A DNA stretch of 64,000 nucleotides, from NCBI GenBank assembly GCA_001189155.1, contig LFCP01000004.1:133618-197617 (forward strand), read 5' to 3'. Position numbers and translations under genes: made by a program. This stretch comes from Parcubacteria bacterium C7867-006. GTDB lineage: Bacteria; Patescibacteriota; Minisyncoccia; Phycocordibacterales; DATDWN01. Numbering within the stretch: the first letter of the stretch is position 1; every line of letters starts with the position of its first letter. Positions 1 to 64,000 of the stretch are shown here, piece after piece. The notes beneath the pieces were generated by a model. The model searched no databases, was not told the DNA's origin, and saw only the letters and a list, made by a program, of their open reading frames with translations.

Positions 1-1550
1 CTGTTCCAATGAATGGAAGCATTTTCTTTGCGATATTCCAAACCTTCATGTGTGGTCCAAACGAGACACCTTATTACGGTGATTATCCATCAGATTATTT
101 TGACTTTATTATTATAGATGAATGCCATCGTGGCGGTGCGAATGATGAATCTAACTGGCGTGGCATATTGGAGTATTTTTCTTCTGCCGTTCAACTAGGT
201 CTTACTGCTACCCCAAAAAGAAAAGACAATGTCGATACATACAAATATTTCGGTGATCCAGTTTATATTTACTCCCTGAAGGAAGGTATAAATGACGGGT
301 TCCTAACTCCTTTTAAAGTAAAAAGAGTTCAAACAACTCTAGATGAGTATATCTATACTTCAGATGATGAGATTGTTGAGGGCGAAGTTGAAGAAGGAAA
401 AATATATAAAGAGGACGACTTTGCTAGAGGAAATATAAAAATAATTGAAAGAGAGGAGTATAGGGTTAAGATTTTTTTGAAAGAAATAAACCAGAATGAA
501 AAAACTATCGTATTTTGTGCTACACAAGGTCATGCCTTGCTAGTTCGGGATTTGATAAATAGAAACAAAGAAAGTAAAGATACAAACTATTGCGTGCGGG
601 TTACAGCAAACGACGGTTTTCTTGGTGAACAATATCTTCGTGAGTTTCAAGATAACGAAAAGACTATTCCAACTATTCTAACCACTTCTCAAAAACTTTC
701 TACTGGTGTTGATGCTAGAAATATAAGGAATATTGTTTTGATGCGCCCCGTAAATTCAATGATTGAATTTAAACAGATCATAGGTCGTGGGACTCGTCTT
801 TTTGATGGTAAAGAGTATTTCACTATTATTGATTTTGTTGATGCCTATAAGAACTTTCTTGATCCTGAATGGGATGGTGAGCCAATTGATAAAACAACAG
901 AGCAAGGACCAATAGAACCTCCAGGACCTAGAGGACCAAGAGTTCCACCTCCTTTACCACCAGAGCCAATACAGAAACTCAAGATAAAATTGCGAGATGG
1001 TAAAGAAAGAGAAATTCAACACATGGTTAGAACATCTTTTTGGAGTGCAGATGGAAAACCAATTTCTGCTGAAGAATTTTTGCAAAACATGTTCGGAGTG
1101 TTACCTGAATTTTTTAAAGATGAGAAAGAACTTAGAGTAATTTGGTCAAATCCTCAAACAAGAAAAGTATTTCTCGATAAACTTGGAGAAATGGGTTTTG
1201 GCAAGGAACAATTAGAATCTGTACAAAAAATAATTAATGCTGAAAACAGTGACCTTTTTGATGTTCTTGGATATATCGCTTTCGCATTGCAACCAATTAC
1301 TCGCCTAGAAAGAATCCAAAATACTAAGTATGATATTTTTGATGGTTTAGACATTAAGCATAGAGAATTCATTGAGTTCGTACTTGCTAAATACCAAGAA
1401 AGAGGTGTTGAGGAGCTGGATGAGGAGAAATTACCTCAACTATTAAAGCTAAAGTATGACGCTATTTCTGATGCCGAGAAAAACTTGGGGAGCGTGGACA
1501 AAATACGGACAGCATTCTTCGATTTTCAAAAGTTACTTTATTCAAAATAA
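1..1550 (+). CDS. hsdR: Type I restriction enzyme R-subunit-like SF2 helicase, C-terminal part (5' end lies outside the window)
   Basis: The frame is open from the window edge. Helicase motif II is IIIDECHRG and motif III is LGLTATPKR; later motifs are TTSQKLSTGVDA and QIIGRGTR. A Pro-rich linker is followed by a tail (SDLFDVLGYIAFA..TRLER) that resembles the EcoEI-type R-subunit C-terminal domain. Confidence 0.75.
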   Translation, partial: VPMNGSIFFAIFQTFMCGPNETPYYGDYPSDYFDFIIIDECHRGGANDESNWRGILEYFSSAVQLGLTATPKRKDNVDTYKYFGDPVYIYSLKEGINDGFLTPFKVKRVQTTLDEYIYTSDDEIVEGEVEEGKIYKEDDFARGNIKIIEREEYRVKIFLKEINQNEKTIVFCATQGHALLVRDLINRNKESKDTNYCVRVTANDGFLGEQYLREFQDNEKTIPTILTTSQKLSTGVDARNIRNIVLMRPVNSMIEFKQIIGRGTRLFDGKEYFTIIDFVDAYKNFLDPEWDGEPIDKTTEQGPIEPPGPRGPRVPPPLPPEPIQKLKIKLRDGKEREIQHMVRTSFWSADGKPISAEEFLQNMFGVLPEFFKDEKELRVIWSNPQTRKVFLDKLGEMGFGKEQLESVQKIINAENSDLFDVLGYIAFALQPITRLERIQNTKYDIFDGLDIKHREFIEFVLAKYQERGVEELDEEKLPQLLKLKYDAISDAEKNLGSVDKIRTAFFDFQKLLYSK

Positions 1551-1562
1551 TTTATTATTTTT

Positions 1563-2504
1563 ATGACACTATTTAAAAATCAAAATGAAAAGATCAGTAT
1601 AGTTAAGGATATGCCTTTTTCTTTGGAAAAAGACCTTCAAAAACTTACGGAAAAAAATATCAGGGAGATATTCGGATTAGAATTTGTTTCAAGTGAGTTT
1701 CAGCATAATGATTTAAGAATAGATACGTTAGCTTTTGATAGAAACCTAAACACTTTTGTTGTTCTTGAGTATAAAAGAGAAAAGAGTTTTAGTGTTATAG
1801 ATCAGGGATTTGCCTATCTATCGCTAATACTAAACAATCAAGCTGAATTTGTCTTGGAATTTAATAAAAAATTTGAAGAAAAAAGAGGAAAGGCAGATTT
1901 TGATTGGTCACAAATGAGGGTACTATTTCTAACAAGATCGTTCACCCCGCATCAATTAGAGGCAATAAATTTTAAAGACCTACCTATTGAGCTTTGGGAA
2001 GTTACAAGATATGAAGGAGATTTAATTCAGTACTCTCAAGTCAAAAAATCTGGTGCAAAAGCTTCTATTGAAAGTTTAGGTATAAATAATAATGATGTCA
2101 AAAAAGTTTCTAGAGAAGTAAAAACCTATTCTGAAGAGGATTATTTAAATAGTAAACCTGACGGTGTTGGTAAAAAGATATTTGAGTTATTGAAAGAAAA
2201 AGTATTAGTTATAGATTCAAGTATAGTCATGAACCCAACAAAAAGTTATATTTCATTCCAATTGCCTAATAACTGGAGAAATATTTTTTACTGTCATGTG
2301 TATGGAAGTAAGTTAAAAATTGATTTCACTAGATCAGAGCCAAAAGATTTTAATGATCCTGAAAAGAAAGTGTTTTACAATGAAAACAGTGTTAAACACT
2401 ATAATCAGCATATATCATATATAGAAATAGATAACGAGAAAGGTTTGGATTATGGGTTGTATATAATACAGCAAGCATATGACAAGTTTATGAAAGAAAA
2501 TTAA
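1563..2504 (+). CDS. Hypothetical protein with an N-terminal NucS/DUF91-like PD-(D/E)XK nuclease motif and a DUF5655-like C-terminal half
   Basis: 313-aa ORF starting 12 nt after the R-subunit stop. RIDTLAFD...FVVLEYKREKS fits a D..E-x-K nuclease core. The C-terminal family assignment is from recollection only. Confidence 0.45.
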   Translation: MTLFKNQNEKISIVKDMPFSLEKDLQKLTEKNIREIFGLEFVSSEFQHNDLRIDTLAFDRNLNTFVVLEYKREKSFSVIDQGFAYLSLILNNQAEFVLEFNKKFEEKRGKADFDWSQMRVLFLTRSFTPHQLEAINFKDLPIELWEVTRYEGDLIQYSQVKKSGAKASIESLGINNNDVKKVSREVKTYSEEDYLNSKPDGVGKKIFELLKEKVLVIDSSIVMNPTKSYISFQLPNNWRNIFYCHVYGSKLKIDFTRSEPKDFNDPEKKVFYNENSVKHYNQHISYIEIDNEKGLDYGLYIIQQAYDKFMKEN

Positions 2505-2509
2505 AACTT

Positions 2510-3190
2510 ATGAAAACATTATATTTCGATATTGAAACATTGCCAGCAGATGAATCTTCATATAACAAGTTAAAATATCTTTTTGATAAAAAGAAAGAAA
2601 AGAAGTCTAAAGTCAAAAAGATAGAAGATGAGGAGATTGTTGATTCTAGTTCAAAAAGTCTTGATGATTTTATCAATAAAACAGGTTTAGATGGTGCGTT
2701 TGGTAGAGTTCTTTGTATTGCCTATGCTATTGATGATGGAGAGTTACAAGTTTTGTGTAATGACGGAAACGAAAAGAAAACCATAGAGGAATTCTGGGAT
2801 GTAGCAAAAGATTGTGATTTATTTGTTGGTCACAACATTATGTCTTTTGATTTTAAATTTATAATGCAACGATCTATTGTTTTAGGAGTCAAACCAACTT
2901 GGCAGACTCGAGAAATGAGATCTCCAAAGTATCTATCATTTGCAAGATATAGAAATAATCCAATATTCGACACTATGTGTGAGTGGGTTGCTTGGGGTGA
3001 GAATAAAAACTCATCACTAGAGCATGTTGCTCTAGCATTGGGAATTCCAACACCTAAAGATGGAGTTGATGGTTCAAAAGTAGCTGAGGTTTATAAAGAA
3101 GAAGGAGGTATTCAAAAAATTTGTGACTATTGTAAAAGAGATGTTGGTACTACTCGAGCTGTATACAAAAGAATGACTTTTGAAAATTAA
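2510..3190 (+). CDS. DEDD-type 3'-5' exonuclease, RNase H-like fold (PolB-exonuclease-like)
   Basis: Exo I is YFDIETLP, Exo II is GHNIMSFDFKF and Exo III is YCKRDV. The gene starts 5 nt after the upstream gene. Confidence 0.65.
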   Translation: MKTLYFDIETLPADESSYNKLKYLFDKKKEKKSKVKKIEDEEIVDSSSKSLDDFINKTGLDGAFGRVLCIAYAIDDGELQVLCNDGNEKKTIEEFWDVAKDCDLFVGHNIMSFDFKFIMQRSIVLGVKPTWQTREMRSPKYLSFARYRNNPIFDTMCEWVAWGENKNSSLEHVALALGIPTPKDGVDGSKVAEVYKEEGGIQKICDYCKRDVGTTRAVYKRMTFEN

Positions 3191-3236
3191 TTTAAGCCTA
3201 AAAATTTTCTATACTTTTCAAAATACTAGACCTACA

Positions 3237-3607
3237 AAAAACTGACGAGGAATTGCCTAGACACTAGTTTGTAGAATCTACAATCACAGCATCCCAAGCA
3301 ATTTGCTTGACACGAGATGCAGAATTTATAGCACCTTGCTTAGAAACATAAGCTTCTGAAGCAGCAACTTTTTCGCCGTTTCCAGCAACTAGTCGCCATC
3401 GGTAATAACCTGCCGTGTCTTTGTAAATAACAAATATTGTTTTGTTCATACAGTTTAATCTTGTTAACTCTAATAATGTTTAGGGACCGACCAGCGTAGA
3501 GCGCTCCCCGAATAAAAACCGAAATATTCAGTTTCTATTCGGGAGGTCTAGTGGCAGTGTGATCTAAACAAAAGAGAGGGGTCCAAGGTATATCCTCGTC
3601 AGTTTTT
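3237..3607. repeat. 15-bp perfect inverted repeat pair (3237-3251 aaaaactgacgagga; 3593-3607 tcctcgtcagttttt) bracketing the YegP-like gene and its leader
   Basis: The two arms are exact reverse complements, read directly from the sequence. Confidence 0.8.
3264..3449 (-). CDS. YegP/DUF1508 family small protein
   Basis: 61 aa. YYRWRLVAGNGEKVAASEAYVSKQGAINSASRVK matches the DUF1508 repeat pattern. Confidence 0.7.
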   Translation of the reverse strand: MNKTIFVIYKDTAGYYRWRLVAGNGEKVAASEAYVSKQGAINSASRVKQIAWDAVIVDSTN

Positions 3608-3700
3608 CAAAGGCCTGTTTTGATAGAATTTTACACCTTCCCTTTTATGGTGTCTACTGTGATCCGGACGGGGGGTAAAGTGTGAACTACTTGTTATTTT
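3470..3700 (-). other. Locally G+C-enriched structured non-coding region upstream of the YegP-like gene (candidate leader or ncRNA, unidentified)
   Basis: No ORF is present. Hairpin CTCCCCGAATA...TATTCGGGAG is enclosed by GGACC...GGTCC, and there is an ACACC...GGTGT hairpin. I could not find RNase P, SRP or tmRNA signature motifs. Confidence 0.25.
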
Positions 3701-3715
3701 TGTTAATATGGTCAC

Positions 3716-4357
3716 ATGAATACAATCTGGCTAGACAAAGTTTCTGAAAATATTTTCCCTTTGAGTTTGGAGCAAAAAGATATCAAGAAGGCTCTTACAG
3801 AATGGATATATGAAGGTAATTTTTACGATCTAGAAACTCCCTCAGAACTGTGTCAGCTTTGTAATCATCCTGACATTCGATATCAGTTTGAAATTCGAAA
3901 TAAAAATACCAGCAGTACTTTATTAATTGGTTCAGAATGTGTAACTAGATTTGGCGGTATTGTTGTGGTTGATGGGCAAGGAAATACAGTGGAAATAAAA
4001 GAAGCTAAGAAAAGAGTAGCAAAAGATAAAAACAAACTTATAAGAGATGCTGAAACAAAAAGTGTCATCAATACTCTTGTTACTTTAGGATCCTACGACC
4101 ACGAGTTCGACATCTCAAACTTTTTAAAATATTACCAAGAAAGAATGGCTTTCACACCTAATCAATTATCAACTATTCTTTGGAGAATAGAGAAGCATAA
4201 AGTTTACTTCAATAAGTCTCATTTTAAATTAACAATAAAAAGAGAGAGGGAGAAACAACAGCTTTTGAATATGGAAGATTGGAAACTAAAAAAGCTATTT
4301 CCTTGTCTATCGTCATCTCAAAAGAAATTCATTCAAGACGCTACTAATAATAAATAG
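3716..4357 (+). CDS. Hypothetical protein with a Cys-x2-Cys ... Cys putative zinc-binding motif
   Basis: 213-aa ORF containing CQLCNHPDIRYQFE...IGSECV. No family recognised. Confidence 0.45.
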   Translation: MNTIWLDKVSENIFPLSLEQKDIKKALTEWIYEGNFYDLETPSELCQLCNHPDIRYQFEIRNKNTSSTLLIGSECVTRFGGIVVVDGQGNTVEIKEAKKRVAKDKNKLIRDAETKSVINTLVTLGSYDHEFDISNFLKYYQERMAFTPNQLSTILWRIEKHKVYFNKSHFKLTIKREREKQQLLNMEDWKLKKLFPCLSSSQKKFIQDATNNK

Positions 4358-4398
4358 TCGTGTTTAGCTTTTTTAAGAAAAAAAGAAATTTTGTTGCC

Positions 4399-5085
4399 AT
4401 GAAGCTGGTTATAACTGATCATCTAAAGCAACTAGAAGAAAAAAGGACTTCTATCCCTGAAGATGTTTTTGATGTCACTAGGTTTTCTTTAGAAGAACTA
4501 CTGAGCACATTTGAGTCGATGGATACTTTGATTAAGAAAACTGACTACGAAGGTTGCATTAAGTTATCTAGGTCCATACTCGAAAATTCTGTAAACCTTA
4601 GATATATCTACAAAGAGGATACCGAAAAACGTGCTAAAAACTTTAAATTGAAATCAGTAAAGGAACTCTCAAGAAAGTTTGATTCTTTGGAAGAACGTAC
4701 ACCTGAGGCAAAAGAGATGAATGACTACTTTCAGGAGCTTCTTAAGGATTACACGCCTGAGAAAAATATACGTGAAAAATTCAAAGCCGTTAATTCTGAC
4801 GCTACATACATAAGATCATATAGGCGACTTTCGGAATTCATTCACCCTGCATATCGCCCAAAGAAAATAGATTTTAATGAAAACAGACCGTATGTTCTGG
4901 AAATGAAAAGAACTGTTAGATCAGATACATGCATTGTGGCTCTAATGGCTCTAGAAGTGGTTTGTCTTAAATATGACTTGGATGGAGGAATCGTTATGGT
5001 TGATGAACCGGGCTACATAGGAAAGGTATTTTTTGCCACAAACCCAAAGAAAGCATCGGAGGATGTAAAAGACCTTAAATTCTAG
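4399..5085 (+). CDS. Hypothetical helical protein
   Basis: The ORF track starts at GTG 4360. ATG 4399 (MKLVITD) is the more conservative start. No family recognised. Confidence 0.45.
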   Translation: MKLVITDHLKQLEEKRTSIPEDVFDVTRFSLEELLSTFESMDTLIKKTDYEGCIKLSRSILENSVNLRYIYKEDTEKRAKNFKLKSVKELSRKFDSLEERTPEAKEMNDYFQELLKDYTPEKNIREKFKAVNSDATYIRSYRRLSEFIHPAYRPKKIDFNENRPYVLEMKRTVRSDTCIVALMALEVVCLKYDLDGGIVMVDEPGYIGKVFFATNPKKASEDVKDLKF

Positions 5086-5234
5086 ATACCCAAAGTAGTG
5101 TCGCATTTGTCGCTTTTGACCTATTCCGAAGAGGGTCAAAATGATAAGATAAAAGTAATCAAAAAAGCCTTGTGGGGCTTGATGGGTAAATATACGAGAC
5201 CGAGGAGGCCAGCCCTGAAAGCAATATTGATAAC

Positions 5235-5266
5235 AAAAAATCACAGATGCAAATCTGGGATTTTTT
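5235..5266 (+). terminator. Hairpin plus T-run (AAAAAATCaCAGAT-gca-AATCTGgGATTTTTT)
   Basis: Imperfect 13-bp stem followed by TTTTTTG. It lies 150 nt after the previous stop. Confidence 0.5.
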
Positions 5267-5280
5267 GTTATTATGGGGTT

Positions 5281-5913
5281 ATGAAAATTACTAAACTAGG
5301 ACACTGTTGTTTACTCATAGAAACCAAAGGTAAAATAATTCTTACTGACCCAGGGAGTTATACCGTAGAAGCTCATTCTACTCTCGAAAATATTGACTAC
5401 ATTCTGTTTACACACGAGCACCAAGATCATTATCATATCGACTCTTTGAAAGTCATTATCAGAAACAACCCGAATGCTCTAGTATTTTCAAATAGTTCCG
5501 TGAGTGAACTATTAACTCAAGAAGGAATACCACACACTAAAATCAATCATGATCAGGATTTTGACCTAGGAGGTGTTCCAGTTCTAGGTTTTGGAGAGAA
5601 GCATGCACAGATGCATAGCTCAATTCCACCCTCATCAAATCTTGGATTTTTTATTGATAACAAACTCTGGTACCCAGGTGATGCATTCACTAACCCAGAA
5701 CGACCAGTTGAAGTTTTAGCCCTTCCCGTCTCTGGACCTTGGATGAAACTTAGTGAAGCTATTGATTATGCTCTTTTACTCAAACCAAAATTAGCTTTTC
5801 CCGTACATGACGGCACAAGATTTGGTTCTGCTCATGTTCTTCCTGGTAAGGTTCTTACTCAAAATGGAATTGAATTTGTTGTTATGATAGAAGGTGATGC
5901 TAAAGAATTCTAA
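5281..5913 (+). CDS. MBL-fold metallo-hydrolase
   Basis: Contains the HEHQDHYH (HxHxDH) motif. The start was moved to ATG 5281 (MKITKLGHCC), preceded by TGtTATTAT and 6 nt. The upstream GTG extension in the ORF track has no support. Confidence 0.8.
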   Translation: MKITKLGHCCLLIETKGKIILTDPGSYTVEAHSTLENIDYILFTHEHQDHYHIDSLKVIIRNNPNALVFSNSSVSELLTQEGIPHTKINHDQDFDLGGVPVLGFGEKHAQMHSSIPPSSNLGFFIDNKLWYPGDAFTNPERPVEVLALPVSGPWMKLSEAIDYALLLKPKLAFPVHDGTRFGSAHVLPGKVLTQNGIEFVVMIEGDAKEF

Positions 5914-5914
5914 T

Positions 5915-6244
5915 ATGAAATACCTCAAATTCGCCCCACACCTCGTCGAAAAAATCCTAATTGGAGAAAAAGTTTCTACCTGGAGACTTTTTGATGACAA
6001 AGACCTAACTCTCGGCGACGAATTAGCATTCATCAATAAAGAAACTAGCGAAGAGTTCGGTACAGCAAAAATTACTGAACTAAAAATAAAAACTTTAGGC
6101 ACAGTGACTGACGAAGACTACTTTGGTCAAGAAAAGTATCCATCGGATGAAGAAATGTACAAAAACCTTCGAAAATATTATGGAGATAATGTTAGTGAAA
6201 ATACCGAAGTGAAGATAATAAATTTTGATTTCAAACCAATATAA
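5915..6244 (+). CDS. ASCH domain protein
   Basis: The N-terminus FAPHLVEKILIGEKVSTWR is typical of ASCH. ATG 5915 lies 1 nt after the MBL stop. Confidence 0.6.
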   Translation: MKYLKFAPHLVEKILIGEKVSTWRLFDDKDLTLGDELAFINKETSEEFGTAKITELKIKTLGTVTDEDYFGQEKYPSDEEMYKNLRKYYGDNVSENTEVKIINFDFKPI

Positions 6245-6247
6245 ATC

Positions 6248-6730
6248 ATGCTCCCAATCCCCCTCACAGAAAAATATCTCGAGGCAGCAGTCAAAATGGT
6301 GGATGAAGTTTTTCCTCAAGACCTTGATGCAATCTGGAACCCAGAGAAATCTCTACCACTCAGTCTGCGACCTCAAAGCGAATTGAAGCAAGATGTGTTT
6401 GTTGACTATTGGATTGTACTTAACGACAATGATGAAATTATTGGAGTAACCGGTATGTACAGACTCAAAGAAGATCCGGAAGATGTTGTTTGGTTAGGTT
6501 GGTACTGCATTCGAGCAGACCAGAGAGGCAGAGGACTTGGACGAGAACTGTTGAACTGGACGATCGACAAAGCAAAAGAGAGAGGATTCAAGAAAATGAA
6601 ACTATACACGTCTACAGACCCAAACGAAGCGGCAGCACAAATACTATACGACAAACTTGATTTCAAAATAATTGGAGAAGATGAGGGTGACGGCATTCAT
6701 AAGACATTATATCGACAGAAGTTGTTATAA
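6248..6730 (+). CDS. GNAT family N-acetyltransferase
   Basis: Acetyl-CoA binding motif QRGRGLGRELL, 160 aa. Confidence 0.8.
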   Translation: MLPIPLTEKYLEAAVKMVDEVFPQDLDAIWNPEKSLPLSLRPQSELKQDVFVDYWIVLNDNDEIIGVTGMYRLKEDPEDVVWLGWYCIRADQRGRGLGRELLNWTIDKAKERGFKKMKLYTSTDPNEAAAQILYDKLDFKIIGEDEGDGIHKTLYRQKLL

Positions 6731-6753
6731 TTAAATTAGCCATGCCCTCCCCT

Positions 6754-6787
6754 AAAAAACGATAGGCCCGTCCGAAGACGGGCCTAT
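6754..6787 (-). terminator. GC-rich hairpin ATAGGCCCGTC-CGAA-GACGGGCCTAT with a T-run on the minus strand
   Basis: 11-bp perfect stem. The minus-strand reading is followed by TTTTTT. It sits 18 nt after the stop of ORF 6805-7188. Confidence 0.75.
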
Positions 6788-6804
6788 TTAGTGCCGACTA
6801 ACTG

Positions 6805-7188
6805 CTACGTGAGAAGGCGCAAGAGCTTCCTCAAACCATCGCGAAACCTCCTGCGAGTCATCCGGTCGACCGAGGTGAGTTCCTCGGGAAGTATCGTTCC
6901 GCTCACCCTCGACGAAAACGAAAAACCATGAATCCCCAGGAACCGTTCAACAGCAATGATCACTGAACGACGACACGAGCCAAGGAGTGGGTAGACCTCG
7001 ATGATCATCTTCACCTCATCCTTGGTCAGACCCTTTGCGACTCGGTAGGGACTGAAGAACATGTGAAGCACTCCAGCCTCCTTCTTGGAGAGCCGATAGC
7101 GCTTCCTGTAGCGATCCAGAACACCGTCTTGCGCGTTCCGGAGTCTTGCTTCCGAAAATTTCTTCAACTTGATCACTCGCTCCTCCAT
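6805..7188 (-). CDS. GC-rich ORFan (second gene of a two-gene cassette)
   Basis: 127 aa. Its ATG lies 1 nt after the TAG of the upstream ORF (translational coupling). The composition is far more G+C-rich than the flanks. No family recognised. Confidence 0.55.
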   Translation of the reverse strand: MEERVIKLKKFSEARLRNAQDGVLDRYRKRYRLSKKEAGVLHMFFSPYRVAKGLTKDEVKMIIEVYPLLGSCRRSVIIAVERFLGIHGFSFSSRVSGTILPEELTSVDRMTRRRFRDGLRKLLRLLT

Positions 7189-7189
7189 T

Positions 7190-7540
7190 CTAGCTCTGAA
7201 TCTGCCCGACTTCAGCAGCCATGGCCTCCTCGTGTTTCCTCATCTCATCGGCTGCTGCTCGGAAGAACACCTTCAGGCCATCAGGATCCTTCTCCTCGCG
7301 AATCTCATCAGCAACCCAGGAGAGATCGCTCGACGAAAGCCCGAGATCCGGCAGAGCAGTCTTTCCGCTCTTCAGGATTTCTCTAGCTTTCTCGAAACGT
7401 TCCCTTCTCGCATGTAATTCACGACGAGCCAGCCTGAGACCTCCGGGAAGGAACTCGTTCAGGTAGGTGCGCACGGCCTTGCCCACACACATGTGAGCCA
7501 CTCCGCGAAGCAACTCATCTGTTAGTTGGTTGTCGCTCAT
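7190..7540 (-). CDS. GC-rich ORFan (first gene of a two-gene cassette)
   Basis: 116 aa. A G-rich SD-like CCGGGGG lies 7 nt upstream of the ATG, with an AT-rich TTGATT-N17-ATAGTT promoter-like sequence further upstream. Line 7201-7260 is 36/60 G+C. Confidence 0.55.
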   Translation of the reverse strand: MSDNQLTDELLRGVAHMCVGKAVRTYLNEFLPGGLRLARRELHARRERFEKAREILKSGKTALPDLGLSSSDLSWVADEIREEKDPDGLKVFFRAAADEMRKHEEAMAAEVGQIQS

Positions 7541-7639
7541 TTGGTACCCCCGGACACAACTATATAATTATCAAAACATAAATCAAGTATTAATTTAACC
7601 TTGATTTCAAATCACTCTGAATAAGTTATAATACCTCCT

Positions 7640-8200
7640 ATGCAAACATCAATCATTATCCATGGTATGCCATCAAAACAGGAATACCTGAACCCCGAGT
7701 TCCCTTCTGCATCAAATGCACATTGGTTCCCTTGGATACAAAAACAACTAACAATTAAAGGTATTTTGGCTCAAACTCCAGAAATGCCAGAGCCATATGA
7801 CCCTGACTATAAAAAATGGAGTGAGGTTTTTGAACAATTCAAATTAAATCAAGACACAATACTCATCGGACATAGTTGTGGAGGTGGATTTCTTGTTAGA
7901 TGGCTTGGCGAACACAAGGTAAAAGTCGGAAGGGTCGTGCTTGTTGCACCATGGATAGATCCTAAACACGAATACCCTAAAATGTTTGACTTTGAAGCGG
8001 GAGATATTTCTGACAGAGCTGACAGCGTGCATCTGTTTATATCTTCGGATGATGATAAAGAAGAGCTAGATTCAGCTGAAATTTTAAAAGCTAAAATTTC
8101 AAATCTTAAAGTACATCATTTCAACGACAAAGGTCATTTTATAACAGACCACATGAAGACTAATGAGTTTCCAGAATTGCTCGAGATCGTTTTAAGTTAA
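7640..8200 (+). CDS. Alpha/beta serine hydrolase, RBBP9/YdeN-like
   Basis: 186 aa. The nucleophile elbow is GHSCGG. The gene is preceded by TATAAT (7627-7632) and 7 nt. Confidence 0.65.
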   Translation: MQTSIIIHGMPSKQEYLNPEFPSASNAHWFPWIQKQLTIKGILAQTPEMPEPYDPDYKKWSEVFEQFKLNQDTILIGHSCGGGFLVRWLGEHKVKVGRVVLVAPWIDPKHEYPKMFDFEAGDISDRADSVHLFISSDDDKEELDSAEILKAKISNLKVHHFNDKGHFITDHMKTNEFPELLEIVLS

Positions 8201-8202
8201 CT

Positions 8203-8211
8203 TGCTATAAT
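8203..8211 (+). promoter_or_regulatory. Extended -10 (TGcTATAAT) 6 nt upstream of ATG 8218; implies a leaderless mRNA
   Basis: Read directly from the sequence. There is no SD between the -10 and the ATG. Confidence 0.55.
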
Positions 8212-8217
8212 ACCCTA

Positions 8218-8727
8218 ATGGAATCAGCCCCAAAACTATTTAATCCCGAAACAAGTCCCCTCCGCGAAGCTTATGAACTACTGGGAGCAACAACCCCACT
8301 AGAGCTACACCGTCTTTATAGTGAACAAGACCAGATACTAATGAAGTCTGGTAAGTGGGATTATGAAAATCCAGACCTTGTAGTTAACAGAGTGAAAGAA
8401 ATTTTAGAATCAGTTAAACCTGGAGAACTGACAGAAGATGAAATGGAGTGGAGAAACGAAATACTTTGGTTCTGGTATCATCACGCTATTAGCTGTGCTA
8501 TCGGAAGATACAAAGACAAAGAAGCAGCTAAAAAATATTCTGCACACGCATTGGCAATTCAATCAGAAAATCATCCTAACAAAATTACTAAACTCTTGGA
8601 TTTATTAGTAAACGACAAACTTGAAGAAGCAGAAGCTTGGGCAAAAGCAATACAAGAAGAACCAGAGAAAGAAACTGCGCAATTTTTATTAGAGGAATAT
8701 AGATCTGGAAACTTTTTTCTAAACTAA
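8218..8727 (+). CDS. Hypothetical helical protein
   Basis: 169-aa ORF with native AT-rich composition. Confidence 0.5.
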   Translation: MESAPKLFNPETSPLREAYELLGATTPLELHRLYSEQDQILMKSGKWDYENPDLVVNRVKEILESVKPGELTEDEMEWRNEILWFWYHHAISCAIGRYKDKEAAKKYSAHALAIQSENHPNKITKLLDLLVNDKLEEAEAWAKAIQEEPEKETAQFLLEEYRSGNFFLN

Positions 8728-8728
8728 C

Positions 8729-9175
8729 ATGCTCCCACTCGAAATATTCTACATTTATTTCTCTCCATATACAGCACATGCAATCGAAATCGATGGGGTT
8801 GTCTATCCTACTCTCGAACATGCATATCAGTGCGCAAGATACACTGACCCCAAAATAATTGCTGAAATAATTTCAGCAAAAAGCCCAGTCAAAGCTTGGA
8901 AGGCTTCTTCAAAATATAAACACCTGCAAATACCTGAATTCAAAACTGGAGAACACAAATTAAAAATTATGGAAAAGTTAATGAGACTGAAAACAGAACA
9001 ACATGAGGAAATACAAAAAGCTCTCATTGACTCTGGAGATTTAGAAATAGTAAAACATATCGTGACTCCTCCACCAGGAGATAGTTTCTGGGACGATGGT
9101 GAAGATGGTAAGGGGCTAAACCATATAGGCAAAATCTGGATGAAAATAAGAGAAGGACTCATTGACGCGACATAA
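8729..9175 (+). CDS. NADAR (YbiA/DUF1768) family protein
   Basis: FSPYTAHAIEIDGVVYPTLEHAYQCARY matches the NADAR core pattern. Confidence 0.65.
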   Translation: MLPLEIFYIYFSPYTAHAIEIDGVVYPTLEHAYQCARYTDPKIIAEIISAKSPVKAWKASSKYKHLQIPEFKTGEHKLKIMEKLMRLKTEQHEEIQKALIDSGDLEIVKHIVTPPPGDSFWDDGEDGKGLNHIGKIWMKIREGLIDAT

Positions 9176-9232
9176 TTTAAGTGTTAATTTAACGAACAGA
9201 TTTGCCCTACCTACCTGGGCAGAAAGGATCCG

Positions 9233-9508
9233 ATGAATCAGCGGGCTATCAGAAAGCTTCCATTTCCACCGGCGAGTCACTTCACATTGGAAATGGTCAG
9301 GCAGATCAAGGCAATCCCTGATGAGGAAATCAGTTACTCCGAACAAGAGATTGTCTGGATGGAACTGGCAATTCAGAATCTTGAGTACATGATTGCCTGT
9401 GCGAAATCACTCGGCATCAAGACGACCGAGATGGATGAGCACAAGGCTCTGTACGAGGCAGTCATTACCAAGAACAATAACCTGACCGCCTCAGACCGCT
9501 CACGCTAA
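9233..9508 (+). CDS. GC-rich ORFan cassette
   Basis: 91 aa. SD AAAGGA lies 5 nt before the ATG. It is followed by the GC hairpin GACCGCTCACGC..GCGTGGGCGGTC. No family recognised. Confidence 0.5.
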   Translation: MNQRAIRKLPFPPASHFTLEMVRQIKAIPDEEISYSEQEIVWMELAIQNLEYMIACAKSLGIKTTEMDEHKALYEAVITKNNNLTASDRSR

Positions 9509-9540
9509 ATTTTGCGTGGGCGGTCAATTGTTTTATATTT

Positions 9541-9549
9541 TGCTATAAT
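9541..9549 (+). promoter_or_regulatory. Extended -10 (TGcTATAAT) 6 nt upstream of ATG 9556 (leaderless)
   Basis: Read directly from the sequence. Confidence 0.55.
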
Positions 9550-9555
9550 AACTCT

Positions 9556-9852
9556 ATGAAAAAACCATTTTTACATGCCTTAGCAGCGGCACTATACATA
9601 GTTGCTATAGTCCTCATCGCAGAGAGAGTTGGTAATGCATTAAAAAACCAACCTGACACCATAGTCATTCCAATGACCATGCTCAGTCTTTTTGTTCTAT
9701 CCGCAGCCATCATGGGATACATTTTTCTATCTGAACCACTACAGTTACTTATTGAAGGAAAGAAAAAGGAAGCCATCGCTTTCTTCTCAAAAACTGTTGG
9801 TTTCTTTGCGTGTTTTGTTTTAATTTACACAATAATTCTTTTCCTCGTCTAA
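9556..9852 (+). CDS. Small membrane protein (3 predicted hydrophobic helices)
   Basis: 98 aa and strongly hydrophobic. Confidence 0.5.
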   Translation: MKKPFLHALAAALYIVAIVLIAERVGNALKNQPDTIVIPMTMLSLFVLSAAIMGYIFLSEPLQLLIEGKKKEAIAFFSKTVGFFACFVLIYTIILFLV

Positions 9853-9930
9853 ACTCAGTTTAATAACAATTTAATAAATCTTATCATTATTCGTCTTCTG
9901 CAGTATACAAATTAGCGATATAATATTTAT

Positions 9931-10212
9931 ATGAAAAATAAAAACATAGTTATTTCTCTATCAATAATATTTGCATTAGCATTAATAGGTTATTTCTTTT
10001 TTTACAACAAATCAGCACAAAATACAAAAAACCCAAACTCAACAGCAAAAATAAATATAGAAGCCGTTTGCCAAGGTGCACTAGCATATATGACATTCCC
10101 TGACTCAAAAAGTGCAGACATTTATGTAGAGGAGTGTATAGAAGGTAAACATCCAGAAGTAATAGAACGCTATAAAGCATCTTTGAATCTTGATGCTGGA
10201 GTAGCTATATAA
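9931..10212 (+). CDS. Small membrane-anchored or secreted protein
   Basis: 93 aa with an N-terminal hydrophobic helix. TATAAT (9919-9924) lies 6 nt before the ATG. Confidence 0.45.
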   Translation: MKNKNIVISLSIIFALALIGYFFFYNKSAQNTKNPNSTAKINIEAVCQGALAYMTFPDSKSADIYVEECIEGKHPEVIERYKASLNLDAGVAI

Positions 10213-10233
10213 TTTAAATCTCATACAAGATTT

Positions 10234-10242
10234 TGGTATAAT
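10234..10242 (+). promoter_or_regulatory. Extended -10 (TGgTATAAT) 6 nt upstream of ATG 10249 (leaderless)
   Basis: Read directly from the sequence. The string TATAATAACTAAATG is nearly repeated at 10644-10658. Confidence 0.55.
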
Positions 10243-10248
10243 AACTAA

Positions 10249-10587
10249 ATGAAAATATTCACACATTTGCTAGTTTCTACACTAGCCATAATCATAGCAA
10301 CATACATTATTCCTGGAGCAACGATAACTCTCTCAAGTGCTATCGTGCTAGCGGCTGTTCTAGGAGCAATAAATGTTTTCATCAAACCAGTAGTAAAAAT
10401 CATCGCCCTACCGATCACAATACTAACGCTTGGATTCTTTTCTCTCGTTATAAATACTCTATTTATTATTCTAGCTTCAAAAATAGTTCCTGGTTTCTAT
10501 GTATCAGGTTTCTGGCCAGCCTTTTGGTTCTCAATTGCTCTATCACTCATAAACGCTTTTTTCAATCTATTCCAAGATAAAGATTAA
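10249..10587 (+). CDS. YvlD/phage-holin-4-like membrane protein
   Basis: 112 aa with four hydrophobic segments. AVLGAINVFIKPVVKIIALPITILTLG is typical of that family. Confidence 0.55.
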   Translation: MKIFTHLLVSTLAIIIATYIIPGATITLSSAIVLAAVLGAINVFIKPVVKIIALPITILTLGFFSLVINTLFIILASKIVPGFYVSGFWPAFWFSIALSLINAFFNLFQDKD

Positions 10588-10640
10588 AGGATCTCCAAAA
10601 AACTTGAAAAACAAAAGCCCCTAACGGGGTTTTTGTTTTT

Positions 10641-10649
10641 TGATATACT
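10641..10649 (+). promoter_or_regulatory. Extended -10 (TGaTATACT) 6 nt upstream of ATG 10656 (leaderless)
   Basis: Read directly from the sequence. Confidence 0.5.
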
Positions 10650-10655
10650 AACTAA

Positions 10656-11348
10656 ATGACAGAAGAAAAAGTAATTCCTAAAACAAACTTGATTGGTGTA
10701 ATTCTCCAGATCGCTTCTGTATGGGTTCTATCTGACATTGGATACTATATTTTTCTTCCGGCACTTGGTTTTAATGGTGGGTACAATGTTCATCCAGTAC
10801 AAATAACAATCTACTACCTCATATGGACCATAATAGCCATATTTGCCTTCAAAGATATTTTAAAAGATAAAGTAGTTCTAGAAAAAAGACTAGGGACATA
10901 TATTCCACTTGTGGTTGGAAATATTTTTATAGTAATTTACGTATTTTATATACTTCCACTACTTCCAACTATAACATGGACTCCGCCATGGATGCCTCCA
11001 TCAGAGTTACTGAATGCAACAACTTGGTACTTTCTACCGAAATCAATAGAGATATTTCTACAACAAATCCTTCTTCTCGCTCTTGTGATTTCTTTTCTCG
11101 ATAACCAATACAAATTCAAAACAACAGCAATATGGTGCGCACTTCTGTTTGGTGGCAGTCACCTACTGCTAGTTTTTAGTGGAGGTTTTATGTATGCAAC
11201 AGTTTTCACAATAATAGCAGTTGTTGCATCTTTTATATTCACATATCTTTTGCTCGAAGTAAGAAATGGTTTTTTGTATTCATATTTTCTACACTGGATT
11301 TTCTATGCATTTGTCGTTGTTGTAACAAAACTAATTTTCAAAGTTTAA
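10656..11348 (+). CDS. Polytopic membrane protein (weak CPBP/Abi-like resemblance)
   Basis: 230 aa with 6 or more hydrophobic helices. The possible protease motifs are degenerate. Confidence 0.35.
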   Translation: MTEEKVIPKTNLIGVILQIASVWVLSDIGYYIFLPALGFNGGYNVHPVQITIYYLIWTIIAIFAFKDILKDKVVLEKRLGTYIPLVVGNIFIVIYVFYILPLLPTITWTPPWMPPSELLNATTWYFLPKSIEIFLQQILLLALVISFLDNQYKFKTTAIWCALLFGGSHLLLVFSGGFMYATVFTIIAVVASFIFTYLLLEVRNGFLYSYFLHWIFYAFVVVVTKLIFKV

Positions 11349-11396
11349 TTAAAACAAAACCCCCTTTCGGAGGTTTTGTTTTAATTTAGTCTCGAA

Positions 11397-11489
11397 TTAC
11401 TTTTTTCCCACCTGACATCCACAAGAACATGTACCGTCTTCATTTGTATGAACGTGACCACAAGCTTCGCACTTCATTTCATCTGACAT
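11397..11489 (-). CDS. Candidate 30-aa Cys-rich micro-protein (MSDEMKCEACGHVHTNEDGTCSCGCQVGKK)
   Basis: Below the ORF-track cutoff. It has a CxxC...CxCxC pattern and ends at the bidirectional hairpin near 11355-11385. No SD. Confidence 0.35.
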   Translation of the reverse strand: MSDEMKCEACGHVHTNEDGTCSCGCQVGKK

Positions 11490-11574
11490 GTATGTTTTTT
11501 GGTTATGTCTAATATATTCGACCCTTTATTATTTTACCATTTATAATCTCCAAACCTCAATGATTATTTTATAT

Positions 11575-11603
11575 TTGACATTATAGTTAAAATGTGATAT
11601 TAT
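11575..11603 (+). promoter_or_regulatory. Sigma70-like promoter TTGACA-N17-TGaTATTAT for the GC-rich glycosyltransferase cassette
   Basis: The -35 is at 11575-11580 and the -10 at 11598-11603. A ~35-nt leader follows, with AGGAG 6 nt before ATG 11643. Confidence 0.55.
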
Positions 11604-11642
11604 TGTACTAGAAGAACATTGAAACCTTTCACAGGAGAGACG

Positions 11643-12653
11643 ATGTCTACGACTGAAGGCCTAGAGGCCCCGCTCGTCACGATACTCGTCCCCTGCTATC
11701 AGTACGGACGGTATCTACGCAATTGTCTGGAAGGAATTTTCGCCCAGACAATCATCGACCAAATATCGGTTGAAATCATCGTCATCAACGATGCATCAAC
11801 CGACAACACTGACGCTGTTATGCGTGAGTTCACGGACCCGCGTATTCACTACATCCGCCACGACAGAAACCGTGGACTCTGCTACACACTGTCAGAAGGA
11901 CTCACCCTCGCAAGAGGTAAGTACTTTACTCGGATTGACGCGGACGACAGATGGAAACCTCACTTTCTGGAAGTAACACTTCCTGAGCTTGAGAGATACC
12001 CTGATGTTGCTCTCGTCTTCGGTGATGTTGCCCATGTTGATGAACAAGGAAACATCATCAACGAGGAAAGTACAATCGCTCGCTCACTTGAGGTTCACGG
12101 CGATCGTGATTTCAAGGGAGACAGATTTCTTTCACAAGTCGGCGAATGCACAATCGGCACCGCTGGTGTGATAGGAAGAACCGAAGCTTGGCGTAAGGGC
12201 CTACCTTTCCCCAAATGCTTTACTTGGGAGTCCCCGTCTGACTGGTGGCTGAACATCATGGCCATCAGAGATGCAGACGTGTACTACAAGAAGGGTATTC
12301 TTGGGGAATACCGCATGCACAGTGCGAGTATGACCCACCAACAAGGTAGTGTTGATGCGGTCGATATTGAACAGACCACCATCGGCGCTATCAATGAAGC
12401 GTTTAGCGGGGTAAATCTGAAAAGAGAACACCGCCTTGCGCGACGCATGATCTACGCCAACGCATGGACCACCCTCGGGAATATCAATTTCGAAAAAAAC
12501 CGAGGTAAAGATTCGAGGAGGTGCTACGCCAACGCAGTGCTCTGGCGACCGGACTATGTTTTAAGAAAGTCCATCGCTCGACACTTCCTGTCGAGTCTCC
12601 TGCCTCGGAAACTGTACGAGAAAATAAAGAAAGGGGTGAAGAAAATGTTCTGA
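11643..12653 (+). CDS. Family 2 glycosyltransferase (GC-rich cassette)
   Basis: Motifs are ILVPCYQ.., NDASTDNT and RIDADD. The start is set at ATG 11643 after AGGAG. Line 11701-11760 is 30/60 G+C. Confidence 0.8.
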   Translation: MSTTEGLEAPLVTILVPCYQYGRYLRNCLEGIFAQTIIDQISVEIIVINDASTDNTDAVMREFTDPRIHYIRHDRNRGLCYTLSEGLTLARGKYFTRIDADDRWKPHFLEVTLPELERYPDVALVFGDVAHVDEQGNIINEESTIARSLEVHGDRDFKGDRFLSQVGECTIGTAGVIGRTEAWRKGLPFPKCFTWESPSDWWLNIMAIRDADVYYKKGILGEYRMHSASMTHQQGSVDAVDIEQTTIGAINEAFSGVNLKREHRLARRMIYANAWTTLGNINFEKNRGKDSRRCYANAVLWRPDYVLRKSIARHFLSSLLPRKLYEKIKKGVKKMF

Positions 12654-12685
12654 GCCGACCAACGCTAACGCGAAGGTCGGCTTTT
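12654..12685 (+). terminator. GCCGACC-N14-GGTCGGC followed by TTTT
   Basis: The hairpin starts directly after the stop TGA at 12651-12653. Confidence 0.7.
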
Positions 12686-12697
12686 ACTATATAGAAA

Positions 12698-13720
12698 TTA
12701 TTTATCGCCTATTATATTTACTAAAGCAAGTTCCAATGGAAGAGAAGGTATGTATGCACCGTTTGTTTTTTCATATGCGGTTAGAAGTTCAACCAAATCA
12801 GATGAAGTTAGATTCCCCTCGCCTTTTGCTAGAGAACCAACAAACTCAAATTCTTTTTCTGACAAATCATCTTTTATGATATTTCCAGCATTAAACCGAA
12901 CAAGTAGAACCGCTCGTGCAGTGTGGAGAATAAGTTTTAAGAAAACAGACATATCTATGTTTTGACTTACTGATTTTTTAACCGCATCTAGTCCTAAATT
13001 TAAATCTTTATTAACTATTGAAAAAACTACATCATGAACCATGTCGATAGCTGGAGCTCCTGTAACAAGACGAACTTCCTCCTCACTTATAGTTTTATTT
13101 TTAGAGTATGCTAAAACTTTTTGAAGTATTCCGAGTGTATCCCGAAAAGAACCGTCACCGAGCAAAGCAATAAGCTCTGCTGATGCATCATCCACTACTG
13201 AACCTTCTTGTTTTGCAATACTGGTTACAACTTTTTTCAAAACATCTTGAGATGGTTTTTTGAATGTGTATGTTTCGCAACGGGACAAAACTGTTTCTGG
13301 AATTTTGTGAGTTTCTGTTGTAGCTAGAATAAAAACAACATGAGATGGTGGCTCCTCCAAAGTTTTGAGAAGTGCGTTTGATGCTGATTTTGAAAGCATA
13401 TGAACCTCGTCCAAAATATAAACTTTATATTTTGATTCAAAAGGCAGTGTAAAAACAGAATCATTTAGATTTCTAATATCTTCTACACTAGTGTTTGATG
13501 CCGCATCTATTTCATAAATATCATTTTTACTTGTTCCTATAGCTGCAGCAAATATTCTTGCTACAGAAGTTTTTCCCGTTCCCCGTGTTCCAGAAAAAAG
13601 GTATGCGTGGGAAATTTCTCCAGATTTTGCTTCTGCTTCTAGAACTTTAACTATGTGGTCCTGACCAACAACTTCAGAAAACTTACTTGGGCGGTATTTT
13701 CTATATAGTGCTTCTGACAT
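12698..13720 (-). CDS. dnaX: DNA polymerase III gamma/tau subunit (short form)
   Basis: YRKYRPSKFSEVVGQ.., Walker A GTRGTGKTS, DEVHMLS and the SRC motif. Confidence 0.85.
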   Translation of the reverse strand: MSEALYRKYRPSKFSEVVGQDHIVKVLEAEAKSGEISHAYLFSGTRGTGKTSVARIFAAAIGTSKNDIYEIDAASNTSVEDIRNLNDSVFTLPFESKYKVYILDEVHMLSKSASNALLKTLEEPPSHVVFILATTETHKIPETVLSRCETYTFKKPSQDVLKKVVTSIAKQEGSVVDDASAELIALLGDGSFRDTLGILQKVLAYSKNKTISEEEVRLVTGAPAIDMVHDVVFSIVNKDLNLGLDAVKKSVSQNIDMSVFLKLILHTARAVLLVRFNAGNIIKDDLSEKEFEFVGSLAKGEGNLTSSDLVELLTAYEKTNGAYIPSLPLELALVNIIGDK

Positions 13721-13780
13721 AGTAAATAGTATATCTTATTGTGAGTTTGAGACAAAACATATAATTAAGTAATAATTGGA

Positions 13781-13809
13781 AAAGTGCCTCCTGGACAGAG
13801 GCACTTTTT
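13781..13809. terminator. Bidirectional hairpin GTGCCTC-N7-GAGGCAC flanked by A- and T-runs
   Basis: 7-bp stem located 20 nt after the stop of ORF 13830-14150 (minus strand). Confidence 0.6.
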
Positions 13810-13829
13810 CGTGCAGAACGAAGAACAAA

Positions 13830-14150
13830 TTACCCCTTTCGGTGGCCGTTGTCATGGCGATTGTTATCCAGACCCAGATCGATTCGCCTGGACCGAGGCA
13901 GTCGAGGGGCCTCGGTCTGAGGATGACCAAGTGGCTTGACCTTGCTGAGCTCTTGAAGCCCAGCAAAGATCAACTTCCTGACTTCATGACGGGAGGGTTC
14001 GTGCTCGAACATCTTCTTGAACTCCCTGAACAGGAATTCGGGAGTCTCACTGACCAACTTCTTCTGACAGTCCTCGCACACTCCATAATGGCCACTGGTG
14101 AACTTCGGGTCCTCATACAAATGATTACCCTCAACACACATCAAAACCAT
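13830..14150 (-). CDS. GC-rich ORFan cassette (Cys/His-containing N-terminus)
   Basis: The start is set at ATG 14150 (MVLMCVEGNH..) with GAGGGGG 6 nt upstream. The promoter is TTGACT (14204-14209)-N18-TATTCT with TGn. The opposite-strand ORF 13776-14180 lacks comparable signals. Confidence 0.5.
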   Translation of the reverse strand: MVLMCVEGNHLYEDPKFTSGHYGVCEDCQKKLVSETPEFLFREFKKMFEHEPSRHEVRKLIFAGLQELSKVKPLGHPQTEAPRLPRSRRIDLGLDNNRHDNGHRKG

Positions 14151-14220
14151 TGGAACCCCCTCTACACAATCCTTACTTGAGAATATCATATTCAAAAAAC
14201 ATGAGTCAATTTTTTTATAT

Positions 14221-14512
14221 AAAAAAACGAGCCGAAGCTCGATGTAAAGACCCGACTCCACCAATTATGAATCTGGCCAGGATGCAAAATTGGTGGAGTG
14301 GAACGGACTTACCTATCCGTATTACCAAAAACTAGGATAGGTCGGTTACTGATACAGACGCTAGAGATCTCCGTGACTCGCTAGCATCATATCGAAGGTG
14401 AAGGTCCGCTATCCTTCAGGGTGGGAGGACCCTGGGGATTTTTGAGCGATCACCACACAAAAACCAGTGATGTTCTACAACAACGGAGATTGTCGTCACC
14501 ACCAGTTTTCCG
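14221..14512 (-). ncRNA. Candidate ~290-nt non-coding transcript (unit 2), unidentified
   Basis: Promoter TTGACA (14542-14547)-N17-TATTTT. Terminator CGAGC-TTCG-GCTCG followed by T7 (14221-14241). Internal stems are TTGAGCG/CGCTCAA, CAGGGT/ACCCTG, the three-way set GGATAG/CCTATCC/GGATAGG, and a 12-bp stem ACTCCACCAATT/AATTGGTGGAGT. Confidence 0.4.
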
Positions 14513-14549
14513 CTCAACAAAATACATTATTAAATAATTATTGTCAAAT

Positions 14550-14724
14550 AAAAAAACCGTCACATTGACGGCAAATTTCAATGGCATAGTGCCCCCGTCA
14601 ATAAGGTGACGAGCCATTATTGACGGGGGCAAGAGTAACAAAGCTACTCTCTTGTGCCTGATGTGGGTGATTTCTGGTGCCCTGACGGAGTTGAGGACTA
14701 ACACTATCAACACCACACCTTCGA
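14550..14724 (-). ncRNA. Candidate ~175-nt non-coding transcript or attenuator-like leader (unit 1), unidentified
   Basis: Promoter TTGACA (14753-14758)-N16-TACTAT (14731-14736). Perfect 14-bp hairpin at 14591-14630. Terminator GCCGTCA-ATG-TGACGG followed by T7. The terminator arm can instead pair with the 3' arm of the 14-bp hairpin (8 bp, ATTGACGG/CCGTCAAT). Confidence 0.4.
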
Positions 14725-14761
14725 GGAGACATAGTACGAGAAAATAATATTTTGTCAAATT

Positions 14762-15760
14762 TTATAAACCTTTTATATATTCCTCTATTATTTCCCCCAC
14801 TTCATTTGAATCCTTTGCCTCCATCAGTTTCATTCGAAGTTCCTTTGCCCCATCCCATCCATGAACGTAAGCTTTATAATGTTTTTTCATTATTGCAAAA
14901 CTTTTGTGTGAAAGAGTTTTTTCAAAAAGTTTAGTGTGTTCAACCATTACCCGAAGTCTATCTGGTATTGAAACATCCTCTCTGCTAGTTGTTTTACTAA
15001 ACAACCAAGGGTTTCCGAAAATAGCCCTGCCGAGCATAACACCATCACAGCCAGTCTCGAGAACTTTGGCTTCAGCATCTTTCAAATCAATGACATCCCC
15101 GTTTCCAAAAATTAGCGTCTCACTTTTATTACCGAGTGAGTCAACAAAACTATCACGTATTTCAACAGCTCTTTTTATATGCTCCCATCTTGCAGGAACC
15201 AAAGACATTTCTTTTCTTGTCCGAGCATGGATAGTAATAACAGCAGGATTTGTTTCTAATAGTGCTGGCAACCAATTCTCAAGTTCGTTTTTGTTATAAC
15301 CAATTCTGGTTTTTACACTTACAGGAATATTTTTACCATTCTTACTTGCGCCTCTTTTTGCGGCCAGAATTATTTCTTGTGCAAGTTTTAGGTTTTTTAT
15401 TAGTCCAGCTCCAGCCCCCTGCTTCTCTATGCTTTTATCTGGACAACCCATATTTATATCTATCCCATCAAAACCTAAATCAACTGCAAGTTCAGCAGCC
15501 TTTTCCATTATCTCTGGTTTGCTCGTAAAAAACTGTGCAACTATAGGTCTCTCTGCTTCTGTATATGACAGATCTTTTATTAAAGCATCATACCCACCAA
15601 GAAAAAGTCCGTCAGCAGAAACGAACTCAGTCCATGTAACATCAGGTTTTCCATATTTTGAAATAATACTTCGAAAAGCCGAGTCAGTTACATCCGCCAT
15701 AGGAGCAAGAACCATTATCCCCTTAGGTTTATTATTTTTTAATTCTTTCCAAAAATTCAT
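14762..15760 (-). CDS. tRNA-dihydrouridine synthase
   Basis: VLAPMADVTDSAFR, NMGCP and a TIM-barrel FMN pattern. Confidence 0.8.
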   Translation of the reverse strand: MNFWKELKNNKPKGIMVLAPMADVTDSAFRSIISKYGKPDVTWTEFVSADGLFLGGYDALIKDLSYTEAERPIVAQFFTSKPEIMEKAAELAVDLGFDGIDINMGCPDKSIEKQGAGAGLIKNLKLAQEIILAAKRGASKNGKNIPVSVKTRIGYNKNELENWLPALLETNPAVITIHARTRKEMSLVPARWEHIKRAVEIRDSFVDSLGNKSETLIFGNGDVIDLKDAEAKVLETGCDGVMLGRAIFGNPWLFSKTTSREDVSIPDRLRVMVEHTKLFEKTLSHKSFAIMKKHYKAYVHGWDGAKELRMKLMEAKDSNEVGEIIEEYIKGL

Positions 15761-15761
15761 A

Positions 15762-16562
15762 CTATATATTTAAAAATAGACTAGCTAGTGTAACCGGCCC
15801 AACTCCACCAGGAACTGGTGTGACTAGAGAAGCTTTTTCAAAACAACCAGGGTCAATATCGCCAACTATCTTTCCAGCTTGTTCGCTAGTCCCAGCGTCT
15901 ATCAAAACCACTCCATTTTTTATCATATCTGGCTTAATCATATGAGGAGATCCTGCACCAGAAATAATAACATCTGCAGACATTATCAAACTTTTGCTTA
16001 AATTGGAATCTGTATTTTTATCTATAGTATTAAAATAGATACCTTTTAGTGTAAGCATATTTTGAACCGGTTCACCCACCAACCGACCATTACCAATAAC
16101 TAAAATATTTTTATTATTCAAATCCACATTATAAAAATCTAAAATCTCAGAAACAGCTTTTGCGACAGGTGGGGTCTTATTTAATCTCCCATTTTTATAT
16201 TCATTTTTTGCTTTTTCACTCAGGATATCTATATCTAACTCAACTGGAACCAGATTTAAAACATCTTGAACTGGGAAACTTGAAGGTAGAGGCAACTGTA
16301 TAACCACCCCGGCGATATCTTGTTCCACTATACTGCTAACGATCGAAGAAACTTCTTCAAAGGACAGATTTTCTCTATCTTTAAAAACTCGAGTTGGAAT
16401 ACCTAAAGACTCAGCAAATCTACATTTCATTTTTATAAACTGTTTACTAGCCAAATCATTTCCAAATATGATAAAACAAACCTCTTTTTTGGGTTTGTTT
16501 TTTAAATTATGGGCAATATCTTTCTTTAATTTATCCGAAACCAATTTCCCATCAGCTATCAT
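15762..16562 (-). CDS. folD: Methylenetetrahydrofolate dehydrogenase/cyclohydrolase
   Basis: VIGNGRLVGEP.., TPVPGGVGPVT. Confidence 0.85.
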   Translation of the reverse strand: MIADGKLVSDKLKKDIAHNLKNKPKKEVCFIIFGNDLASKQFIKMKCRFAESLGIPTRVFKDRENLSFEEVSSIVSSIVEQDIAGVVIQLPLPSSFPVQDVLNLVPVELDIDILSEKAKNEYKNGRLNKTPPVAKAVSEILDFYNVDLNNKNILVIGNGRLVGEPVQNMLTLKGIYFNTIDKNTDSNLSKSLIMSADVIISGAGSPHMIKPDMIKNGVVLIDAGTSEQAGKIVGDIDPGCFEKASLVTPVPGGVGPVTLASLFLNI

Positions 16563-17446
16563 ATTTTTTCTCCTTTTAGTTTATAAAACAATTTGTTTCC
16601 ATATCGTAGATCAATATACTCTATCGGTAAATCAGAATTTGTACTAGTTGATAAAGCTGGAGTTTTTAACAAAGACTCAAGATTTTTTGAAATTTCTGTT
16701 AGAGGCTTTTTTGTATCAAAGAAAATTTTACCGCCCCCAGAAACCACCAGAGAAAAATCCCCCTCATCTTCAGCAATTAAATAGAGAGGTCTAATAGACA
16801 TCGCTTTGATATCAGAAATAAAATGTACTATTTCTTGAAACTTTGTTGATGATGAAATGTAATAGTTTCCTATAGGAGTAGATGTTGAAACCAAACCATA
16901 GAATTTAAAATACGCATCTCCAGAAAAATATGGGGCTTCAGAAAAAATGGTACTATTCTGATCTATAAAAAAACACTTTTGATATTCTGAATCTTTCTCA
17001 ACTGGAGTTGTTGTTGAAATCTCAACCTGGCCTGGTAATTTATCACACCAAATAGCAAAAGGTTTTCTCTCCTCTACCGTTACAACCATAGTCCTCAACC
17101 CGTCTAAACCAATACTAATAGTGTCTATTCTTTTAAAATTTTCTTTCAAATAAACAGAAAGTTGTTTTTTGGGATACCAAAAACTGCTATTTTTTGGAAA
17201 AAGCCAAAAATAAGAATCTTTCATATAAGAAAAAGACTTATCTGAAATGTCTGACTCAGTTACCAACACTCCTCCTTTCAATACAACTTTTGAAATCCGA
17301 ACTTCTGGTCTGTGTGAAATATATGAAGACAGACCTATAATAAAAATAATTAAAAAAGAAATTATAGAATACTTTATTATTCTTTTTTTTCTTTTTCTTC
17401 TGAGAAACTCCTCATGCGAAGGTAGTGTTGAATTATTGATTGGCAT
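16559..17446 (-). CDS. ftsQ: FtsQ/DivIB-like cell division protein (N-terminal TM plus POTRA-like domain)
   Basis: A basic N-terminus, one TM helix, then ISKVVLKGGVLVTESDI. Overlaps the folD start by 4 nt. Confidence 0.55.
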   Translation of the reverse strand: MPINNSTLPSHEEFLRRKRKKRIIKYSIISFLIIFIIGLSSYISHRPEVRISKVVLKGGVLVTESDISDKSFSYMKDSYFWLFPKNSSFWYPKKQLSVYLKENFKRIDTISIGLDGLRTMVVTVEERKPFAIWCDKLPGQVEISTTTPVEKDSEYQKCFFIDQNSTIFSEAPYFSGDAYFKFYGLVSTSTPIGNYYISSSTKFQEIVHFISDIKAMSIRPLYLIAEDEGDFSLVVSGGGKIFFDTKKPLTEISKNLESLLKTPALSTSTNSDLPIEYIDLRYGNKLFYKLKGEKI

Positions 17447-17480
17447 AGATTTTTCAATTTTTATTTTTTAGAGCACGCAT

Positions 17481-17498
17481 AATCGCAAGCTTGCGATT
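17481..17498. repeat. 18-nt perfect palindrome AATCGCAAGCTTGCGATT, extended by GAGCA/TGCTC
   Basis: Read directly from the sequence. It lies 35 nt upstream of the ftsQ-like start. Confidence 0.8.
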
Positions 17499-17655
17499 TG
17501 CTCTCACTCAACGATCAAGAAAACGATTCTCTCATTCCAGAGCCCTCTCGCAAACTCGGGCTCCGCCCTCAAACAGTGCTCCGGGCTTCTTCTCATTCGT
17601 TGTCGTTTTCTAATCGTTTCCGTAGTCTCCAAAAAACAAAAATCTCAAATAGACG

Positions 17656-18939
17656 TTACTTTTTGGAGATTACGGTCTGGCCACCCATGTATGGTCTCAG
17701 AACTTCTGGAATAGTAATTGAGCCATCTGCGTTTTGATAATTTTCAACAATCATAATAAGAGGTCTACCAGAAAGAGCAGTATTGTTTAGTGAGTGAACA
17801 AATTTCATTTTTCCATCATCATCTCTGTATCGGATGTTGAGCCGTCGTGTTTGAAAATCATGAAAATATGAAGCTGAACCTGTCTCTCTGTATGTATTCT
17901 CTGATGGAAGCCAAACTTCAATATCATATTTTTTAACCTGACCTAAACCTAAATCTCCTCCGCAGTTTGCTACAACGTGATAGTGAAGACCGAGAGCCTC
18001 TGTTATCTCCTCACTATTTCTCTGTATTTCTTCGTGATATTTTACAGACTCCTCATGACTTGCTTCACACAAAACAACTTGTTCATATTTATAGAACTCA
18101 TGAACTCGCAAAATTCCTCGCGTATCTTTCCCATGACTTCCTGCTTCTCTTCTAAATGCTGGAGAAAATGAAAGCATCTTTAACGGTAAATCTTTTTTTT
18201 CTAAAACTTCATCCATATAGTAACCCATAGTAGCAACCTCTGCTGTTCCAGCGAGATAATCTCCGTCTTGAGTCTTATACAAATCCTCTTCACCTTGTGG
18301 AAGATATCCAGTTCCCATAAAAACTTCTCGTTTGAGTAACGAAGGAACAATCATAGGTGTCCAGTTATTTCCATCTGCTCCTTTTTTATAAAAATATTCC
18401 TGTGTAAAGTTCCACAGTGCATTCATTAAACGAACCCCGTCACCTTTCAAAAAATATCCTCTGAAACCAGCGACTTTTGTTCCCCTCTCTAAATCAAGCA
18501 TCCCGAGGTTTGTCATAAGCTCAATATGATCCTTTGGCTCAAAATCAAACTTTGGCTTTTCACCCCAAACTTTAACTTCTCTGTTGTCTTTGTCATCAAC
18601 CCCTTCTGGTACTGAAACATCTGGAATATTTGGTACAGCAACCATCAAAACCTGCCAATCATGCATAACAGTTTTTAGCTCCTCTTCTTCTTTCTGAAGA
18701 GATTCTTTCAAAACTTTCATTTCAGCTATCATCTGAGACTTCTGTGCTGGATCAGATATAGAAACAATTTTCTGACTGACTTCGTTTTGCTCTGAACGTT
18801 TCTGATCTATAGACAAAATAAGTTCTTTTCTCTTATCGTCTATTTTTATGAGAGCTTCTACATCAAAATCTATATGCTTTTTCTTTGCACCCATAGCCAC
18901 AAGATCCTTGTTTTCTCGTATGAATTTGATATCTAACAT
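17656..18939 (-). CDS. serS: Seryl-tRNA synthetase
   Basis: N-terminal coiled coil and class II motifs (FRREAGS.., TGSASYFHDFQ, NNTALSGRP). Confidence 0.9.
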   Translation of the reverse strand: MLDIKFIRENKDLVAMGAKKKHIDFDVEALIKIDDKRKELILSIDQKRSEQNEVSQKIVSISDPAQKSQMIAEMKVLKESLQKEEEELKTVMHDWQVLMVAVPNIPDVSVPEGVDDKDNREVKVWGEKPKFDFEPKDHIELMTNLGMLDLERGTKVAGFRGYFLKGDGVRLMNALWNFTQEYFYKKGADGNNWTPMIVPSLLKREVFMGTGYLPQGEEDLYKTQDGDYLAGTAEVATMGYYMDEVLEKKDLPLKMLSFSPAFRREAGSHGKDTRGILRVHEFYKYEQVVLCEASHEESVKYHEEIQRNSEEITEALGLHYHVVANCGGDLGLGQVKKYDIEVWLPSENTYRETGSASYFHDFQTRRLNIRYRDDDGKMKFVHSLNNTALSGRPLIMIVENYQNADGSITIPEVLRPYMGGQTVISKK

Positions 18940-19022
18940 ATTTCAGATTGTAACAGAATTTTTTATATATGAGAATAGCCGGTCGCCCGGCTATTTTAAT
19001 CATCTCACCCCCCTTTGCTCGT

Positions 19023-19268
19023 TTAAACTTTCTTGTACCTACCAACAAGTTCGGACTTGATGGCGTACACAACGCCACCATCGCCAATAGTCCGCATTGG
19101 CACAACAAACATTCTCTTCGTGCTCTCGTCATTCGGGTTGATCCTCACCTCCTCTTTCCTCTGTCTTTGAATCTCGACAGTGGTTCCAGAATACCAAACA
19201 CCGATCCAGACGAGCTCTCTCAAGCGCTCTCTGTAAACAGAGATGTCGTCGGTAAGTCTAACAATCAT
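19023..19268 (-). CDS. GC-rich ORFan cassette
   Basis: 81 aa. AGGAG lies 5 nt before the ATG, TTGACA lies upstream, and the hairpin AGCCGG-GCGA-CCGGCT lies downstream. No family recognised. Confidence 0.5.
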   Translation of the reverse strand: MIVRLTDDISVYRERLRELVWIGVWYSGTTVEIQRQRKEEVRINPNDESTKRMFVVPMRTIGDGGVVYAIKSELVGRYKKV

Positions 19269-19337
19269 AAAGTCTCCTGATAATTAGGTTACCTTTTTAA
19301 ATAGTGGTGTCAATTATTTTGCTATACTATATATATT

Positions 19338-20192
19338 ATGGAAATCAGGGATCTTCCAAAGAAAGACTTTCCTCCACTCTTGAATGAAATAAACGACCCA
19401 CCAAAGTCACTCAGAATTATTGGTGAGTTACCGAAAACAGAAAAATATCTAGCGGTTGTTGGTTCTAGAAAATATAGTGAGTATGGAAAAGCTGTTTGCG
19501 AAAAACTGATAGAGGGGCTGCGAGGTTATCCTATTACTATAGTATCAGGCCTTGCACTTGGTATTGATTCTATTGGTCACAAAGCTGCAATAAAAGCTGG
19601 ACTACCAACAATTGCAATCCCCGGTTCTGGTCTTTCTCCAAAAGTTTTATATCCATCAAGCCACCAGAACCTAGCAAAAGAGATAGTAGAAAATGGCGGA
19701 TGCTTACTTTCAGAATTTGAAGACAATACTCCTGGATATCCATCAAACTTTCCACAAAGAAACAGAATCATTGCTGGAATGTCCCATACAACTTTAGTTA
19801 TCGAAGCTGAACTTAAATCTGGGACTTTAATTACCTCAAAATACGCTATTGAATATAACCGTGATGTGTTCACGGTTCCTAACTCAATATTTTCAAAAAC
19901 ATCCGAAGGACCGCACATGCTACTCCGACTAGGAGCCACACCCATAACACAGTCCAGTGATATCGTCACAGCACTTGGACTTACTCCACACGAAAATCTT
20001 TTTGAAAAAAGAGATTACAAAGACTGCTCTAGTGATGAACACGAAGTCATAAATCTCCTGTATGAACCAATGTCACGTGATGAAATTATTCAAAAGCTAG
20101 GTAAGCCTGTATATGTAACACAAACAATCCTAGCAACAATGGAAATCAAAGGAATCATAGAAGAAGTGTTGGGAGAGATTCATTTGAAATAG
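19338..20192 (+). CDS. dprA: DNA processing protein DprA/Smf
   Basis: GSRKYS.., SGLALGIDS..H, PQRNRIIAG. Confidence 0.85.
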   Translation: MEIRDLPKKDFPPLLNEINDPPKSLRIIGELPKTEKYLAVVGSRKYSEYGKAVCEKLIEGLRGYPITIVSGLALGIDSIGHKAAIKAGLPTIAIPGSGLSPKVLYPSSHQNLAKEIVENGGCLLSEFEDNTPGYPSNFPQRNRIIAGMSHTTLVIEAELKSGTLITSKYAIEYNRDVFTVPNSIFSKTSEGPHMLLRLGATPITQSSDIVTALGLTPHENLFEKRDYKDCSSDEHEVINLLYEPMSRDEIIQKLGKPVYVTQTILATMEIKGIIEEVLGEIHLK

Positions 20193-20233
20193 TTTTTTAT
20201 TTCACGTATAAATAATGTAGAACTGGAGGGTTC

Positions 20234-20500
20234 ATGATACTCGCACTTGAAAAAATGTTGGTCGATGTCCCGATTTCTGCTGGAGACAGACTGCAGTGGA
20301 ACAACGAAGGTAAGTTTATCACTGCTCAGGCGCAAAGTGGGAAACCACTCTACTGGCACGGCAACCAGCTGAAGAAGATGGCTAGCTGGCTGCGGAGCGA
20401 CGAACAGTTCGACAGCTATGTGATGATTCTGGCAGAAATACTGAATCTCAAGGCTGTCCTCGTTGAAGGTGAACGTCACAGGACTTATCGATTTGAGTGA
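20234..20500 (+). CDS. GC-rich ORFan cassette
   Basis: 88 aa. GGAGGG lies 4 nt before the ATG. The promoter is TTGAAA-N17-TATAAA and a GC hairpin CGGCTCCGCGC..GCGCCGGAGCCG follows. Preferred over the antisense ORF 20180-20515, which lacks an SD. Confidence 0.5.
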   Translation: MILALEKMLVDVPISAGDRLQWNNEGKFITAQAQSGKPLYWHGNQLKKMASWLRSDEQFDSYVMILAEILNLKAVLVEGERHRTYRFE

Positions 20501-20614
20501 TGTTCTTTCGCTCACACACGGCTCCGCGCAACACTGCGCCGGAGCCGTTAAACTTTATAAAAAATAATATGTTAAATTGGACAAAATTTATTTTTATAGT
20601 AATACTAGATAGCA

Positions 20615-22822
20615 ATGACAAAATTATTAATTGTTGAGTCTCCAGCAAAAGCAAAGACAATTTCAAAATATCTGGACGGAAAATATAAAGTAGTTGCTTC
20701 GGTTGGACATGTTAGAGATCTCCCAAAATCAAACAAAAAAGCCATTGATATCGAGGGTGGTTTTGTGCCACATTATGAAATCTCAAAAGGTAAAGACAAG
20801 GTAGTAGAAGAAATAGCATCACTTGCTAAAAAAGCAGATGAGATTCTTCTTGCTACCGACCCAGATCGTGAAGGAGAAGCTATCGCTTGGCACGTTGCCC
20901 AAGCAACTGGAATGAAAAATCCTAAACGGGTTGTATTTCATGAGATTACAGAAGAAGCGGTAAAAGAAGCGATCCAGCATCCACGTAAAATAGATATGAA
21001 CCTAAAAGAGGCTCAGGAAGCTAGACGAGTCCTAGATAGGCTTGTAGGTTATGATCTATCTGGACTTATTTGGAAAAAAGTTAGATATGGTCTTTCTGCT
21101 GGTCGAGTACAATCCCCTGCACTTCGAATAATAATGGAAAGAGAAAGAGAGATTCGAGCTTTTAAAAGTCATACTTTTTGGGTTATTTCAGCAGATGTTG
21201 AAAGCAAAGATGGAAAAGCTTTTAATATAGTATGTGAAGACGAGCCAACAGATAAAAAAGTACTAGATGAAATAGTTGCAACTGCTGAAAAAGCTGGCAA
21301 AGCCGGTGAATGGTTTATAAAAGATGTAAAAGAATCAAATGTAAAAAAATCTCCGCGTGCACCGTTCATTACATCCACACTACAACAGGCGGCATCATCT
21401 AGATTAGGGTTTGCTCCATCTAGAACTATGGGTATTGCACAGAAACTATACGAGGAAGGTCATATTACATATATGAGAACTGACTCAACCAACCTAAGTA
21501 AAGTCGCTATCACTCAAATCGAGGATATTGTTACAAAAAAATACGGAAAAGAATATCTGCAGGTCAGAACATATAGTGCAAAAAGTAAAAATGCTCAAGA
21601 GGCACACGAGGCGATACGACCAACACATTTTAATGTTGAAAATGCTGGACACACAGATGAACAGAAAAAACTTTATAAACTCATCTGGGAAAGAGCGGTT
21701 TCCTCTCAAATGTCAGACGCTCAAACTCTCCGAACAAAAATAACCGCCAACATAAAGGGAGAAACTATTCCAGATTTCTCTATCACAGGTTCCCAAATAA
21801 AGTTTGCAGGATGGCTATTAGGAGATCCGGATTCAAGAGGAGATGATGTGGAACTTCCAAAAGTTTCTGCTGGAGATAAACTAGGTTTCCAAAAAATAAA
21901 TACTGAAGAAAAACAAACTGAACCACCAGGAAGATATTCGGAAGCTGGTTTAGTTAAAGAACTTGAGAAAAGAGGCATTGGAAGACCTTCTACATATGCA
22001 TCTATCATAAAAACCCTAGAAGACAGGGGTTATGTTGAGAAAGTTAATAAAGCTTTAGTCCCAACAGATACAGGAGATGTTGTATCAAGTTTTCTAGAAG
22101 CAAACTTCCCTACATATATTTCAGATGGATTTACTGCTGAAATGGAAGATAAACTAGACCTCATCGCAGAAGGAAAAGAAGAATACGTGAAGACTCTGAA
22201 AACTTTTTACAAACCTTTTCTAGCTGAAGTAAAAAGCAAAGACAAAATGGATAAAGTCACTAACCTGGGAGATGCAGATCCAAAGTTTAAGTGCCCTATT
22301 TGTGGAAGTTCTATGATTATTAAACTTTCTCGTTCAGGAAAGTTCCTATCATGTTCTAGATATCCAGACTGTGAAGGAGCACTAACGATGGATGGTGTAG
22401 AAATCAAAAAAGATGCACCTATTGGTAACGATCCAGAAACTGGACTACCTATATTTGTTCTGTTCGGAAAATATGGACCATATGTACAACTCGGCGAAAG
22501 AGTAAAAGGTAAAGGAAGTAAAAAGGCTCCAAAACCAAGAATGGCAAGTGTTCCAAAAGAAAAAGATTTAAATTCTGTTACTGTAGATGATGCACTAGTG
22601 TACCTTTCACTCCCACGAATATTAGGAAAACATCCAGAAACTGGAGAGAATATTACAGCAAACATCGGACGATTTGGCCCATATATTGCACACAACACAA
22701 AACCTAAAGCAGACTTTAGATCACTAAAGACTGACGATGTGTATAAAATAGACCTCCCACGAGCATTAGAAATACTGAAAGAAGAAAAAAAGAAACGTGG
22801 TTTTGCAAAAAAAGCAAAATAG
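20615..22822 (+). CDS. topA: DNA topoisomerase I
   Basis: TOPRIM (LIVESPAKA, DPDREGEAI), active-site region YITYMRTDS, and a C-terminal Zn ribbon CPICG...C..YPDC. Confidence 0.9.
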   Translation: MTKLLIVESPAKAKTISKYLDGKYKVVASVGHVRDLPKSNKKAIDIEGGFVPHYEISKGKDKVVEEIASLAKKADEILLATDPDREGEAIAWHVAQATGMKNPKRVVFHEITEEAVKEAIQHPRKIDMNLKEAQEARRVLDRLVGYDLSGLIWKKVRYGLSAGRVQSPALRIIMEREREIRAFKSHTFWVISADVESKDGKAFNIVCEDEPTDKKVLDEIVATAEKAGKAGEWFIKDVKESNVKKSPRAPFITSTLQQAASSRLGFAPSRTMGIAQKLYEEGHITYMRTDSTNLSKVAITQIEDIVTKKYGKEYLQVRTYSAKSKNAQEAHEAIRPTHFNVENAGHTDEQKKLYKLIWERAVSSQMSDAQTLRTKITANIKGETIPDFSITGSQIKFAGWLLGDPDSRGDDVELPKVSAGDKLGFQKINTEEKQTEPPGRYSEAGLVKELEKRGIGRPSTYASIIKTLEDRGYVEKVNKALVPTDTGDVVSSFLEANFPTYISDGFTAEMEDKLDLIAEGKEEYVKTLKTFYKPFLAEVKSKDKMDKVTNLGDADPKFKCPICGSSMIIKLSRSGKFLSCSRYPDCEGALTMDGVEIKKDAPIGNDPETGLPIFVLFGKYGPYVQLGERVKGKGSKKAPKPRMASVPKEKDLNSVTVDDALVYLSLPRILGKHPETGENITANIGRFGPYIAHNTKPKADFRSLKTDDVYKIDLPRALEILKEEKKKRGFAKKAK

Positions 22823-22864
22823 CTCAAGATTGTTTTTAGTTTAGTTTTAACTACAATTAATAGT

Positions 22865-24358
22865 ATGAATGATATAAAGGAGATATTCTCCTTATTAAAC
22901 AACCCCACAGAAGAAGATAAAGCCTTAATACAAAAGGCCTATGATTTCGCGCAAAAAGCCCACACTGGAGGAGTTAGAAAAAGCGGAGAACCTTATTTTA
23001 ACCATCTTTTCGGTACGGCAAAAAATATTGCAGAACTTGGAATGAGTTCAACAACAATAGCTGCCGGTTTTCTTCACGACATAATAGAGGATACAAATGT
23101 AACCCCAGATGAACTCAAAAAAGAATTTGGAGATGAGATACTTTTCCTTGTTGAAGGTGTTACAAAACTTGGGAAAATCCGCCACCACGGCACAGCTAGG
23201 TATGATGAAAGTTTAAGAAAACTTTTTGTTGCAATGTCTCAAGACATTAGAGTACTTATAATAAAACTCTGCGACAGACTTCACAATATGATGACTCTCG
23301 AACATGTTCCAAAAGAAAAACAACTCAGAATTGCAAAAGAAACTCTAGAAATATATGCCCCTATCGCCTACCGATTGGGAATCAAAAAACTTCAACGTGA
23401 TCTAGAAGACACGGCTTTTAAATATGTTTACCCGAATGAATATGAAGAAATAAGAAAAATAATGAAGGCAAAAAGGGAGAAAATCGAAATTGAGCTAACA
23501 AAATTTGAAAAACTCCTAAAAAAAGAGTTGGCGAAAAATAATTTTACAGATTTTCACATAGATCATCGTGTAAAAAGTATGTACTCTCTTTTTAAGAAAC
23601 TAAAAAAATACAAAGGTGATGTAGAAAGTATATATGATATATCTGCTCTACGTGTGACAGTAAAAGAAGTCGCTGATTGTTACAAAGTTTTGGGCATTGT
23701 CCATAGTAACTGGCGACCTCTACCAGAGAGAATAAAAGACTATATTGCCTCCCCAAAACTTAATGGTTACCAGTCTATCCATACAACCATATTTACTGGT
23801 GATGGAGGAATTATTGAAGTTCAAATAAGAACACAAGAAATGGACAAAGAAGCTGAATACGGAATCGCTTCTCATGTTTCATACAAAGAAGGATTGAAGA
23901 AAAAAACAACAAATCCAAATCTACTATGGATAAGAAGTATCCTACCTGGGAAAAATATGTCTGGTAAAAAAACTTCTACATCAACTGATGTACCGAGTTG
24001 GATAAAAGAGTTAGTAGAATACCAAAATGAAGCAGGAGATGAGTTTATTGATGATATAAAAAACGACTTCTTTGAAGAAAGAATATTCGTATTTACCCCA
24101 AAAGGAGATGTTATAGATTTACCAAAAGACTCTTGTGTTATTGATTTCGCCTATGCGATACATACAGACATTGGTGACCATATTTCATCGGCGAAAATAA
24201 ATGGAAGGTTTTTAGCTATAACAACTACACTAAAAAATGGAGACAGAGTAGAAGTTGAAACAAAAAAGGGTGCAAAACCAAGTTTCAAATGGATTGAGTT
24301 CTGCAAAACAACGATGGCTAGAAGAAAAATAAATCAGGCACTAGGAATTATCAAATAA
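22865..24358 (+). CDS. rel: Rel/SpoT-family (p)ppGpp synthetase/hydrolase (HD + synthetase + TGS domains)
   Basis: HD motif FLHDIIEDT, synthetase motif YQSIHTTI, and TGS motif FTPKGDVIDLP. Confidence 0.85.
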   Translation: MNDIKEIFSLLNNPTEEDKALIQKAYDFAQKAHTGGVRKSGEPYFNHLFGTAKNIAELGMSSTTIAAGFLHDIIEDTNVTPDELKKEFGDEILFLVEGVTKLGKIRHHGTARYDESLRKLFVAMSQDIRVLIIKLCDRLHNMMTLEHVPKEKQLRIAKETLEIYAPIAYRLGIKKLQRDLEDTAFKYVYPNEYEEIRKIMKAKREKIEIELTKFEKLLKKELAKNNFTDFHIDHRVKSMYSLFKKLKKYKGDVESIYDISALRVTVKEVADCYKVLGIVHSNWRPLPERIKDYIASPKLNGYQSIHTTIFTGDGGIIEVQIRTQEMDKEAEYGIASHVSYKEGLKKKTTNPNLLWIRSILPGKNMSGKKTSTSTDVPSWIKELVEYQNEAGDEFIDDIKNDFFEERIFVFTPKGDVIDLPKDSCVIDFAYAIHTDIGDHISSAKINGRFLAITTTLKNGDRVEVETKKGAKPSFKWIEFCKTTMARRKINQALGIIK

Positions 24359-24375
24359 ACTCTTTACTGGATTTA

Positions 24376-24399
24376 AGAATTTCCAAATTTGGAAATTCT
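24376..24399. terminator. 24-nt perfect palindrome AGAATTTCCAAATTTGGAAATTCT between convergent rel and parB
   Basis: Read directly from the sequence. Confidence 0.6.
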
Positions 24400-24400
24400 A

Positions 24401-25459
24401 CTATATTGAGAAATTTTTGATGGAGTACAACTGCTCATCATCTTGATTCTCCTCTTCTTTTTTTTGTTCAGGAGTTCTATCATCCAGATTTTCTGGCTCA
24501 CTCTTTAAATCTTCAATAGTCATCTCTGCGATACCTGGATCTCGAACATAATTTGGGATATTTTCATTTACTGGAGGGATAGGATTTGCCTCTATATGCC
24601 TATCCATTTTCTCAGTTGGAGAAACTGTTTTATTACTTTTTATTAATTCCAATATTTCATGCAAATCCTGTGGTGAGAAGAAATCTATTGTTATCTTTCC
24701 ACCATTATCTCTTTTTTCTATTGATACTCGTGTTCCAAGAGTCTCTGTGAGTTTCTCTTCCATTTCTTGAGTTTCTGGGTCCAAAGTTGCTCCTTTCTTT
24801 TTTATTTTATCGTAAGCAATTCTTCGTCCAATAGCCTCTGCCTCACGAACTGTGAGTTTTTTAAACATTATTTCTTTAAACAAAGTGGTCTGTTCCTCTG
24901 GTCTGTCACCCAACATCATAAGAGGTCTTGCGTGACCTTCTGATATTTTCCCTTGAGAAAGAGCATCTAAAATATCTGATGGGAGAGCCAGAAGACGGAT
25001 TGAGTTTGAAACATATTCACGACTTTTTCCAACTTTTTTTCCAATATCAACATGCTTAAAACCAAATTCATCAATAAGTCTCTGGAAGGCTCTGGCTCTA
25101 TCAACTGGATTTAGATCCTCTCGTTGAATATTTTCAATAATAGCAAGCTCAAGCTTCATCAAATCGTTCTCCTCATCACCCACCTTAATCAAAGCAGGGA
25201 CTTGAGTCAGTCCAGCAAGTTTTGATGCTCGAAGTCTTCTCTCTCCAGCAATCAATTCATATTCAACTGCAAGACCACCATCCTCTTTTGGAACTTCTTT
25301 TCTAGTAACAACTAGGGCTTGCAAAACACCATACTGACGGATTGAATCAGCCAAGCTTTGTAACTCCGGTTCACTGAATTCCCTTCTTGGTTGAAAAGGG
25401 TTAGGAACTATTTTATCGACATCTATCCAGAATACTGAATCATTATAGAATTGTGACAT
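24401..25459 (-). CDS. parB: ParB/Spo0J partition protein with an acidic C-terminal tail
   Basis: ParB box LIAGERRLRA and an HTH region. Confidence 0.85.
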   Translation of the reverse strand: MSQFYNDSVFWIDVDKIVPNPFQPRREFSEPELQSLADSIRQYGVLQALVVTRKEVPKEDGGLAVEYELIAGERRLRASKLAGLTQVPALIKVGDEENDLMKLELAIIENIQREDLNPVDRARAFQRLIDEFGFKHVDIGKKVGKSREYVSNSIRLLALPSDILDALSQGKISEGHARPLMMLGDRPEEQTTLFKEIMFKKLTVREAEAIGRRIAYDKIKKKGATLDPETQEMEEKLTETLGTRVSIEKRDNGGKITIDFFSPQDLHEILELIKSNKTVSPTEKMDRHIEANPIPPVNENIPNYVRDPGIAEMTIEDLKSEPENLDDRTPEQKKEEENQDDEQLYSIKNFSI

Positions 25460-25501
25460 AAGGCAATTTTATCACACAAAAAAATCTGGCTCAACTTTGG
25501 G

Positions 25502-26584
25502 TTATTTAAAGTCCCCAACTAACTCTGGTTCAACATTTAGTTTTACGCCAAACTCATTTTTGATACTTTCACGAACTTTGTTCGATAAATCTATAACCTC
25601 TTTAGCTGTTCCAGAACCAGTAAAATTATTTATAACACCCGCATGACTTTCTAGTATTTTTACTCCACCATTCACTACCCCTTTAAAACCCAGAACTTCT
25701 ATCAAAACCCCGTAAGGAACCTTCATACCCTGAGCTACGGTAAAAGAAGCTTTTTTATTCTTAATATCATTAGCTTTATCCAAAAAACCCTTCTGTTCTA
25801 ATTTTTTTATTATTTCTTCATACTTTTTTTCATCAATAACTTCAGCGTTCCAAAAGCTCCCAACCGTTCCATCAACTGGGCTTTTGGGAAATGGAAACTT
25901 ACTATCTCTTATTGAGATAACAGCTTCACGGATTGATTTGAGTGTCGGTTCTTTTTGTGGATGGTTTGTAAAATATTTTGTAAAATCACCATATTTTAAA
26001 TTTAATTCTCCGAATTTATGTAAACAAAATGTTACACTCGTAACAACATACTTTCCTTTATGTTGATTAATATCATTTAAACAACTCTTTCTATAAGAAA
26101 AATTTAAATCAGATTTTGATAAAACTTTTTCTTTCAATGATTCAATATCTACTACCTTAACAGACACAATGCAACTAGAAACCTCCTGACCATATGCCCC
26201 TATATTCTGAACAACAGATGCTCCTACAGATCCAGGAATGTGTGATAAATTTTCAATACCATATAAACCACGATCAATACAAAATTTCACAAAGCCATCC
26301 CAACTCTCTCCTGCACCAACTTCGAAAGTAGAACTATTTTCATCATCACAAACCAACTCAATACTAGGAATTAAAATTTTTATAACCAAACCATCAAAAC
26401 CAGAATCAGATATTATGATATTGCTACCTCCACCTAAAATAAAATGATTAATATTTTTTTCTTTGGCGAAAGATATGGCTTTTTTCAGCTCTAGAATAGA
26501 AGAGGCTTCAACAAAATATCTAGCATTTCCACCAACATACATACTTGTTAAAGGTCTGAGATTGTGGTTCTCTAATATCTTCAT
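25502..26584 (-). CDS. murB: UDP-N-acetylenolpyruvoylglucosamine reductase
   Basis: FAD-binging pattern MYVGGNARYF..ILGGGSNI. The start is set at ATG 26584 (MKILENH). The 40-aa upstream extension in the ORF track is hydrophobic junk. Confidence 0.85.
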   Translation of the reverse strand: MKILENHNLRPLTSMYVGGNARYFVEASSILELKKAISFAKEKNINHFILGGGSNIIISDSGFDGLVIKILIPSIELVCDDENSSTFEVGAGESWDGFVKFCIDRGLYGIENLSHIPGSVGASVVQNIGAYGQEVSSCIVSVKVVDIESLKEKVLSKSDLNFSYRKSCLNDINQHKGKYVVTSVTFCLHKFGELNLKYGDFTKYFTNHPQKEPTLKSIREAVISIRDSKFPFPKSPVDGTVGSFWNAEVIDEKKYEEIIKKLEQKGFLDKANDIKNKKASFTVAQGMKVPYGVLIEVLGFKGVVNGGVKILESHAGVINNFTGSGTAKEVIDLSNKVRESIKNEFGVKLNVEPELVGDFK

Positions 26585-26623
26585 AATTATTACCAATATA
26601 TCACATATGATATAATCCCAAAT

Positions 26624-27955
26624 GTGAAAAAAACTGAAAAAATACAAAAAAATACTGATGATTTTAAGATAATTGGTGGGAAAAAACTTTCTGGAACAAT
26701 ACAAACAAATTATTCAAAAAATGGTGCGATGGGGCTTTTCTGTGCATCATTACTAAATAAAGACATAACTATACTTCATGGTATTCCTCGTATAGAAGAA
26801 ATAGCTAGAGCTATGGAAATATTTGAAAGTATAGGAGTAAAGACAGAGTGGACTGGAAAAAATACTGTAAAAATAACTCCTCCTAAAAAATTCAAAATAA
26901 ATAACATAGATATGAAATCTGCCGGCAGAATACGTTCTGTACTAATGATGATAGGTTCTCTAATACACTCTGAAAATAAATTCAATATTCCACATGAAGG
27001 AGGTTGCAAAATGGGACAAAGAACGATCGCCGCACACAGATATGGCCTAGAGTCTCTGGGAGTAAAAATCGTAACAAAAGAAACGCATTATGAAGTGAGT
27101 CACAAAAAACTTAAACCAGCTGATATTGTCCTATATGAAGCCAGCGACACAGCAACAGAAAACCTACTGATGGCGGCGTCTCTTGTACCAGGAAAAACCG
27201 TACTACGTTTTTGCCCGCCAAACTATCAAGTTCAGGAGGTTTGTTTTTTCCTAGAAAAATGCGGAGTTAAAATAGAGGGTATTGGAACAACAACATTAAC
27301 CATACATGGGATAAAAGAAATAAATCAAAAGATAGAATACCACAACAGTGAAGACCCTATAGAATCTATGATGTTTATATCTGCTGCAATAGTTACAAAT
27401 TCAAAGCTAACTATAACGAGATGCCCTATTGATTTTCTATCTTTGGAAATACTGAAACTAGAAAAAATGGGGTTGAAATATGAAAAATCAAAAGAATATT
27501 TAGCGGAAAATGGTGGAACAAAACTAGTAGACATAACTGTTCACCCTTCAAAGCTAAAAGCTTTATATGACAAAATACATGCATCTGCATACCCAGGAAT
27601 AAACACAGACAACCTACCATTCTTTGTCCCGATAGCTACTCAGGCAAAAGGAACTACACTAGTACACGACTGGATGTGGGAAAATAGAGCCATCTATTTT
27701 ACCGAACTGAACAAGCTTGGTGCAAATATTGTCCTAGCTGACCAACACAGAGTTTTAGTGCAAGGCCCAACCGAACTAAAAGCAAACCAAGTTGTCTGCC
27801 CTCCTGCCCTACGACCAGCTATGATAGTTTTTGTATCAATGCTCGGAGCAAAAGGAACTTCAATATTAAGAAATGTTTATTCAATAAAACGAGGCTACGA
27901 AAATATAGCTGAAAGACTAAATGCAATAGGTGCTGAAGTTACAATATTAGATTAG
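26624..27955 (+). CDS. murA: UDP-N-acetylglucosamine 1-carboxyvinyltransferase
   Basis: IIGGKKLSG.., active-site loop HEGGCKMGQR, C-terminal motif RGYENI. Divergent from murB. Confidence 0.9.
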   Translation: MKKTEKIQKNTDDFKIIGGKKLSGTIQTNYSKNGAMGLFCASLLNKDITILHGIPRIEEIARAMEIFESIGVKTEWTGKNTVKITPPKKFKINNIDMKSAGRIRSVLMMIGSLIHSENKFNIPHEGGCKMGQRTIAAHRYGLESLGVKIVTKETHYEVSHKKLKPADIVLYEASDTATENLLMAASLVPGKTVLRFCPPNYQVQEVCFFLEKCGVKIEGIGTTTLTIHGIKEINQKIEYHNSEDPIESMMFISAAIVTNSKLTITRCPIDFLSLEILKLEKMGLKYEKSKEYLAENGGTKLVDITVHPSKLKALYDKIHASAYPGINTDNLPFFVPIATQAKGTTLVHDWMWENRAIYFTELNKLGANIVLADQHRVLVQGPTELKANQVVCPPALRPAMIVFVSMLGAKGTSILRNVYSIKRGYENIAERLNAIGAEVTILD

Positions 27956-27956
27956 T

Positions 27957-27988
27957 AAAAACAACCTCATAAAGAGGTTGTTTTTATT
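27957..27988 (+). terminator. AAAAACAACCTC-ATAAA-GAGGTTGTTTTT hairpin after murA
   Basis: 12-bp stem plus a T-run. Confidence 0.75.
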
Positions 27989-28109
27989 TGGTGCCGGAGG
28001 AGGGACTCGAGTCTTACAGACTCAGTACTCCAATTGGATATTTTTTCAAAATATCTCAATCGGGTTTCGAGTCCTCACGAAAGTCAAAACATGACTTTCT
28101 CTCCGGCAT
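27989..28109 (-). ncRNA. tRNA-Leu-linked tRNA-like element, copy Z (complete: 5' acceptor strand, H1, split T-arm P1, P2, P3, 3' acceptor strand and CCA)
   Basis: It starts with GCCGGAG, identical to the tRNA-Leu(CAA) acceptor, and ends with TCGAGTCCCTCCTCCGGCACCA; 18 nt of that end are identical to the tRNA 3' end. It does not fold as a cloverleaf and has no D or anticodon arm. It is homologous to copies X and Y, with compensatory stem changes. Confidence 0.4.
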
Positions 28110-28137
28110 GCAAAAATCCCCTTTCGGGGATTTGTTG

Positions 28138-28219
28138 TGCCGGAGGAGGGACTCGAACCCTCACGCCTTGCGACACACGATTTTGAGTCGTGCGCGTATA
28201 CCAATTCCGCCACTCCGGC
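28138..28219 (-). tRNA. tRNA-Leu (anticodon CAA)
   Basis: Cloverleaf: acceptor GCCGGAG/CTCCGGC, anticodon loop CTCAAAA, long variable arm, T-loop TTCGAGT. Followed by a terminator hairpin ATCCCC-GAAA-GGGGAT with a T-run. Confidence 0.9.
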
Positions 28220-28298
28220 ATAAAACCAATATAACATATTTTAATATAAAGTTCAGGGCCGACAAACACTAGCGCTTGTCGGACCCTGACTGCAGTCA

Positions 28299-28814
28299 TT
28301 ACCCCTTCTTCAGAACTAATCTTGGCAAATTCTGAGTAATGGGTAGAGACACAAGTGTCTTTGCTTTGTACAACCTGAAAGCTTCTTGGCGATTGCCATC
28401 AAGAAGATTCGAGATCCTTATGCCGAGTCTCGAAACAGCCTGAGGTTTCGCTTGGGTGGTCGAAGGATAGCACAGAAAGGTAGCATCGTCGTGCACAGGC
28501 TCTGCTCCATATCCAAGTGTACGCAAAGCAGTGCACAAACAGAATGCAAGCCTCTCAGCCCTAGCAAACACAGGGCTAGTTGCGTATCCAATTGGATGAA
28601 TTTCGTTCGCGAGCCAGACGATGCTGAAGTCATCTTTCAGCTTACCGTCAACCTTTCTCTTTGAGGCAACTTGCGCTGCGTTGAAGACCTTCTTCTCGAG
28701 CTTAAAATTCAGCTGGAGAGATGGTTGAAGTCGAAGCTTGTGCCACTCCTTCACTCCCACTTCAACAAACTTGTTCCATTCATCGCTACCAACTGCTCGC
28801 ACCCAGTATTTCAT
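28299..28814 (-). CDS. GC-rich ORFan cassette
   Basis: 171 aa. AAGGAG lies 8 nt before the ATG and the GC hairpin GGGCCGACAA..TTGTCGGaCCC lies after the stop. Wedged between tRNA-Leu(CAA) and miaA. Confidence 0.55.
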   Translation of the reverse strand: MKYWVRAVGSDEWNKFVEVGVKEWHKLRLQPSLQLNFKLEKKVFNAAQVASKRKVDGKLKDDFSIVWLANEIHPIGYATSPVFARAERLAFCLCTALRTLGYGAEPVHDDATFLCYPSTTQAKPQAVSRLGIRISNLLDGNRQEAFRLYKAKTLVSLPITQNLPRLVLKKG

Positions 28815-28868
28815 TTCGCAATCTCCTTGCCGAAATAACCTGTCCGTTGTACAGTTTGTCTTATTAAA

Positions 28869-29795
28869 ATGAAAAAATCAAGTTTTAAAAATAATCCAAT
28901 AAAACCTAAAATACTAGTTATCCTTGGTCCAACAGCCACAGGCAAAAGTGACCTAGCTGTTAAACTCGCTAAAAAATATAATGGTGAGATTATTTCTGCT
29001 GATTCAAGACAAGTATACAAAGGTTTAGATATCGGCACAGGAAAAATCACTAAAAAAGAGATGCTAGGGATTCCGCACTACATGCTAAACGTCATATCTC
29101 CTAAAAAAGTATTCTCTGTTTCTGATTTTCAAAAACTAGCTAATGCAAAAATAGAAGAAATAATTTCAAAAGGAAAACTCCCTATAATAGTTGGAGGAAC
29201 AGGATTCTATATTCAATCAATCGTAGATGGAATAGTTCTACCAGAAGTTCCTCCAAATAAAAAACTCAGAAAAGAATTAGAGAAAAAAAATATTGATGAG
29301 TTAGTTTTAATGCTAGAAAAAATTGATAAAGAAAGACTAAAAAATATAGATAAAAACAACCCTGTACGACTGATAAGAGCTATTGAAATAGCAGAAAAAC
29401 TTGGCTCTGTGCCAAAGATAAAAACACAAAAAAGTAACTATGATTTTATACAAATCGGTCTTAACCTCCCAGAGGGAGAAATAAAAGAAAAAATACACAA
29501 AAGACTCCTAGCAAGAATTAAAAAAGGAATGATGAAAGAAGCAGAGAAAATTCATAAAAATGGCTTATCCTGGAAACGTATGCGAGAACTAGGACTTGAG
29601 TATCGATACCTGGCAGATTTTCTGGAAAAAATAATAGACCAAAAAGAACTCATTAATAAACTAGATTCCGAGATATATCATTACAGCAAAAGACAGATGA
29701 CTTGGTTTAAAAAAGATAAAAAAATTAAATGGTTCAATCCAAAAAATTTATTAAATATAGAAAAATTTGTTAATAACTCATTGATTAATAACTAG
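28869..29795 (+). CDS. miaA: tRNA dimethylallyltransferase
   Basis: GPTATGKS.., ISADSRQVYKGLDIGTGK. Confidence 0.9.
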   Translation: MKKSSFKNNPIKPKILVILGPTATGKSDLAVKLAKKYNGEIISADSRQVYKGLDIGTGKITKKEMLGIPHYMLNVISPKKVFSVSDFQKLANAKIEEIISKGKLPIIVGGTGFYIQSIVDGIVLPEVPPNKKLRKELEKKNIDELVLMLEKIDKERLKNIDKNNPVRLIRAIEIAEKLGSVPKIKTQKSNYDFIQIGLNLPEGEIKEKIHKRLLARIKKGMMKEAEKIHKNGLSWKRMRELGLEYRYLADFLEKIIDQKELINKLDSEIYHYSKRQMTWFKKDKKIKWFNPKNLLNIEKFVNNSLINN

Positions 29796-29827
29796 CAATA
29801 TAGTAAAAATAAAAAAGGAGGACCGAC

Positions 29828-29929
29828 ATGCTCGAGATCCTTGGTAAATCAGTTCTCGCTCTGGTAGCGTTCTGGCCATTCTGGGTTACTCCACTGGCGA
29901 TAGTCTTCGCCTGCAGGCGAACTCAGTAG
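29828..29929 (+). CDS. GC-rich 33-aa hydrophobic peptide (MLEILGKSVLALVAFWPFWVTPLAIVFACRRTQ)
   Basis: AAGGAGG lies 7 nt before the ATG. One TM-length hydrophobic stretch has a basic C-terminus. The GC hairpin GCCCCGTG..CACGGGGC follows at about 29949-29975. Confidence 0.4.
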   Translation: MLEILGKSVLALVAFWPFWVTPLAIVFACRRTQ

Positions 29930-30021
29930 AACGACTCCACAGTTGTATGCCCCGTGACCTACCTAGGCACGGGGCACCGTTTTGCCTAAAGGTAAAAAAT
30001 CCTGTAGGATTGAACAAATAA

Positions 30022-30092
30022 GGGGGGTTAGTTAAGTGGTATAACTACGGTCTCCAAAACCGTCGTCGGGAGTCCGATTCTTCCACCCCCCG
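30022..30092 (+). tRNA. tRNA-Trp (anticodon CCA)
   Basis: Acceptor GGGGGGT/ACCCCCC and anticodon loop CTCCAAA. Confidence 0.9.
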
Positions 30093-30103
30093 CATATTTT
30101 TAT

Positions 30104-30138
30104 AAAACAAAAAACCGCTTGTAGCGGTTTTTTGTTTT
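30104..30138. terminator. 16-bp perfect bidirectional hairpin AAAACAAAAAACCGCT-TGT-AGCGGTTTTTTGTTTT
   Basis: Lies between convergent tRNA-Trp and rpmG. Confidence 0.75.
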
Positions 30139-30313
30139 ATTTCTTCACAGCTTTTAACGGGAATTTAACCTCACCAAAAACAACTCTCTTTCGAAGTTTC
30201 TTGTCATACTTCTTTAGGGAAATCTTCCTTTCAACTTTCCTCTTGTTTTTTCCAGTGAAATAAACTGATCCAGTTTCTTTGTTTGATATTGGTATTAATC
30301 TGTCTTGTGACAT
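30137..30313 (-). CDS. rpmG: 50S ribosomal protein L33
   Basis: 58 aa, below the ORF-track cutoff. YFTGKNKRKVERKISLKKYDKKLRKRVVFGEVK fits L33 (Cys-less form). Confidence 0.7.
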   Translation of the reverse strand: MSQDRLIPISNKETGSVYFTGKNKRKVERKISLKKYDKKLRKRVVFGEVKFPLKAVKK

Positions 30314-30363
30314 AGTTTTAATAAATTACCAGAAAAGAGACTAAAATGCAAGGTTTATAAAGT

Positions 30364-30398
30364 AAAAAGCCGTCCGAGTAAAAGTAACCTCGGACAGG
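30364..30398 (-). terminator. CCGTCCGAG-N10-CTCGGAC(A)GG hairpin with a T-run on the minus strand
   Basis: Located 22 nt after the stop of ORF 30420-30626. Confidence 0.6.
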
Positions 30399-30419
30399 CC
30401 TTTCACTCTTGGACAGACT

Positions 30420-30626
30420 TCAGAATTCGAAGATTGGACGCGGGATGAGGATCTGCTCTGTTCCAGCGACCCTCATAGAGATGTGCTTTTCACCACCACA
30501 GTGTCGAAAGACGACAACACCGCGAGTGTTGTCTGGGTCGTTCTGCACATAAACGACAGTGCAGTTGTTGACCTTGTCACCAACTTGAAGCGAGCTCCAC
30601 TGATCGCTGGACATCTCGTTAGACAT
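30420..30626 (-). CDS. GC-rich ORFan cassette
   Basis: The start is set at ATG 30626 (MSNEMSSDQW) with GGAGG 5 nt upstream. The promoter is TTGACT-N17-TAACAT. 68 aa, no family recognised. Confidence 0.5.
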   Translation of the reverse strand: MSNEMSSDQWSSLQVGDKVNNCTVVYVQNDPDNTRGVVVFRHCGGEKHISMRVAGTEQILIPRPIFEF

Positions 30627-30710
30627 CGCGGCCTCCAAAATTGTTCCAACTATTATGTTAGTTCTAAAAAAGTTACTAGTCAACAAAAATCCCCTTGCGG
30701 GGAATCTTTG

Positions 30711-30793
30711 TGCGTAGGGAGGGATTCGAACCCCCGTAGGCCGAAGCCGAGAGATTTACAGTCTCTTGTAATTGACCACTCTACCACCTACGC
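30711..30793 (-). tRNA. tRNA-Tyr (anticodon GTA), class II with a long variable arm
   Basis: Anticodon arm AGAGA-CTGTAAA-TCTCT and T-loop TTCGAAT. A terminator hairpin ATTCCCC-GCAA-GGGGAT follows. Confidence 0.9.
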
Positions 30794-31165
30794 AATCTTA
30801 TATTTAACGTATTTACTAGTCTCGATACTTATTTCATTTCTTGATTCTACTTCAGCCCATGGCAAATCATACATTTGCCCTTTTTGAGTAAAAATAAATA
30901 ACCTATCAAATGAATTTTTATCGTATTTCTTGGAATAACTGAAAGATTGATTTCCCCCTGTTATTCTGAGACCGACTTTACAGGTTTTGCTATTACTATA
31001 AAGTCCTGCGTATTTTACTTGAACTTTGGACAAAAGTCCATTTTTTTCAATTATCAAATCATAATCTCTTTTATCACCAATAGGCAAACACACTTCATAA
31101 CCAGAAGTTATATAATGTCTTATAGCATTACCAACTGCTATATCTCCTTTACTTTTGGTATTCAC
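30788..31165 (-). CDS. Stand-alone PD-(D/E)XK endonuclease of the group-I-intron-associated type
   Basis: KGDIAVGNAIRHYITSGYEVCLPIGDKRDYDLII...KVQVK. Its last two codons overlap the 5' end of tRNA-Tyr. Confidence 0.6.
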   Translation of the reverse strand: MNTKSKGDIAVGNAIRHYITSGYEVCLPIGDKRDYDLIIEKNGLLSKVQVKYAGLYSNSKTCKVGLRITGGNQSFSYSKKYDKNSFDRLFIFTQKGQMYDLPWAEVESRNEISIETSKYVKYKIA

Positions 31166-31200
31166 AACTAGATTATAACAGAGTATTAGTCTGTCATCAA

Positions 31201-33876
31201 TTAGGCCAATGCATTTTCGTTTACAAAACCATCAGTTACAAACGAGCCATTCTTTCCCTTCTTTACATTAAACACGAACTCACTACCCTTCATATCAACA
31301 GTAATAGAACCACCTTTTGATATTCCCTTACTTACCATAAGTGATGCAATAGGAGTCAAAATCTTTGACTGTATAAGTCTCTTTAGAGGTCTTGCACCGT
31401 ACTGTGGGTTATAACCTTCTTTAGATAGATGCTCCATAACAGAGTTTGAGAGAGTTAATTTTATTTCTTTCTGCTCAAGTCTTTCTTTAACAATATCAAC
31501 TTGGATTTTAACAATCTGGGCTATTGCTTCTTTACTCAAAATATCAAAAACAATAATATCATCTAACCTATTCAAAAACTCTGGTCGGAAGTGATCTTTC
31601 AGTGCCTCCATTACTTTTGATTTCGCTTCTTCATAGTTTGCCTTCTCTGTTCTTTCTGAAGCAAAACCAATTTTCTCCATTTTATCTATATACCTAGCAC
31701 CAATGTTTGATGTCAGAATGATTACAGTATTTCTGAAATTAACAACTCTACCCTTACTATCTGTAAGTTTACCGTTATCTAGAACTTGTAGAAGAATATT
31801 GAAAACTTCTGGATGAGCTTTTTCTATCTCATCAAAAAGAATAACTGAATATGGTCTATGTCGAACCATCTCTGTTAGATTTCCACCTTCTTCATGACCA
31901 ACATATCCTGGAGGAGCACCGATAATTTTTGAAACACTGTGTTTCTCCATAAACTCTGACATATCAACTCTTATAAGAGCCTTGTCGTCATCAAACAAAA
32001 ACTGCGCTAGAGCTTTTGTTAACTCTGTTTTTCCAACTCCAGTTGGACCTAGGAACAAGAATGAGCCAATAGGTCTGTTTGGGTCTGAAATACCAGCACG
32101 ACTTCTTTTGATTGTATCTGATATTTTCTGAACAGCCTCTTCTTGTCCAACAATTCTGTTTTTCAAAACCTCATCCATTCTATTTAGTTTATCTGCCTCC
32201 TCCTCAAGCATCCGGCTAACAGGAATACCTGTCCATTTTGAAACAATGGTTGCAATATCATTTTCTGTAATTTCTTCTTTCAAAATTCTTCTTGAACTCT
32301 GAAGCTTCTTTAATCTTTTTGATTTTGTATCCAAATCTTTTTCTAGACCTGGAATTTTTCCATAACGTATTTCGGCTGCACGAGAAAGATCTGCTCTAGC
32401 TTCTGCAGTCTCTGCTTCTCGTCTCAATTCCTCTAGTTGTTTTTTAATAGCTTTAATATCTGATACAGTCTCTTTCTCATTGTTCCATTTAAGTTCTATT
32501 TCAGATATTTCTTCCTTCAAATCTGCAATTTCTTTTTCAATCTCTTTAAATCTAGCTTTTGATTTAGGATCAGTCTCTTTTTTTAGAGCCTCATGTTCTA
32601 TTTGTAGTTTAACTATTTTTGAGTGAGCAGTCTGAAGAACTGGAGGTTTGTTCTCCATTGCAATTTTCAAATATGAAGCAGACTCATCAATAAGATCTAC
32701 AGCCTTATCAGGAAGAAATCTATCAGAAATATATCTCGAACTTAGATTTACAGCAGCGACAATAGCCTCATCGGTTATGTGAACACCATGATAAAGCTCA
32801 TATTTTTCTTTTAGTCCTCTCAAAATAGTGATGGCGTCATCAATACTTGGCTCATTAACATAAACAGGTTGGAATCTTCTAGTTAAAGCGGGATCTTTTT
32901 CAATATGTTTTTGGTATTCTTTCAAAGTCGTTGCACCAATAGCTCGAAGTTCCCCCCTAGCGAGAGCTGGCTTTAACATATTTGATGCATCTAGAGATCC
33001 TTCTGCTGATCCAGCCCCAACAATAGTATGAATTTCATCGACAAAAAGAATTATTTTCCCATCAGATCTTTCTATTTCTTTTAGTATGTTCTTCAATCTC
33101 TCTTCAAACTCACCTCTGTATTTTGTTCCTGCAATAAGTAATCCTAAATCCAAAGAAACAAGCTCTTTGTCGCGCAATGACTCTGGAACTTCTCCCATAG
33201 ACATTCTGATAGCTAGACCTTCTACAATAGCTGTTTTTCCAACTCCAGCCTCACCAATAAGAATAGGATTGTTTTTTGTTCGTCGAGAAAGAATTTGAAC
33301 TATTCGTCCGATTTCGTCATCGCGTCCAATAACAGGGTCTAGTTTATTTAACTGAGCCAGTTTTGTTAAACTTCTTGTGTATTTTGATAGAGCTTTAAAC
33401 TTTTTTGGACTATCAGTCTCAACTGTTTTTGTTTTTCTGATATCTTCAATAACTCTCAAAACAGTATCTTTATCAATTTTAAATTTCTTTAATAAATCTT
33501 TTGCTACACTCGGAACCTCAGTTAAGGCTAGGAAAAGATGTTCTGTTGAAACAAACTCGTCATTCAAAATAGATGTTTGCTTACCTGAGTTCTCTATTGT
33601 TTGTGCTAACTCTGGAGTTAGATATATCTGGTATGAAGCAGACAAAGTCTGACCAGGATCACTACCCTCGATACCCTCAAGAAGAGAGTCTGTCATAAGA
33701 ATTGTATCAACCTCTAATTTTTCTAAAATAGAATTAACCACACTCTCCTCCTGTAGAATAAGAGCTGTTAGAAGATGAAGTGGATTAACGTGATTCTGAC
33801 CACGTTCAATAGCTAGCTCATGAGCCTTTCGTATTGCTTCCTTTGCTTTAGTTGTAAAGTTATTAAATGGTTGCAT
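31201..33876 (-). CDS. clpB: ATP-dependent chaperone ClpB
   Basis: Two AAA+ modules ([16 protein letters not shown]) with a middle coiled-coil. 891 aa. Confidence 0.9.
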
Positions 33877-33941
33877 AAATATGCTTATTTTGGCCTATTA
33901 TATTACATTTTTGGCTAAAGTCAATGTAACCTAAATCAGAA

Positions 33942-34784
33942 TTATTGAGCTTTTGAAGCCTCATTTAGAGTAGAAAGTTCCTTCTTCAAAATCGATACTG
34001 GGACGAAAACTTTTGACGCATCAGATGATAGTTTAAAACCAATTACATCTCCAGAGAGGTTGAAGGCTGGACTTCCATCTACCAAATCTTTTATAGAAAT
34101 ATCTGTATTAATTCCTGATAGATACTTTATAGTACTTGTTCCAACGCCGGATTCTTTCATATCTAAAGATATTACTCTACCAACAGCAATTGCATTTGTG
34201 TCATTACCACCCAAAGCAATAATTGTTTGTCCCAGTTTAGGATCTGAATCTCCCAGAACAGCTGGTGAAAACGGGTAAGATGTTTTATCTGTTACTTTTT
34301 CTCCTTGATTAGCTTTAAATAATATAAAATTTGTTTGTTTATCTACTCCCATAGGAATAAGAGGAAATTCTTTACCGTCACTCATTGTAACAGTATAAAC
34401 ATTACCAGCTGGGAGATATTTCCTATCAGCTGCGATAACACCGTCTTTTGTCAGAACCAAACCTATACCGTAAAAACTAACTGTACCAACATTTCCATCT
34501 TTTTCTTTTATTCTCACAATACTTTTTAGGTTTTTATTTATTGAATCAACAATCAAATCCTCTTCTTTAACAACAACAGTTGTGACCTCTTTCTGTCCAG
34601 ATGTTGTAACAGCCGCAGGAGTAACTGTCTCAATAGTTTTTTCTACAATTCTATTTATGTTTCTTGTTACTTCAATAGGAGTCTCTTGCAAAAGAGAAGT
34701 TGTCATAATTCCAGTAGCAATAGATGTAACAAAGCTAATAAGTAGAGTCAAAAGAATGATTTGATTTTTATTTAGATCTTCCAT
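33942..34784 (-). CDS. Membrane-anchored trypsin-fold (HtrA/S1C-like) protein; catalytic His not evident
   Basis: N-terminal TM helix. LGDSDPKLGQ..ALGG and DGSPAFNLSGDVIGF resemble S1C blocks, but the catalytic triad is incomplete by eye. Confidence 0.4.
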   Translation of the reverse strand: MEDLNKNQIILLTLLISFVTSIATGIMTTSLLQETPIEVTRNINRIVEKTIETVTPAAVTTSGQKEVTTVVVKEEDLIVDSINKNLKSIVRIKEKDGNVGTVSFYGIGLVLTKDGVIAADRKYLPAGNVYTVTMSDGKEFPLIPMGVDKQTNFILFKANQGEKVTDKTSYPFSPAVLGDSDPKLGQTIIALGGNDTNAIAVGRVISLDMKESGVGTSTIKYLSGINTDISIKDLVDGSPAFNLSGDVIGFKLSSDASKVFVPVSILKKELSTLNEASKAQ

Positions 34785-34811
34785 TTGTGATTATAATAAC
34801 ATAACTAATTA

Positions 34812-35993
34812 TTATTTGATAACTTTCTTCAACACTTTTATTAAATAATCTATATCTGATTTTTTAGTTCCCCGACCCATAGTAAATCTTAAACTTGATA
34901 GGCTACAATTCTCTTTACCTATATTGGATATAACGTAAGAAGATGAATCTTCTTTCAAAGTTCGACAAGAAGAAGAATACGATGCACACACACCATTAAC
35001 ATCCAGAGATATAACAGAGAACTCAGCGTCCAATCCATGGAAACAAATGTTTAAATTATTAGGTAATCTATTTTTGTGAGAGCCATTTAGTGAGGCTTTT
35101 GGGAAAATCTCTAAAATATTTTTTATCCCGTAATCACGAATTAATTCTAATCTTTTGCTTTCTCTTTCCCTTTCTGAAGTCACTATCTCGAGAGCTTTTG
35201 CTAATCCCACAACATTAGAAATATTTTCTGTACCACTTCGCAGACCCTTCTCCTGACCGCCACCAAAAACTATTGGTTTTATTTTTACATCACCTCTAAC
35301 ATATAGAAATCCAGAACCTCTTGGGCCGTAAATTTTTATTCCATCAACAGTCATCAAATCCACTCCGAGTCTTAAAACATTCATATCCAAATATGATGGT
35401 GCCTGACAAGCATCTGTATGGAAATAAGGCAGTATAGTATTTTTACTTTTTCTAAACTCCCTTATAACTTTTGAAATCTCGTTTATAGGTTGTATTGTTC
35501 CTATCTCGTTGTTTGCGTACATGACAGAAACTAAAACAGTATTCTCTCTCAAAACTTCTTTAATTGATTTTGGAGAAACTATTCCATCTTCACCAACCGG
35601 AACAATAGTTACTTCACCACCCCTATTTTCTATTTCTTTAAAAACTTCCAAAACAGCAGGGTGCTCTATCGTTGTAGTTACAAAATGCTGAGTAAATCCA
35701 TTTTTTCTATTAGCTTCAAACACTCCCAATATAGCCAGGTTGTTACTCTCTGTTCCCCCACTAGTAAAAACAATATCCTCTTTCTGTGAACTAATTATGT
35801 TTGCTATCTTTTTTCTTGCAGAAGACAACTCTTCCTTTGCTAAAATAGACTCAGAATACAGAGCTGATGGGTTAAAATATAGACTTGTCTTTTTTTTATT
35901 TATCTCAAACTCCACTTCTTTTAAAATTGGTGTCGTTGATGCATAATCCAAAAAAACTCGTTTTTTAGGCAAAAAATTACTTAAAAATGTCAT
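34812..35993 (-). CDS. Cysteine desulfurase (class V aminotransferase, NifS/IscS-like)
   Basis: YLDYASTTP-like start (VFLDYASTTP), TSGGTESNN, and the PLP-Lys region. The start is set at ATG 35993, preceded by TATTAT and 6 nt. Confidence 0.8.
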   Translation of the reverse strand: MTFLSNFLPKKRVFLDYASTTPILKEVEFEINKKKTSLYFNPSALYSESILAKEELSSARKKIANIISSQKEDIVFTSGGTESNNLAILGVFEANRKNGFTQHFVTTTIEHPAVLEVFKEIENRGGEVTIVPVGEDGIVSPKSIKEVLRENTVLVSVMYANNEIGTIQPINEISKVIREFRKSKNTILPYFHTDACQAPSYLDMNVLRLGVDLMTVDGIKIYGPRGSGFLYVRGDVKIKPIVFGGGQEKGLRSGTENISNVVGLAKALEIVTSERERESKRLELIRDYGIKNILEIFPKASLNGSHKNRLPNNLNICFHGLDAEFSVISLDVNGVCASYSSSCRTLKEDSSSYVISNIGKENCSLSSLRFTMGRGTKKSDIDYLIKVLKKVIK

Positions 35994-36049
35994 AACTTTA
36001 TAATACAGAGTCTTTTGCAAAATACAACAAAATGTAGTATAGTTGCGAA

Positions 36050-36520
36050 ATGATTTTTGATCCATTATATATCACATACGGTCTAATAGCCCTAGTAGTG
36101 ATACTTGTTGGATGGAATCTGAGACTAGAGATAAAAATCAAAAAACTCCTTATCGGAAAGGATGCGAAATCGTTAGAGGACTCTATTGTAAGTGCAAAAG
36201 ATAATCTAGAGAAACTTAATACTTTCCAAAAGGAATCTTCTTTGTACTTTAGAAATATTGAAAAGAGACTCAATCGAAGCCTACAGTCAGTAGAAACTAT
36301 AAGATTTAACCCCTTCAAAGGCACTGGTGATGGAGGTAACCAAAGCTTTTCAACATCTTTTCTTTCAGAAAATGGTGATGGAGTAGTAATATCGAGCCTC
36401 TATTCTAGAGACAGAGTTAGCGTATTTTCAAAACCATTGAACAAGTTTGAAAGTAGTTTTGAACTTACAGAAGAAGAAAAAGAAGTCATAAAAAATTCGA
36501 AATCTCAACTTTCACAATAA
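36050..36520 (+). CDS. DUF4446 family protein
   Basis: IRFNPFKGTGDGGNQSFSTSFLSENGDGVVISSLYSRD. TATAGT (36038-36043) lies 6 nt before the ATG. Confidence 0.6.
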   Translation: MIFDPLYITYGLIALVVILVGWNLRLEIKIKKLLIGKDAKSLEDSIVSAKDNLEKLNTFQKESSLYFRNIEKRLNRSLQSVETIRFNPFKGTGDGGNQSFSTSFLSENGDGVVISSLYSRDRVSVFSKPLNKFESSFELTEEEKEVIKNSKSQLSQ

Positions 36521-36558
36521 AACTAAAGCTCAGTTTATGAACTTAATCATTTACTACC

Positions 36559-38085
36559 ATGCAAACAACAAAAACAATAGAAGCGAAAGCTACGGTAGAA
36601 CGATCACCTGTGGTAGCAATAATGGGTCACATAGACCATGGTAAGTCCACTCTCCTTTCATATATAAGAAAAAGTAAAGAACCTCTCAACGAAGCTGGCG
36701 GAATCACTCAGCATATTTCTGCATACGAAGTTGAACACGAAACAAAAGAAGGTAAAAAACAAACCATTACTTTTATAGATACACCGGGACACGAGGCTTT
36801 TGGTGGTATTAGAAAAAGAGGGGCTTCTGTTGCAGATGTGGCTGTTTTGGTTGTTTCTGCTGAAGATGGAGTAAAACCTCAAACCATAGAAGCTCTAAAC
36901 TCAATAAAAGACAGTCACACTCCATATGTTGTTGCTATAAATAAAATAGATAAACCAGAAGCAAACATAGATAGAACAAAACAAAGTCTAGCTGAAAATG
37001 AAATCTATGTGGAAGGTTGGGGTGGAGATATTCCTGTTGTTGCTTTGTCAGCAAAAACAGGAGAAGGAGTTCCAGAACTTCTAGATATGATAATTCTAGT
37101 TGCAGAACTAGAAAATCTAACTGGAGACAGAAACACTCTAGCAGAGGGTATTGTTATAGAGAGCAACAGAGATACAAAAAAAGGTATTACGGCAACTTGT
37201 ATAATAAAAAATGGATCAATGGAAAAAGGTATGTTTATTGTCAGTGGAGTTGCTATTGCCCCAGTCAGAATAATGGAAAACTATCTTGGAAAACAGATAG
37301 ACAAAGCTTCTTTCTCTAGCCCAATAAGAATTATCGGCTGGGATGAACTACCTATTGTGGGAAATAGATTCCAAGTTTTTGACGACAGAAACAAAGCAAG
37401 GGAAGCTGTTGAAGCAGAAAAAGAAAAAATCGCAAATAAAAAATCTGCAGAAAATAGTCCTGAAAACTTTAGTAATGAAATAATCATAATACCTGTTTTG
37501 GTTAAAGCAGATACAGGAAGTAGTCTTGAAGCTGCAATAAATCAAATCAAAAAACTGGGTACTGAAACAGTAAAACCTCAAGTTGTTGCCTCTGGTATTG
37601 GAACCATATCAGAAAATGATATTCGACTAGCGAGTGGAACAGAGAAAGCTGTAATCATAGGCTTTAATGTAAAAGTAGACTCCCCTGCAAAAAACCTTGC
37701 AGAAAGAAGCGAAATAGAAATAAAGACTTTTGATATTATCTACAAAATGACAGAGTGGTTAGAAGAATTAATAAAAACAAAAACTCCAAAAATAAAAGTA
37801 GAAGAAATCACTGGTAGAGCAAAAGTACTAAAAGTATTTAGTAAATTAAAAGATAAACAAATTCTTGGTGGAAGAGTCGAAACAGGAAAAATAACTCTCG
37901 GATCACAAGTAAAAATAAAAAGGCGAGATTCTGAAATAGGTGAAGGAAAAGTTAGAGAACTTCAGCAACAAAAAAATGCTACTGAAGAAGTCCGTGAAGG
38001 AAGTGAATTTGGAGCGATGATTGTCTCAAATATAGAGATAGCTCCTGGAGACCACATAGAATGCATAATAGTAACAGAACAATAA
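36559..38085 (+). CDS. infB: Translation initiation factor IF-2 (short form)
   Basis: GHIDHGKST, DTPGHEAF and NKID. Confidence 0.9.
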   Translation: MQTTKTIEAKATVERSPVVAIMGHIDHGKSTLLSYIRKSKEPLNEAGGITQHISAYEVEHETKEGKKQTITFIDTPGHEAFGGIRKRGASVADVAVLVVSAEDGVKPQTIEALNSIKDSHTPYVVAINKIDKPEANIDRTKQSLAENEIYVEGWGGDIPVVALSAKTGEGVPELLDMIILVAELENLTGDRNTLAEGIVIESNRDTKKGITATCIIKNGSMEKGMFIVSGVAIAPVRIMENYLGKQIDKASFSSPIRIIGWDELPIVGNRFQVFDDRNKAREAVEAEKEKIANKKSAENSPENFSNEIIIIPVLVKADTGSSLEAAINQIKKLGTETVKPQVVASGIGTISENDIRLASGTEKAVIIGFNVKVDSPAKNLAERSEIEIKTFDIIYKMTEWLEELIKTKTPKIKVEEITGRAKVLKVFSKLKDKQILGGRVETGKITLGSQVKIKRRDSEIGEGKVRELQQQKNATEEVREGSEFGAMIVSNIEIAPGDHIECIIVTEQ

Positions 38086-38086
38086 T

Positions 38087-38416
38087 ATGAGCACACGAGA
38101 TGATAGAATAAAAGAAATATTAAGAGACTTGGGAGCACGTTTTTTGCTTATAAATGGAAATGGTTCATCACTTATTACTGTTACAAATGTAGAATTAACA
38201 AGTCGTGGTAAAAATGCTACTATCTTCTTTACAGTCTTTCCAGTTGAATTTGAAAAGACCGCACTTGAGTTCGCAAAGAGAAAACGTAGTGAATTCAAGG
38301 AGTTTGTAATGGATAATTCAAAATTAGGTCGTATTCCTCAACTTGATTTTGAAATAGATACAGGAGAAAAAAATAGACAAAAAATTGACTCTCTCCTTGG
38401 TCAGCAAATAAAATAA
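38087..38416 (+). CDS. rbfA: Ribosome-binding factor A
   Basis: Positioned directly after infB. Contains RIKEILRD...ITVTNVELTSRGKNATIFF. Confidence 0.65.
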   Translation: MSTRDDRIKEILRDLGARFLLINGNGSSLITVTNVELTSRGKNATIFFTVFPVEFEKTALEFAKRKRSEFKEFVMDNSKLGRIPQLDFEIDTGEKNRQKIDSLLGQQIK

Positions 38417-38488
38417 GGCGTAGTGGCCAAGTGGTAAGGCAAAGATCTGCAAAATCTTTATACGGCGGTTCGATTCCGCCCTACGCCT
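38417..38488 (+). tRNA. tRNA-Cys (anticodon GCA)
   Basis: Acceptor GGCGTAG/CTACGCC and anticodon loop CTGCAAA. Starts directly after the rbfA stop. Confidence 0.9.
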
Positions 38489-38549
38489 CCCGAAAAAAGC
38501 AAAGCTTTTTAGCGGAATTGGGCCAATTTAGGTCATTCAAATAAATATT

Positions 38550-38634
38550 GCCCGGATGGCGGAACTGGTATACGCGCACGACTTAAAATCGTGTCTCGAA
38601 AGGGATGTGGGTTCGATTCCCACTCTGGGCACCA
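38550..38634 (+). tRNA. tRNA-Leu (anticodon TAA), CCA encoded
   Basis: Acceptor GCCCGGA/TCTGGGC, anticodon loop CTTAAAA and a long variable arm. Confidence 0.9.
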
Positions 38635-38654
38635 GAAGAAAAACGGAGTTTTTT

Positions 38655-38775
38655 GAGTGGGAATCGAACAGATTTCCGGTTTACAAATTCAATAGAATTT
38701 GTCGGAAATTTGCGTTTTTAATTTTATTGAGTGGCGACGAAATAAAATTAAAAAAGATTACCCCACTCTGGGCAC
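38655..38775 (+). repeat. Split copy of the tRNA-Leu(TAA) T-arm and 3' end (element W): GAGTGGGAATCGAA-[two hairpins]-GATTACCCCACTCTGGGCAC
   Basis: Its ends reproduce GTGGG TTCGATT CCCAC TCTGGGCA of the adjacent tRNA. The interior holds the hairpins GATTTCCGG..CCGGAAATT-like and TTTTTAATTTTATT/AATAAAATTAAAAA. Confidence 0.5.
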
Positions 38776-38811
38776 AATAAAACTCCGTAAGGAGTTTTAT
38801 TGTGCCCAGAG
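38766..38811. repeat. 21-bp perfect inverted repeat CTCTGGGCACAATAAAACTCC-GTAA-GGAGTTTTATTGTGCCCAGAG
   Basis: It joins the 3' acceptor-like end of W, a terminator core, and the 5' acceptor-like start of X. Confidence 0.85.
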
Positions 38812-38929
38812 AGTAAAGCTATGTTATAATTTTACGTTTGGAATCGAAGCCCGATTGAGATTTTTTATGATTTTAAGAAACAAAAAATCCAATTAGGGTA
38901 CTGATCCTGTAAGGATCGAATACCCAAAC
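38802..38929 (+). ncRNA. tRNA-Leu-linked tRNA-like element, copy X (lacks a 3' acceptor strand)
   Basis: GCCCAGAG start, H1 GTAAA..TTTAC, P1 GTTTGG/CCAAAC, TCGAAGCC, P2 GATTTTTT/AAAAAATC, GTACTGA, and P3 GATCC-TGTAA-GGATC (38903-38917). Confidence 0.4.
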
Positions 38930-38933
38930 TTTG

Positions 38934-39006
38934 TGCACCCACCAGGGATCGAACCTGGGACCTTATCCTTAAGAGGGATCTGCTCTACCAGCTGAGCTAT
39001 AGGTGC
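38934..39006 (-). tRNA. tRNA-Lys (anticodon CTT)
   Basis: Acceptor GCACCTA/TGGGTGC (one G-U pair), anticodon loop CTCTTAA and T-loop TTCGATC. Confidence 0.85.
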
Positions 39007-39084
39007 AATTCGTACATATTACCTGATATTTATGGTAATTTCAATATTTTTAAGAATATGTTATAGTTCTCGTGTGATAAATAC

Positions 39085-39165
39085 GGGCAAGTGGCGGAAT
39101 TGGTATACGCGCTAGTCTTAGGAACTAGTTCCTCACGGATTGGGAGTTCGAGTCTCCCCTTGCCC
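39085..39165 (+). tRNA. tRNA-Leu (anticodon TAG)
   Basis: Acceptor GGGCAAG/CTTGCCC and anticodon loop CTTAGGA. A terminator AAACACC-GAAA-GGTGTTT follows. Confidence 0.9.
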
Positions 39166-39199
39166 ACAAACAACAAACACCGAAAGGTGTTTTTGTTTT

Positions 39200-39328
39200 G
39201 GGACAAGGAGAAAAGTCTGGGAGACTTTTCGTGGAGACTCGAAGCCTGTTTGAGATATTTTGGGAGTTATGAAATTACGAACAAAAATATCCAAACATGG
39301 GTACTGATCCTGTAAGGATCGAGTCTCT
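39200..39328 (+). ncRNA. tRNA-Leu-linked tRNA-like element, copy Y
   Basis: GGGACAAGG start, H1 AAAAGTC-TGGGA-GACTTTT, P1 GGAGAC/GTCTC, TCGAAGCC, P2 GATATTTT/AAAATATC, GTACTGA, and P3 GATCC-TGTAA-GGATC (39306-39320). Confidence 0.4.
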
Positions 39329-39375
39329 AATGAAAATTTTGAGTCGCGGACGAGTCTCCTAAAAATGGAACTCAT

Positions 39376-39444
39376 GTACAGAAACTGTAAGTTTCGAGAT
39401 TCTCCCCTTGCTAATTATTCCTGACCGAGTCTCCCCTTACCCCC
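39376..39444 (+). repeat. Partial second element (P3 GAAAC-TGTAA-GTTTC plus a tRNA-3'-end-like CGAGATTCTCCCCTTGCTA) and a third tRNA-3'-end-like copy (CCGAGTCTCCCCTTACCCC)
   Basis: Compare with the tRNA-Leu(TAG) 3' end TCGAGTCTCCCCTTGCCCA. Confidence 0.55.
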
Positions 39445-39448
39445 CCAC

Positions 39449-39477
39449 TTGACAGATACCACATAATGTATTACTGT
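39449..39477 (+). promoter_or_regulatory. TTGACA-N17-TACTGT promoter-like sequence for the GC-rich ORF 39495
   Basis: It starts 5 nt after the last tRNA-3'-end-like copy. Confidence 0.4.
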
Positions 39478-39494
39478 ACAACGCAGGAGCACCT

Positions 39495-39707
39495 ATGACA
39501 CACAACGAGATTGTCACTCTGATGAGGAGCAGTCGCTCTCCAGAGGAGTGGAAAAGCAATGAGGAGAGAGTGAAAGCTCACTTCTCTGGAAGTCTACCCT
39601 CTTTCTGGTACGGACTGATCGTTCAGTCCGAGGTGGCCAAGAAAACAAAAGCTTCATGGCCAAAACCACGACCCACACAACCCAAACGGCCGAGCCTGTG
39701 CCGCTGA
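39495..39707 (+). CDS. GC-rich ORFan cassette
   Basis: 70 aa. AGGAG lies 6 nt before the ATG, and a GC hairpin plus T-run lies after the stop. Confidence 0.5.
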   Translation: MTHNEIVTLMRSSRSPEEWKSNEERVKAHFSGSLPSFWYGLIVQSEVAKKTKASWPKPRPTQPKRPSLCR

Positions 39708-39805
39708 CACACCGAGCCGCCGAGTTCCGAGAGGAACCCGGCGCTTTCTTATTTTTTTGAATAAACAAAAACCACTTGTAAAAGTGGTTTTTGTTTATTC
39801 AACTA

Positions 39806-39955
39806 CTATATAACTTTCTCACCCCTAATTACTCTGATTAGAATTACTATAATAGCAATCACAAGCAATACATTTATAAAACCTCCTATTGTATGTGCTG
39901 TGACAACACCAAGCAACCATAGTATGAGTAATATAACCGCAATTGTGGTTAACAT
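39806..39955 (-). CDS. lmo0937-family small membrane protein (49 aa)
   Basis: MLTTIAVILLILWLLGVVTAHTIGGFINVLLVIAIIVILIRVIRG matches that family pattern. Below the ORF-track cutoff. Confidence 0.6.
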   Translation of the reverse strand: MLTTIAVILLILWLLGVVTAHTIGGFINVLLVIAIIVILIRVIRGEKVI

Positions 39956-39958
39956 ATA

Positions 39959-40603
39959 CTATTGATTAGTATGAAATGTTGAAGGCCAAGTAATACTCTC
40001 ATTACCTAAACTGTCTCTAACATAAACAATATAATAATATGTTGTATTAGGACTAAGATTAGTTAAAGATGTTGAATGTGAAGACTGTAGATTTGTATCT
40101 ACTAGAACACTAGACCCGCCAATAGTAACTTTAGTTGTCTGACTACCTTCAATCATTGAAAGTGGTGATGTTCCGTAATAAAGAACTGATGAAGAATTCT
40201 CATCTGTATTCCAACTAAGATTGGCCCCAGTATTTGAGACATTTACATTAACTGAATATATAAAAGGAGAAGTATTATCACCATTCATTTGGTTGTTTAT
40301 AGCAGCCAAAGTTATTGGACCAACACGACCAACAGTGGCTATTCCATTTCTTGCCTGAAAGTTAGAAACTGCTGAAGTAGTTAGAGTTCCGAAATACCCA
40401 GTAACTAGACCTTGAGGATAGATTGTTGCATCTTTAGCAAGAAAAGTTTGGAGAAGAGAAACATCTGCTCCAGACATACCTTGCTGTAACTGTCTGGTTA
40501 ACATTTCAGCAGAAGCTATAACTGGACTACCAGCTAAAACTAGAGAACTTATAATTATACTCGCACCGAAAACATACTGAACAAAACTTTTAATATTTGT
40601 CAT
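39959..40603 (-). CDS. Secreted protein with a peptidoglycan-binding (PG_binding_1-like) domain and an FN3-like domain
   Basis: The start is set at ATG 40603 (signal-like MTNIKSF..ASA). Contains GADVSLLQTFLA..GYFGTLTTSAVSNFQ, and LSWNTDE...LSPNTTYYY. Confidence 0.6.
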   Translation of the reverse strand: MTNIKSFVQYVFGASIIISSLVLAGSPVIASAEMLTRQLQQGMSGADVSLLQTFLAKDATIYPQGLVTGYFGTLTTSAVSNFQARNGIATVGRVGPITLAAINNQMNGDNTSPFIYSVNVNVSNTGANLSWNTDENSSSVLYYGTSPLSMIEGSQTTKVTIGGSSVLVDTNLQSSHSTSLTNLSPNTTYYYIVYVRDSLGNESITWPSTFHTNQ

Positions 40604-40876
40604 GATTTTTATATTTAATTTATAAAAGAACTTGGGCAAAACAATTTCTAAGTGCAAACTCTAGATACTTTCCACTGGATACAAATTAAATTGTCCAGTC
40701 GACTCTTGGAGATTACGAGTCTGATGTGCACCGTTGTTATTAGATATCCTTGCGACCCATTCATTATACACCCAATATTGACAATATACTACCTATATTG
40801 TTTTATGACACACAAATGCAAATAAACCTATTTTCATAAGTTTATTCTAATAACTTATAAAATATTAATGCAATAA

Positions 40877-41842
40877 CTACCCAACCTTATTCTTCACCTC
40901 ATTTCCTTCAAAAAAGTCTACAATACTTTGAGCAGCTAAAACTGCCATATCATTTCTCGCACTCTCACGTGCAGAGGCTATGTGTGGAGTCAAAACAACA
41001 TTTTGTAAATCTTTCAATCCATCGGCTAGGTTCGGTTCAAACTCAAAAACATCAAGTCCTGCTCCGGCAATAGTTTTATTTTTCAAAGCCTCAACTAGAG
41101 CAACCTCATCAACAACAGGCCCGCGAGAAGTGTTAATCAAAAATGCTGTCGGCTTCATTATTTTCAAATGACTTTCGTTTATCAGATGATGTGTAGAATC
41201 CATAAGCGGGACGTGGAGACTGACGATATCTGCAGCTTTTAGTAATTCATTTACATCACTATAAAAAACAGCTCCGCAATCACTCTCTATTTTCTCATTT
41301 TTTGCAACATCATTATAAATAACATTTACACCAAATCCCTTTAAAATATGAGCTACTCTACCGCCGATATTTCCAACACCAATCAAACCTATAGTTTTTC
41401 CGGACAGATCAGTTCCCACAAAGTTATATGGAGTCCAACCCTTGAATTTTCCCTCTCTCATAAACAAATCACCCTCAACTAGTCTGGTCGTAAGAGCCAA
41501 CATAAGCGCAACTGTATGTTCTGCTACAGCCAAAGCCGAAACTCCTGGCGTATTTGTAACAACAACTCCTCTCTTTTTTGCTTCTTCAACATCTATATTA
41601 TTAAAACCTGTAGCATAGTTAGCTACTATTTTTATATTTGGTGAAGCATCAAAAACACTAGAATCTATTTTATCAGTAAGAAGCGAAACTAGACCAACAT
41701 ATTCGGAACTTTTAAGTCTTTCTAGTAACTCTTCATGACTTGGAGCGTGTTCGTCAGGATAAATATCTAACTCAAAACCTTTCTCCTCCAACATTTTTAT
41801 ACCAACTTCTGGAATTTTTCTAGTTAAAAATATTTTATTCAT
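40877..41842 (-). CDS. D-isomer-specific 2-hydroxyacid dehydrogenase (glyoxylate/hydroxypyruvate reductase-like)
   Basis: GLIGVGNIGGRVA, NTSRGPVVDE, LDVFEFEP, and the TPHIAS motif. Confidence 0.8.
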   Translation of the reverse strand: MNKIFLTRKIPEVGIKMLEEKGFELDIYPDEHAPSHEELLERLKSSEYVGLVSLLTDKIDSSVFDASPNIKIVANYATGFNNIDVEEAKKRGVVVTNTPGVSALAVAEHTVALMLALTTRLVEGDLFMREGKFKGWTPYNFVGTDLSGKTIGLIGVGNIGGRVAHILKGFGVNVIYNDVAKNEKIESDCGAVFYSDVNELLKAADIVSLHVPLMDSTHHLINESHLKIMKPTAFLINTSRGPVVDEVALVEALKNKTIAGAGLDVFEFEPNLADGLKDLQNVVLTPHIASARESARNDMAVLAAQSIVDFFEGNEVKNKVG

Positions 41843-41859
41843 TTTATTTTCATTTAATT

Positions 41860-42504
41860 TTATTGGTTTTTTAACGATCGAATTTCTTTATTTATCATAT
41901 AACCCTCATTATCTAAATCATAAATAACGATATCACTAAAAAGCATTTCTACATTTGAAATGTCTTCATCTTTAATTTTTTCTATATATTTCATCAGTGC
42001 ACGAATAGTGTTTCCATGAGAAACAATCAAAATATTTTTTCCACTATTTATCAATGGAACAATTACTTCAACAAAAAAAGGTACAGCTCTCTCGTAAACC
42101 ATTTTTAAACTCTCACCATTTGGAACTGGCACATCCCAACCACGGCGAATTTTATTAAATTCGTCCTCACCTATCTCTGTTTCCATATCCCATTTATTTT
42201 TTCCAGTATAGTCTCCATAGTCACGCTCATTTAGAGCTGAAACATGCTCTGTTGGCAAAACAGAATCAGCCATACAAACACTCAATATAGATGAGAGAGT
42301 TTCTATTGATCTGACCTGCATAGAAGCAAAAGCTTTATCAAAACAAATATCTTTAACTAACTCACCCAACTCTTTTGATTTTGCAAAGCCATCTTCAGTT
42401 AAATGAACATCGCGACTACCAGTCCATTGTCCCAACTTGTTCCACTCTGATTCTTGATGACGAACTATTACTAGTTTACCTTTTTTAACAATTTCATTTT
42501 CCAT
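41860..42504 (-). CDS. gpmA: Histidine phosphatase family protein, dPGM-like phosphoglycerate mutase
   Basis: VIVRHQESEWN (RHGE-like), and a later SHGNTIRA. Confidence 0.7.
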   Translation of the reverse strand: MENEIVKKGKLVIVRHQESEWNKLGQWTGSRDVHLTEDGFAKSKELGELVKDICFDKAFASMQVRSIETLSSILSVCMADSVLPTEHVSALNERDYGDYTGKNKWDMETEIGEDEFNKIRRGWDVPVPNGESLKMVYERAVPFFVEVIVPLINSGKNILIVSHGNTIRALMKYIEKIKDEDISNVEMLFSDIVIYDLDNEGYMINKEIRSLKNQ

Positions 42505-42505
42505 T

Positions 42506-43318
42506 TTATTTCAATAAATTAACTTCTGATTTCATATGATTTTCTGATTCAGAAACTATCTTTTCCATAACAGAAACTACTTCGAGAGGATGTTTCCCTA
42601 TTGCAGTTTCTTCTGAAAGCATAACAGCATCAGCACCTTGTGTTATAGCGAACGATACATCTGTAACTTCAGCCCGAGTTGGCTCAATGTTTTCTGTCAT
42701 ACTCAAAAGCATCTGTGTCGCCACTATAACAGGCTTACTAACTAGTTTACATTTTTTTATTATTTCAGATTCAATAAAAGGTATTTCTTCAATCCTAAAC
42801 TCATTTCCTAAATCACCTCTAGCTATCATGATGGCATCAGAGACTTTTATTATTTCATCAATATTATCTACAGCACTTTTTCTTTCTATTTTTGATACAA
42901 CTCTTTGTTCGCCTCCACAGCTTTTTATAAAATCTTTACAAACAACAACATCATTTGCAGAACCCACAAAAGAGAGAGCAATAAAATCAATATTTTTATC
43001 AATCGAAAATTTTATTATTTCTTTATCATTATCAGTTATGGCGGAGTCAAAGTTTTTATCATAAGTATGAGAGTTTCCGTTTTGGACACGAGGACCAGGC
43101 AAATCAGCCATTATTAAAATTTTTCTATTTAAATTTTCTTCAGTTTCTCTAATAACATTTATAACTCTATTTTTCTCATCAAAATCTCCCCAAGAAAAAT
43201 TGAGTCTTGCAATATCCAAGCCAGAAGTGACCATTGATTTGAATATTTCTGGATCTTCAGAAGAACCGTTAATAGTAGCTATAATTTGAGCCCGAGAATT
43301 CATCTTTTTATTATACAA
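42506..43318 (-). CDS. pyk: Pyruvate kinase, A-domain (barrel) only
   Basis: LNFSWG, KIERKSAV.., MIARGDLG, and ATQMLLSM..PTRAEVTDV. At 270 aa there is no room for the usual B-lid and C-terminal domains. Confidence 0.7.
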   Translation of the reverse strand: MYNKKMNSRAQIIATINGSSEDPEIFKSMVTSGLDIARLNFSWGDFDEKNRVINVIRETEENLNRKILIMADLPGPRVQNGNSHTYDKNFDSAITDNDKEIIKFSIDKNIDFIALSFVGSANDVVVCKDFIKSCGGEQRVVSKIERKSAVDNIDEIIKVSDAIMIARGDLGNEFRIEEIPFIESEIIKKCKLVSKPVIVATQMLLSMTENIEPTRAEVTDVSFAITQGADAVMLSEETAIGKHPLEVVSVMEKIVSESENHMKSEVNLLK

Positions 43319-43402
43319 CAGTAAGAACTTAAAGCTATGTAAAAGTAATAAAAAATATAAAAAATATCCTTGTTTTTGGCTGTTTTTTGTTGTATAAAAA
43401 AC

Positions 43403-43431
43403 TTGACTTTTCTATTTTTATGTGATAGAAT
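43403..43431 (+). promoter_or_regulatory. TTGACT-N17-TGaTAGAAT promoter for the GC-rich two-gene module
   Basis: The -35 is at 43403-43408 and the -10 at 43426-43431. A ~65-nt leader follows, with AAAGGA before ATG 43503. Confidence 0.6.
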
Positions 43432-43502
43432 TATAAGCAGATGAGGATAGGCATCCTGCCGACCTCTCAGAACATTGACATCTGCATGAAAGGAAAAAGA
43501 AA

Positions 43503-44834
43503 ATGTCTGGACTAACGATGCTGTCGCTCGTCTTGACGGCACTGTTTCTCCTCTTCGCATTCTACCAGTCGAGGCCGAGCAAAACAGCCAAACCTGAAGA
43601 AGGACAAGAGAAGAAGTCGTCAAACGAACGACACAACCTTTGGTATCACCTGGGGTTCGTCGATGACACACCGAACCTGATTCGTCAGGTCGTCGCTGGA
43701 AGCGCAAAAAGCGGCCGGCCGATCAGGTACTTTGGGAACCTGCACGACGGGGTTATTGATGAGGCCACTGGCATCATTACATCCAACCCTAACCCACCCC
43801 TCCTTTCGGAGGGTTGGTTCCTGAATTTGATCAGGAAACACTTCGGCAAACGCTGGTGTCGCATTCCGATCATCCAGCATGTGAAGCCTTTGACGATTGA
43901 CCGGGTGGTCAGCAAGGACACCAAGTCAACTGTCAACGAACTCTCCGATGAACTTGACGCCTCAACAGTCGTCAAGGAAGGTCTCTACCGACTGATTCTT
44001 CGCCCAACCCTTCACAAGGATGTTGACGCGAAGAACAACATCCGGTTTAGCGTAATCAGTTACGCTGTTCTGGAAGTGTTCGACGCCAAACCGGCGTTCA
44101 ACATCTACCCGGACAGCTACTTGATCACTGTCAGCAAACTGATCTCTGCTTATCTTTCGAAGAATACCTTCAAACTTTCGTACGATGAGTACAAAGAGCG
44201 AGGGAACTCCTTCGAAAAAGAGCAGATCGATGAGTTGAACGGCGTGCTTCTCAGTCTGGGAATTCGGTGCAAGGAACTTCGTATGGGCGACCCTGAACTC
44301 AACAAGAGTGTTCAGGAAAGCCTTGAAAAAGAAGCCAAGGCTGAACAAGAAGCCAAGGCTCAGAAACGAAAGGGTCAGGGCCAAAAAGACTACGATACTC
44401 TCGTGTCCGAAGGCCAGTCCCAAGCAATCAGGAATCTGGCTGCCGCCAAGGCATCCAGGTTCTCTGAACTCATCAACCTCTACAAGAACGAAGGCTTGAC
44501 TGGGTCTGAAGCAGTGGACAGAGCAAATGCAATGATCTCAGCCGAGTTCAACGCAGATGCTGTTCGACAGCTTCAAGGAACCTACGTCGCTTCAGGTAAC
44601 GGCGTTCAACTTGCCGTTATGGAGAGAAGACCAAGTGCAACTACAAGTTCGACTACCGAAGCTGCAGCTCAAGCAGCGCCTACTGGCAGTCAGTCAGTGG
44701 GCCAGGCCTCGGCTCAACCAGCTCAACCTGTGGCTCAAAAGCCTATGGCTCCGAGCACAACCCAGGCTGGTCAGACTCCGCATCAGAATCAAGGCAGGGG
44801 TCACAAAGACAAGGGCCGCCGCAACAAGAAATAA
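43503..44834 (+). CDS. GC-rich membrane-anchored protein with an SPFH/band-7-like core and a low-complexity Ala/Gln/Pro/Thr tail
   Basis: N-terminal TM helix. LGIRCKELRMGDPELNKSVQESLEKEAKAEQEAKAQ and downstream GQSQAIRNLAAAKA resemble SPFH C-terminal blocks. Line 43561-43620 is 30/60 G+C. Confidence 0.45.
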   Translation: MSGLTMLSLVLTALFLLFAFYQSRPSKTAKPEEGQEKKSSNERHNLWYHLGFVDDTPNLIRQVVAGSAKSGRPIRYFGNLHDGVIDEATGIITSNPNPPLLSEGWFLNLIRKHFGKRWCRIPIIQHVKPLTIDRVVSKDTKSTVNELSDELDASTVVKEGLYRLILRPTLHKDVDAKNNIRFSVISYAVLEVFDAKPAFNIYPDSYLITVSKLISAYLSKNTFKLSYDEYKERGNSFEKEQIDELNGVLLSLGIRCKELRMGDPELNKSVQESLEKEAKAEQEAKAQKRKGQGQKDYDTLVSEGQSQAIRNLAAAKASRFSELINLYKNEGLTGSEAVDRANAMISAEFNADAVRQLQGTYVASGNGVQLAVMERRPSATTSSTTEAAAQAAPTGSQSVGQASAQPAQPVAQKPMAPSTTQAGQTPHQNQGRGHKDKGRRNKK

Positions 44835-44949
44835 ACGGTCCAACACCATCGTTGCGGTCATTGCGATCATCACGCTGATTATCGCGAAGATCGCAACTAG
44901 CGTCTTCCACTTTCTGTCGGAGATTGGTCTTTGGTTCAAAGCGGAAGCT

Positions 44950-45825
44950 ATGAACTACTATCAAACTCCCAGTGGTGGACTGATTAGCAAGGTAATACTG
45001 GTGGTTCTCCCGGTTGCATCATTTGCGCTTGCGTACGTGATGTATCGGAGGAACCATCCAACTTCTCCGAGGTTCAAATATCGTAGTAGCCGAAGTTCGA
45101 AAGACTTCGCCGCTGCTGTGATGATGCCGTTTGGCCTGGCCATCGGCGTCGGAATCCTCTGGGGAGTTGTGTACTTCCTGGCTTGGGGGCCTGGAATTCT
45201 GCACTACTTCTCTTTCCCTATCTGGGGAAAAGCGGAAGCTAGGATGAGCACTCCAACCAACAGTGGCTTCGTCGACAAAAACGAAGTCCACCGTCGGACG
45301 GGAGAGTTCTGGTATTCCAACTTGCCACCGACCGAGGCCAAGGAGATGCTCGACATCGCCACGGAAGAGTCACATTTCCAGCAATTCAACACTGATGGGA
45401 GTGTCTTCACCGGCGTGGACGACCCAGCCGACACGGGCGTGATGCAAATCAACGTCCGTGAGAACCAGAAAGACCTGATAGCGTGGGGGCTCAACGTCAA
45501 CACTCTCGAAGGAAATCTGGAAGCGGCCAAAAGGCTTCGTCAGAAATACGGCACGAAGCCTTGGCAACGGACGGTGGATAAAATCAAAAACCGTCCGTCG
45601 CAGATAATCACCATCAAGGTGCCAAAGGAAGGTCGCAGTGAAAGGTTTACCCCCGACGGCAGATTCTGCCAGGGTCAAACCGATCTTCCAGTCACCGTAT
45701 GGGACGACAAAGGTAGGAGCCACCCAATGACTCCGACCAGCGTTCCAACTGTTCCGTCGTTGTGGTATGAGTACTCCACTCCAAGTGGAGGCTCACTCCC
45801 AACGATCACCATTTCATGCAGGTAA
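44950..45825 (+). CDS. GC-rich membrane-anchored lytic transglycosylase (SLT-domain) protein
   Basis: Catalytic block TEESHFQQFN and GVMQINV. The start is set at the first ATG after the upstream stop. The ORF-track start 44557 would overlap the upstream gene by 278 nt. Confidence 0.6.
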   Translation: MNYYQTPSGGLISKVILVVLPVASFALAYVMYRRNHPTSPRFKYRSSRSSKDFAAAVMMPFGLAIGVGILWGVVYFLAWGPGILHYFSFPIWGKAEARMSTPTNSGFVDKNEVHRRTGEFWYSNLPPTEAKEMLDIATEESHFQQFNTDGSVFTGVDDPADTGVMQINVRENQKDLIAWGLNVNTLEGNLEAAKRLRQKYGTKPWQRTVDKIKNRPSQIITIKVPKEGRSERFTPDGRFCQGQTDLPVTVWDDKGRSHPMTPTSVPTVPSLWYEYSTPSGGSLPTITISCR

Positions 45826-45831
45826 CGCAAA

Positions 45832-45866
45832 GCGCGGAGACCCTTCGGGGCCCTCCGCGCTTTTTT
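45832..45866 (+). terminator. GCGCGGAG-N13-CTCCGCGC followed by TTTTTT
   Basis: Located 6 nt after the stop TAA at 45823-45825. Confidence 0.8.
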
Positions 45867-45886
45867 CATATCTGAATTTTGTGTTG

Positions 45887-46195
45887 TTATAGTTTTAGAA
45901 AATTCGTTGCACCTGAAGAATTTATATCAGAAGATGTTATACCGAATGTTCCCATAACAAAACGTATAATCCCAAAAACAGAAAACATAATAACCATACC
46001 TGCGATCCCCCACATTATTGCACTTCTTGACTCTCCTCTAGTTTTATCAGCAGAATTTAAATCTTGATTTAGGAAATTGAATACTCCGTAAACAAAATAC
46101 AAAAACGATACCGCAAACATTAGTAACAAAAGTGGATTGATAATCAAATCAATTACTTTGTTTAGGAAAGGTACAATAGATAATGATGAGGACAT
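45887..46195 (-). CDS. TrbC/VirB2-like (type IV secretion pilin-like) small membrane protein, paralog 6
   Basis: Two hydrophobic helices flank a polar loop with the shared ..MWGI.. motif. No signal peptide. Confidence 0.45.
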   Translation of the reverse strand: MSSSLSIVPFLNKVIDLIINPLLLLMFAVSFLYFVYGVFNFLNQDLNSADKTRGESRSAIMWGIAGMVIMFSVFGIIRFVMGTFGITSSDINSSGATNFLKL

Positions 46196-46210
46196 AATTT
46201 GTCCGAAAAA

Positions 46211-46555
46211 TTAAAGACCTAGAACCTGTGGAGGTTGAATAGCTCCATTGTTAGTTACTCCCAAGTTTGTTTGCAACCAGTAAACTAGACCGTAGATAGA
46301 AAGCATCACTGCAATAGCAACAACACCCCAAATCATCTGATTTCGGCCAGCTTCCTGTGCCTTTGGATCTCCTGCAGCTCGTAGAAATACAACAAGTCCC
46401 CAGAAGAAGTAAATGATAGCTAAGGCGAACATTATTGGAATAATTCTTCCTATAATTTGTCCAAAATCCTGAACTAGAGCAGAAAGGTTACCCAATGTCT
46501 GAGCAAAAGTTAGAACTGGAGCCAAAGCTAAAGCTGAATAAATAATTTTCTTCAT
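46211..46555 (-). CDS. TrbC/VirB2-like pilin-like protein, paralog 5
   Basis: Signal peptide, then the core FFWGLVVFLRAAGDPKAQEAGRNQMIWGVV. Confidence 0.5.
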   Translation of the reverse strand: MKKIIYSALALAPVLTFAQTLGNLSALVQDFGQIIGRIIPIMFALAIIYFFWGLVVFLRAAGDPKAQEAGRNQMIWGVVAIAVMLSIYGLVYWLQTNLGVTNNGAIQPPQVLGL

Positions 46556-46641
46556 TTTTTTAAATTAACTATTAAATAACTAATGTAATAATTGTAGTAC
46601 AAAATCAATAAAAAACAAGTATATTGTGGATAAAGAAAATA

Positions 46642-47043
46642 TTAATTTCCAAATGTTGGTAAAGTATAACCACCTTGTTGTGGTGTATACAAACCAGAAG
46701 AACTACTAGTTCCATTTGGTGAGATACCGATTAGATTACCTATAGCCATTAAGATTCCATAAATTGAAAACATCACAAATAACGCAATAACTCCCCAAAG
46801 CATTTTTTTCTTTCCATCTTCTCGTGTTTTATCACTAGCCGCATCATTTAGAATAAACTGCGCTCCACCCCAAAAGAAAAAAGCCATTGCAAGACCAAAC
46901 ACAATTCTAATTCCAAAATTAATAAGTCCACCAAAATCCACAAGTAATGTTCTGAGACTGTCTAGAGCAGCAAAAGAGACAACCGGTAAAACCAGAGCCA
47001 AAGATGATGCTAAATAAATCCTTTTGTTTAATTTCATATTCAT
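46642..47043 (-). CDS. TrbC/VirB2-like pilin-like protein, paralog 4
   Basis: Signal peptide, then the core FFWGGAQFILNDAASDKTREDGKKKMLWGVI. Confidence 0.5.
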   Translation of the reverse strand: MNMKLNKRIYLASSLALVLPVVSFAALDSLRTLLVDFGGLINFGIRIVFGLAMAFFFWGGAQFILNDAASDKTREDGKKKMLWGVIALFVMFSIYGILMAIGNLIGISPNGTSSSSGLYTPQQGGYTLPTFGN

Positions 47044-47056
47044 ATTATTTTAATAA

Positions 47057-47512
47057 TTATGGTGCCGGAACCCCACTTGGTAAATTAAAAGTACTTGTAT
47101 TCTGACCACTGTTTGTTGAAGTTGGTATAAGTGGAATAGTTGATGAATCCCCTATCTCCAAATCTCGAGCTATCAATCCTATGATAGCTCTTACAGAAAT
47201 AAGAACAAACAGCACAACAACCCCCCATATCATATAATTTTTACCCTTCTGCACATCTGCTGGACTACCAGAGTTTAGAATAAACCTCGATAGACCCCAG
47301 AAAAATGCTAAGAAACTTAAAGCAAAAAGTATCGGAATAATAAGAGAGATAACATTTATTATATGGTAGATACTACAACCAAAATCAACACCTATTAAAG
47401 AAAAACTACTAGTGTCGCAAGCTGTTACTCCAGAAGTAAACTGAGAAAAAACAAAAGTTGGAAACATTAGCACTATCAGAATGAGAAACTTTAAATGTTT
47501 TTTTGTATTCAT
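47057..47512 (-). CDS. TrbC/VirB2-like pilin-like protein, paralog 3
   Basis: The start is set at ATG 47512 (MNTKKHLKF). The core is FFWGLSRFILNSGSPADVQKGKNYMIWGVV. Confidence 0.5.
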   Translation of the reverse strand: MNTKKHLKFLILIVLMFPTFVFSQFTSGVTACDTSSFSLIGVDFGCSIYHIINVISLIIPILFALSFLAFFWGLSRFILNSGSPADVQKGKNYMIWGVVVLFVLISVRAIIGLIARDLEIGDSSTIPLIPTSTNSGQNTSTFNLPSGVPAP

Positions 47513-47520
47513 ATTTTTAT

Positions 47521-47925
47521 CTAGTTCATAAGAGCTCTGACTGTATTTTCGACAACAACTGAAATAGCAGCCGCTCCCAGAAGTATACCTGCACCAATAA
47601 GTGACCATAAAAGGTTTTTCTTTGCGTCATCAATTTTCTTTGGGTTACCTTGAGCAAGAACAAACTGAAAACCTGCCCAGACAATCCAAACCACAACAGC
47701 AACAGCAGCTATTGGCATAACTATATTTGACAATATAACTCTAATCAAAGCCATAAGGTCATTACCTCCATTAAAAGGATTATCGATTTTCGCACCTATC
47801 TGTGTTGAACCTGGAGTTGGTGATTGTGTTGTTGATGGAGCTGGCATTGTTTGAGCCAACAAAATTACCGGGGCAAGCATCACAAGAAAACCCATAACAG
47901 AAAATATTTTTTTTATTTTATTCAT
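47521..47925 (-). CDS. TrbC/VirB2-like pilin-like protein, paralog 2
   Basis: Signal peptide, then the core VWAGFQFVLAQGNPKKIDDAKKNLLWSLI. Confidence 0.5.
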   Translation of the reverse strand: MNKIKKIFSVMGFLVMLAPVILLAQTMPAPSTTQSPTPGSTQIGAKIDNPFNGGNDLMALIRVILSNIVMPIAAVAVVVWIVWAGFQFVLAQGNPKKIDDAKKNLLWSLIGAGILLGAAAISVVVENTVRALMN

Positions 47926-47934
47926 AAATTTTTA

Positions 47935-48399
47935 TTAACCTAATGGTACCAAATTTTTAACATTGTTATTCAATAAACTATTTGTAATCAGTGTAACTAT
48001 GAGCCAAGCTGCTAACATAAAAAATATTCCCCAAGCAACCTTAACAAGCCTACCGTTTGCCCTTGCTCTAGCCCCCGGATTACCTCCAGATGTCATATAC
48101 TCAAAACCAACATATGCAATTATTACAACAGTAAAAGCTAGGGCAAGAGGAATAGCTATTCCAAAAAATTTCTTAACCGCATATATCAAATCATTAAAAC
48201 CACAATCCCCATAGATAGTGGTGCCGTTAGGACCAGGCCTACTACATTCATATGTTATACCAGTACTCTGACCACCTCCAGTTGTGTCTGTACTTCCACC
48301 TGGAGGAACCATTACTTGTGAATATGAAAAAACAGGTAGAGAAATAAATAAAGCTATCAAAAAGAATTTTAATATTTCTGATTTTATTTTATTTTTCAT
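47935..48399 (-). CDS. TrbC/VirB2-like pilin-like protein, paralog 1 (most divergent)
   Basis: Signal peptide followed by the same helix-GNP-loop-helix layout. Confidence 0.4.
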   Translation of the reverse strand: MKNKIKSEILKFFLIALFISLPVFSYSQVMVPPGGSTDTTGGGQSTGITYECSRPGPNGTTIYGDCGFNDLIYAVKKFFGIAIPLALAFTVVIIAYVGFEYMTSGGNPGARARANGRLVKVAWGIFFMLAAWLIVTLITNSLLNNNVKNLVPLG

Positions 48400-48400
48400 A

Positions 48401-49693
48401 TTATTTTAATTGAGCATTTAACTCCAAATTAACTCTATTGAGTGCCTCTGGTATACTAGTTTTTCCACCAGTTATAGATTCTATCATATCCCTAAACAAG
48501 TTTGAGCTTTGTGTTGGTTCTGGATCAATCCATGAGTGTGAAATCAAAGCTGAGTTATAAAATACAGTTCTGTAGGCATCTGTTGGCGCATCTGCTAACA
48601 AATCTCTTCTTACTGGAGGAAGATTAACTACAGTTTCAAGTGCTTTTATAGATGCTGGCTCTACCAAAGATACAGCTAGAGTGTATGCGCCAGCAATTTT
48701 TTGAGATTGTTTAACAATAGAGAGCGAATACATATGTCCAAATACAGATTTTTTTGGAGCATTTCTTATTTGAGGAACATAAGTTACATCAAAATTTAAG
48801 TTTGAATTTTTTTGTTGTATAGGGAATATTTCTGAAGCAAATCCAATATATGTTGCAAGATTTCCAGCTAAAAACATATTTAATGAGTTTGGTAATGATC
48901 TGTTCCATGTATAAGCAGGAGAAGTTGGATTTGAAAACTGAGTATAGAAACTGACTGCTGACTGACTAGGTGCTATAGGATAGTTAAATACAGCATTTAA
49001 AACAGATACTACATTGCTGTTTTGTCTTGTTGTAATAGGAGTACCAGCCTGAATCAATATCATTGATAGAATCTCTTTTGCATTTACTATATTTCTCCAC
49101 TCTCCCAATGCAACAGTAGCTTGTAAAATGTTCGCATTGTTATCACGTTTAGTCATTTTATTTATAAGATCATATATCTCATCCCAATATTTTGGAGGTT
49201 GAGGAATGACATTGTTTGAAAACATATCTCTATTCCAATACATAACAAGAGGATCAACAATAAAAGGCAGTGAGGTGACACCATCTGGAGCTAGAAACAT
49301 TTCCCCTTCCTCTATGAAAGTATCTTTAAATGTTCTAGCTGAATAGTTTTTATATGGAATAGTAAAAATTTTATTTCTATTCTGATAAACCCAATCATCT
49401 CTCAATATCACAAGATCAGGTCCCTTTCCGTCAGCAAGAGCCTCAACAAAGCTTTGTTGAAAATCTACAGAATCCTTTTTAACATAAGTAACTTTTATTA
49501 GTTTATTACTTGCAACAGAAGAAGCTTTATAGGCGGCATTAAAAGCATTATCACTTATTGTTCCCCAAACCAACAAATCAGCTTGAGCTGATGAAGATGA
49601 CCCTTTCGACATAGCAAACAAGAAAAGCCCGACCACTATTGAAACAGAAAAGATTGCTAAAACTGCAAGTTGAAATTTACTTAGATTATTCAT
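48401..49693 (-). CDS. Extracellular solute-binding protein (ABC-type, family 1-like), membrane anchored
   Basis: 430 aa with an N-terminal TM helix and an SBP-like alternating pattern. No permease or ATPase gene is adjacent. Confidence 0.6.
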   Translation of the reverse strand: MNNLSKFQLAVLAIFSVSIVVGLFLFAMSKGSSSSAQADLLVWGTISDNAFNAAYKASSVASNKLIKVTYVKKDSVDFQQSFVEALADGKGPDLVILRDDWVYQNRNKIFTIPYKNYSARTFKDTFIEEGEMFLAPDGVTSLPFIVDPLVMYWNRDMFSNNVIPQPPKYWDEIYDLINKMTKRDNNANILQATVALGEWRNIVNAKEILSMILIQAGTPITTRQNSNVVSVLNAVFNYPIAPSQSAVSFYTQFSNPTSPAYTWNRSLPNSLNMFLAGNLATYIGFASEIFPIQQKNSNLNFDVTYVPQIRNAPKKSVFGHMYSLSIVKQSQKIAGAYTLAVSLVEPASIKALETVVNLPPVRRDLLADAPTDAYRTVFYNSALISHSWIDPEPTQSSNLFRDMIESITGGKTSIPEALNRVNLELNAQLK

Positions 49694-49698
49694 ATCTG

Positions 49699-50226
49699 TT
49701 ACATTTTCTTAAAAATAAAACCATAATGATGGCTACCAGCTGAAACTTCTCTATCCATATGAAAACCAGCCTTTTCAAACAGAGTCTGTGCTTTATCTTT
49801 TTTTATGACCGATTTTGGAGTTGGACCTATTCCACCAAAAGAATCTGCCCAATCAACAACTAAAACTCTTCCGCCTGGTTTCAAAACCCTCTTCAATTCC
49901 TTAATCATCCCATCTTTATCATCTAATTGAAATAAAATATTTCCAAGAAAAACTAAATCAATTGAAGAATCACGAAGTTTGGTGCCGTTTGGTTTCTCTA
50001 TATCACCCCAAATAACCTCAACATTGTATAAACCCTCACGTGTAGCGTGGTTTTTGAGTTTTGTAAGTAAGTCCTTATTTACATCTATAGAATAAACACG
50101 GCCAGTAGACATCAAAGCTTTTGCAGCCGCCAGAGTGTAATGACCTGACCCACTACCAAAATCAGCAACCTCCATCCCTGCTTGTATTCCACAACTTTCA
50201 ACATTTTTTACTGGATCAGAGAACAT
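49699..50226 (-). CDS. Class I SAM-dependent methyltransferase
   Basis: Motif I VADFGSGSGHYT and motif post-II VFLGNILF. Confidence 0.75.
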   Translation of the reverse strand: MFSDPVKNVESCGIQAGMEVADFGSGSGHYTLAAAKALMSTGRVYSIDVNKDLLTKLKNHATREGLYNVEVIWGDIEKPNGTKLRDSSIDLVFLGNILFQLDDKDGMIKELKRVLKPGGRVLVVDWADSFGGIGPTPKSVIKKDKAQTLFEKAGFHMDREVSAGSHHYGFIFKKM

Positions 50227-50281
50227 AGTTTTTGTTAACTATATTGTAATACGAAAAAATATTATAAGTAAGTAGGTTATG

Positions 50282-50372
50282 AACATAGAATTTGTCGAAC
50301 CAAAAACTTTTTATAGGGGTTAGGGGTAGGGTCTGGCATATCAAAAGTTTTTGTGAGTAAAAATTCTATGTT
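50282..50372. repeat. Nested inverted repeats (AACATAGAATTT/AAATTCTATGTT and CAAAAACTTTT/AAAAGTTTTTG) enclosing the G-tract run GGGGTTAGGGGTAGGGTCTGG
   Basis: Read directly from the sequence. The outer arm abuts the gyrA stop codon. Confidence 0.8.
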
Positions 50373-52849
50373 TACAAACAAATCAATGAAGCAATACTAT
50401 CTCCGTCGCGCAACTTCATGATGCGAACTCCCTGAGTCTGTCGTCCTAACACTGGAATCTCCTTTGCATCCACTCTTATCACTTGAGACTTCTTTGAAAT
50501 AGCCACTATCTCTCCCTCACCTTCGGCAAAAACTTTTGCTGAAATAAGATTTCCTGTTTTTGGAGTAACATTTGCTGTTTTGATACCACTTCCACCTCTG
50601 TTTTGTATCTTATACTCATCTATATCTGTACACTTTCCATATCCATTTGCAGAAATAACCATCAAACTACCATTATTCATTGAGTTTGGAACTGTTTCAG
50701 CGGAAATAACAACATCACCTTTACCTAGTTTTATTGCTCTAACACCCATAGCTGTTCTTCCCATCTCTCTTATATCTGCCTCTTTAAAATGAATTGACTG
50801 ACCTTTTTGTGTAACAACTATAACTGTGTCTTTACTATGAGTGAATGAAGCAGAGACTAGTTCGTCTTTATCTTCTAGCTTGATAGCGATAATTCCTGAA
50901 ATACGCACATCGTGGAATGATGCTGTTGCTACTTTCTTTGCGACTCCCTGCTTTGTAACCATCATCAGAGAACTTGTCTCTTTCTTAACTTCTTTTGGCA
51001 TTGGTAGAACAGATGTAACACTCTCACCCTCACCTAGAGGCAAGAAGTTCATTATAGACTTACCTTTTGTTGCTCTTCGCCCTTCTGGAATATCATACAT
51101 TTTTGTTTGATATGCTTTTCCTTTGTTTGTGAAAAATAGTAGGTCGGAGTGAGTAGATGCGATAAGAAGCATTGTCACAAAATCCTCTTCTTTTGTATCC
51201 AAATCAACAACTCCAACCCCTCCTCGTTTTTGTTTTCGAAATTCATCTGGATTTGTTCTTTTTATGTATCCACCAGCAGTTAGAACTAAAGCGTTTTCCT
51301 CATCAGGAATTAAATCCTCAACTGACAAAACTTGAGCTCCGCCTTTTATAATACGAGTTCTTCTTTCATCACCATATTTCTCTTTTATTTCTTTACTTTC
51401 GTCTTTTATTATTCCCAAAATCTTTTTTGGTGATGCAAGAATCGCCTTACACTCTTCAATAAATAGTTGAACTGCTTTTAATTCATCCTCGATTTTCTTT
51501 CTTTCAAGACCAGCGAGTCTAGAAAGTTTCATTTCCAAAATAGCAGAAGCTTGGATTGCTGAAAACTTAAATTCTGACATCAAACGCTTATGTGCTTCAG
51601 TAGTGTCCTTTGAGCTTCTAATAAGTTTTATAATCTGCTCTATGTGATCAAGAGCTTTTTTAAGACCGAGTAAAATATGCTCTCTCTCAAGAGCCTTTTT
51701 CAAGTCATATTCTGTTCTGCGTCTTATAACAGTAACTCGGTGAGAGATAAAATTCTCCAAAATCCCTTTTAGAGAAAGTGTTTCTGGTACTCCGTTTACC
51801 AAAGCAAGCATATTGTAATGGAAAGTATCCTCTAGTTGAGTATGTTTATACAAATAATTCAAAACTGTTTGAGGATGCGCTGTTCCTTTGAGCTCAATAA
51901 CAATTCTAATATCTTTTGCTGACTCATCTCTAATATCTTTTATACCCTCTACTTTTTTCTCTCTATGTAAATCTACAATTTTCAAAATAAGATCTGATTT
52001 ATTAACACGAAAAGGAATAGAAGTGATAACAATCTGGAACTGACCAGACTTTGTTTCAACTATCTCAGCGTTACCACGAACAACAACACCACCTTTTCCA
52101 CTAGCATATGCATGAGCAATGTCTTTTTGATTGAAAGCAATACCTCCAATTGGAAAATCTGGTCCTTTTACAAACTCTAGTAAATCTTCAGTTGTAGCAT
52201 CTTTATTATCGGCAAGATGAATTACAGCATCCATTACCTCTCCCAAGTTATGCGGAGGAATGTTTGTTGCCATTCCAACAGCAATACCAAGTGTTCCGTT
52301 CAAAAGTAAGTTTGGAACTCTAGTTGGCAAAACCTTTGGCTCCTTCTTTGTTCCATCGTAGTTTGGAATAAAATCAACAGTTTCTTTTTCAATATCCTTC
52401 AAAAGTTCAGCAGCCAAACGAGACATTTTTGACTCTGTATATCTGTATGCAGCGGCGTTATCTCCATCAATAGAACCGAAGTTACCTTGTCCAACTATGA
52501 GTGGATATCGCATAACGAAGTCCTGAGCCATTTTCACCATTGAGTCATAAACAGCAACATCGCCATGAGGGTGGTAGTTTCCAATAACGTCTCCAACAAC
52601 AGTAGCGGATTTTCTTGTTTTACCAGAAAAAGTAAGATTATTCTCACCCATTGAGAACAAAATTCTTCTGTGTACAGGTTTCAAACCATCACGAACATCA
52701 GGAAGAGCACGGTCAGTAATAACTGACATAGCATAATCAATAAAAGAAGTTTTCATCTCATCAGTGATTTCCTGTGAGATCACATTTATATGAGGTAATG
52801 CTGCTACCGGTTCATCTCCATTACTGTCAGACTTGAGTTTTTTTGCCAT
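50372..52849 (-). CDS. gyrA: DNA gyrase subunit A
   Basis: DGLKPVHRR, the active-site AAYRYTE-like [10 protein letters not shown], and C-terminal beta-pinwheel repeats. Confidence 0.95.
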
Positions 52850-52902
52850 AGAATTATGAAATTTATCCCACTATTATATCATATTGAGGCCAGAATTCCA
52901 AC

Positions 52903-53265
52903 CTACAAATCAGAGCTAATGTCCTCTGTTGTGTTTGATTCTGGCTCTGAAATAGGAGAAGGGGCAGTATCATTCGATACATAGTAAGTGCTTGTACCAA
53001 TAGAATAGACTGATTCTTTTAAATTATTTATTTGATTCTTAATTCCAAAAATACCCTCTTTTATATTCTCAAAAAAACTAGTAGTCGGACTTGCTTCAAC
53101 CGAAGCTGCTGTTTGTTTTTGTTTTTCTCTAAACCTAAAATCTGGATATATAACTGAAAGCCAAACTGCAAATATAGTTCCAACTAAAACAAAAGAAGTT
53201 AGAAAAGCTATTTTCTTTTTAGAACTTTCTGATTTTTGTCTGAGTCTTTCAATAAAATCAAACAT
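52903..53265 (-). CDS. Hypothetical membrane-anchored protein
   Basis: 120 aa with one TM helix. Confidence 0.45.
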   Translation of the reverse strand: MFDFIERLRQKSESSKKKIAFLTSFVLVGTIFAVWLSVIYPDFRFREKQKQTAASVEASPTTSFFENIKEGIFGIKNQINNLKESVYSIGTSTYYVSNDTAPSPISEPESNTTEDISSDL

Positions 53266-53270
53266 TTTTA

Positions 53271-53912
53271 TTAAATAGCTTCAAGAATAACGATCTCACC
53301 TTCTTTACCCTCAACATCTTTTCTTTTTATGGTTAATTTATCTATAGGTTTTACTCCCTCTTCTCCAGATTCTTTCAAAAACTTTTTAAGAGCATCTTTT
53401 TCGCCAACATCTCCAAAGTGGCTAGGTATTATGATTTTTGGTTCAAACTGTACAGCTAGTTTGTGAGCAGTGGCTGAATCTAGAACATTATCTCCTCCAA
53501 TAGGAACAAACAAAATATCAACTGACTCTAAACCTTCTTTTGCTTCAGAAGAAAGCTTTTCATCAGAAAGAGCACCGAGAAAACCGAGATTAATCCCTTC
53601 AAGTGAAACTGTATATACAGTATTTATATGCTCTTTACCTCCGTATGTAGAACCAGACAAAAAACCCTTTATGAAAACACCCTGAACTTCGTACTCGCCA
53701 GGACCTTGGATAACAAAGGACTCTTTTTCTCCACGAGAAGTCTGCTCAACTCCGTTGTGCTCAGGTGAGTTTATAGAGACCAAAGTTATATCGCTTCCGA
53801 ACTTTGTTGATTTAAGTTTTGAATCTTTTGAAATAGGATTTACAGCAATAGTTGTATCTCCGAATGAAACTTTGAAAAAATCTGCTCCGTGGTATGTGAT
53901 TATCATACCCAC
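53271..53912 (-). CDS. MBL-fold hydrolase-like protein (UPF0173-like)
   Basis: 213 aa with a beta-lactamase-fold pattern. The canonical HxHxDH is degenerate. Confidence 0.55.
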   Translation of the reverse strand: MGMIITYHGADFFKVSFGDTTIAVNPISKDSKLKSTKFGSDITLVSINSPEHNGVEQTSRGEKESFVIQGPGEYEVQGVFIKGFLSGSTYGGKEHINTVYTVSLEGINLGFLGALSDEKLSSEAKEGLESVDILFVPIGGDNVLDSATAHKLAVQFEPKIIIPSHFGDVGEKDALKKFLKESGEEGVKPIDKLTIKRKDVEGKEGEIVILEAI

Positions 53913-54068
53913 AGTGTAGCAAAAAACCTATACATTTCAAATGTATTGCAAAATGGGCATTTTTGGGTATACTTACTCTCTGTATATTAATAGCCGCAAT
54001 AGGACTTAACCTCGACCCATCCGGACACAGTAGTTAGGGATTGAAAAGCCTGGAGCACATATACTAAA

Positions 54069-55199
54069 ATGGCAAAAGCACAAGTTATTGAGGAGGAAAT
54101 AATGGAGGAGGCTGAAGTAAGTAAAAAGACTAGCACTATGGACAAAGTCCTAGATGCATCATCAAATCCCCCATCTATCGACGACGTAGTCGAAGGTAAA
54201 GTTATAGGTATAGAGAAATCAGCAGTTTATATAGATATACCACCTTTTGGAACTGGTATTATTTTTGGACGTGAGTATATAAATGCACGAGACATTATAA
54301 AGAAAATTAACGTCGGAGACTCTGTTGCAGGTAAGGTTGTTAGTATTTCTAACAAAGACGGTTACATAGAGATATCTCTAAAGGAAGCTAGACAAGCTCT
54401 AATCTGGTCAGAAGCAGAGGATGCTATCAGAGACAAGAAAATCTTTGAACTTCCTGTACAGGAAGCAAACAAAGGAGGACTTATCCTTTCATGGCAAGGT
54501 ATTTCTGGATTCCTTCCAGCTTCACAGCTTAAAACAGAGCACTATCCACGAGTTTCAGACGGAGACAAAGATAGAATTCTAGAAGAGCTAAAGAAACTAG
54601 TTGGTCAGAAAATCTCTGTTGCTATAATAGGCGCTTCTCCAAAAGAAGGTAAACTTATCTTCTCAGAGAAGAACCCTGAACAGAAAAACAAAGACTACAT
54701 AATCGGTAAATACCAGCTTAACGACGAAGTTATGGGTGAAGTTACAGGAATGGTAGACTTTGGTGTATTCGTAAAGCTTGAGGAAGGTCTAGAAGGTTTA
54801 GTACACATTTCAGAGATAGACTGGGCACTAGTTGAAAACCCAAAACTTCTATTCCATATCGGAGAGAAAATCAAAGTAAAAATTATTGAAATCAAGGACG
54901 GAAAGATATCTCTATCTATCAAGGCTTTGAAGGAAAATCCTTGGAAAGACGCAGAAAAGAAATACAAAAAGGATGACGTTGTTGAGGGTGTTGTTATTAA
55001 ATTCAACAAACATGGAGCTCTTGCTTCTATTGAAGAAGGTATAGCAGGACTCGTTCACATATCAGAGTTTGGATCAGATGAGAAACTTCATGATGCACTA
55101 GAACTTGGGAAAAACTACAAGTTCAAAATAACAATGTTTGATGCAAAGGAACAAAAAATGACACTTTCATTTGTTGATCCTAATAAAAAAGCTGAGTAA
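54069..55199 (+). CDS. rpsA: 30S ribosomal protein S1 (four S1 domains)
   Basis: Repeated G.V..v..fG.FV.l...GL.HiSE blocks. Upstream lie TTGCAA-N16-TATACT and a ~100-nt leader. Confidence 0.85.
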   Translation: MAKAQVIEEEIMEEAEVSKKTSTMDKVLDASSNPPSIDDVVEGKVIGIEKSAVYIDIPPFGTGIIFGREYINARDIIKKINVGDSVAGKVVSISNKDGYIEISLKEARQALIWSEAEDAIRDKKIFELPVQEANKGGLILSWQGISGFLPASQLKTEHYPRVSDGDKDRILEELKKLVGQKISVAIIGASPKEGKLIFSEKNPEQKNKDYIIGKYQLNDEVMGEVTGMVDFGVFVKLEEGLEGLVHISEIDWALVENPKLLFHIGEKIKVKIIEIKDGKISLSIKALKENPWKDAEKKYKKDDVVEGVVIKFNKHGALASIEEGIAGLVHISEFGSDEKLHDALELGKNYKFKITMFDAKEQKMTLSFVDPNKKAE

Positions 55200-55223
55200 T
55201 TAAAAAATATTCAGATAGCAGAT

Positions 55224-55251
55224 AGGGCGGCCCGTGAGGACCGCCCTTTTT
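55224..55251 (+). terminator. AGGGCGG-N10-CCGCCCT followed by TTTT
   Basis: Lies after the rpsA stop. Confidence 0.7.
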
Positions 55252-55270
55252 GTGTTAATCGAGTGAGGAA

Positions 55271-55591
55271 TCAATCGTTTTCGCGTTCGAACTCGTCGTC
55301 CTTATGATCCTTCCGACGCTTTTTCTCGACCGACAGTTTCTTTCGCTCGAGGATCTGGACGAGTTGTTCCGCCATCTCCTTGTGGTGTGATGGCAAACGA
55401 CTCGGCCAACTCTCAAGCCTAGAATGTACGAGAGCGATGAGCTCGTCGTGACCGGTCCGAATATCGAGCCTCATCATGAACCTCATGAAGTGGAATTCGA
55501 TACCCGTATCGATAGAAGCCGTTCGCATCTCCTTGATGAACGCCTCCGAAATCGAAAGCTCCTCGTCATCCTCAGACACTCGCTGCGCCAT
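55271..55591 (-). CDS. GC-rich ORFan cassette (acidic/basic helical protein)
   Basis: The start is set at ATG 55591 (MAQRVSEDDE) with AAGGAG 6 nt upstream. The promoter is TTGACT-N16-TACTCT. 106 aa. Confidence 0.5.
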   Translation of the reverse strand: MAQRVSEDDEELSISEAFIKEMRTASIDTGIEFHFMRFMMRLDIRTGHDELIALVHSRLESWPSRLPSHHKEMAEQLVQILERKKLSVEKKRRKDHKDDEFEREND

Positions 55592-55642
55592 ATGTACTCC
55601 TTCAGTCTGCCAGAGTAACACTTTAATCGATTTAGTCAATTT

Positions 55643-56230
55643 CTAATTAAATCCTGTCATTGCTTTCTCCAAACCGTCAGATACAAAAACTTCTAGAGCT
55701 TCATTCACACCCTTTGAAAGCTTCTTCAGCTCCTTTATTTCTTCGTCTTTAAACTTTCCAAGTATTACTTTTGTTACAGCATCCTCACCTTTTGGTTTCT
55801 TTATCTTTCCGCTTGGTGTTGTAGGAGAAATCCCCACTCGAACGCGAGCGAACTTTTCTGTTTTTATGCTTTTTATTATCGACTCAAGTCCCCTATGCCC
55901 TCCAGATGATTTATTAAAGGAGATTTTTGAAACTCCGAAAGGTAAATCAAGATCATCATATATCACCATCATTTTTTCTGCAGATTTTACACTAGTAACA
56001 AGAGGCTTCACTGATTTTCCAGAATTGTTCATAAAAGTTTCTGGCAGAACTAAAGTAACAGGAGTTTTACCTACTTTTACTTTTGCTACAGTTGCATTTA
56101 GTTTTTTATCTAGTTTCCATTCTGCATCCAAAGACTTTCCAAACAATTCAACAAGCATCCTACCTGTGTTATGCCTTGTTTCCTTGTATTCATCTCCAGG
56201 ATTACCTAGACCAACTATTATATATGCCAT
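55643..56230 (-). CDS. pth: Peptidyl-tRNA hydrolase
   Basis: IVGLGNPG..Y..TRHN and GGHRGL. Confidence 0.9.
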   Translation of the reverse strand: MAYIIVGLGNPGDEYKETRHNTGRMLVELFGKSLDAEWKLDKKLNATVAKVKVGKTPVTLVLPETFMNNSGKSVKPLVTSVKSAEKMMVIYDDLDLPFGVSKISFNKSSGGHRGLESIIKSIKTEKFARVRVGISPTTPSGKIKKPKGEDAVTKVILGKFKDEEIKELKKLSKGVNEALEVFVSDGLEKAMTGFN

Positions 56231-56419
56231 ACTGACTATACTACCACAACAAATAATCTCGTCGACTCATGATTTTTTTGGAACATCGCGGAGCGCGTGA
56301 AGACGTGAGCGCGAAGAAAATTTTCAGCAGAAAATTATTCTGTTTCCAAAAAAGTTATGAGGAAAAAGAGATTATGAAATTAATTTGTGTCAAACCATAT
56401 TTGGCTGTATAATGCAGCC

Positions 56420-57058
56420 ATGAATCCGGAAAAAGCTCCTATAGAAGCCATAAATACGCCAGAAAATGAACCTAGCTGGTGGAGTAAAGAGGGTCTAAAA
56501 TCTCTCGGAAAAGATGTTGGAGTATTTGCTTTTGTAGCTCTCTTTATAATACTTCCATTTAGAATATATGTAGCAGAGCCATATCTTGTAGATGGTCGTT
56601 CAATGGACCCAACTTTTTCTACAGGTGACTATCTTATTGTAGACAAACTATCAGAAATAAAAAGAAATGATGTGGTTGTTTTTAAAGCAGTTAACGCAAA
56701 CCAACCAAACAAAAGTTTTATAAAAAGAATTATTGGTCTTCCAGGAGAAACCGTAATTGTAAAAGATAATACCGTAAAAATAATCAACTCTGAGAATCCA
56801 GATGGATTCACATTGGATCAATCTTATATAACTCACAAATCTACAGGTAGTTACCAAAAAACTCTAGCTGGTGATGAATATTTTGTTATGGGAGACAATA
56901 GAGCCGAGAGTTATGACTCTCGTTATTGGGGGGCTCTTAATAGAGTATATATCACTGGTAAACCCATAGTCAGACTGTTTGGTATAAAAACATATGGACC
57001 AATGCCGGTTCCATTGTTAAATAAGTTTGATATTCTACCAGGAAAAGAAACTGAGTAA
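56420..57058 (+). CDS. lepB: Signal peptidase I
   Basis: GRSMDPTF and GDNRAESYDSRYWG. The start is set at ATG 56420, 7 nt after TATAAT (56407-56412). Confidence 0.85.
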   Translation: MNPEKAPIEAINTPENEPSWWSKEGLKSLGKDVGVFAFVALFIILPFRIYVAEPYLVDGRSMDPTFSTGDYLIVDKLSEIKRNDVVVFKAVNANQPNKSFIKRIIGLPGETVIVKDNTVKIINSENPDGFTLDQSYITHKSTGSYQKTLAGDEYFVMGDNRAESYDSRYWGALNRVYITGKPIVRLFGIKTYGPMPVPLLNKFDILPGKETE

Positions 57059-57073
57059 TTAACAAAAATCACT

Positions 57074-58273
57074 ATGGCCAAAAAAGAAGCAGTAAAGGAA
57101 AACTCTCATCTAGAAATCATTTGTGACAAAGTTGGAGAAATAGCTATTAACTATGGTTTTAATGTTATAAAAGCTCCAAACATAACAAGTGATGACTTGC
57201 ACAAATCAAAACAGTTCAAAGAATTTGATCATTACAATGATGTAGAAGAAAAAGTTGCTCTAACAAGATGGTATATGGATAAAAGAATGGACCTAGAAGC
57301 TCAGCCACTTGCCATTCACTACAAAAAGCCTCTTTCAGGAGGTCCTAACAAAAAGAAAACTAATGTTGAAACATATGGTTTTGAGATTATGGGAAGTAAC
57401 AGATCAACTAGTGAATCCTTGATATTAAAATGCGTAATTGCTGTATTAGAAGAGCTAGGATACAAGGATCTTTTTGTTGATATAAACAGTATTGGAGATC
57501 GTGAATCAATAGCTAGATTTGAAAGAGAAATAAATTCTTATTTCAGAAAACACGCCCATACCCTACCATCAAAAATAAAACTAGACTTTAAGAAAAACCA
57601 CTACGAAATACTGAAAAATAATCCTGAAGAAGCTAAGGAATTTTTGAAAAATGCCCCACAAACAGTTGGCTCTCTATCTGATGTTGCAAGACTACACCTA
57701 AAAGAAGTTCTGGAAAGTGTTGAGGCTTTTAATGTTGCATATAAAATAAAACCGAATCTAGTTTCAAATAAACACTATGCCTCATATACTATTTTCGAAA
57801 TAAGACAAATATCAGATAAAAAAGATGAGGATGGCGAACTTCTAGCTTATGGTTACAGATACAACCATCTAGCAAAAAAACTTGGTGGTAAAAGAGAGAT
57901 TCCTTCTATTGGAGCAACTATAATAGCAAAGAAGAATCACTCTTTAGCAAAAAAGGTTATAATAAAAAATATAAAAAAACCAAAATTCTACCTAGTTCAA
58001 CTTGGTAATACAGCAAAACTTAAGGCTTTAAATGTTGTTGAATTACTGCGAAAAAATAAGATCCCCGTATATCACTCTATAACAAAAGACAAGATAACAG
58101 GCCAACTAAACGGCGCTGAATATATGAAATCCACCCATGTGCTTATTATGGGCCAAAAAGAGGCCATAGAGAACAGTATGGTGGTTAGAAACATCCTAAA
58201 CAGAGAACAAGAAACTGTCCCTATAGCCAACCTCGTAGAATTCCTAAAAAACCTAGATAAAAGCAAAAAATAG
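57074..58273 (+). CDS. Histidyl-tRNA synthetase-like protein with degenerate catalytic motifs
   Basis: HisRS-like blocks (YGFEIMGSN, DINSIGD, GYRYNHL..GGK..PSIGATI) plus a class IIa anticodon-binding-like C-terminus. The motif 2 arginines are not evident. Confidence 0.5.
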   Translation: MAKKEAVKENSHLEIICDKVGEIAINYGFNVIKAPNITSDDLHKSKQFKEFDHYNDVEEKVALTRWYMDKRMDLEAQPLAIHYKKPLSGGPNKKKTNVETYGFEIMGSNRSTSESLILKCVIAVLEELGYKDLFVDINSIGDRESIARFEREINSYFRKHAHTLPSKIKLDFKKNHYEILKNNPEEAKEFLKNAPQTVGSLSDVARLHLKEVLESVEAFNVAYKIKPNLVSNKHYASYTIFEIRQISDKKDEDGELLAYGYRYNHLAKKLGGKREIPSIGATIIAKKNHSLAKKVIIKNIKKPKFYLVQLGNTAKLKALNVVELLRKNKIPVYHSITKDKITGQLNGAEYMKSTHVLIMGQKEAIENSMVVRNILNREQETVPIANLVEFLKNLDKSKK

Positions 58274-58321
58274 AGCCTAAGTCTTGAATTTTATAGACGA
58301 TTATGTTAGAGTAACCCCCAT

Positions 58322-58567
58322 ATGATAAACGCAGAAGTAGTAAGAACAGGCAGTGAAAATAACCTAAACCTTATCCGACGATTTACCAAAAAAGTCCAAG
58401 GTTCTGGTGTTTTACCTCGTGTTCGAAGTATTCGATACGCAACTAGAAAGCAGTCTGAATATGTAAAACAAAAGAAAACTCTTAAAGTTCTAAAGAGAAG
58501 AGAGGAGGTGTCTGAAATGATTAAGATGGGAAAAATGAACGAATTCACAGGACGAGGAAAAAAGTAA
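58322..58567 (+). CDS. rpsU: 30S ribosomal protein S21
   Basis: V.V...E....ALRRFKK-like LIRRFTKKV and a basic tail. Confidence 0.85.
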   Translation: MINAEVVRTGSENNLNLIRRFTKKVQGSGVLPRVRSIRYATRKQSEYVKQKKTLKVLKRREEVSEMIKMGKMNEFTGRGKK

Positions 58568-58568
58568 A

Positions 58569-58955
58569 ATGAATTCTGAGACATTCACAATAACAAACAA
58601 GACTAAAGGTGCGCTCCCAAGCGTGCCTTTTGCAAAAATAAAAGATATTGCAATGGGTAAGGGTTATTCCCTATCTCTAGTTTTTATAGGAGAAAGAAGA
58701 TCAAAAAAGTTAAATGGAAGTTACCGAAACAAAAATAAATCAACAAATGTTTTAAGTTTCACTTTAGATAAAAAAAATGGAGAAATTTTTATAACTCCAG
58801 CTGTTGTAAAAAAACAAACCAAAAAATTTGGGAGAAATTTTCAAAATCTTGTTGCATTTTTGTTTATCCACGGTTTGATGCATTTGAAAGGAATGGACCA
58901 TGGTAGTACAATGGAAAGAGCGGAACAAAAGTTGCGAAAGCAGTTTGGAATTTAG
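58569..58955 (+). CDS. ybeY: rRNA maturation RNase YbeY
   Basis: HGLMHLKGMDH (HxxxHxxGxxH). Confidence 0.85.
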   Translation: MNSETFTITNKTKGALPSVPFAKIKDIAMGKGYSLSLVFIGERRSKKLNGSYRNKNKSTNVLSFTLDKKNGEIFITPAVVKKQTKKFGRNFQNLVAFLFIHGLMHLKGMDHGSTMERAEQKLRKQFGI

Positions 58956-58984
58956 TAAAAATTTTTCTCCGCACCATTTCACTA

Positions 58985-60166
58985 ATGATGCGTAATATTA
59001 CAGTAGGAATAGATATTGGAACATACCAAGTAAAAGTGGTAGTGGCAGAACTTGTTAGAGAAAATAACAAAAATGTAACAAAAATACTAGGTACTGGGCT
59101 AACAGAATCAAAAGGTTTAAGGCATGGTTATATTATAAACAGCGCTGATGTTACTCAAAGCATACAAACAGCTGTAAGACAAGCGGAAAAAACATCTGGA
59201 GTTAAAATAAATAAAGCCTATGTTGCTGTTGGCGGCATAGGCCTTTCTGGTATCACATCCAGCTCTAGCACTATGATAGGTAGAGCTGATTTGCAAATAA
59301 CTGATCTTGATATAGAAAAACTCAATGAAATCTGCGAGGAAAACATCTCTCCGAATCTAATTCAGAACCACAGAATACTTCACAGTATTCCTCTTTCATA
59401 CAAAATAGATGGAAAACCTGTTCTAGCAAAAACACCTTTAGATATGAAAGGTACAAAACTAGAAGTTAAAATGCTTTTTATAACATGCCTTGAGGCCCAC
59501 TTAAACGACCTGCTAGAAGCTATAGATCAAGCAGGTATAGAAGTAATAGATGTAATGGCCTCACCTATTGCAGCTTCTTTTGTAACTTTAACTAAAGCTC
59601 AGAAAATAGCTGGATGTGTACTAGCAAACATAGGAGCAGAAACCATAACTATTGTTATTTTTGAAAACAATATTCCTATTTCTCTAGAAGTCTTCCCTAT
59701 TGGCTCAACTGATATTACAAACGACATAGCCCTTGGCTTAAAAATCCCACTTGAAGAAGCAGAAAATATAAAAATTGGAGGACTAACATCAACTACTTAT
59801 TCAAAAAAGAAACTAGATGAGATAGTTACAGCAAGACTTACTGATATGTTTGAATTAATAGAAAATCATCTGAAAAAAGTTGGAAGAAACGGATTGCTTC
59901 CTGCAGGAATATTTATAACTGGAGGAGGTGGTGGTATTGGAACAATAGAAGATTTTGCAAAAGCCGCATTAAAACTACCATCAAGAATAGCAAGTATGAC
60001 TTTAGGAGAGCAAAAAAGTAGTGTGAAGGATTCTACTTGGGCTGTGGCTTATGGTTTGTGTATGCTTGGCTTTTCAAAAGAAGAAAAAAGAAATCTTGGA
60101 ATAAAAAACTCAATGAGTAGAACTGGTGCAAAATTACTAAACTTTTTCAAACAATTCTTACCTTAA
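58985..60166 (+). CDS. ftsA: Cell division protein FtsA
   Basis: Actin-fold phosphate motifs VGIDIGT and ANIGAETIT. Located upstream of ftsZ. Confidence 0.9.
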   Translation: MMRNITVGIDIGTYQVKVVVAELVRENNKNVTKILGTGLTESKGLRHGYIINSADVTQSIQTAVRQAEKTSGVKINKAYVAVGGIGLSGITSSSSTMIGRADLQITDLDIEKLNEICEENISPNLIQNHRILHSIPLSYKIDGKPVLAKTPLDMKGTKLEVKMLFITCLEAHLNDLLEAIDQAGIEVIDVMASPIAASFVTLTKAQKIAGCVLANIGAETITIVIFENNIPISLEVFPIGSTDITNDIALGLKIPLEEAENIKIGGLTSTTYSKKKLDEIVTARLTDMFELIENHLKKVGRNGLLPAGIFITGGGGGIGTIEDFAKAALKLPSRIASMTLGEQKSSVKDSTWAVAYGLCMLGFSKEEKRNLGIKNSMSRTGAKLLNFFKQFLP

Positions 60167-60311
60167 TCGAAAGAAAATAGCTAAAATTAATGATTTATAA
60201 GAGCACAATTGACGCCATAAAGTCAACTGTTTTTATTTATAGACTTTGATGATATAGTACTGGTACGACAGAGAAGGATAAGAGATTTAACTGTAATAAA
60301 ACCTTAAAAAT

Positions 60312-61475
60312 ATGCCTCAAATTAAACCAGAAGTAGAAGCATTTGCACGAATAAAAGTCCTTGGAATTGGAGGTTCTGGAAAGAACGCTCTAAACCACAT
60401 GATTAACTCCAAAGTAAAAGGGGTTGATTTTATTGCTGTAAACACAGATTCTCAAGACTTACACCACGTTCAAGCTAAAAGAAAAATCCACATTGGAAAA
60501 AACTTGACTCGAGGACTTGGAGCTGGAATGAATCCTGAGCTCGGAAAAAGAGCAGTAGAAGAAACAAAGGAAGAAATCCAAGAAGCGATCAAAGGTGCTG
60601 ATATGGCTTTTATCACTTGCGGACTTGGAGGAGGGACTGGAACAGGTGCAGCCCCTATCGTAGCTAGAATAGCAAAAGAAATGGGAGCTCTAACAGTGGC
60701 TGTTGTTACAAAGCCCTTCTTTTTCGAAGGACAACAGAGAATGAAACTAGCTGAGGCTGGACTTGAGGAACTACGAGGTGCAGTTGATGCAATCATTGTT
60801 ATTCCAAACGATAGACTTCTCTCAACTATTTCAAAGGAGACTACTGCAAAATCAGCTTTTGCAATCTGTGATGATGTTCTAAAGTCGGCTGTAGAAGGAA
60901 TCTCAGACCTTATTACTACTCCAGGTATCATCAACATCGACTTCGCAGATATTAAAGCTGTGATGGCTGATGCTGGTTCAGCTCTTATGGGTATTGGAGT
61001 TGCTACAGGCGAGAAAAGAGCAGAAGAAGCCGCAAAGATGGCCATTAACTCCCCTCTACTAGAAGTTTCAATAAACGGTGCAAAGGGAGTTCTATTCTCT
61101 ATTGCTGGAGGAGATGATTTGGGAATGTTTGAAATCCAGGACGCTGCAAAAATCATCACTGAATCAGTTGATCCAAATGCACGAATTATTTTTGGTACAG
61201 TAAAAGACGATAAACTAAAGAAGGGTGAGGTTAAAATCACAGTTATAGCGTCAAACTTCCCAGAAAACTTTAACAAGAAAACCCTATTCCAATCTTCACC
61301 TACAGTCTCAACTCCAGCGCCAAAAAGAGAAGAACCAGTAGAAGAAAAAGGTAAAATCTACAACTCTATCCCAACTCAAAGCAGTACTACAGAAGAACCT
61401 AAAAAAATAATTGATGATGAGGATGATGAATGGGGTGCAGTGCCAGCATTTCTAAGAAGGTCAAAGATCAAATAA
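60312..61475 (+). CDS. ftsZ: Cell division protein FtsZ
   Basis: GGGTGTGAAP signature, NTDSQ, and a C-terminal conserved peptide DEWGAVPAFLRR. Confidence 0.95.
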   Translation: MPQIKPEVEAFARIKVLGIGGSGKNALNHMINSKVKGVDFIAVNTDSQDLHHVQAKRKIHIGKNLTRGLGAGMNPELGKRAVEETKEEIQEAIKGADMAFITCGLGGGTGTGAAPIVARIAKEMGALTVAVVTKPFFFEGQQRMKLAEAGLEELRGAVDAIIVIPNDRLLSTISKETTAKSAFAICDDVLKSAVEGISDLITTPGIINIDFADIKAVMADAGSALMGIGVATGEKRAEEAAKMAINSPLLEVSINGAKGVLFSIAGGDDLGMFEIQDAAKIITESVDPNARIIFGTVKDDKLKKGEVKITVIASNFPENFNKKTLFQSSPTVSTPAPKREEPVEEKGKIYNSIPTQSSTTEEPKKIIDDEDDEWGAVPAFLRRSKIK

Positions 61476-61480
61476 TAAAA

Positions 61481-61509
61481 TAGCCTCCGAACGGAGGCTA
61501 TTTTATTTT
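61481..61509 (+). terminator. TAGCCTCC-GAAC-GGAGGCTA followed by TTTT
   Basis: Lies after the ftsZ stop. Confidence 0.75.
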
Positions 61510-61536
61510 CCTATAATCCTGATATACTGAAATTCT

Positions 61537-62460
61537 ATGACATACGACTTAATCATAATCGGAGGTGGACCAGCAGGAGTATCTGCTGGTGTTTACGCTG
61601 CTAGAAAAAAATTAAAGACTCTACTTATTGCTCCAGAATTCGGAGGACAAAGTATAGTATCAGAAGGAATTGAAAACTGGATAGGAACAATAAAAATACC
61701 AGGTTCCGAATTAGCAGAAAACCTTAAAAAACACTTGTTGGCTTATGCTAATGATTCAGTTGTGGTAAAAGAAGGAGAAAGTGTAAAAGATATCAAAAAA
61801 GATACTGAAGGTTTTATTGTTTTAACAGATGATGGAGAATACTCAACAAAAACTATTTTGATTGCCACTGGAAGCACTAGACGAAAACTAGATGTTCTTG
61901 GAGCAGAAGAATTTGATAATAAAGGTTTAACATACTGCGCCTCTTGTGATGGCCCTTTATTCGCTGGCCAGGATGTTGTTGTTATTGGAGGTGGAAACGC
62001 AGCGTTTGAAACTTCAGCTCAACTACTAGCCTACTGTAAAAGCGTAACTCTACTAAATAGATCGGATAAATTTAAAGCTGATGAAATTACAATAAACAGA
62101 CTGAAAGAAAATAGTCATTTCAAAGTGATCACAAATGCTATACCAAAAGAAATAAAAGGTGATAAATTTGTCTCGTCTATTGTATATGAGGATGCTGCGA
62201 CAAACGAAACTCATGAGATACAAACTCCTGCAGTTTTTGTAGAAATCGGGTTAATTCCAACAACTTATTTCGCTAAAAATATTATTAACCTAAATCAAAT
62301 CGGGCAAATACCAGTAAATCCAAAAACACAACAAACAGAAGTAAAAGGTATTTGGGCTGCCGGAGACTGTACTGACGGTCTATATCACCAGAACAATATT
62401 GCATCAGGTGACGCTGTTAAAGCCCTAGAGGACATCTACGTTAACCTACATACTAAGTAA
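61537..62460 (+). CDS. trxB: Thioredoxin-disulfide reductase
   Basis: GGGPAG, redox-active CASCDG, and GGGNAA. Confidence 0.9.
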   Translation: MTYDLIIIGGGPAGVSAGVYAARKKLKTLLIAPEFGGQSIVSEGIENWIGTIKIPGSELAENLKKHLLAYANDSVVVKEGESVKDIKKDTEGFIVLTDDGEYSTKTILIATGSTRRKLDVLGAEEFDNKGLTYCASCDGPLFAGQDVVVIGGGNAAFETSAQLLAYCKSVTLLNRSDKFKADEITINRLKENSHFKVITNAIPKEIKGDKFVSSIVYEDAATNETHEIQTPAVFVEIGLIPTTYFAKNIINLNQIGQIPVNPKTQQTEVKGIWAAGDCTDGLYHQNNIASGDAVKALEDIYVNLHTK

Positions 62461-62463
62461 AAG

Positions 62464-62535
62464 TGACCTTACCGGGAATCGAACCCGGATTGCAGCCTTG
62501 AAAAGGCCGCGTCCTAACCGTTAGACGATAAGGCC
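62464..62535 (-). tRNA. tRNA-Glu (anticodon TTC)
   Basis: Anticodon arm CGGCC-TTTTCAA-GGCTG and T-loop TTCGATT. Confidence 0.85.
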
Positions 62536-62603
62536 AACAGCACAGCAAAACTATAGCATTTTTTGTAAAAAAAGCAAAAATATGCTAGTTTTACTGTGTT
62601 AAC

Positions 62604-62676
62604 GCGCGGTTAGCTCAGTTGGTAGAGCATCTCATTGACGTTGAGAGGGTCAGAGGTTCGAGTCCTCTATCGCGCA
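62604..62676 (+). tRNA. tRNA-Val (anticodon GAC)
   Basis: Anticodon arm TCTCA-TTGACGT-TGAGA and T-loop TTCGAGT. Confidence 0.9.
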
Positions 62677-62680
62677 CAAA

Positions 62681-63862
62681 ATGAAAATTTTAAGCATCGA
62701 AACCTCCTGTGATGAGACAGCAGTGAGTATAGTTGAAGCTGAAGGAGGACTAGACTCCCCCTCATTTAAAGTCCTGGGAAATGCCTTATTCTCACAGATA
62801 GCCATACACAAAGAATATGGTGGGGTCTATCCTATGCTAGCGAAACGAGAGCACGCAAAAAACCTAGCACCACTTTTAGAAAAAAGTCTAAAAGATGCTG
62901 GTTTACTAAAAAACCAACAAAACAACCATACTGAAGAATTTTGGAAAGACGTAGAAAATATTTTATCTAGAGAAGAAGGTTTATTCCCTGCATTAAAAGA
63001 AACATTCAAAGATATCGATAAGCCAAACATAGATGCAATATCTGTTACTTCTGGTCCCGGACTTGAACCAGCTTTGTGGGTTGGTATTAGTTTTGCGACA
63101 GCATTAGGAAAGCTTTGGAACATACCTGTTATTGGTGTAAACCATATGGAAGGGCATATTGCTTCAGTTTTAATAGAAAATATAGACGAAAGAAAAGTTG
63201 AATTCCCTGCTCTAGCAGTTTTGATTTCAGGTGGTCATACAGAAATAGTCAAAATAAACTCTTGGGGTAAATATAAAGTTATTGGACAAACAGTAGATGA
63301 TGCTGTTGGCGAGGCCTTTGATAAAGTAGCTAGACTTCTAGGATTACCCTACCCGGGAGGACCAGAAATCTCTCGTTTAGCAGAAAAAGCAAGAGAAGAA
63401 AATCTTCCTCACACAGCAAAACTGCCTAGACCAATGCTACATTCAAACAACCTAAACTTTTCATTCTCAGGCCTAAAAACTGCAGTGCTTTATTACATTA
63501 GAGACCATTTTTCTGGTAGTTTTGAAAATATGAACGAAGAAAATAAATCTGATCTAGCACGTGAATTTGAAGATGCCGTTATAGATGTTTTGAGAGAAAA
63601 AACAAATGAAGCGCTAAAAGAAAATAATGTAAAAACTCTTATAGTTGGAGGTGGAGTAATAGCTAATAAAAAATTAAAAGATGTATTCATTGATTTCGAA
63701 AACAAATACTCTGGGCTTGTAGTAAAAATTCCAACGAGAGGCCTAGCAACAGATAACTCACTAATGATAGCCGTAGCAGCATATATAAACACATGCTTAT
63801 ATCCAGAAATATTAACTAATACAAAAAAAATAATAGCAAAAGGTAATTTAGGATTTGAATAA
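62681..63862 (+). CDS. tsaD: tRNA N6-adenosine threonylcarbamoyltransferase
   Basis: ILSIETSCDET, VNHMEGH and GGV.AN. Starts 4 nt after tRNA-Val. Confidence 0.9.
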   Translation: MKILSIETSCDETAVSIVEAEGGLDSPSFKVLGNALFSQIAIHKEYGGVYPMLAKREHAKNLAPLLEKSLKDAGLLKNQQNNHTEEFWKDVENILSREEGLFPALKETFKDIDKPNIDAISVTSGPGLEPALWVGISFATALGKLWNIPVIGVNHMEGHIASVLIENIDERKVEFPALAVLISGGHTEIVKINSWGKYKVIGQTVDDAVGEAFDKVARLLGLPYPGGPEISRLAEKAREENLPHTAKLPRPMLHSNNLNFSFSGLKTAVLYYIRDHFSGSFENMNEENKSDLAREFEDAVIDVLREKTNEALKENNVKTLIVGGGVIANKKLKDVFIDFENKYSGLVVKIPTRGLATDNSLMIAVAAYINTCLYPEILTNTKKIIAKGNLGFE

Positions 63863-63898
63863 AAAAGTATTTTATGTTATAAAACTTAAAAGAAGCAC

Positions 63899-63939
63899 AA
63901 AACAGAAAGGACTCACGCAATGTGAGTCCTTTCTGTTTT
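63899..63939 (+). terminator. 18-bp hairpin AAAACAGAAAGGACTCAC-GCAAT-GTGAGTCCTTTCTGTTTT
   Basis: Lies after the tsaD stop. Confidence 0.75.
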
Positions 63940-64000
63940 ATATTTAACTACTCTTACTTAGTTCAAATCAATCTCCTTATTTATATCTTCAATCTTTTTA

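Follow-up and report, generated by a model that had tools for sequence, protein, structure and literature searches.

The stretch of DNA analysed here (the window) is 64,000 nt of contig LFCP01000004.1 (199 kb) of Parcubacteria bacterium C7867-006. Positions 43403–45866 form a single transcription unit in which a sigma-70-type promoter is followed by a structured leader, two genes (ORF1 and ORF2) and a strong terminator (Table 1). A convergent operon of VirB2/TrbC-like pilin genes, headed by a gene for a solute-binding protein, faces it across the terminator.

Table 1. Features of the two-gene operon and of the facing pilin operon, in window coordinates.
Feature	Position	Strand	Details
Sigma-70-type promoter, extended −10	43403..43431	+	TTGACT, N17, TG-n-TAGAAT; 10/12 positions matched
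Structured 5′ leader	43438..43502	+	Outer stem GCAGATG/CATCTGC round a two-tier hairpin, then ribosome-binding site AAAGGAAAAA
ORF1, SPFH/Band-7 membrane scaffold protein, 443 aa	43503..44834	+	Pfam, AlphaFold2, Foldseek
ORF1 N-terminal membrane helix	43509-43568	+	
ORF1 SPFH domain	about 43851-44387	+	
ORF1 long coiled-coil helices	about 44304-44573	+	
ORF1 disordered low-complexity tail	about 44574-44831	+	
Overlap of ORF1 tail (frame 0) and ORF2 5′ end (+1 frame)	44635..44834	+	200 nt
ORF2, revised start (probable), 396 aa	44635..45825	+	GTG 44635; public annotation ATG 44950 (291 aa)
ORF2 membrane helices (three)	44845-44916, 44980-45045, 45106-45186	+	
ORF2 lysozyme-like domain, predicted external	about 45277-45591	+	Glu245 45367-45369, Asp266 45430-45432
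ORF2 C-terminal beta domain, conserved Cys pair	about 45601-45822	+	
Intrinsic terminator	45833..45866	+	GC-rich bulged hairpin GCGCGGAG..CTCCGCGC plus T6
Six VirB2/TrbC-like pilin genes (T4SS_pilin)	45887..48399	-	Convergent with the operon
Solute-binding-protein gene heading the pilin operon	48401..49693	-	Pfam SBP_bac_8, SBP_bac_1

A promoter scan of the window was by itself at chance level (8 sites against 7.2 expected), but TTGACT(T)-spacer-TGATAnAnT is conserved 5′ of the orthologous SPFH gene in eight lineages, so the promoter is real; this upholds an earlier sequence-only reading of this DNA, which had called it a textbook promoter. We found no evidence of a regulon, the −10 box alone having 5 near-matches in the window against 2 expected. 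Transcription would start near 43438, and the leader that follows contains a two-tier hairpin, GAGG..GGCA-TCC-TGCC..CCTC, with a minimum-free-energy fold of −15 kcal/mol (z = −2.0). Folding predicts this two-tier hairpin in 6 of 7 lineages, with compensatory changes in its stem (GAGG/CCTC, CAAG/CTTG, CAAA/TTTG, CAAAA/TTTTG); these were taken from per-sequence folds, the MAFFT alignment having misplaced the stems. Rfam assigned the leader no family, with no match in the window at gathering thresholds and nothing meaningful for the leader at relaxed ones. The terminator, which the same reading had judged strong, folds at −24.4 kcal/mol (RNAfold) ahead of its T-run, and an equivalent GC-rich hairpin and T-run lie at the same position in 7 of 7 loci examined; the terminator scan missed it because the stem is bulged. 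With an A-run at its flank, the hairpin probably acts as terminator for the convergent pilin operon as well.

ORF1 matches Pfam Band_7 (PF01145) over residues 117–295 at 30.8 bits (cut-off 23.6), and a precomputed PF01145 match exists for 5 of 8 orthologues. An AlphaFold2 model gave a helix at residues 3–22, an SPFH core with pLDDT 75–91 and helices at residues 268–329 and 334–357, and Foldseek matched it to prohibitin, HflK/C, stomatin and QmcA (E 5e-7 to 1e-5, probability 1.00), so the previous description of a membrane-anchored SPFH/band-7-like protein was borne out. Beyond Band_7, searches of PHROGs and NCBIfam returned weak HflC-like and phrog_200 matches only. ORF1 is a single-pass scaffold; basic residues come after its membrane helix, which puts its bulk probably in the cytoplasm. 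A segment at residues about 45–115 is an N-terminal addition conserved in this SPFH subfamily only. The long Ala/Gln/Pro/Thr tail remarked on earlier does exist in ORF1 as a low-complexity stretch, but it is missing from most orthologues; rather than a functional tail, it is most plausibly a lineage-specific extension in which ORF1 continues across the real 5′ end of ORF2.

That 5′ end is probably GTG 44635 rather than the annotated ATG 44950. A ribosome-binding site, GGAGAG, lies 8 nt 5′ of the GTG, and the 25 nt around the two are identical in L001, a 75%-identical relative. Comparison of the window with L001 revealed that the pattern of substitutions flips at the GTG, from one typical of ORF1 (1/1/11 at codon positions 1/2/3) to one typical of ORF2 (13/11/7). 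Lineage L008 has AAGGAG-ATG at the corresponding place and the remaining lineages checked have the ORF1 stop at or beside the ORF2 start, such that the start of ORF2 abuts or overlaps the end of ORF1 in every lineage checked. A programmed frameshift fusing ORF1 to ORF2 was considered and rejected, as most lineages stop and then start at the junction, with ribosome-binding site and start codon conserved. As publicly annotated, ORF2 seems to be missing its first 105 residues, one membrane helix among them.

Within the N-terminal 70 residues of ORF2 there are 18 K/R and no D/E. Helices 2 and 3 are joined by a loop that is likewise basic, and these topology signals place the catalytic domain outside the cell by prediction. 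This domain has a lysozyme-like fold in which the catalytic Glu ends a helix and is followed by Ser, and carries the motifs Glu-Ser and Asp-x-Gly-x-Met-Gln-Ile-Asn; it is closest to c-type lysozyme and to the type III secretion enzyme EtgA. A single-sequence search of the PDB with ORF2 returned noise only, and the ORF2 family profile matched many c-type lysozymes (E 9e-5 to 6e-4) with Glu35 and Asp52/53 aligned. Pfam SLT (PF01464, GH23) had no match in ORF2 at E <= 0.1 and weak ones in just 8 of 36 family members (best E 3.7e-4), while Pfam Lys (PF00062) reached only E 0.0054, below cut-off, in 2 of 6 relatives. Searches of Pfam, PHROGs and NCBIfam assigned ORF2 to no family, and no defence-system model in PADLOC matched ORF1 or ORF2. 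Thus, of the two protein assignments put to profile and structure searches, SPFH passed both Pfam and Foldseek and SLT failed Pfam: the proposed membrane-anchored SLT-domain muramidase keeps its anchor, its lysozyme fold and its motifs and loses the strict SLT label, the profiles matching c-type lysozymes instead. The four disulfides of c-type lysozyme are absent, the ORF2 catalytic domain having no Cys, and relatives have one Cys pair (C-E-S ... W-x-C). These features support ORF2 as a predicted enzyme of the lysozyme/lytic-transglycosylase superfamily, anchored in the membrane and bearing motifs of the VirB1/EtgA type. GH23 lytic transglycosylases cleave non-hydrolytically to 1,6-anhydro-MurNAc; the conserved Asp of ORF2 aligns with lysozyme Asp52, making a hydrolytic mechanism possible. 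In one lineage, L016, the catalytic motif is degenerate, which may mean that not every lineage needs catalysis.

Five of the six pilin genes score 26.7–36.5 bits against T4SS_pilin (PF18895; cut-off 26.6) and the sixth (45887–46195) scores 17.5 bits; a paralogue HMM recovers all six, the sixth at E 2e-28, and each has a one-to-one orthologue in relatives. Between the terminator T-run and the stop codon of the nearest pilin gene there are 20 nt, as had been noted before. All nine lineages examined, the most distant at 36% protein identity, have the order SPFH gene, lysozyme-like gene, six pilin genes, with the pair at the same site and always convergent to the same array, so the association with pilins that had been proposed stands. 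The solute-binding-protein gene is present in 7 of 7 relatives whose contigs extend that far. Lineages differ in the arrangement of the upstream flank (PK, IF-2/rbfA, PG_binding, fn3/YggT); the pilin junction is never broken. Synteny within the clade takes in housekeeping genes too (methyltransferase, gyrA, IF-2/rbfA). Scans of GTDB genomes and of JGI metagenomes yielded 2 loci and 1 locus, respectively, indicating that the SPFH-lysozyme family is rare. MurA-like and MurB genes in the window indicate that the organism makes peptidoglycan. A search for VirB4, VirD4 and VirB6, which the sequence-only reading had proposed as a check, found none in the 64-kb window (Pfam scans or precomputed Pfam matches, covering nearly all ORFs >= 130 aa).

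We compared ORF2 with peptidoglycan-cleaving enzymes of secretion systems and pili, namely VirB1 (type IV), EtgA, IpgF and IagB (type III) and P19 (plasmid R1). Like them, it is predicted to have a small lysozyme-fold domain with a catalytic Glu-Ser and the motif Asp-x-Gly-[LIV]-Met-Gln-Ile-Asn, and its gene adjoins genes for surface filaments. Unlike the VirB1/EtgA group, which are secreted soluble proteins, ORF2 is anchored by three membrane helices, has an extra C-terminal beta domain, is paired with an SPFH protein, lacks a Pfam SLT match and has neither VirB4 nor VirB6 nearby in the window. A type IV VirB1 is encoded with VirB4, VirB6 and VirD4, company that ORF2 does not keep within the window, although it adjoins pilin genes in all nine lineages. 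C-type lysozymes (GH22) provide the best PDB profile matches, with both acidic residues aligned, but ORF2 is bacterial, membrane-anchored and without their four disulfides, and the Pfam Lys matches are marginal and occur in relatives only. A second comparison was with SPFH proteins and their clients: HflK/C with FtsH, QmcA with the NfeD protein YbbJ, and stomatin operons. ORF1 shares with HflK/C, QmcA and stomatin an N-terminal membrane anchor, an SPFH domain and long coiled-coil helices, and differs in its additional N-terminal segment; the ORF1-ORF2 pair resembles SPFH-client operons in its polytopic membrane partner and translational coupling, but the partner is a lysozyme-like enzyme rather than a protease or NfeD protein. 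The pilins resemble the VirB2-like arrays that are common in Patescibacteria (441 arrays in 383 assemblies; PMC12102498), being six divergent T4SS_pilin genes in tandem on the chromosome. Most VirB2-bearing Patescibacteria genomes in that survey have no detectable VirB1, a role that other glycosidases may take (PMC12102498), whereas the array described here is adjoined by the gene of a lysozyme-like protein missed by the Pfam models tried. In S. epibionticum, lysozyme and peptidase genes adjoining virB4 are essential (PMC12102498).

Together, the operon anatomy, the folds and motifs, the topology signals and the conserved gene neighbourhood led us to propose that the pair is a VirB1/EtgA-like wall-opening enzyme and its SPFH partner, serving the VirB2-like pilin locus, a proposal to which we give about an even chance. 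ORF2 would display its lysozyme-fold domain on the outside and cut the cell's own peptidoglycan locally, and through this opening the neighbouring VirB2-like pilins would be assembled or extruded across the wall. The SPFH protein, as an oligomeric ring or microdomain, would interact with ORF2 and confine or gate a dangerous enzyme; HflK/C with FtsH and QmcA with YbbJ are precedents for SPFH proteins acting on clients. We draw the functional link between the pair and the pili solely from gene neighbourhood. Several observations count against wall opening: the pair and the pilin operon converge and are not co-transcribed, VirB4, VirD4 and VirB6 are missing from the window, Pfam SLT is blind to ORF2, the L016 motif is degenerate, and the persistent GC excess of the operon (see below) falls outside the model.

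Because synteny extends to housekeeping genes, the adjacency of the pair to the pilins could have been inherited rather than selected. ORF2 might then be an autolysin, and ORF1 its membrane regulator, for general cell-wall housekeeping in growth and division, which we consider possible if somewhat unlikely. The family of the catalytic domain is very large (2326 clusters of small lysozyme-like proteins at E <= 1e-10), its members are encoded near L27, Peptidase_M23, murG and ftsW and not near pilins, and the separate convergent transcription units of pair and pilins would also agree with a housekeeping role. However, the long membrane-anchored form is rare, accounting for about six whole-profile clusters among the best 150, and lies beside a six-pilin array in 9 of 9 contexts, with the pilin junction intact even where the upstream flank has been rearranged. 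Moreover, the related genomes examined have a small paralogue at a separate housekeeping locus (the window has none).

The wall that is cut could also be that of another cell. Patescibacteria are thought to be host-dependent, with type IV secretion-like genes serving this dependence (PMC11665869), and an external lysozyme domain might attack host peptidoglycan at the attachment site of a presumably epibiotic organism. Although the catalytic domain is predicted to face outward and the two proteins evolve fast, as is frequent in interface proteins, reach past the organism's own wall is doubtful for a protein with three membrane helices and only about 190 external residues, and no toxin- or immunity-like partner is present. 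We regard a host-directed tool as improbable.

The composition of the operon bears on its origin. GC content is 0.51–0.535 over 43.5–46 kb (about 52% for the block) against about 0.31–0.35 (about 34%) on either side, with GC1, GC2 and GC3 each elevated; GC3 is 0.58 and 0.63 in the two genes, compared with a median of 0.256 (sd 0.134) for 76 ORFs in the window. The limits of the GC-rich composition are exactly those of the transcription unit. The operon is the biggest of about a dozen GC3-rich islets in the window, the remainder being no longer than about 1.1 kb, and its GC excess is seen in 8 of 9 lineages. A chimeric assembly was excluded, because the block is 100% identical in JGI and Logan assemblies of the same population and its gene order is common to related organisms; the only close sequences, L003 and L004, are identical to the window. 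A phage origin was set aside after two IMG/VR scans without any relative.

What had been called the largest foreign-composition block is therefore indeed the largest GC3-rich islet, but the foreign part of that description, together with the idea of a horizontally acquired accessory, is not supported, since the operon occupies the same site and orientation in nine lineages, down to 36–37% SPFH identity, with promoter, leader and terminator conserved. A recent island from a phage, a plasmid or a GC-rich donor, inserted beside the pilins, would account for the GC content, for proteins that evolve faster than their neighbours and for an identity ranking across lineages that departs in part from the ranking of the solute-binding protein, and genomic islands are common in Patescibacteria (PMC12455944), yet it is very improbable: gene tables and sequence showed neither integrase nor transposase nor repeats at the flanks, no tRNA gene turned up beside the block in a tRNA scan, IMG/VR viral contigs contained no relatives, every homologue found comes from the same bacterial group, and the nearest catalytic-domain relatives are small proteins of that group with native composition. 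Judged by these comparisons of sequence, the block appears to be an ancestral two-gene operon of one Parcubacteria (Paceibacteria) clade and no recent insertion. Atypical GC alone is no evidence of recent transfer here, as deeply diverged relatives have this GC-rich operon at the corresponding site.

A bolder reading, which we think unlikely, joins two claims: that the pair is the undetected VirB1 equivalent needed by Patescibacterial VirB2-like pili, and that its GC-rich composition is actively maintained and no fading trace of horizontal transfer. Possible causes of such maintenance are codon or mRNA selection restraining an autolysin, or a GC bias linked to recombination at a surface locus that evolves fast.

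The type IV secretion-like genes of Patescibacteria are essential yet unexplained, and the pair offers a concrete candidate for the missing wall-opening function of VirB1: a predicted lysozyme-fold enzyme, invisible to the Pfam models tried, fixed beside a VirB2-like array across a whole clade. Its SPFH partner is unprecedented for such an enzyme and points to a way in which a lytic enzyme might be kept confined.

The block that the sequence-only reading had placed beside a pilin array in this one stretch has the same layout in relatives: in nine lineages (the window and the related loci L001, L005/L010, L008, L009, L011, L012, L016 and L017), an SPFH gene (ORF1) and a lysozyme-like gene (ORF2) are read towards the same array of six VirB2/TrbC-like pilin genes. 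In the window the six convergent genes start 20 nt past the terminator T-run, as had been described, and the pilin operon is headed by a solute-binding-protein gene, which is found on all seven contigs long enough to show it. The flank upstream of the pair differs among the nine lineages. Compared with the window, the SPFH protein is 37-66% identical, ORF2 27-76% and the solute-binding protein 60-72%, the two proteins of the pair evolving faster than their neighbours.

Features of the block and of related genes (window positions unless a locus is named)
Feature	Position	Remark
Promoter TTGACT-N17-(TG)aTAGAAT	43403-43431	Read in sequence
Structured 5' leader	43438-43502	About 65 nt between promoter and start codon
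ORF1, SPFH/Band_7 gene	43503-44834	
Terminator GCGCGGAG..CTCCGCGC + T6	45833-45866	Read in sequence
Small lysozyme-like proteins	L013 8001-8435; L014 8001-8486; L002 1282-1815	
GC3-rich islets	6805-7540, 9233-9508, 11619-12653, 13830-14758, 18969-19280, 20180-20515, 28299-28814, 39514-39768, 55271-55639	

The previously described promoter and terminator are both present in the sequence. A promoter consensus scan alone was uninformative, since it found 8 sites vs 7.2 expected; comparative data settle that the block's expression signals are real. Eight lineages, with proteins just 37-66% identical, keep TTGACT(T)-spacer-TGATAnAnT ahead of the orthologous gene, and in 7/7 loci examined a GC-rich hairpin and T-run, retained in structure and divergent in sequence, separate the ORF2 stop from the last pilin gene. 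This hairpin, which in the window (45826-45886) has an A-run on one flank and a T-run on the other, probably ends both convergent operons. For the leader, folding predicts a two-tier hairpin in six of seven lineages; its outer stem shows compensatory changes, and several lineages add an enclosing stem. The leader matched no Rfam family and may act as a regulatory RNA in cis.

In the public annotation ORF2 begins at ATG 44950 (291 aa), a codon not conserved in L001, a 75%-identical relative, and upstream of it amino-acid conservation and one membrane helix persist. A ribosome-binding site, GGAGAG, precedes GTG 44635, and the 25 nt around this GTG are identical in L001, ORF1 third-codon positions included. 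There the differences per codon position 1/2/3 switch from an ORF1-type 1/1/11 to an ORF2-type 13/11/7; the homologous place in L008 reads AAGGAG-ATG, and in the remaining lineages checked the ORF1 stop lies at or directly beside the ORF2 start. Conservation, the ribosome-binding site and the substitution pattern together make a length of 396 aa the most likely for ORF2. The long Ala/Gln/Pro/Thr tail reported for the SPFH protein is present, but it is most likely a run-on that overlaps the 5' end of ORF2 by 200 nt (44635-44834, +1 frame); AlphaFold2 predicts it to be disordered, and it is absent from most orthologues, which end ...GE(K/R)(K/R). L001 carries a 141-nt duplication in the overlap zone (2650-2790), in-frame for ORF2 and bearing the ORF1 stop, and its SPFH gene is broken into two ORFs at 1825-1886, by frameshift or assembly error.

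The SPFH identity of ORF1 held up, with a Pfam Band_7 match above cut-off and an AlphaFold2 model (N-terminal membrane helix, SPFH core, two long helices) that Foldseek matched to prohibitin, HflK/C, stomatin and QmcA, each at probability 1.0. In every orthologue the membrane helix is followed by basic residues, suggesting a mostly cytoplasmic protein. In L005, the deposited start of the orthologue P0008 (TTG at 1601; 1601-1702) falls within the conserved promoter, so its 34 N-terminal residues are an annotation artefact; the real start is an ATG ~100 nt downstream.

ORF2 had no significant Pfam match, and only two close homologues were found among 5.8 billion proteins searched. Its sequence profiles match c-type lysozymes (E 9e-5 to 6e-4) with the catalytic Glu and Asp aligned, its AlphaFold2 model, made with the family alignment, has pLDDT 90-98 across the catalytic domain, and Glu245-Ser246 and Asp266-x-Gly-x-Met-Gln-Ile-Asn are (nearly) invariant throughout the family. 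Together these confirm a lysozyme fold with VirB1/EtgA-type motifs; formal Pfam SLT membership, as the proposed SLT-domain muramidase would have it, did not stand. Assignment to GH22 fails on disulfides. The catalytic domain is predicted to lie outside the cell, on the basis of charge distribution and three hydrophobic segments. The C-terminal domain, some 75 residues long and containing a conserved pair of Cys, is a low-confidence beta sandwich in the model.

A profile from syntenic ORF2 orthologues led to a family of small proteins in the same bacterial group. This family is large (110-200 aa; 2326 clusters at E <= 1e-10 in an exhaustive search with the ORF2 family profile) and is without Pfam assignment. 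The small catalytic-domain paralogues lie elsewhere, in a conserved housekeeping neighbourhood of Paceibacteria/Nomurabacteria genomes (near L27, Peptidase_M23, GluRS, murG and ftsW), and have native base composition.

From gene neighbourhood only, we infer a functional link between the pair and the pilins. The main rival is that the pair serves a general cell-wall role. Motifs and pilin neighbourhood speak for a VirB1-type partner of the pilin apparatus, as first proposed, though not for its horizontal acquisition; against the VirB1-like reading stands a degenerate active site in one lineage, L016, whose ORF2 orthologue (10176-11372) lacks Asp-x-Gly-x-x-Gln-Ile-Asn, has Glu-Ala-Ser in place of Glu-Ser and may be a non-catalytic version. 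VirB4, VirD4 and VirB6, suggested as companions to look for, were not found among the scanned window ORFs (a set covering nearly all of at least 130 aa), the majority of which are housekeeping genes. An edge ORF at 9-1550 has type I restriction enzyme R-subunit domains (ResIII, Helicase_C, EcoEI_R_C).

The atypical composition of the block was borne out: GC is 51-53% at 43.4-45.9 kb vs 31-35% on either side, GC3 of the pair is 0.58 and 0.63 vs a window median of 0.256, and the GC-rich zone is coextensive with the transcription unit. The window derives from a metagenome-assembled genome, "Parcubacteria bacterium C7867-006", whose AB201_02410 is 100% identical to ORF2, and JGI and Logan assemblies of the same population match the window exactly across the block region. 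The insertion of the sequence-only reading, taken as a recent one, does not fit the shared layout in nine lineages and a GC3 excess that recurs in eight of them (0.37-0.63 vs 0.16-0.43 in neighbouring genes); the ninth genome is GC-richer, and its pair shows no GC3 contrast to its neighbours. Nor did the suggested phage link find a counterpart, the viral contigs searched yielding no relatives. The GC excess may reflect selection acting at the codon or mRNA level, a GC bias linked to recombination, or an old unameliorated transfer. Elsewhere in the window, about a dozen smaller islets have GC3 of 0.45-0.66 vs a genome median of 0.26; one encodes a family-2 glycosyltransferase, and the remaining products have no significant Pfam match. 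Comparable GC-rich small genes occur in related loci (e.g. L005 8370-9500; L011 1351-2727 and 10728-11282).

Overall, the original observation is confirmed and its interpretation partly supported. Detectable VirB1 is missing from most VirB2-bearing Patescibacteria, in which other glycosidases may stand in (PMC12102498). The best-supported reading of the pair is a conserved operon at a VirB2-like pilin locus, coding for a putative membrane scaffold and a membrane-anchored enzyme that would cleave peptidoglycan there, analogous to VirB1 or EtgA; the SPFH partner may confine the enzyme.
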